Shown: one piece after another, positions 1 to 25,557 of the stretch
How positions within the stretch are numbered: the first letter of the stretch is position 1
How the letters are laid out: every line of letters starts with the position of its first letter
NCBI GenBank assembly: GCA_035250975.1
Contig: DATFEP010000053.1
Coordinates: 1-25,557 of the forward strand
Source of the DNA: Nitrososphaeraceae archaeon
GTDB lineage: Archaea > Thermoproteota > Nitrososphaeria > Nitrososphaerales > Nitrososphaeraceae
DNA: 25,557 nucleotides
Direction: 5' to 3'
Program-made: the position numbers and the translations under genes
The notes under the pieces: model-generated
What the model saw: the letters and a program-made list of their open reading frames with translations, nothing else
Told to the model about the DNA's origin: nothing
Databases searched by the model: none

Positions 1-754
<754 letters not shown>

Positions 755-945
755 CAATCCTTTTTTTAATTATAAAAATAAGAGTACGGTCGGACAACTA
801 TGAATTGTGCGGGTTTGTAACCATTATCAGATTTAATCAGATTTATTAAATCCTCATAATATGAGCGCAATTGGAGATCAATAATTCACTTTTTGGTCCA
901 TGACCAACATCATTATTGATGCCGCCTATGCCTTGCGTTCTAAAT
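755..945 (-). other. rRNA operon 5' leader (external transcribed spacer) with hairpins
   Basis: Lies between the putative promoter and the 16S 5' end. Nested inverted repeats ATCAATAAT(877-885)/ATTATTGAT(912-920) and TTGGTC(893-898)/GACCAA(902-907). Confidence 0.6.
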
Positions 946-959
946 TCCATCTTCCGCTA

Positions 960-978
960 TATCATATAAATCTTCGGT
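960..978 (-). promoter_or_regulatory. Putative BRE/TATA promoter of the rRNA operon
   Basis: Minus strand reads CCGAAGA-TTTATATG: purine-rich BRE followed by a TATA box, about 200 bp upstream of the 16S gene. Confidence 0.55.
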
Positions 979-1033
979 CCATAAATTTGATATTGTTTAG
1001 TATCAATTTTAAAAAAATTTAACAATTTTTACC

Positions 1034-1048
1034 GATAACATATAAATT
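1034..1048 (+). promoter_or_regulatory. Putative BRE/TATA promoter of the hemL-like gene
   Basis: CGATAACATATAAAT about 30 bp upstream of ATG 1079, a spacing consistent with a leaderless or short-leader archaeal transcript. Confidence 0.4.
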
Positions 1049-1078
1049 AGTTCTTTATTTCTTTTCAACATCTCAATA

Positions 1079-2413
1079 ATGCAATTACCTGAATATCAAC
1101 GAACATATCAAAAAAATACTATAAAGTCAAATCATCTTTATAAAAAATCTGATAAAATTTTTCCTGGGGGAATTAGTCATAATATTAGGTTTTTCGCTCC
1201 CTATCCTTTTTTTGTAAAAAAAGCTAAGGGAAAAATTCTCACGGATGTAGACAATAATATCTATGTAGATTATTGGATGGGCCATTGGGCGTTGATATTG
1301 GGGCATTCACCTGATGCCATTTCAAGATCAGTCATAAATCAAGTAAAGAATGGCACATTATATGGAACTGTAAATAATTCCAGTGTTGAATTAGCTGAAA
1401 TGATTCAAAAATTAATGCCAAGAGCAGAAAAGATGAGATTTGCTTCAACTGGCTCTGAGGCTACAATGTATGCTGTCCGGTTGGCTCGTGCAAAGACTAT
1501 GAAGAAATTTGTAGCAAAAATTATTGGTGGATGGCATGGTTTTAATTCAACTCTTTTAAAAAGTGTAAATTATCCATTTGATTCAAAAGAAGGAATTGGA
1601 TTTAATCCGGAAGAAAAATACATTAAATCCATACCATTTAATGATCTTGAAAATTCCTTAAAAATTTTAACTCCTCTAAAGAATGATCTAGCTTGTATTA
1701 TCGTGGAACCAATTCTTGCAGGAGCTGGATGTATAATGCCAGAACATGACTATTTATTAGGCCTGCAGGAATTCGCTAAGAAGAATGATATTATTTTCAT
1801 ATTAGATGAAATTGTTACTGGCTTCAGAGTATCGATCCATGGAGCTTATAAGATGTTTAAATTGGAACCAAATTTGTTCACATTAGGAAAAATAGCTGGA
1901 GGAGGTATGCCTATTGGAATAGTTTGTGGTGAAAGTGAAATTTTATCAATGGCTAACCCTACAAGGAAATTGAATAGAGAATCGTATTGCTCAATTGGGG
2001 GAGGAACCTTTTCTTCAAATCCTGTTACCATGGTTTCAGGTTTAGAGACATTAAAATTTCTAAAGAGAAATGAAATAGATGTTTATAGAAAAATAAATGA
2101 GTTAGGCAATTATATGCGAACTGAAATTCAGAAAGTTTTCTACGAGAATAAGATAAAAGCGATTGTTACTGGAATAGGGTCATTATTTCATATACATTTT
2201 TTAGTTAATAAGGATATAAAGATAAAAAATGCCAATGATGTTGCTTTATGTAATACAGAGATGCTTGAAAATTTTCATTTTGCGTTAATGGCAAAATACA
2301 AAATATTCTTTTTACCTAATAAAATGGGAGCGATTTCATACGTACATAATAAAACTGATGCAACAAATCTAATTAATGCTACCAGATCAATTGTTGAATC
2401 TAGAATATTATAA
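1079..2413 (+). CDS. hemL: Glutamate-1-semialdehyde 2,1-aminomutase-like class III PLP aminotransferase
   Basis: Motifs FPGG..HNIR, D.DNN.YVDY, LILGH, STGSEAT, IIVEP, FILDEIVTGFR, LGKIAGGGMPIG (PLP lysine) and GGTFSSNP. Confidence 0.85.
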   Translation: MQLPEYQRTYQKNTIKSNHLYKKSDKIFPGGISHNIRFFAPYPFFVKKAKGKILTDVDNNIYVDYWMGHWALILGHSPDAISRSVINQVKNGTLYGTVNNSSVELAEMIQKLMPRAEKMRFASTGSEATMYAVRLARAKTMKKFVAKIIGGWHGFNSTLLKSVNYPFDSKEGIGFNPEEKYIKSIPFNDLENSLKILTPLKNDLACIIVEPILAGAGCIMPEHDYLLGLQEFAKKNDIIFILDEIVTGFRVSIHGAYKMFKLEPNLFTLGKIAGGGMPIGIVCGESEILSMANPTRKLNRESYCSIGGGTFSSNPVTMVSGLETLKFLKRNEIDVYRKINELGNYMRTEIQKVFYENKIKAIVTGIGSLFHIHFLVNKDIKIKNANDVALCNTEMLENFHFALMAKYKIFFLPNKMGAISYVHNKTDATNLINATRSIVESRIL

Positions 2414-2415
2414 AA

Positions 2416-3861
2416 TTGCGTATAGCCAAAAGTATTATTATAATCATTCGAGTGAATTCCATTAATTTTCTCCAAATCATAAAGAGAGACCAGATTATTT
2501 TTTACGTATTTTTTATTGGAGTTATTGCTAGAATTGTTCCTGAATTGATTTCATATCCTTTTCCTATAGGATATGATACAATTAATTACTATATTCCTTC
2601 GATTTCTGACATTGAAAATAACTTGGATATCCAAAATTTGCAAATTTATCCAATTCTGCTCTACTTTATTCATACTATTTTCGGTTTAAACCCAAATAAT
2701 TCTGTTATTGTCTTATCGGTTATATGTTATGGTATTTTCTCGATAGTTATTTACTTGTGGTCTCGAAAATTTCAACTTTCTCAAACTAAAGGACTTTGTA
2801 TGGTTTTATTTATTATATTCCAAATATCAGTATTGAGAACAGGATGGGATTTACATAAGGATGTACTTGGTTTGATTTTATTTTTTGTTATTATTTATAT
2901 AGTTGATGATAAAAAAGGATATAGGAAGTTTCAAATATTTTTAATTTTTTCTTTATTAACTGTTATTTTTTTTGTTGATACAATGTTATCTTTCCTGGCT
3001 TTTGTCTCTTTACTATTATATTTTGCGATAAAGAGAAACTGGAAATACTTATACTCGATAATAGCAATAGGAATAATAATATTAATCACATTCTCTACCA
3101 TTAATACAATCAATAATTATCCAATAGTAAGTAATATTATTAAATTACTTGAGGGTAATATTACAATTGACCAGAGTTACAGTCAAATTAATATGCTGTT
3201 GTTGTTTTTAAAGCTGAACATATTAATACTTCCAACCTTTATGTTCGGATTAAGATATCTTAAAACAAATATACTTTATATTCCTACAATATTGGTACTG
3301 ATCGGATCTTTTAGTTGGATTGTTTTACCTAATACCGACCTGTTACTTGCGGATAGATGGATTATACTTTCTGGTATTTTTATTTCGATCTTTTCTTTTG
3401 CTGGTATGAACTATTTATTATATCAATATAGACATTTAAGTAGTAATAATTTGGTTTTTGGTATTGTGGTTTCATGCTTTGTGATAATAGGATTAGGATA
3501 TATGATACTGTCCTATGACCAACCACTTCCCATATATGGCATATTCAGAGAGCATACTGACTTCTTTATACCTCCCTCAATGCAATTTAATTCGATTGAT
3601 ATAAAAGACAACACAGATTTGATAATCACAACGGAATGGATAAATAAAAACACCCACCCAGACACCAAATTATATGGCAATGTTTACTTGAAAGGCTGGA
3701 TGAAAATTTTATTAAAAGACAACAGGACTTTTGATTTTAAAAACCACATGTGGATAAAAAAAGGTATTTACATTGGTAACCATAATGAGATTATGAATAT
3801 TAATCAATCATTTACAATCTTATTCTCAAAAGGAAATTACGACATTATATTGAATCAATAG
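2416..3861 (+). CDS. Polytopic membrane protein, possibly GT-C-fold glycosyltransferase-like (true start may be the in-frame GTG at 2452)
   Basis: 481-aa ORF with about 11-13 hydrophobic segments, first-loop motif YPFPIGYDTINYY and a soluble C-terminal domain; lies next to glycosyltransferase genes. Confidence 0.75.
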   Translation: MRIAKSIIIIIRVNSINFLQIIKRDQIIFYVFFIGVIARIVPELISYPFPIGYDTINYYIPSISDIENNLDIQNLQIYPILLYFIHTIFGLNPNNSVIVLSVICYGIFSIVIYLWSRKFQLSQTKGLCMVLFIIFQISVLRTGWDLHKDVLGLILFFVIIYIVDDKKGYRKFQIFLIFSLLTVIFFVDTMLSFLAFVSLLLYFAIKRNWKYLYSIIAIGIIILITFSTINTINNYPIVSNIIKLLEGNITIDQSYSQINMLLLFLKLNILILPTFMFGLRYLKTNILYIPTILVLIGSFSWIVLPNTDLLLADRWIILSGIFISIFSFAGMNYLLYQYRHLSSNNLVFGIVVSCFVIIGLGYMILSYDQPLPIYGIFREHTDFFIPPSMQFNSIDIKDNTDLIITTEWINKNTHPDTKLYGNVYLKGWMKILLKDNRTFDFKNHMWIKKGIYIGNHNEIMNINQSFTILFSKGNYDIILNQ

Positions 3862-3910
3862 TATGAAACAACGTAAACAATTTAACTAAAATAAAATAAT
3901 AACAACAGTA

Positions 3911-4348
3911 TTGAAATATAAAAAAGATAATAATTGGTTTAGAAGACGTTGGTTAGATTTTAGGCAAGGACATAGTATATATTTAATTTTTATTATGACT
4001 TTCGCAAATTTTATAACGATCCAATACAAACTACTATTGGATAAAATTCCTTCTGTAGATGTATTAACAGGGGGTAACATTATTGGGTTCGCAATAGTGT
4101 TCGTTGCTTTGTATGTACCAATAGGAATACTAATAGGCTATTGGCATAGAAAAAGTCAATGGAGGGTAGAAGCTGAAGCATTATTCAGAGAGAATAAAAT
4201 TGGAGCTACTATGTGGTTATTTGTAATTGATCTAATTGATGGTAAAGTTACAGACCAAGAAAAAAAGGAAATGAGAGACATGTTACTAAAAATAACCAAA
4301 GGAAAAGAAAGGATAAAAGATGAAAAACCAGATAACGAGGATGATTAA
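3911..4348 (+). CDS. Hypothetical membrane protein with two transmembrane segments
   Basis: 145-aa ORF with TTG start, WLDFRQGH motif, two hydrophobic stretches and a charged C-terminus. Confidence 0.8.
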   Translation: MKYKKDNNWFRRRWLDFRQGHSIYLIFIMTFANFITIQYKLLLDKIPSVDVLTGGNIIGFAIVFVALYVPIGILIGYWHRKSQWRVEAEALFRENKIGATMWLFVIDLIDGKVTDQEKKEMRDMLLKITKGKERIKDEKPDNEDD

Positions 4349-4362
4349 AAATAAAAAATAAT

Positions 4363-5004
4363 TTATTCAAGATGATTTAATATATTATCTAATATAACAT
4401 GGAAAATTGATTGTCTGGTATCGATGGATCCGAATATTTTTTTCGTCTAATAGGAATCCGTTGAACCGATGACACCTCAGAATATTCCTTATACAGTAGT
4501 TCATAAGAATGAATAAAATTATGTGGAACAATTTTTTTTGCTAGTACTTCCTCGAACCAATCAATATTGATTATGTGTTTATTTGACAAAGATACTAAGT
4601 TTCCGATTACCGAGTCTATTTCAGAAGGTAATATATGCATCAATACTTCAGAGAGAATCACTAGATCATATTTCTTTTCTGATTAAAATGACTGTATATT
4701 AGATACTTGAAATCAAGTCCTTTGTGCAAGAAAATTATTGAATCTAAATAAGTTTTCGTATTTTCTATTTGAAGGGGAGATAGATCCACTGCCAAATATT
4801 CTTGAATTTCAGAATACCTAGTTAACAATAATTTGGTGATTCAGCCAAATCCACATCCCGACTTCAATACAGAATGAAAGTTATTGAGGGAGTGAAGGTG
4901 ATCTAGAAGAAATTCTTGTTGTAAAATTTTATATTTATCGTAACGAAAATTTTTTTATATATCTTTCCACCTTCTTTCCAATAGTCGAAGGAACTGTAAG
5001 ACAC
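4363..5004 (-). pseudogene. Class I SAM-dependent methyltransferase pseudogene
   Basis: Fragments across frames: VSYSSFDYWKEGGK; SVL..GCGFG*ITK (SAM motif I with TGA at 4841-4843); YLAVDLS; KYDLVILSEVLMHI; ...RQSIFH. Multiple frameshifts. ORF 4389-4661 is a remnant of it. Confidence 0.85.
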
Positions 5005-5072
5005 TTATTAACATTGAGTATTTAAGTATAATATATTCCCGTTGAATAAAGTGTAGTAAATAAAATAATACC

Positions 5073-5886
5073 TTAAGAATTAGATTTTTATTATGGAGAT
5101 AAGTTTTGCTGTTATACCATATCCATCATGTGTCTGAGGAAAATTATTAATTATTTTTAAATCATAGGTTAAAACTTTGAGGTTACAGCAAGACATTCTA
5201 ATGCTGTTTTACTCAAACTTTCAATCAAACGATTATTAATAAAACGAATATTTACATAGGTATCAAATTTGATAAGAAAATTGGCATGTCATTGTAGAAA
5301 ATGGGATTAGCTGTTCTATCATGAATTTGTAAATTAAATTCAAGATTATTCGATTTTAAATAATTTTTTAGTAAACCAATATCTAGGTTATCTGTTTTCA
5401 TGGCACAATACTTATTATTACTTTGTCTTTATCTAACAGGTTTGAAATGTTCACTATCAATTGGATTGTTTAAATAAATTGCTCCTGAATATTTTAGTAG
5501 ATCAGGAGTAGAAACAAGTATCAGATTTGAATTATTCTCAGCTCTTAATATTACTTCTTTTAAAGACATGTTAGAAACCCCATTACGTAATTCTGACCCA
5601 TGATAATGTAAAATAATAAATTTGTTTTTATTTTTTTCCGTATTAGAGGTACAATTTTATATAATGAATGAACGTGAATTACATCATATTGTATATATTC
5701 CTTAAGAATAAAATCAATAAATTTCTTACCATCTAGATCCAGCAATGGTTCATCATAAAATGAAAAAAATTTGAATGGAGTATAACCTGTCCTTTTTAAT
5801 ATTGAAACATTATGACCTAATCTTCTTTGGAATTTCGATATTATACAAGCTACTCCAGCTTGATCTCACACATGTAATATATTCAT
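5073..5886 (-). pseudogene. Glycosyltransferase (GT4-like, GT-B fold) pseudogene
   Basis: MNILHV*DQAGVAC (TGA at 5866-5868), LGHNVSIL, YDVIHVHS, then a frameshift near the poly-T at about 5632 to IILHYHGSELR, ILVSTPDL, YLNNPID.EHF. Further stops and frameshifts downstream. Confidence 0.85.
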
Positions 5887-5953
5887 ACGTAAATTCCTAA
5901 GATGTTAAAAAATATTAAATATATCCATGATTGAATATTGAAAATTGATTTAT

Positions 5954-6784
5954 TCAATTATTTCTAATCATTAGTTTTAGGTATTTCTTTATTCTTTTAT
6001 GTTGTATTGTCTTTAGAAATTCCCTAAAATCATCTTCATACAAGTTTAAATCTTTGCTTCCATAACCTTGAACCATATAGAAGGCACCCTTTGGGTTTTT
6101 TAAAGATATCAAACCTATCCTAGCCAATGAATATAATGTGCTATATCCTAAGGCTTTAAGTGATTTTCCATAAGAAATATAATTTTCTTTTTTATAAGAT
6201 TTTCTAGTTGGTCTATTAGTATAGCTTATTAAATTATTTAATATTTGAATTTTGTACCCTAGTTGTTGAGCTTTTATTAACAAATAAGTTTCAAAACCAT
6301 AATTGGTCGGATATTGTAATCCTATTTTACTCCAGAAATCAAGACGTACTACTCTTCCCGACCCCCGTGGAACAACACTATTTTCTCCTCTAATTTGTCC
6401 AGAGCAAATAGCTATTTCATTATCTTTATCCATGTATTTCAGGATTAGAGATATATAATTGGGAGGCAAAATATGGTCTGCTCCCAAAATCATAACATAT
6501 TCACTTGTGTCGCCTCGCAATCTATCTAATCCAGTATTAATTACTTTTGCAAGAATTGGTGTTCCCTGTGCGTTAAATCCTCTGTTTTTAAGATCCACAA
6601 TTTCAACTTGCTTGAAACTTGAAACAATTTTTTTGGTGTTATCTTCAGAACCATCATTAACTACTATGATTCTATTTTCTATTATATCCTGTTTAAGTAA
6701 AGATGAAAGTGTCTCACCAATGAATTTTTCTTCATTTCTAGCAGGAATTATGGTTGAAATTTTATATCTGGTTCCATTTGCCAA
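5954..6784 (-). CDS. Glycosyltransferase family 2 (GT-A fold)
   Basis: IIPARNEEKFI, IIVVNDGSEDNT and ILGADH (DxD position reads GAD). Confidence 0.92.
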   Translation of the reverse strand: MANGTRYKISTIIPARNEEKFIGETLSSLLKQDIIENRIIVVNDGSEDNTKKIVSSFKQVEIVDLKNRGFNAQGTPILAKVINTGLDRLRGDTSEYVMILGADHILPPNYISLILKYMDKDNEIAICSGQIRGENSVVPRGSGRVVRLDFWSKIGLQYPTNYGFETYLLIKAQQLGYKIQILNNLISYTNRPTRKSYKKENYISYGKSLKALGYSTLYSLARIGLISLKNPKGAFYMVQGYGSKDLNLYEDDFREFLKTIQHKRIKKYLKLMIRNN

Positions 6785-7003
6785 TAGTTACATATAATAC
6801 TCTAAGAAAGCATTAAAAAATTTTTTGTTTTCAAAAAATAAAATACAAATTTATTTCTTCTTAATAAATTTGTAATAACGTTTATTTATAATACCAATTA
6901 TTTGAACATAATTAAAAAAATAAAATCTAGCCTTAATTTATATGGGTCCCATAATATCTTTATTTTTAAACTATCATACTTTTTTTAGCACATAGAAGAT
7001 ACT

Positions 7004-8091
7004 TGTACTAAACATTATAAATTTTCTAGTCTATAATTATAATGAGATACTTTACTATATCCAGATTGAATCTTGTAGTTCTGTAATAGATAGAAATAGC
7101 AATTTTGATATTATCATATACAGGATTGTTGTATTCTATTTTCCTTGCCTCCAGCATCCTTCTACAACATTAACCAGGGGTGGTCCTACTGGAAAGTAAT
7201 CCAGGTTAATAATATGTTTATTTTCATCAAGAAACTTTCTAATGAGTTTAGAGCAGTGGGGACATCTATCAACTAACATTACAAATTTACTAAATCCTTC
7301 TATCTGTTTCTGTTTTAGATAATCTATAAATGTAATACTATTAAATTCGTCGCATTGTTTGAATAACCTCTACCATCTATTGATACACAACCAAATATAC
7401 TTGTTATTTTGCATGAGCTTGTTATCGTTAGTATAGGTCTTTTATTTTTGGAATTCCATTTCTTTATTCTTTCACCTACACAATCTTAGACATATTGATT
7501 CATCCTATACATGGATAGTGCAATCCGATTTTAAATTCAGAATCTTTTTACTGCTTTTTGAATATCATTTTGTTCTTGTTTGATGTAATATTGATAGATT
7601 TTTCTGTCGTACTTTTTGACTAAACCTCATTGTTTAATAGTTGATATATGTGTACTTTTTGATATCTAACTCCGTTCTCTGTATATTTGATCCATTAGCT
7701 GTCTGAAATCAATTCCGGTGTTACTGTCATCTAATTCTTTTTATCTTTACAATTACATTCTTTGGTATTGATGCAGGTCTAGCGCTCCTTGGATAATATC
7801 TCAATCAGCCTGATCCATCTTCATCTAATCTAAGGAACCACTTTTAAGCTAAGCATCTTCACTTGTTTAATCCATTTCTGCCATCAAAAACGCTTTTTCT
7901 TCTTTTATAACACTTCTTTTATAACACTTGTTGCAAACAGGATTCTTCTTTTACCCTTGGATCTTTTTCTTTTATATACTCATTGTTTAGGAGAGATTAT
8001 GGACACAATAAAACAACCTATAAATTACCAAGCTTAATTAGTTGTAGTAAAAAATGTTAGATAACATTATGAATTTATGTTAGCCAGTGTA
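7004..8091 (-). mobile_element. Degraded IS630-family element (transposase pseudogene about 7026-8000)
   Basis: Minus-strand fragments KEKDPRVKE, KWF.R, PRSARP (HTH plus GRP-like), DES (first catalytic Asp, about 7497-7505), LVDRCPHCSK, YFPVGPPLVNVVEGCWRQGK (P..SP.LN..E..W motif) and YYRTTRFNLDI. Many stops and frameshifts. Degenerate inverted ends 7004-7023 and 8072-8091 match 12/20. Confidence 0.85.
7899..7926. repeat. 14-bp tandem duplication inside the IS remnant
   Basis: CTTCTTTTATAACA present twice in tandem; frameshifting. Confidence 0.9.
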
Positions 8092-8260
8092 TGTAATAAA
8101 AATATTCTTGGAAGATTTCAGATTTTTGGAAATCTCTATCTTTTCAGACCTTAATATTGACCAATATATTAGTAATCAATTCAAAATAAAACTTTAAAAC
8201 TATAATAATAAAAAGTATATTTATTCAAAGATAATTTAAGCAACTCTAAATTGCATACAC

Positions 8261-9292
8261 CTAAAGGGCATTGACTAGTTTATTCATTTTATCAAGATTT
8301 ATCTCGAATCCAAATCTTTTCTCATCCTTTTTCATATGTTTATACATTTTCATCATTAAATGAAAATGTTTAATTGTACTTAATTTATTATCCATTTTTA
8401 GTCTGACAATCCTGTATACGCTATCATAGTAGTCAAATTTTTTTAAGACTAGATCCCTATAGAAATTATAATTGAAAGTAACGGGGTCGTTATTGAAAAC
8501 ATTAAGAAATATTTCGCAACAAAACAACGATGGAATAATCCCTTCGCCCAACATTGGAAAAACACAGCCAATTGATTCACCTATTCCAATCACATTGTTT
8601 TGAAAAAAAGGTTCCATTCGCTTTGGCGGAGACAAACGAATTGGTCTTCCTATCTTTTTCAATATTCTTGCGGAAGGGTTACGTTGAAAAAATTCCTTTA
8701 TTCCATAATATTTTCTATCAATATCTCCAGCTCCAACAAAACCTTTACCCTTCTCTAAAGGAAAATACCAAAAGTAACCTCTAGCACCCTTATAAGCTAT
8801 AACATAGAACTCATCATTGCTCTCGATATTTTCCACTAGATATTCATACGCGGGAATAATAAAGTCTTCTTCAGATTTTGGCAACAAGGATCGATGTATT
8901 CCTGTACAGTCTAGAACATAATCATAACTTGATAAAGGAAAAGATGACAGTATACATTTATGATCATAAATTACATTCACACTTTTTAAAATATCTTGTT
9001 CCCATTTTTGTTTATTGTAAGTAACAAGTCCATCAAGTTCTAAAAATTCTGTTTTGTTATTAGGCAAATCCATACGTAATTTTTTTCCTAAATGAAAAAT
9101 ATAGTCGTCAAAGTTTAACCCAACCTTCTCTGAAAAAATTCCAAGAACGTTTTTTGATGCACCCCAAGCACATACTGCCCAATGATTTTCTTTTTTTGAT
9201 GATTCGAAAATAGTAACATCATGTCCTTTTTTCTGTAATGAACACCCCAAATAGCTTCCAGCTACACCTGCACCAGCAATGGCTATTTTCAT
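8261..9292 (-). CDS. FAD-dependent oxidoreductase, geranylgeranyl reductase-like family
   Basis: N-terminal GAGVAG dinucleotide motif, CAWG, DCTG, GYFWYFP (GGR YxWxFP motif), IGESIG and P.LGEGI. Confidence 0.85.
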   Translation of the reverse strand: MKIAIAGAGVAGSYLGCSLQKKGHDVTIFESSKKENHWAVCAWGASKNVLGIFSEKVGLNFDDYIFHLGKKLRMDLPNNKTEFLELDGLVTYNKQKWEQDILKSVNVIYDHKCILSSFPLSSYDYVLDCTGIHRSLLPKSEEDFIIPAYEYLVENIESNDEFYVIAYKGARGYFWYFPLEKGKGFVGAGDIDRKYYGIKEFFQRNPSARILKKIGRPIRLSPPKRMEPFFQNNVIGIGESIGCVFPMLGEGIIPSLFCCEIFLNVFNNDPVTFNYNFYRDLVLKKFDYYDSVYRIVRLKMDNKLSTIKHFHLMMKMYKHMKKDEKRFGFEINLDKMNKLVNAL

Positions 9293-9643
9293 ATGATATC
9301 GATAGTCTTACTTTACTTTATAATTCTTTGAATTGGATTAAGTTCTAAAGAGGAAATAAAAATATTCAGATTCTGATCTACAAGATAATTATCTAAGATA
9401 TCAAAAAGAATTGACTTTACAATCTTTAAAGGTTTTTTTATTAGGGTTTACTAAAAAATAATGCATTATAATTTTTATTTTTAAAATGTAAATATATCAC
9501 ATATATATCACATCTCAATGTAATTTTATTATATATTAAGTAACAATTGTACTAATAAATAGTTACATTAAATATCGTACTTACTTAGTTATAATAAAAA
9601 TAATAGATTAACATAAATATCTCAATACCAAACCATCTACTAA

Positions 9644-10477
9644 ATGAACAGAACACTAATGGCATATATGTTGGCAGCGATAGTCTCTTTTTCTGCAGTA
9701 GCAGGAATAACAATTCAGCCAATACCTTTGAGTGCTCAGACCCAATCAGTTACCCCACAACAAACAGCACCTTTAGCAACTAGTCCTTCATGTGGTCAGG
9801 TAGTTACAACAAATGTAGTTTTATCAGCAAACCTGATTTGTACTGAAACCGATGGTATTATAGTAGGAGCTGATTCTATTAAAATAGACCTTAATGGACA
9901 TACAATTACAGGACCAGACGTAACACCAGACGAAGCAACAACACCAGCAGTAAAGGATTCTAGTAAAGTCGGTATTATGGTTCCTAATCACAACAATGTG
10001 CAGATTGTAGATGGTACAATCGAAGGATTCCAAGCAGGTGTGTTATGTACCGGATGTCAGAATCTCGAAATATCTGGAGTAACTTCAAAGGACAATCAAA
10101 TAGGAATATTCAGTACTGGTGCCTCAGTAATTAAAACCAAACTGTCAACAATAATGAATAACCAAATAGGTTTTGCAGGACACTCTACGCAACAAAGCGA
10201 AATAGCTAACAACATCGTGTTCAACAATGATTTAGCAGGAATAACATTAGTGAACTCAGATAATGCACGCATATCATTGAATTCTATAACAGAATCTCAA
10301 AATGGAATCTACGTAGATAATCAAAGTAACGATAACTTCGTATTCTTTAACAACGTCCTAATGAATACCATCGATGTAAACAATGCTAATGGCTTACCAG
10401 TCAACACTAATAACAACCAATACGATCAGAACAACTGTATGACATCTAACCCAAGTGGTATATGCATCGGAAAGTAA
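9644..10477 (+). CDS. Secreted right-handed parallel beta-helix (NosD/CASH-like) protein
   Basis: Signal-peptide-like N-terminus, P/T/Q-rich linker, SCGQVV...LIC, IDLNGHTI and repeated N..GI motifs. Confidence 0.9.
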   Translation: MNRTLMAYMLAAIVSFSAVAGITIQPIPLSAQTQSVTPQQTAPLATSPSCGQVVTTNVVLSANLICTETDGIIVGADSIKIDLNGHTITGPDVTPDEATTPAVKDSSKVGIMVPNHNNVQIVDGTIEGFQAGVLCTGCQNLEISGVTSKDNQIGIFSTGASVIKTKLSTIMNNQIGFAGHSTQQSEIANNIVFNNDLAGITLVNSDNARISLNSITESQNGIYVDNQSNDNFVFFNNVLMNTIDVNNANGLPVNTNNNQYDQNNCMTSNPSGICIGK

Positions 10478-10496
10478 AATAAAAAATACATCCAAT

Positions 10497-10507
10497 CCTT
10501 TTTTTTG
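10497..10507 (+). terminator. Oligo-T terminator after the beta-helix gene
   Basis: CCTTTTTTTTG about 20 bp after the stop codon; typical archaeal T-tract. Confidence 0.45.
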
Positions 10508-10678
10508 AGTTAGTTATAAAAATTGAAGTTAGAATTTACAGTGAATTTGCAAAGAAACCTACCAAATAAACATTAAAAATAAATCGGAAAATATTTATCC
10601 ATTATAACTTTTAATAATTTGTTAAGAAAATATTAATAGTTTATTTAAAAAAATAAGAAAATCAAGGTTTAGACATAA

Positions 10679-10840
10679 TCAATTTTCTGAATGATAAGCT
10701 GAAACTCTATATTTTAAATATTTATCATCTGGAGAGAACTTTGCTGGATTTGGATCAATTGTAGGATTTGAGCATAAAGGACATTGAATTTTTAGAGAAT
10801 AACGATTACACGCTATACATTTTCTAAGAATATGTTTCAT
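10679..10840 (-). CDS. nop10: H/ACA RNP protein Nop10 (not in the ORF track)
   Basis: Translates to MKHILRKCIACNRYSLKIQCPLCSNPTIDPNPAKFSPDDKYLKYRVSAYHSEN: zinc ribbon CxxC...CxxC plus P.KFSPDDKY. Directly downstream of aIF2-alpha. Confidence 0.95.
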   Translation of the reverse strand: MKHILRKCIACNRYSLKIQCPLCSNPTIDPNPAKFSPDDKYLKYRVSAYHSEN

Positions 10841-10841
10841 G

Positions 10842-11651
10842 TTAATGGATTAGTTGTTGTTGAGTTTTTTTAGACTCTTGTCTAGTAAAATTAAAGTGAC
10901 CATCATCACTTTCCACAGCTGATTTTATTTTTTCGATACAGGTATTAAGAGCTTTTTCAGCCAATTTGAAATTATCCGCAGCTACAACAAGTCTATACTT
11001 GGGGGCAGCAATATAACTGATCAATATCTTGACAGTTCCTTTAGTTGTTTCCACGCTACTCAAGATCGATTTGACGATTTCAACTCCATTCGGTTTCTGA
11101 GAGGAAATTTCTACTATACCTCTAATTTCAACGTGAGGGATGGGGATTTTATTGCTTTCTTCCTCGATCGTTTTAATAATTTCTTCAGATAATTCAAATG
11201 GTGTAAGTATTTCTATTCCTTTTTTTGCAACCGCTTCAAAAAGGTCGTAAACATAATCGTATTTAGTCAATATTTTGTCTTCGATCTGTCTTATTTGCTC
11301 ATCCGATAGATTGGCCTTATCTTGAATTATTTTCATAAAAGCATTTGCTTTCTCATTTTTCTTCACTTCAATAATCTTGGACTTCTTTTCCTCCCCCGAA
11401 ACTTGTTTTAAGGACAAGTCAACTTCAGATCTTGTCTTGTTGACTCGAATTACCTTTAGAACGATCTTTTGGTTAGGTCTAACGTATCTTTCAATATTTC
11501 TAATCCATCCCGTTGCGATCTCAGAAATATGTAAAAATCCAGTCATATTGCCGTATTCTTCTAAGGAAACATAGACACCGTGGTTAGTAACTTGTTTAAC
11601 GTTAGCAAAAACTATATCACCCTCTTCTGGGATATTTTTTAATTCTTCCAT
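10842..11651 (-). CDS. eif2a: Translation initiation factor 2 subunit alpha
   Basis: S1 domain PEEGDIV...GFLHISEIATGWIRNI, VDLSLKQV, C-terminal YIAAPKYR; adjacent to nop10. Confidence 0.97.
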   Translation of the reverse strand: MEELKNIPEEGDIVFANVKQVTNHGVYVSLEEYGNMTGFLHISEIATGWIRNIERYVRPNQKIVLKVIRVNKTRSEVDLSLKQVSGEEKKSKIIEVKKNEKANAFMKIIQDKANLSDEQIRQIEDKILTKYDYVYDLFEAVAKKGIEILTPFELSEEIIKTIEEESNKIPIPHVEIRGIVEISSQKPNGVEIVKSILSSVETTKGTVKILISYIAAPKYRLVVAADNFKLAEKALNTCIEKIKSAVESDDGHFNFTRQESKKTQQQLIH

Positions 11652-12594
11652 CTTTTATTAACCCTAATAAACGACATATTAATTATGTTCTTACTTTAGG
11701 CTGGGTCATAATTCAGTGAATGAATACTACTATTGTAAGGCAATTTAAAATCTAATATATATTTGAATTTGGTTAGTCGAATTGCTCTGTTAGTTTGTAC
11801 TTATAATATAGCTATCAAATAGAGGAGGTATTCCACATATAAACTTCATATTCTCAAAAGCAACTACCAAAAAGTCCGTTTACATATTAAAAGCAATGGC
11901 ATTCTATTTTAATAAAAATTTAAACAATAATTATTTTGATATTATATTTGTATACTACACTTTTTCTAGAAACCTGCAAAATAGCGATTTTTGTTTCAAA
12001 AAAATTATGATTTGAGCTAATCTAACTTTTTATAATATAACAGTCTTGATTTGCTTGTATTTGGTTTAATTTTTTTTTATTTTGTTATCAAACTAGCAAA
12101 AAAAGTTAGAAAACTCTTATTTTGCTGGATATTCATTAAAAAGGAGATAATTTTGCCATATGTGCTGTCTTGCTAAATATATGATTCTACGATAATGTGG
12201 TTAACCTAATTTTTGATCTTTCTTTTTGATAAGATAAAAACAAACAAATTTCGATCCTATAATTATTGATTAAAACAAGATTAAAGGATAATTTCAGCTC
12301 ATTGAACATAGTAATATTTAAATTTATTTAGTTAAAACAAAAAGTCAAACTAAAGGAAATACAGGATTTTTAAGGTATATGAAAGAATTTTGTCATTCTG
12401 GAGAGTAGAGTACAGATCTTAAGATCGTTATTTTTCTTTCAAAGAAAAAGTGATGATTATAATAGTTAGCGAGGAATTTTTATTTAATTTTGAGAGAAAA
12501 TGTGATAAGTTAGCTGCTTTTTGCATCACTTTTGATTGATCGATTGACATGATATTTTCTAAAAATGGCGATAAAACATATTGTTTTGGATACA

Positions 12595-12628
12595 AACGAC
12601 GACAACTAAGACAACAACCACGACGACA
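12595..12628. repeat. Imperfect (ACR)n trinucleotide tract
   Basis: AACGACGACAACTAAGACAACAACCACGACGACA. Confidence 0.6.
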
Positions 12629-13090
12629 AAAATATGCAATTGTGATGATGAATCCATTTATCTCCTATTTCTTGGAGAAAACCAGTTGGATAATAGAGAT
12701 TCATGTATGACCGCAAATATTACTATCCTTAATACTGTCGCTCTGTCATACAGTTATTTACTACAAAAGCAGTAAATATAGTAACAACATTATTCGAGCA
12801 ATCGAATAAATGCCAGAATTTCTGAAATAACAGACTGTCGTCGATAGTATATAACAATAGCTGTTCGCTGAATTACGATACAACCTCATTTAATTTGCAT
12901 AATTCTTGAAATACATTTCCAGTTAAACAGCCGTTTTTGTATATTTTCAATTTCTGATGACAAGAATAAAACCAATTTTTTCTAGTTTCAAACTAGATAA
13001 AGTACAAATTGACTAGTTCCATTAAACAAGATAAACATGAATGCTAATCACAAAACTAGACTTCAATGCTACTTTTAATTACAGTACATT

Positions 13091-13198
13091 TATACTGATT
13101 AGCATAAATATAGGTAAAATTACTTTCGACATCAAACTAGGGATGTCTTGTTTTGCAGCTGCATGCATAATGAGATATATTTTGTGCTAATTCGTCTA
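13091..13198. mobile_element. Putative 108-bp MITE related to IS630
   Basis: Begins and ends with TA. Left end TATACTGATTAGCATAAATA matches the reverse complement of the right end TAGACGAATTAGCACAAAAT at 14/20, and the IS630 end (reverse complement of 8072-8091, TACACTGGCTAACATAAATT) at 15/20. Internal hairpin GACATC-N8-GATGTC. Confidence 0.55.
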
Positions 13199-13299
13199 CT
13201 AATAAGTTTTCACATATTATATTCCAATAAACGATCTCTATGAAAATACAATAATTATGATAGAATTTCACTTTTAAAATGACGGATTTAAAATAATAT

Positions 13300-13833
13300 T
13301 TAGTAATCTATCCCTTCCTGAGCCTTTACACCTAATCTATATGGATGTTTTATTTCTTTCATTTCAGTAACCAAATCTGCTACTTGTATAATTTCCTTGG
13401 GAGCATAATTTCCTGTCAATACTAGTGAAGTCTCTTTGGGTTTTAGATCAATGAGTTCCATAACCTCATCAATTGTTATGAGATTAAGTTTAATGGCATA
13501 ATTGATTTCATCAAGGATAACTATATCGAATGCTCTCGACAATATTTTTTCCTTGGCTAGAACGATTGCGTCTGTTGCAGCCCTTTTGTGCTCTTCAAAT
13601 TCATGATCATCATCCAATATTCCTATGAATCCTCGCCCAGCTGCTATTAGCTCGAATTCTGGTTCCAGTCTTTTAGAACTAGAAAGCTCGCCATAGTACC
13701 ATTCTCCTTTAATGAATTGAACCATTAATACTTTCAAACCATGTCCTAGAGCTCTTAATGCTATTCCTAATGCGGCGGTAGTTTTTCCTTTGCCTTTCCC
13801 AGTATAAATCAATACAAGTCCATTTGTTTTCAT
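13300..13833 (-). CDS. cobO: Cob(I)yrinic acid a,c-diamide adenosyltransferase (CobO/BtuR type)
   Basis: YTGKGKGKTTAALG, VQFIKG, ILDEI, VLTG, ADLVTEMKEIKHPY and GIDY. Confidence 0.96.
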   Translation of the reverse strand: MKTNGLVLIYTGKGKGKTTAALGIALRALGHGLKVLMVQFIKGEWYYGELSSSKRLEPEFELIAAGRGFIGILDDDHEFEEHKRAATDAIVLAKEKILSRAFDIVILDEINYAIKLNLITIDEVMELIDLKPKETSLVLTGNYAPKEIIQVADLVTEMKEIKHPYRLGVKAQEGIDY

Positions 13834-13978
13834 TATGAGGATATTGTATCATCTATCGAAATATTAGTATATAATTATGGTGTTGATTCGAATCAATATT
13901 TTTCCTAGATTATCTCAAAATTTCCAATAGGTTTTTAAAGAAATCTTTAGTATAAAAAGGTAGATCTTAAGGATTATT

Positions 13979-14944
13979 ATGAACAGTGATTCTCTACCAA
14001 TGCAGAATAAACATGTAATTTTACAAAATTGGAATGACGAAAAGGTCTTGATGACTGATATAATTACCAATATATTTAACTTGCTCAATTTTCACGATAA
14101 TAATATTAAAAGCGATATTACAGAAATACTAAGAAATAATCAAAAGTCTAATCCATCTGACAAATGGTTTGATGCTCTAAAGATAATATCAATATATTGT
14201 GTTAAGAATAATTTCACTTTTTCACAATCACAAATTTATGACTTGTTAACAATATTCTCAAGGATAGTTGATGAGAAGAAAAAGGATGTTGTAAATACTG
14301 TAACTTTTAATGTTTATAGAGATGTTATGGAGAATCATTATAAAATTAATGAAAAGCTGAAACTAATTTTCCCAGTAATTATTGTAAATCTTATGCACAT
14401 TATTAAATATGGAAAAGATATAGAAGGGAATTCTGTCAATTTATTTTCAATAAATAACTATTATCAAAACTCAAAGTGTAACTTGGAACAACAACTCCTG
14501 AAAATAAGGTCATTTGATTTACAAGGTGGCCATGGTGTTTCTATTAAGAATCAAATAATCAAAATATTAGAACTGGTAACTGGAAGAAATGAAAAGGATT
14601 TACAGAATTTATATTCAAATTTACAAGAATCTGACCAGAAAAAGGTAATCGAGTTATGCAATAACTATCAAAAGATTCAGGAATTCAGTAAATTAATTGA
14701 AACAGAGAAATTTAGTGACGCTATTGAAAGGCAAGCCGGAAGAAAATTGTCCGAAAGTCAATTACAACACGCTGCCAATTCTATAAAGAAAACAAAATTA
14801 TACTTGGAAAAAGTATTAGATGGAGGTTTTGCCCCTAAAGGAAAACATGGTATAAATCATGTTAAACATAACATTGAATATGGTTTTCAGTTGATGGGAA
14901 TAATTCAATCAAAAAGAAGAAAGCAGGAAATCAAGAACAATTAA
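13979..14944 (+). CDS. Hypothetical protein, largely helical, with a His-rich C-terminal motif
   Basis: 321-aa ORF with ATG start and upstream TATAAAA (about 13951); no family recognised; contains KHGINHVKH. Confidence 0.75.
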   Translation: MNSDSLPMQNKHVILQNWNDEKVLMTDIITNIFNLLNFHDNNIKSDITEILRNNQKSNPSDKWFDALKIISIYCVKNNFTFSQSQIYDLLTIFSRIVDEKKKDVVNTVTFNVYRDVMENHYKINEKLKLIFPVIIVNLMHIIKYGKDIEGNSVNLFSINNYYQNSKCNLEQQLLKIRSFDLQGGHGVSIKNQIIKILELVTGRNEKDLQNLYSNLQESDQKKVIELCNNYQKIQEFSKLIETEKFSDAIERQAGRKLSESQLQHAANSIKKTKLYLEKVLDGGFAPKGKHGINHVKHNIEYGFQLMGIIQSKRRKQEIKNN

Positions 14945-14973
14945 CAATTTCATGCGACACAAACTCTGAAAAT

Positions 14974-15474
14974 ATGACTAAAGAAAGATCCTCAGTAAGA
15001 TCTGAACTCGATAAAATACTTGGAATTTGTTGTTATTATTTGATTCCAATTAAAAAACAATATTTCCTTGGAGACGGGAGTCACATTGCAATTTGTACTT
15101 TATCTAGTTTGAAACTACTTGAAAAAATTGGAAAAGATCGCGAAATTATGAATAAAATATCGATAGTCGGGAGACTACTTTCGGAGAATAGAGGGATAGA
15201 TCAGATCATAAAATTTACAGAAGAAAATAAAAAAATACATACTATTTTAATGTGTGGTAAAGACGTTAGAGGACATTTCTCAGGTCAGGCTCTGATTTCT
15301 TTGAAAAAAAATGGAATAAATAGACAGAAGAGAATAATTGGTGCTAAAGGTCCATATCCTATTTTATCCTGCACAGAAGAACAGATCGAAAATTTTAGGA
15401 ATAAAATAGAATTAATAGACAAAATCGGATTAACAGACTTTAGAAAAATAAAATCGATAGTAGCTAGTAGTTAG
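14974..15474 (+). CDS. Stand-alone MtrA-like (tetrahydromethanopterin S-methyltransferase subunit A domain) protein
   Basis: IAICTLSS, IVGRLLSENRGI, LMCGKDVRGHFSGQAL, NG...RIIGAKG..P and FR..IELID.IG. No C-terminal membrane anchor. Confidence 0.88.
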   Translation: MTKERSSVRSELDKILGICCYYLIPIKKQYFLGDGSHIAICTLSSLKLLEKIGKDREIMNKISIVGRLLSENRGIDQIIKFTEENKKIHTILMCGKDVRGHFSGQALISLKKNGINRQKRIIGAKGPYPILSCTEEQIENFRNKIELIDKIGLTDFRKIKSIVASS

Positions 15475-15800
15475 TAGTTAGTTTTTTGTCTCTTCATATT
15501 TACAGAATGTTTTTTTGAAAATTCTTGTAATATTTCGGAAGGACTCATTTCTAGTTCTATTGAAACTTGTATAACGAAATGTAGGATATCTATCAATTCT
15601 TCTTTTGCAAGTTTAAGATCAAAATCTACTGGTGTTTTCCACCACTTCCAATTTGTTAATCGTTGAAGCTCTACTGCTTCATGAATTATTGCTACAGACA
15701 AAGCTGAAATTCTATCCTCTAGTTTTTTAGGATATCTAGAAGTAGTAACATATTTTTCTAGATCCTTTTGCATTTGATAAATATAATCTAATTTATCCAT
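15471..15800 (-). CDS. Dimeric (all-alpha) dUTPase/dCTPase-like NTP pyrophosphatase
   Basis: E..EL...NWKWWK and EELIDILHF motifs of the dUTPase_2/MazG-like fold. Confidence 0.88.
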   Translation of the reverse strand: MDKLDYIYQMQKDLEKYVTTSRYPKKLEDRISALSVAIIHEAVELQRLTNWKWWKTPVDFDLKLAKEELIDILHFVIQVSIELEMSPSEILQEFSKKHSVNMKRQKTNY

Positions 15801-15897
15801 ATGGTAAATGTAAATTTCAGATATTTAACCTAATTTAGCTACATAAAGGATTTTTAAAAGATTTAATTTTTATAACACCGTTTTAATTACATTACTA

Positions 15898-16740
15898 ATG
15901 GAGTACGCTAATCCTAATGTACTTGTAGATACAAAGTGGGTAGAAGACCACCTTAATGATGACAAAGTACGTATAGCTGAGGTGGATTATGATCCAAAGA
16001 CAAATTATTTTCTTGGCCACATACCAAATTCTGTATTATTCGATTGGAAGAACGATATCAATGATCCGGATACAAGAAATATTATTTCAAAGCAAGATTG
16101 CTTGAACTTGCTACAAAAAGCTGGAATAAATGATGATACTACCATAGTTTTATACGGTGATTTTAACAATTGGTTCGCAGCTTTCGCTTTTTGGGTGTTT
16201 GAATATTATGGTTTGAAAAACGTTAAAATAATGAATGGAGGCAGGAAAAAATGGTTAGAAGAAGACAGACCAATTTCAAAAGAGATACCTACATTTACTA
16301 CTGGAAATATACTCCCTGCTGAACCAGACTTAAATTTAAGGTCTTTTTTAAATCAGGTTAAAGACTCTTTACAATCTGAAAAGACTGTAAGAATTGATGT
16401 AAGAAGTCCCGCAGAATTTAGTGGTCTGATCACGGCACCGCCCGAATACCCAACTGAACATGCACAAAGAGGAGGTCATATCCCCGGTGCTGTAAATATT
16501 CCATGGGCTAAGGCAGTAAATGAGGATGGGACATTCAAATCTGCCGATGATCTTTTAAATCTATATCAATCAGCTGGAATTACGCCGGACAAAGAAGTAA
16601 TTACATACTGCAGAATAGGAGAACGTTCATCTCATACATGGTTCGTTTTAAGACATTTGTTGGGTTATAAAGATGTAAAGAATTATGACGGGTCATGGAC
16701 AGAATGGGGAAATATGATAGCAAATCCAATAGAAAAATAA
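15898..16740 (+). CDS. Tandem-domain rhodanese sulfurtransferase (CysA/SseA/TtuD-like)
   Basis: GHIP twice, IDVRS..EF, active-site YCRIGERSS and NYDGSWTEW signature. Confidence 0.96.
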   Translation: MEYANPNVLVDTKWVEDHLNDDKVRIAEVDYDPKTNYFLGHIPNSVLFDWKNDINDPDTRNIISKQDCLNLLQKAGINDDTTIVLYGDFNNWFAAFAFWVFEYYGLKNVKIMNGGRKKWLEEDRPISKEIPTFTTGNILPAEPDLNLRSFLNQVKDSLQSEKTVRIDVRSPAEFSGLITAPPEYPTEHAQRGGHIPGAVNIPWAKAVNEDGTFKSADDLLNLYQSAGITPDKEVITYCRIGERSSHTWFVLRHLLGYKDVKNYDGSWTEWGNMIANPIEK

Positions 16741-16755
16741 AATACAATACAAGTT

Positions 16756-17451
16756 TTAAACATCTTTTTGTTTTCGTATCAAAAAATGAAAAAGATTTTT
16801 CTCTTTTCTGATGTCAACAACGGATTGGGAATTTTCCAATGACCATCTTTGAAGTTCAATATCTGCTGTCACATCATCGGAAACTAAATATACTATTTCA
16901 CCAACCTTTATTCTTGAGAACAAATCATCTAATTTCATGAGTGTCGCAAGGCATTCCGATCCGATTTCATATAATTCGTAGTCTGGAAAATACTTGAAAC
17001 ACCGAACATTCAGATCTTTTATTATTATTTTGAATTCTTCACGACAATCGTTTGAATTCTTTAGATATTTTAATTCATTTTCTAAATTTGTAGGATAAAT
17101 TGTTACAAACCAACCTTGTTCGTAAGGACTATCATTTACCAATTTCGGTTTTTCAATGATTCTGTTATTCCCAGTTTCTATTTTCCCAGAAATTGGGGAT
17201 CTTACTATTCCAAAATATTTTAAACTTTCAATTGATCCGACACTTTTTCCCTTTGCAATTATGATATTTTTTTCTTTTAATTTAACAGAGAACACTCTAC
17301 CAGATATAGATGACATTATTGGAGTTATACCTAACTTGATGGAGTTTTTATTAGAAATATCAACCCAGACAAAATTTTCCATATCATAGAGAAGATCATC
17401 TGGAAAAAAACAATTATCTATAATCACATTTCGGTGTAATTCTCGAACCAA
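16756..17451 (-). CDS. GcvH/LbpA-like lipoyl-carrier domain fused to a C-terminal TusA/SirA-like domain (probable start GTG at 17427)
   Basis: FPDDLLYD..WV, GIT, IESLK (lipoyl Lys78), SPISGKI, VNDSPYEQGW; then EIGSEC, GEIVYLVSDD..A..E..RW and FHFLIRK (TusA fold). Confidence 0.88.
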   Translation of the reverse strand: MVRELHRNVIIDNCFFPDDLLYDMENFVWVDISNKNSIKLGITPIMSSISGRVFSVKLKEKNIIIAKGKSVGSIESLKYFGIVRSPISGKIETGNNRIIEKPKLVNDSPYEQGWFVTIYPTNLENELKYLKNSNDCREEFKIIIKDLNVRCFKYFPDYELYEIGSECLATLMKLDDLFSRIKVGEIVYLVSDDVTADIELQRWSLENSQSVVDIRKEKNLFHFLIRKQKDV

Positions 17452-17818
17452 TTTGAGTCTTTATGTCCATTACGAAATATTCTGATATAGGAATAGATAT
17501 CTTGAGGATATGGTATACGCAAATGAGAATAATATTTATCTAACATTAACGTGACTGTGTAGAAAACATTCCGACGTGGTTTAAATATGATTTATTATCG
17601 ATTTATCTATTACATGTCTAATCATAAACCTTAATTATCCGTTACAAAAATATCTATGCTAAAATAATACCATATTATCTAGATCGCCACTTGTCCAAGT
17701 TGTGTAACATAAGGAATTACATGTCTCATAGTTTTCGATTTTGATATAAAATTAAAAGATAGTAAAAAAGAATATTTAATATAACATTAAAAAGCTATTC
17801 TAGTTTCTAAAAGATATA

Positions 17819-18382
17819 ATGGATTATGTTAATACTGATACAATGGATAAAATAGCAAATGAGATTAAAATATGTACCTTATGTACACTTTCAGATACTA
17901 GAAAGAATGCAGTACCTGGCGAAGGAGAATTTAGAAAAAAGTTAATGATCATAGGCGAAGCTCCGGGATTTAATGAAGATCAAAGTGGAAGACCATTTGT
18001 GGGTATGGCAGGAATGATCTTGAGAAAAACATTAATGAAATGTGGTATCGATATTGAAGATGTATTTATTACAAATATTGTAAAATGTAAACCTCCAAAC
18101 AACAGACAACCTAAGAATCATGAGAAAGATACATGTTCAAAATATCTTGCTAGACAAATCAATCTTTTAAAACCAAAAATAATATGCATATTGGGAAACG
18201 TTGCAGGCTCCTATATTCTAGATATCAAATCAATAAGTCAACATAGAGGAAAAATTTTAAGAAAGAATGGAATAGATTATTTTATAACATACCATCCTGC
18301 AGCTACAATTTATAATAGGAATCTGATTTTGGATTTTGAAGATGATATTAAGCATTTAGCGGAAATTATAAACAAGAATTAA
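17819..18382 (+). CDS. udg: Uracil-DNA glycosylase family 4 (4Fe-4S)
   Basis: CxxC, IGEAPGFNED..GRPFVG, TNIVKCKPPNNR and TYHPAA. Confidence 0.96.
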   Translation: MDYVNTDTMDKIANEIKICTLCTLSDTRKNAVPGEGEFRKKLMIIGEAPGFNEDQSGRPFVGMAGMILRKTLMKCGIDIEDVFITNIVKCKPPNNRQPKNHEKDTCSKYLARQINLLKPKIICILGNVAGSYILDIKSISQHRGKILRKNGIDYFITYHPAATIYNRNLILDFEDDIKHLAEIINKN

Positions 18383-18475
18383 GAATCAGCATAAGATAAT
18401 ATGCGTTTCTCCAAGGAAGTTTTTAAAAATGAAATATCTATTCATCGTTGAAAACTATCATTGAAAATTTTCGAT

Positions 18476-18768
18476 GTGTTATTCTATGCATCTGATCGAG
18501 TATTTGTAGACTTATTTGATGGGAGGCGCAATCCTTATAACCCTGCACAGACATCCTGATATGGTTTTATAATGCTAAAAAACGATAAAAATTTTTCTAT
18601 TGTTTATGAGAAAGCGTACTTTGCTTATGAACATTTTTCAAACTCTTCAATAATGGTGAAGAGTATATAGTAGTAGTAAAATTAGTAGAGAAATCTGAAA
18701 ACCTGTATATAAAATGGATTCCTAGAGAAATAAGTAGAAATCCAGATCATTTTGCACCAATAGCATAA
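18476..18768 (+). pseudogene. Ribonuclease HI (archaeal type) remnant
   Basis: LFDG..NPYNP....*YGFI (TGA 18557-18559), a frameshift to NNGEEY (cf. TNN.AEY), then IKWIPRE..N.D (cf. WIPRE.N..AD). The central DSxLV segment is absent. Confidence 0.7.
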
Positions 18769-18970
18769 GTGAATTTCTTGGACAAGAATTATGATATTAT
18801 TTATGAAAAAAATTGAACCTTATTTCGCCACTCAAAAGCAATTATTTTAATTAGACAAGAACAAGGTTAAATTTAGATATATTAGAAAAATATTTTAATA
18901 TTGACTCTTCAGAAACTTGATTATGATATGGAAAACTTTTATCTAGTTAAATATTCTAATAATAAATAAA

Positions 18971-19408
18971 ATGCCGAGAACTAAAAGCTCAAGCAAAACA
19001 TCAGAAAGAGAAGGAATTCCTAAATGGGTGGAGGATGAAATAAGATCTATCGAATTAGGTGAATCTGAAATACTAAATAGGACTGGATATATACTAGAAA
19101 CATATTACAACGATAATAAATTGGATTTACAATTATATGAATCATTGCCTGATGGTCGAACCATTATAGAGGGAATTGTGATTCCAAAATCTCAAGATAT
19201 TTCTGATTGTATGAAAGGATTTGTTTATGAATTTAAGATAAAAATGTCAAAGGGAAAACTTAGTGAAAAAACTAGAGAATTTCTCAAGATGCAATATATG
19301 TTAGAAATGGATCACATTTATCAATTTGAATTAATTGAATTACAACTGATGGATGTTGAATCTGAAGAAGCAATTAAAGAGCCTACAGATGTTGATGATG
19401 AAGCGTAG
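18971..19408 (+). CDS. Hypothetical protein with acidic C-terminus
   Basis: Clean 145-aa ORF with ATG start and normal composition; no family recognised. Confidence 0.8.
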   Translation: MPRTKSSSKTSEREGIPKWVEDEIRSIELGESEILNRTGYILETYYNDNKLDLQLYESLPDGRTIIEGIVIPKSQDISDCMKGFVYEFKIKMSKGKLSEKTREFLKMQYMLEMDHIYQFELIELQLMDVESEEAIKEPTDVDDEA

Positions 19409-19530
19409 GGAATATAATAGTCCCATATAAATATATAAAATTTAACACTTTAAAAATTATTTTGTATTTCAAATTTTGTTTTTTTTCATTTTCTTTTACT
19501 TAACTAGAAACTATTATCCTGGTCTAATAC

Positions 19531-20568
19531 TTATTCAGATAATTTCTTTTTTTTAGAAGTAATCCCCTTATCGACTGTTATTCTCATCAAGACAATCCAC
19601 ATTATAATCAATGGAATATGATAAGAGGCAATTCTCCAAGATATTATTACTTTTAAATGCGAATCTCCTAAAACATCATTTAATGATGGTATATGATTGA
19701 GACCAGAAACATACGCCCAAAGACCCAGTTCTGTTATCCCGGATCCTCCAACAGTTATTGGTAGACTGCCTAGCTGGGTCGAAGCAGCAGTAGCTAGTAT
19801 TGAATCAAATAATCCCAAATTGGATTCTACCAATTCCCCTAATATTAAAAACGACGCTCCGTGACATACAAATGCTAAAAATGTAAGAAAAATACCAACA
19901 AAGAATATCTTTAATGTTTTTGAGGAGTTAAAATTTTCTTTGCTCATAGTACAGAGCTCACGGATAGCAGAATTTGTATAATTGATAATTTTACCTGATC
20001 TTTCCTTAGACAAAAACTTTTTAATTAATTTTGTAACGAAATTAGGCAATTGAATGTCATATTTGGCTGAAAAAATAACTACCAGTAACCAAAAACCTAA
20101 AACCAAAACAGAGACCAAAATTGTGATAAGACCTATCAATGTTGCCCCATGATAAAGGGCGATTATTCCCGCAATCAATGCAAGAGTCGTTCCAACAAAT
20201 ACGTCAGCAATTATTTCCATTGTAGCAATCCATGCAGCTATACCAGCAGGAACATTATTTCGTGTCAACCAAGCAATTCTAATAATTTCTCCACCAACAT
20301 ATGAAGGAGTTGTGTTGGTAACGAATTCACTGCCTACTCTTATTGACATAAGTTTGGAGGTAGAAGAGATTTTATATCCCAAAAAATTGTCCACAAAATA
20401 TTTAAACCTATATGATTGTAAAAATATCTTCCCTAAACTAAAGATGACCGAAAGGATAAAAGGAAACAATCCAACACTAAAGATATCATTTATTGATATC
20501 GGAGAGAAAATGAACAATAAAATGATAGGAAGAAGACTAACAATAATCGCTATGAACCGCCAGTTCAA
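19531..20568 (-). CDS. Lysylphosphatidylglycerol synthase TM / flippase-like (UPF0104) membrane protein
   Basis: Multiple TM segments; TPSYVGGEIIR, E..AD, LPITVGGSGITE and WR..SY motifs. Confidence 0.9.
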   Translation of the reverse strand: MNWRFIAIIVSLLPIILLFIFSPISINDIFSVGLFPFILSVIFSLGKIFLQSYRFKYFVDNFLGYKISSTSKLMSIRVGSEFVTNTTPSYVGGEIIRIAWLTRNNVPAGIAAWIATMEIIADVFVGTTLALIAGIIALYHGATLIGLITILVSVLVLGFWLLVVIFSAKYDIQLPNFVTKLIKKFLSKERSGKIINYTNSAIRELCTMSKENFNSSKTLKIFFVGIFLTFLAFVCHGASFLILGELVESNLGLFDSILATAASTQLGSLPITVGGSGITELGLWAYVSGLNHIPSLNDVLGDSHLKVIISWRIASYHIPLIIMWIVLMRITVDKGITSKKKKLSE

Positions 20569-20722
20569 TATCTCTAATCAGTAAACTAATTTAGGTATAT
20601 AATAATCAATCAATTTAATAATATAATTTTTGATTAATTGATTTTACCATGACATCATACCTATATCCTACAGGAAGATATTAATTAAAATCCTGATATT
20701 TGAAAATTAAACATAATTTCAT

Positions 20723-21481
20723 ATGAATACGATTTTTATTACTGGAACTGCTGGCTCCGGAAAGTCATTATTAACTTCTAGGCTTGACCAATGGTATAAA
20801 GCTCGTGACAATTTATCGATTACACTGAATTTGGATCCGGCAGTAGAGAATTTACCATATAATCCAGATATAGATATTCGAGATTACATAGATATCAATG
20901 AGTTAAAAGAGAGATATAGTTTGGGACCAAATGGTTCGATAATCATGGCATATGATTTGGCTGCGACAAAGATCGGAGAGATGCAAATAGAGATAGACAG
21001 ATTAAGTCCAGATTACGTATTAGTCGATACTCCTGGTCAAATCGAACTTTTTTCCTATCGATCCAGTGGACCCTATATCGTTGCTAATATTAATTCAGAA
21101 AATAAGGCAACAATATTTTTGATGGATGGGGTTTTGGTTTCCTCACCAATAAATTTTGTATCACTATCACTTTTATCTGCATCAATTAATCTAAGATTAA
21201 GAACACCGCAAATTAATGTATTATCAAAAAAAGATTTAATTTTGAATGATTTAGAGAATATTTTGAAATGGTCATCTTCTGATTCAGCTCTAAGAGAAGC
21301 ATTAGATAAAGAAAACGATTTTGAGTTTTCATTACTTAGCAAGGATATTATTAGAAATCTTTCTGAAAATGCTCTGGGTAATGAATTGATTGCAGTCTCA
21401 AATGTAACCATGAATGGATTTATAGATCTATCTGCCACATTATCAAGAATACTTAATCAAGGGGAAGAAATTCAATATTGA
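20723..21481 (+). CDS. GPN-loop GTPase
   Basis: GTAGSGKS, NLDPA, LGPNG, DTPGQIELF and NVLSKKD. Confidence 0.95.
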   Translation: MNTIFITGTAGSGKSLLTSRLDQWYKARDNLSITLNLDPAVENLPYNPDIDIRDYIDINELKERYSLGPNGSIIMAYDLAATKIGEMQIEIDRLSPDYVLVDTPGQIELFSYRSSGPYIVANINSENKATIFLMDGVLVSSPINFVSLSLLSASINLRLRTPQINVLSKKDLILNDLENILKWSSSDSALREALDKENDFEFSLLSKDIIRNLSENALGNELIAVSNVTMNGFIDLSATLSRILNQGEEIQY

Positions 21482-21483
21482 TC

Positions 21484-22443
21484 ATGACAGAAAGTTTGTG
21501 TATCGCTACTGCACCTTCTTCCACAGCTAATCTGGGTCCGGGATTTGATACTTTTGGATTGGCCTTAAACCTATTTGAAGATGAGGTTAAAGTGATAAAG
21601 AAACAATCAACGAATCAAAAAATTACAATAAATAAAATTATACAATCAGAACCAAAAATTCCCATAGAAATAGAACATAATTCTTCTAGCATTGTAGTTA
21701 AAAAAATGGCAGAAGATTTTAGGATACAAAATGATATAGAAATAGAGATTAAAAAAAGTGTCCCAGCAGGTTATGGCATTGGTAGTAGTGCTGCTTCTTC
21801 AGTTGCCGCAGCATATGCATTTAATAAATTATTTGCGCTACAACTCGACATGAAGAGGTTGGTGGAGTACGCGGCCGAAGGAGAGATCGCTTCTGCAGGT
21901 ACCAAACATTATGACAATGTTGCATGTTCATTGCTAGGGGGATTTGTAATAGTAAGAACTTTTCCAAAAATTGATTTAATAAAAATCGAACCACCAAATG
22001 ATCTCAATATTGTAGTAGGAATACCAAAGATACCAGTACCAAAAAAAAAGACAGAAGCCGCAAGAAATATACTTCCACAGAGTGTGCCATTAGAAAATGT
22101 TATTAAAAACATAGCTAATGCTAGCACCCTGGTTGCGGGATTTGCTTTAAATGATGTAGAAATGATTTCTAGAGGTATGGAAGATACGATAGTAGAACCT
22201 GTGAGAAAGAAAATGATTCCAGGATATGATATTGTGAAAAAATACGCTCTTGATGCAGGTGCATTAGCTTTCACCATTAGTGGTGCAGGTCCATCAATTG
22301 TAGCAATACTAAAAACGGACAAAAATTCAGATAAGATCATTAATGCGATTGAAAAAGGATTTAATGATTCAAATATAAAGAACGAGGTTTACCTATGTAA
22401 ACCCAGTGATGGTGCAAAGGTTATACAAACAAATGAATATTGA
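21484..22443 (+). CDS. thrB: Homoserine kinase (ATG 21484 preferred over TTG 21478)
   Basis: PSSTANLGPGFD, GYGIGSSAAS, HYDNVA and ISGAGPS. Confidence 0.96.
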   Translation: MTESLCIATAPSSTANLGPGFDTFGLALNLFEDEVKVIKKQSTNQKITINKIIQSEPKIPIEIEHNSSSIVVKKMAEDFRIQNDIEIEIKKSVPAGYGIGSSAASSVAAAYAFNKLFALQLDMKRLVEYAAEGEIASAGTKHYDNVACSLLGGFVIVRTFPKIDLIKIEPPNDLNIVVGIPKIPVPKKKTEAARNILPQSVPLENVIKNIANASTLVAGFALNDVEMISRGMEDTIVEPVRKKMIPGYDIVKKYALDAGALAFTISGAGPSIVAILKTDKNSDKIINAIEKGFNDSNIKNEVYLCKPSDGAKVIQTNEY

Positions 22444-22512
22444 TAATGATTATTTTGTATTTAGAATCTTTTATTAGTGACTATTATTGCTATTCATTCA
22501 TTAGTTCTAATT

Positions 22513-23376
22513 TTACTTCTTTTTACTTTTATTTAAAAATGCTGACATAAGTTTTTGTCTATCTTCATGTGCAAAACATAGCGCCCATGCATATATTTCC
22601 ATTCTTAGGCCTGAATCAATATCCATGTCCATACCCTTGTTAATTAGCAACTTGCTAGCTTTGATAGCATTATAACTGTTCTTTGTGATTTCCTTTGTTA
22701 GAGAAATAGCTTGATTAAGTAACTTGGTATTTAGAACTTTTGCGATTTCTTTTTCTCTTTCCTTTACCTTAACTACATCATCTTGAGGCGCTTCATCCGG
22801 GATAGTGTCTTCATGAGTTAATTTTACTAAAATGTTTACTAATCCTATTTCGTAAGCTTCTTCTGCACTAATCATCTTTCCAGTAAAAATCAATTCTTTC
22901 GCTTTGGATGGTCCCACTATTCTTAGAAGTCTTTGCGTACCACCCCAGCCAGGGGGTATGCCTATTGTTACTTCTGGTTGTCCTATTTTTGCGTTAGATG
23001 AGGCGATTCGAATATCACAAACGAGAGCTAACTCACATCCGCCACCCAATGCAAACCCATTTACAGCAGCGATTACTGGTTTTTCTAATTTTTCAATCTT
23101 GTTCAACACTGATTGAGCAGAAGATGCATACTTTTCTGCCTCTACAGGATTGATATTAACCATATAAGCGATATCGGCTCCAGCACAGAATGATCTTTCG
23201 CCAGAGCCTGTTATAATAACTGCCTTAATAGATTCGTCTGCCCCAACAATATCAATAGTTTTAGATAAATCCCGTATTACATCAAGATTCATAGAATTTA
23301 ACGCATCAGGTCTGTTGATCTTAATAATTGCAATTTCACCCATAGGTTCCAGAAGAACATATTTCATGGTAGACAT
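22513..23376 (-). CDS. Enoyl-CoA hydratase (probable crotonyl-CoA hydratase / 3-hydroxypropionyl-CoA dehydratase of the 3HP/4HB cycle)
   Basis: INRPDALN, FCAGADI, AVNGFALGGGCELA and GQPEVTIGIPPGWGGTQRL; both catalytic Glu residues present. Confidence 0.92.
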   Translation of the reverse strand: MSTMKYVLLEPMGEIAIIKINRPDALNSMNLDVIRDLSKTIDIVGADESIKAVIITGSGERSFCAGADIAYMVNINPVEAEKYASSAQSVLNKIEKLEKPVIAAVNGFALGGGCELALVCDIRIASSNAKIGQPEVTIGIPPGWGGTQRLLRIVGPSKAKELIFTGKMISAEEAYEIGLVNILVKLTHEDTIPDEAPQDDVVKVKEREKEIAKVLNTKLLNQAISLTKEITKNSYNAIKASKLLINKGMDMDIDSGLRMEIYAWALCFAHEDRQKLMSAFLNKSKKK

Positions 23377-23507
23377 AATATTATTCGATTATCATACATA
23401 AATTAAAGTTTATTGAATAAAATATGGTTAAATTAAATAAATTATAGAATCAAGCGTACAAAATTAATAGCTGTGATATAATCTGCAAAAAAATATTAAA
23501 ATGATAT

Positions 23508-25214
23508 TTATGCTCCAGCCATACCGCTTCTTAATTCTACCACCTTATGATCTTCCATTTCACTTTCTGCAGTGGCCTTGTGCATTTCTGATAATGCGCA
23601 ACCCATTTGTGCCTCTGGTTTACCACGTCTCATTAATCCTCGATACAGTCCAGCTTCTAACGTTTCACCGTGAGCTTTTTCCCACTCTTCAACTGGAATA
23701 CTGTATTTCTTTTGAATTCTATCTCTATACCACTCTGGAATAACATTGAATGCACAGAAAGGCACTATTCTAAGATCTGGTGTCAAATAATGAATATCGC
23801 ATCTTTGTAATCTTTCTAAATCTTCATTATATTTATCTTGGAAATGCATCATACCAAGGAAAAGTGATCTAACATGCCATGAACCCACTGCATCAAAATT
23901 ACGTTTTAATAATATGCTAGAAAACATCCTCGCTAAATTCAATCCATGAGGTTGCTTTGTTTTATCTACAAATTGATTTAATTTACGTACAACTTCTAGC
24001 GTTGTCCAGTATCTATTAGCACCGGAACGTATTTCGTCGGCCTTTTCTTCAAAGTATTCCAATAAGCCCTTAATATCTACAAAAGAGGTTAGTGGAGTTA
24101 ATTTTTTAGTTTGGACATCTTCGAATACATATGTACCTGCACCACAAGCAAAGTGAATAGATAACTCGTATTTTGGTTTTTTACTGAATGCTTCAATTAC
24201 ATCAGTCATTGGCATACAAGATGGAACTGGGAACCAAGAATCTGTTGAAATTTCACCATTGGTTTGTTCTTCGATTCGTTCAATACAATCAGGGATTGTT
24301 ATCCTATATTTTTCTCGTTCCTTTTTGTTCATTCTACCAGTAAGTGATACTGGTTGGAAGTTGACTGCATGAACAACATCCATGTTCTTTTGAGCATATC
24401 TAATTATTCCTCCCAATTCGTGATCGTTTATAGATTTTATTACAGTTGGAACAAAAACCACGGTCATTCCACACTTTCGTGCAGATTCAAGAGTATATGG
24501 TATCTCCCAATGGTTTTTAGGATTAGTCCGCGGAGTAACACCATCAAAAGAAAGGTAAAGATTGCTTACACCAGCTGTTCTTACTTGACGCATTGTTTCT
24601 GGAGACATTGCTAACTTGATACCATTAGTATTTAATTGAACATGATCTACTCCTTCTTCCTTCATAATTTTTATTACTTCGGTTATGTCATCGCGTAACA
24701 TTGGTTCACCACCAGTTATTTGAATTGAATTTCCTGCTATTGGTCTTTCTGCTTTAAGGGTTTTCATCATGGCTCTAATTTGTTCATAGTTAGGTTCATA
24801 GAGATATGCACCTTCAAGACCCTTTTTGACATAAAAGAAACAATACCAACATGTCAAATCACATCTGTTGGTGACTATCATGTTAGATAATCCAGAATGT
24901 GATAAATGATTTGTACATAATCCACAATTTGTTGGACATGCACATTTATCTACCATAACATTGGGAGCATGAGCACCTTTACCATCTTTCCAATAAGTAC
25001 TAAACTTTTTGTACATGTCAACAGAACCAAAGTACAATTCTTCACATTCACCATGTGATGGACAGGTCTTAGTCATGAAGACTTTACCATCCCTTTCAAA
25101 TACTTCTGCATCTAAGATCATATTACAATCCGGACATATACTTTGGGTATATCTGATGGTTTTTTTAGTTGTAGAAACCTTTTTCGTAACATTAGATATC
25201 TGTATTAATTCCAT
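23508..25214 (-). CDS. tes: Tetraether lipid synthase (Tes / GDGT-MAS), radical SAM
   Basis: N-terminal CPDC...CPSHG, CPTNCGLCTNH, radical SAM CDLTCWYC, TGGEPM, and C-terminal HFQD.YN.DLERLQRC...PFCAFN. Confidence 0.9.
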   Translation of the reverse strand: MELIQISNVTKKVSTTKKTIRYTQSICPDCNMILDAEVFERDGKVFMTKTCPSHGECEELYFGSVDMYKKFSTYWKDGKGAHAPNVMVDKCACPTNCGLCTNHLSHSGLSNMIVTNRCDLTCWYCFFYVKKGLEGAYLYEPNYEQIRAMMKTLKAERPIAGNSIQITGGEPMLRDDITEVIKIMKEEGVDHVQLNTNGIKLAMSPETMRQVRTAGVSNLYLSFDGVTPRTNPKNHWEIPYTLESARKCGMTVVFVPTVIKSINDHELGGIIRYAQKNMDVVHAVNFQPVSLTGRMNKKEREKYRITIPDCIERIEEQTNGEISTDSWFPVPSCMPMTDVIEAFSKKPKYELSIHFACGAGTYVFEDVQTKKLTPLTSFVDIKGLLEYFEEKADEIRSGANRYWTTLEVVRKLNQFVDKTKQPHGLNLARMFSSILLKRNFDAVGSWHVRSLFLGMMHFQDKYNEDLERLQRCDIHYLTPDLRIVPFCAFNVIPEWYRDRIQKKYSIPVEEWEKAHGETLEAGLYRGLMRRGKPEAQMGCALSEMHKATAESEMEDHKVVELRSGMAGA

Positions 25215-25399
25215 AATCTATCTTCCTGTAAATCGATTGATCTAAATTCTCTTAATATATAAAGATAATAATATAAATAATAAGGTGATTAGGTAAGTAA
25301 TAAAAAAATTCAAAATTATTTTAGAATTTAATCTAATATATAAAAAAAAGTCATTTGAGATAAAAAATATCGATAATTGTTTGTTTTGATTTAGACGTG

Positions 25400-25557
25400 T
25401 TATCCGTATTGTACATGTCCACTCTTCATTCCAGGTTTCATCTCTCTTTGATTCTTTACCTTTCTTACTGCGTCTTCAAAGTGACGCATTGTGACCTTGG
25501 CTTCCACGGTATGTTTTGATGCTTCTTCAGGTGTAGGATATTTTGCTATGTATTCAT
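25400..25557 (-). CDS. cdc48: C-terminus of CDC48/VCP-family AAA ATPase (partial)
   Basis: Translates to EYIAKYPTPEEASKHTVEAKVTMRHFEDAVRKVK...HVQYG*, with the V.M.HF..A motif and an HbYX-like tail. Confidence 0.8.
   Translation of the reverse strand, partial: EYIAKYPTPEEASKHTVEAKVTMRHFEDAVRKVKNQREMKPGMKSGHVQYG

Follow-up and report, generated by a model that had tools for sequence, protein, structure and literature searches.

What does an archaeal ammonia oxidiser do with a protein that resembles the H protein of the glycine cleavage system (GcvH), ends in a TusA-like domain and is encoded convergently with a rhodanese? We address this question for a gene pair at positions 15898 to 17451 of a 25,557-nucleotide stretch of Nitrososphaeraceae DNA (contig DATFEP010000053.1 of assembly GCA_035250975.1; the whole stretch is called the window here). 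A sequence-only reading of the window had likened the N-terminal domain of the fusion to LbpA of the sHdr sulfur-oxidation pathway, and had proposed that sulfane sulfur passes from the rhodanese through the TusA-type cysteine to a lipoyl arm or to flanking cysteines of the same chain. The analysis below favours a relay of this kind, but one that is probably run by cysteines and without the lipoyl arm.

Architecture of the gene pair

The rhodanese (15898..16740, forward strand, 280 aa) is a tandem-domain protein of the thiosulfate/3-mercaptopyruvate sulfurtransferase type: Pfam Rhodanese (PF00581) matches it in two stretches (E = 8.1e-37), and Cys238 (codon 16609-16611) opens the CRxGxR-type loop CRIGER (16609-16626), which is present in all 52 full-length linked orthologues recovered. 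Its best NCBIfam model (that is, 3-mercaptopyruvate sulfurtransferase) gives 116 bits, under the 250-bit cut-off. A 15-bp spacer (16741..16755) separates two convergent stop codons, beyond which the fusion occupies an uninterrupted reading frame on the reverse strand (16756..17451; profile match 16765-17424) that encodes 231 aa when read from a TTG. Homologues are mostly 223 aa long, their start corresponding to residue 9 (here a GTG at 17425-17427), and residues 1-5 have a pLDDT below 50 in the AlphaFold2 model; the coding sequence is therefore probably 16756..17427, with 223 aa from the GTG. We keep the numbering of the 231-residue frame, in which Cys14, Lys78, Cys151 and Cys167 correspond to Cys6, Lys70, Cys143 and Cys159 counted from the GTG.

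The monomer model of the fusion is confident (pLDDT 93.6, pTM 0.86) and resolves two domains. The N-terminal one (residues 9-155; 16987..17427) matches Pfam GCV_H over residues 22-140 (PF01597, E = 7.7e-26), and Foldseek aligns it with H-proteins at TM-scores on target of 0.89-0.93; it contains Cys14 (codon 17410-17412), Glu75 (17227-17229), Lys78 in the motif ESLK (17218-17220) and Cys151 (16999-17001). The C-terminal one (residues 156-231; 16759..16986) matches Pfam TusA over residues 164-227 with 25.0 bits, under the cut-off of 28.6, and in Foldseek it matches E. coli TusA (3lvj_C) with a TM-score on target of 0.88 and an rmsd of 1.2 over 72 columns. Its helix begins at residue 167, and Cys167 (in GSECLAT; Glu166-Cys167 at 16951-16956) is aligned with the cysteine of the canonical standalone TusA that is encoded elsewhere in this genome; the CPxP motif is replaced, by E-C-L-A-T here and by E-C-[A/S]-A across the family. 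Asp192 and Asp193 (16873-16878) are aligned with the DD of the standalone TusA, which makes them a TusA-family feature. The two folds in one open frame, the lipoyl-type lysine, the three cysteines in their motifs and the convergent CRIGER rhodanese 15 bp away are all as the sequence-only reading described them, and its assignment of a TusA fold is borne out by the Foldseek match and by the position of Cys167.

The convergent orientation means that rhodanese and fusion are not one transcript. Four studies have RNA-library contigs over the rhodanese gene, with DNA carry-over possible, and in three of the four contigs also reach part of the fusion gene, in two of these only its last ~95-125 nt. 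Positions 15568-15903 and 17416-17900, for example, are bare in all four RNA-library runs; such gaps prove nothing.

Ancestry of the N-terminal domain

As had been anticipated for automatic annotation, public sources name relatives of the fusion 'glycine cleavage system H protein'. The fusion nevertheless scores under both NCBIfam GcvH cut-offs (82.6 versus 117 for NF002270 and 65.2 versus 115.85 for TIGR00527), and its N-terminal domain has a pI of 8.7, the family median being a likewise basic 8.3. In quick trees with SH-aLRT support, all 32 fusions and standalone Cys-Lys-Cys proteins, sister to each other, form a clade (support 96, starred) with the GcvH copies encoded beside gcvP outside it; in a 56-row tree the fusions and Cys-Lys-Cys proteins make up one side of a branch with a support of 80.6, not starred. 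An AU test, its groups chosen once the first tree was known, rejected a joint clade of fusion and GcvH (p = 8.9e-5).

According to Cao et al. (2018; PMC6067878), LbpA proteins are distinguished by conserved N- and C-terminal cysteines that are absent from GcvH. A preprint (Kumpel et al., 2026; 10.64898/2026.10.01.755906) places Cys7 and Cys145 of TK90 LbpA2 at disulfide distance in models, and the fusion's pair, at corrected positions 6 and 143, matches these residues. Of the standalone relatives aligned across both positions, 14 of 14 are Cys-Lys-Cys, and one Cys-Lys-Cys protein lies in an sHdr-type cluster (that is, with three DsrE, a ligase, HdrC-, HdrB- and HdrA-like proteins, AprAB and Sat). 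Judged by its sequence, the domain is LbpA-like and not GcvH; the Cys pair, the basic pI, the well-supported clade and the AU test agree on this with the earlier proposal. When the PDB was searched by sequence for a solved LbpA structure, the matches were all H-proteins apart from a single TusA-like chain.

Fixed cysteines and a variable residue 78

Cys14, Cys151 and Cys167 are each present in all 32 two-domain representatives (taken at the 50% identity level out of 1.84 billion proteins), and the triad is kept in 34 of 34 family genomes. Across 91 loci, Cys14 is found in 91 and Cys151 and Cys167 in 90, the sole miss being a gap, so that the conservation predicted from the one sequence holds among its homologues. 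Alongside the three cysteines, Glu75, Glu166, Asp192 and Asp193 show little or no variation, and a fourth cysteine, Cys136, which the sequence-only reading did not mention, occurs in 74 of 90 homologues.

Residue 78 is variable. Lysine is kept there in 85 of 90 close homologues; the 91 loci have K 48, R 41, S 1 and V 1, and the 32 representatives have R 18, K 10, T 2, V 1 and S 1. A genome of the same genus as this one (G138) has arginine, and four genomes of one genus have V, I, N and K, the first three of these being single-contig assemblies. Ligase-positive genomes lean towards lysine (K 11, R 3) compared with ligase-negative ones (K 9, R 8, V 1, I 1, N 1), but the genomes cluster by genus and we read nothing into this lean.

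The genome examined (2.49 Mb, 94.6% complete) yielded no gcvP or gcvT, no PF03099 domain, no lipA and no LplA/B catalytic domain; when six family ligases were run against it by tblastn, the best E was 0.62. Neither a CCG (HdrB) domain nor DsrE was found in it. The absence of gcvP, gcvT and shdr genes, pointed out earlier for the window and confirmed there, is thus also what the whole-genome search returned. The wider check for gcvPT, shdr, lipA and lplA that the sequence-only reading had called for came back empty for this genome, with gcv and lpl genes present in some family genomes. LplAB is encoded by 18 of 81 family genomes, among them the same-genus G206, which has lplB-lplA-lpd. The family's ligase is placed in a canonical gcvH-gcvPAB-lplBA-lpd operon that has its own acidic-type GcvH, gcv-bearing family genomes have a separate 135-aa GcvH besides the fusion, and gcvP was found in none of the seven f1 and f3 genomes tested. 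A radical-SAM gene beside the fusion in three f4 loci was considered as a lipoyl synthase (LipS1/LipS2) and rejected; it encodes an AmmeMemoRadiSam enzyme (TIGR04337, E = 1e-99), an orthologue of which sits elsewhere in this genome.

Linkage to the rhodanese

The rhodanese is convergent with and adjacent to the fusion in 68 of 80 Nitrososphaeraceae loci, with aligned gene ends 13-242 bp apart, and in 9 of 12 genomes at class level, the other three having it at a distance of 4.3-4.4 kb; in about 8 of the 80 loci with enough flank it is missing. The linkage is hence not a peculiarity of this genome, as it could have been on the evidence of a single window. Four families of the class keep the pairing, their other neighbours varying by lineage, and only the rhodanese recurs beside the fusion across families. 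A third conserved partner was sought and rejected: where the rhodanese is missing, the genes around the fusion are unrelated (a radical SAM protein with a Wyosine_form domain, CofC/CofD, HemD and pirin).

The rhodanese here is of the fusion-linked type and lies outside a clade of 16 unlinked copies (support 95, starred), and the genome's own second copy (the C8 paralogue) falls within that clade. The rhodaneses of fusion-less genomes (10 copies, from seven f2 genomes, two f5 genomes and G122) are likewise within this separate paralogue clade, such that f2, f5 and G122 lack both the fusion and the linked type of rhodanese. One genus has retained the rhodanese after loss or decay of the fusion, and the rhodanese family as a whole is far wider in distribution than the fusion. 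On all four points at which the sequence-only reading had exposed itself (the TusA fold, conservation of the cysteines, linkage to the rhodanese and grouping with GcvH), the results go its way.

Predicted complex of fusion and rhodanese

Modelled together, fusion and rhodanese gave ipSAE values of 0.76, 0.76 and 0.75, compared with 0.00 for the best of three controls; agreement in contacts among the three runs is 90% or more, and the partner pLDDT is 88. Of 157 solved complexes, 116 attain the mark applied to such models, which this one passes, compared with 2 of 215 mismatched pairs. The model supports binding of the fusion to the rhodanese. On the side of the fusion, the predicted interface consists of the hairpin with residue 78 and the first strand of the TusA-like domain; on the side of the rhodanese, it is centred on the N-terminal, non-catalytic domain (Asp88 and residues 116-123). 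Cys238, Cys167, Cys14 and Cys151 are all outside the listed low-error interface. With contacts of this kind on the non-catalytic domain, docking may not bring Cys238 directly to Cys167.

The top contact, Leu120, is leucine in 75 of 75 linked rhodaneses, versus glutamate in 14 and isoleucine in 2 of the 16 unlinked paralogues, and Asp123 is aspartate in 74 of 75 linked versus 2 of 16 unlinked copies. Overall, differences between linked and unlinked rhodaneses are not enriched at the predicted interface (6 of 15 positions versus 85 of 265 others). A salt bridge from residue 78 to Asp32 of the rhodanese was also considered; Asp32 is near-invariant (70 of 74), so no covariation signal is possible.

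A proposed sulfur relay and its alternatives

On balance, we regard it as probable that the pair forms a cysteine-based, lipoate-independent relay for sulfane sulfur, with the fusion as the carrier and a rhodanese of its own. In such a relay, the tandem rhodanese would take sulfur from thiosulfate or a different sulfane donor to form the Cys238 persulfide, and the fusion would dock on it by the beta-hairpin (which carries the lipoyl-lysine in GcvH and LbpA) and the first strand of the TusA-like domain. The TusA-site Cys167 would then take up the sulfur, and the Cys14/Cys151 pair of the same chain would either receive it from Cys167 or resolve the persulfide, such that sulfur would be delivered onward, or released as sulfide leaving a disulfide. 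Residue 78, a lysine or arginine at 89 of the 91 loci, would serve docking rather than cofactor attachment. Architecture, fold, invariant cysteines, LbpA affinity, conserved linkage and the failure to find lipoylation or sHdr genes in this genome are observations; binding and its interface come from the complex model, and the order of transfer, like any final acceptor, is inferred.

Precedents exist for separate proteins: LbpA, TusA and rhodanese are known to work together in sHdr sulfur oxidation. A study of sHdr- and Dsr-associated TusA (10.1101/2023.12.18.572138) reports sulfur transfer from rhodanese to TusA, and association of TusA with LbpA in the form of co-purification of the Aquifex proteins. 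LbpA of the sHdr pathway (PMC6067878; 10.64898/2026.10.01.755906) shares with the fusion a GcvH-like fold, a cysteine near each terminus at matching positions, a basic surface or pI, sister placement in the tree and a setting with TusA and rhodanese-type sulfurtransferases. Unlike LbpA, the fusion is joined to a TusA-like domain, its family does not conserve the lipoyl-lysine, no sHdr, DsrE, sLpl(AB) or LipA genes were found in its genome, and it is present in ammonia oxidisers with no known sulfur-based energy metabolism. With E. coli TusA (TusA/YhhP, PDB 3lvj) it shares the two-layer alpha/beta fold, the cysteine at the N terminus of helix 1 and the conserved DD loop; it departs from TusA in having E-C-[A/S]-A-[T/V] for CPxP, in scoring below the Pfam cut-off and in the covalent tie to an LbpA-like domain. 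Our literature search found no paper on an LbpA-TusA or GcvH-TusA fusion; archaeal proteins resembling LbpA may be tabulated in the supplements to PMC10332631 and PMC6067878.

Two-domain thiosulfate/3-mercaptopyruvate sulfurtransferases use dithiol acceptors such as thioredoxin or dihydrolipoate, and dihydrolipoate has long been recognised as a rhodanese acceptor. By analogy with these enzymes, in which a CRxGxR rhodanese hands its persulfide to a dithiol or a protein, the accepting dithiol in this case could be the Cys14/Cys151 pair; the difference would be that the acceptor here is a dedicated, genomically linked LbpA-TusA fusion. A more specific and distinctly tentative suggestion is that the fusion replaces the lipoyl arm by protein alone (that is, a Cys pair fed by the TusA site and a dedicated rhodanese, performing dithiol/persulfide chemistry without lipoate).

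The same acceptor chemistry lends some credit to a lipoylated LbpA-like carrier, in which sulfur would move from the rhodanese to Cys167 and on to a dihydrolipoyl arm on Lys78. Lysine is present here and in most close homologues, the domain is LbpA-like, the modelled hairpin lies on the rhodanese such that an arm could reach the enzyme, and LplAB occurs in a minority of family genomes including a congeneric one, this genome being 5% incomplete. Against this stand the ligase, LipA, LipB/LipM-type domain, gcvP and gcvT not found in the genome, arginine in 41 of 91 loci and in three ligase-positive genomes, the V, I and N of single-contig genomes, a family ligase that belongs to a gcv operon with its own acidic-type GcvH, and the finding reported in 10.64898/2026.10.01.755906 that canonical Lpl(AB) barely modifies LbpA-type proteins. 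The lipoyl arm of the sequence-only reading is the part that we do not retain: lipoylation of the fusion in this organism is unlikely, and we give a relay built on it little chance. An ordinary glycine-cleavage H protein with an extra domain would account for the Pfam match and the public names, and for the fold and the hairpin in the same place; yet gcvP and gcvT were not found in this genome, or gcvP in the f1 and f3 genomes, and the sub-equivalog scores, the Cys pair, the basic pI, the dispensable hairpin lysine, the AU test and the separate GcvH of gcv-bearing genomes leave this explanation practically no probability.

More weight, although still well short of likely, goes to a fusion that binds the rhodanese without carrying sulfur, as a regulatory, scaffolding or redox-sensing partner or as a metal or Fe-S protein using the three cysteines with Glu or Asp. 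Predicted binding by the non-catalytic domain with the cysteines outside the interface, the (near-)invariance of Glu75, Glu166, Asp192 and Asp193 beside the triad and the loss of CPxP would all suit such a partner. However, Cys167 is exactly at the TusA sulfur-binding position, the two aspartates match the DD of standalone TusA, and Cys14/Cys151 are LbpA's pair, modelled at disulfide distance, for which dithiol/disulfide chemistry fits better than a three-Cys metal site. That the genes are neighbours by descent only and serve unrelated processes would agree with their convergence (and hence no co-transcription), with the wider distribution of rhodaneses and with the loci that lack one. It is made improbable by a pairing that lasts across four families while all other neighbours change, by the joint absence of linked rhodanese and fusion in f2, f5 and G122, by a complex model that passes with controls at 0.00, and by Leu120 and Asp123, which are specific to linked copies.

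Implications

What sets this pair apart is the combination of LbpA-like and TusA-like domains in one chain, a lipoyl-lysine that drifts while three cysteines stay fixed, and a dedicated rhodanese kept across several archaeal lineages, including a soil ammonia oxidiser whose genome showed no sHdr or lipoate-ligase genes. If the fusion does replace the lipoyl arm by protein alone, the two cysteines of LbpA would themselves be a primary site of sulfur handling, and ammonia-oxidising and other archaea would have an unrecognised route by which to use or dispose of thiosulfate and sulfane sulfur. The pair offers a simple two-protein setting, without cofactor attachment, in which to test the role of the LbpA cysteines. 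It also points to sulfur metabolism that automatic annotation, in globally abundant nitrifiers, conceals under the names 'glycine cleavage system H protein' and 'hypothetical protein'.

Gene pair and domain architecture

The tandem rhodanese gene (15898..16740, + strand; 280 aa with two rhodanese domains, Pfam E = 8.1e-37, and a C238-R-I-G-E-R catalytic loop) and the gene for the LbpA-like–TusA-like fusion (16756..17451, − strand; 231 aa) are convergent with 15 bp between their stop codons, as the sequence-only reading had described, and the fusion residues Cys14, Lys78 (in ESLK), Cys151 and Cys167 (in GSECLAT) lie where that reading placed them; an additional cysteine is found at position 136. 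Pfam assigns GCV_H to fusion residues 22–140 (E = 7.7e-26) and TusA to residues 164–227 at 25.0 bits, below the 28.6 cut-off. In the AlphaFold2 model (46-row alignment; mean pLDDT 93.6, pTM 0.86), the first domain matches glycine-cleavage H proteins in the PDB (Foldseek TM-score on target 0.89–0.93) and the second matches E. coli TusA from the IscS–TusA complex (3lvj_C; TM-score 0.88, rmsd 1.2 Å, 72 columns). Given this second match and the BLASTP alignment of Cys167 with the C-P-x-P cysteine of the standalone TusA of the genome, the earlier view of the C-terminal domain as a TusA fold holds, and Cys167 occupies the TusA sulfur-binding position, although the fusion has E-C-[A/S]-A-[T/V] where canonical TusA has CPxP. 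Because homologues are mostly 223 aa long and start at the equivalent of residue 9 (here a GTG codon at 17425–17427), and because residues 1–5 are modelled at pLDDT <50, the true protein is probably 223 aa, with the key residues then being Cys6, Lys70, Cys143 and Cys159; numbering from the TTG start is kept here.

Parts of the stretch occur in six RNA-library runs, and contigs fall on the rhodanese gene in all four runs compared, which come from four studies. A 791-nt contig in run X15 (16468–17258, 21 differences) extends from the rhodanese 3′ end deep into the fusion gene and is accompanied by a second contig of 151 nt (17230–17380); X19 has a 175-nt contig with zero differences (16705–16879) and X20 a 614-nt contig (16237–16850). 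These contigs hint at expression and are no proof of transcription, strand or level.

Elsewhere in the window, which spans 25,557 bases at approximately 30% G+C, the G+C-rich first kilobase (0.49 versus ~0.30) is explained by a partial archaeal 16S rRNA gene truncated by the window start (1–754, − strand; Rfam SSU_rRNA_archaea, 740.7 bits). A gene at 14974–15474 (+ strand; 166 aa) matches MtrA, subunit A of tetrahydromethanopterin S-methyltransferase (PF04208, E = 3.8e-23), and overlaps by 4 bases at its 3′ end with a convergent dUTPase_2 gene (15471–15800); a methanogen-type Mtr complex is not expected in this ammonia oxidiser. The gene at 23508–25214 (− strand) encodes a radical SAM protein of 568 aa whose N-terminus bears an HMPTM-type zinc ribbon (PF23545, E = 4.2e-18).

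Affinity of the first domain to LbpA

The N-domain of the fusion scores below both NCBIfam GcvH cut-offs and has a pI of 8.7 (median 8.3 over 46 relatives). GcvH is acidic (pI <4.5) and LbpA more basic, according to the accessible text of Kumpel et al. 2026 (10.64898/2026.10.01.755906), which also describes a conserved pair of near-terminal cysteines in LbpA (in Thioalkalivibrio LbpA2, Cys7 and Cys145) that models place close enough for a disulfide and that ligase recognition does not require. The pair likewise appears in the available part of Cao et al. 2018 (PMC6067878), bearing out the earlier statement that N- and C-terminal cysteines set LbpA apart from GcvH; after start correction, the corresponding fusion pair is Cys6/Cys143.

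Of 1.84 billion cluster representatives searched by profile, 8,819 proteins had E values no higher than 0.001 and 60 no higher than 1e-30; both domains are present in 32 of the best 150. The top-scoring standalone relatives from this search are mostly of the Cys-Lys-Cys type, with Gly-flanked C-terminal cysteines. A quick maximum-likelihood tree of 122 rows and 146 columns, with four GcvH genes adjoining gcvP as its root, recovers a clade (SH-aLRT 96) that unites all 32 fusion N-domains with all 27 Cys-Lys-Cys-type proteins (24 standalone representatives and 3 adjoining a ligase gene); outside it fall the GcvH copies beside gcvP, 18 of the 19 standalone copies at class level and the majority of cysteine-free relatives. 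The branch separating fusions and Cys-Lys-Cys proteins from the rest of a 56-row subset is not strong (SH-aLRT 80.6); on that subset, an AU test with groups defined after the first tree was seen rejects the best tree joining fusions with GcvH (log-likelihood lower by 67, p = 8.9e-5). By its basic pI, its cysteine pair, the clade and the AU test, the N-domain is LbpA-like rather than GcvH, as first proposed.

One Cys-Lys-Cys member lies in an sHdr-type cluster (genome G001, contig C2, locus L122 436–13025) with an SQR-like gene, three DsrE genes, ArsR, an LplA-type ligase, HdrC-, HdrB- and HdrA-like genes, AprAB and Sat (ATP sulfurylase), and judged by this context it is a real LbpA. G001 belongs to a non-ammonia-oxidiser lineage of the same class (family f4) and carries both this cluster and the rhodanese–fusion pair, so that both LbpA forms coexist.

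Conserved cysteines and the hairpin lysine

Among 90 full-length homologues drawn from a 5.8-billion-protein search, a set dominated by close relatives, Cys151, Cys167 and Glu166 are invariant, Cys14 is present in 89 (with one gap), and residue 78 is Lys in 85, Arg in 3 and Thr in 2. All three cysteines are also found in each of the 32 two-domain representatives (residue 78: R 18, K 10, T 2, V 1, S 1) and, across 91 genomic loci (one per species), Cys14 is present in all and Cys151 and Cys167 in 90 each, the sole miss being a gap (residue 78: K 48, R 41, S 1, V 1). The triad is complete in 34 of 34 individually examined family genomes, among which residue 78 differs inside genera: it is Arg in G138, of the same genus as the present genome, and genus g2 shows Val, Ile, Asn and Lys in four genomes, of which three are single-contig. 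Lipoate cannot attach to Arg, Val, Ile or Asn. The three cysteines are the conserved chemistry of the fusion family, and the hairpin lysine is dispensable. The interchange of Lys and Arg at this position inside one ammonia-oxidiser genus is a new observation.

The genome (2.49 Mb, 91 contigs, 94.6% complete, 2.6% contamination) has the fusion as its sole GCV_H match, and searches for gcvP, gcvT, BPL_LplA_LipB, lipA and the LplA/B catalytic domain, each of which gave matches in control genomes, found none in it. An autotroph with a biotin-dependent carboxylase should have a biotin ligase, and since PF03099 (biotin/lipoate ligase) has zero matches across the whole genome, this expected enzyme included, the assembly has gaps; the missing biotin ligase probably sits in one of them, and gene absences here are provisional. 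Three family relatives have exactly one PF03099-type, BirA-sized gene each (open frame of 301–351 codons).

Within the sampled family genomes (81, including the unpublished G182 and G224), 68 carry the fusion and 18 a ligase above the Pfam cut-off. Six ligase loci were opened (L124–L129, in genomes G206, G188, G199, G159, G209 and G163): in five (L125–L129), ORF sizes match the order gcvH, gcvPA, gcvPB, lplB, lplA, lpd, with all six genes Pfam-confirmed in L127, and the locus of the same-genus G206, with lplB–lplA–lpd, begins at lplB near a contig end. Through this compact operon, glycine cleavage together with lipoate salvage has a patchy distribution among the soil ammonia oxidisers of the Nitrososphaeraceae. 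That the family ligase belongs to a separate gcv operon with its own gcvH (135 aa, GCV_H E = 1e-43) is a new observation, and lipoylation, where present in the family, thus serves a separate canonical GcvH; the six ligases find nothing better than E = 0.62 in the present genome (tblastn). Genomes with a ligase have K (11) or R (3) at residue 78, and for those without one the counts are K 9, R 8, V 1, I 1 and N 1; as the genomes are mutually related, these figures support no statistical conclusion. The first proposal of a lipoyl arm on Lys78 as part of the relay is therefore not upheld, given how often the residue is Arg, Val, Ile or Asn and that no ligase or lipA was found in this genome, and Lys78 is unlikely to be lipoylated in this organism.

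A dedicated rhodanese

A class sample of 151 genomes, which takes in the unpublished G132, contains full-length fusions in 12 genomes spread over four families (f1, f3, f4 and f6) and none in its 80 f2 genomes. The convergent tandem rhodanese is the 3′-side neighbour in nine of the 12, and in three f3 genomes the orthologous rhodanese lies 4.3–4.4 kb from the fusion. Species-representative genomes yielded 166 relatives; among the 80 best loci, every one from Nitrososphaeraceae or Nitrososphaerales, tblastn places the rhodanese convergent downstream in 68, with 13–242 bp between aligned ends. Where it is missing (12 loci), the flank is <150 bp in two cases and 858 bp in one, and the remaining loci have unrelated neighbours. 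The linkage is thus widely conserved and not unique to this genome, and other flanking genes vary by lineage (UDG and dUTPase here, GlmS-like in G120, AmmeMemoRadiSam in three f4 loci).

Rhodaneses approximately 60% identical to the window copy are present in all 80 f2 genomes. In a tree of sampled copies, 16 unlinked rhodaneses (10 f2 copies from 7 genomes, 2 f5 copies, G122, the unlinked G120 copy and the paralogue on contig C8 of the present genome) form one clade (SH-aLRT 95) with the linked copies outside. Genus g42 is an exception: two genomes have the linked-type rhodanese with neither fusion nor remnant, and in a third, G048, the fusion gene survives next to that rhodanese as a decayed remnant (contig C119, locus L189 1038–1225) that joins an N-terminal piece (residues ~1–30) to a C-terminal one (residues ~182–221), with an in-frame stop. 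The rhodanese is dedicated to and co-inherited with the fusion, and the linked copies are a distinct paralogue lineage, a new observation.

Predicted complex

Models of the rhodanese–fusion complex gave ipSAE values of 0.76, 0.76 and 0.75, compared with 0.00 for the highest-scoring of three controls; at least 90% of contacts are common to all runs, and partner pLDDT is 88. Of 157 solved complexes, 116 attain this ipSAE mark, as do 2 of 215 mismatched pairs; these counts are only rough here, where our own alignments were used. As we know of no solved rhodanese–GcvH or rhodanese–LbpA complex, template memory seems unlikely to lie behind the model, which supports binding of the two proteins via the lipoyl-type hairpin, a new observation at the level of prediction.

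The low-error interface comprises rhodanese residues 32, 34–35, 88, 116–117, 120–121, 123, 177, 181–183 and 185–186, mostly in the non-catalytic N-domain, where Asp88 is read from the sequence as occupying the position of the catalytic cysteine, and fusion residues 49, 69–70, 73, 75, 77–82, 146–148, 158–161 and 180 (that is, the hairpin for the would-be lipoyl-lysine and the first strand of the TusA-like domain). All four key cysteines lie outside these residues. Leu120, which has the most low-error contacts, is conserved in all 75 linked rhodaneses and replaced by Glu in 14 and Ile in 2 of the 16 unlinked copies, and Asp123 is kept in 74 of 75 linked versus 2 of 16 unlinked copies, making both candidate specificity residues of the linked rhodanese; overall, differences between linked and unlinked copies are not enriched at the interface (6 of 15 versus 85 of 265 other positions). 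Fusion residue 78 pairs with rhodanese Asp32 in the model, and an electrostatic docking role would fit Lys or Arg in 89 of 91 loci; Asp32 is too conserved for any covariation signal to be obtained.

A proposed cysteine relay

Because CCG (HdrB) and DsrE have no match in this genome, the fusion acts outside the sHdr pathway in this organism. Class-V aminotransferases are present (best E = 8e-147, cysteine-desulfurase-like), as is a single canonical TusA (80 aa, PF01206 E = 8.5e-27; contig C80, locus L002 1477–2725). The latter gene closely follows that for an F420-0:gamma-glutamyl ligase and is separated by 4 bases from the downstream gene for a PALP-family enzyme (333 aa, of the cysteine-synthase-like fold family), with which it may form a second, separate sulfur-handling pair.

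Full-text literature searches under several names found no description of the fusion, nor is it mentioned in the accessible portions of PMC10332631, PMC6067878 or 10.1101/2023.12.18.572138. Public names of relatives, which come from Thermoproteota, Methanomassiliicoccales and an Aigarchaeota/Pelearchaeum MAG, are ‘glycine cleavage system H protein’, ‘hypothetical protein’, ‘sulfurtransferase TusA family protein’ and a JGI double label.

We suggest, with somewhat better than even confidence, that the pair works as a cysteine relay in which a rhodanese persulfide on Cys238 would load fusion Cys167, from which sulfur would then pass to, or be reduced by, the Cys14/Cys151 pair. Precedent exists with separate proteins, as the available text of 10.1101/2023.12.18.572138 reports transfer from rhodanese to TusA and co-purification of Aquifex TusA with LbpA and sHdr. 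The pair would be the same kind of system as the known rhodanese/TusA/LbpA relay, here as a variant with the LbpA-like and TusA-like proteins fused, and candidate end uses are thiosulfate-sulfur assimilation, supply to biosynthetic thiolation and sulfane-sulfur control.
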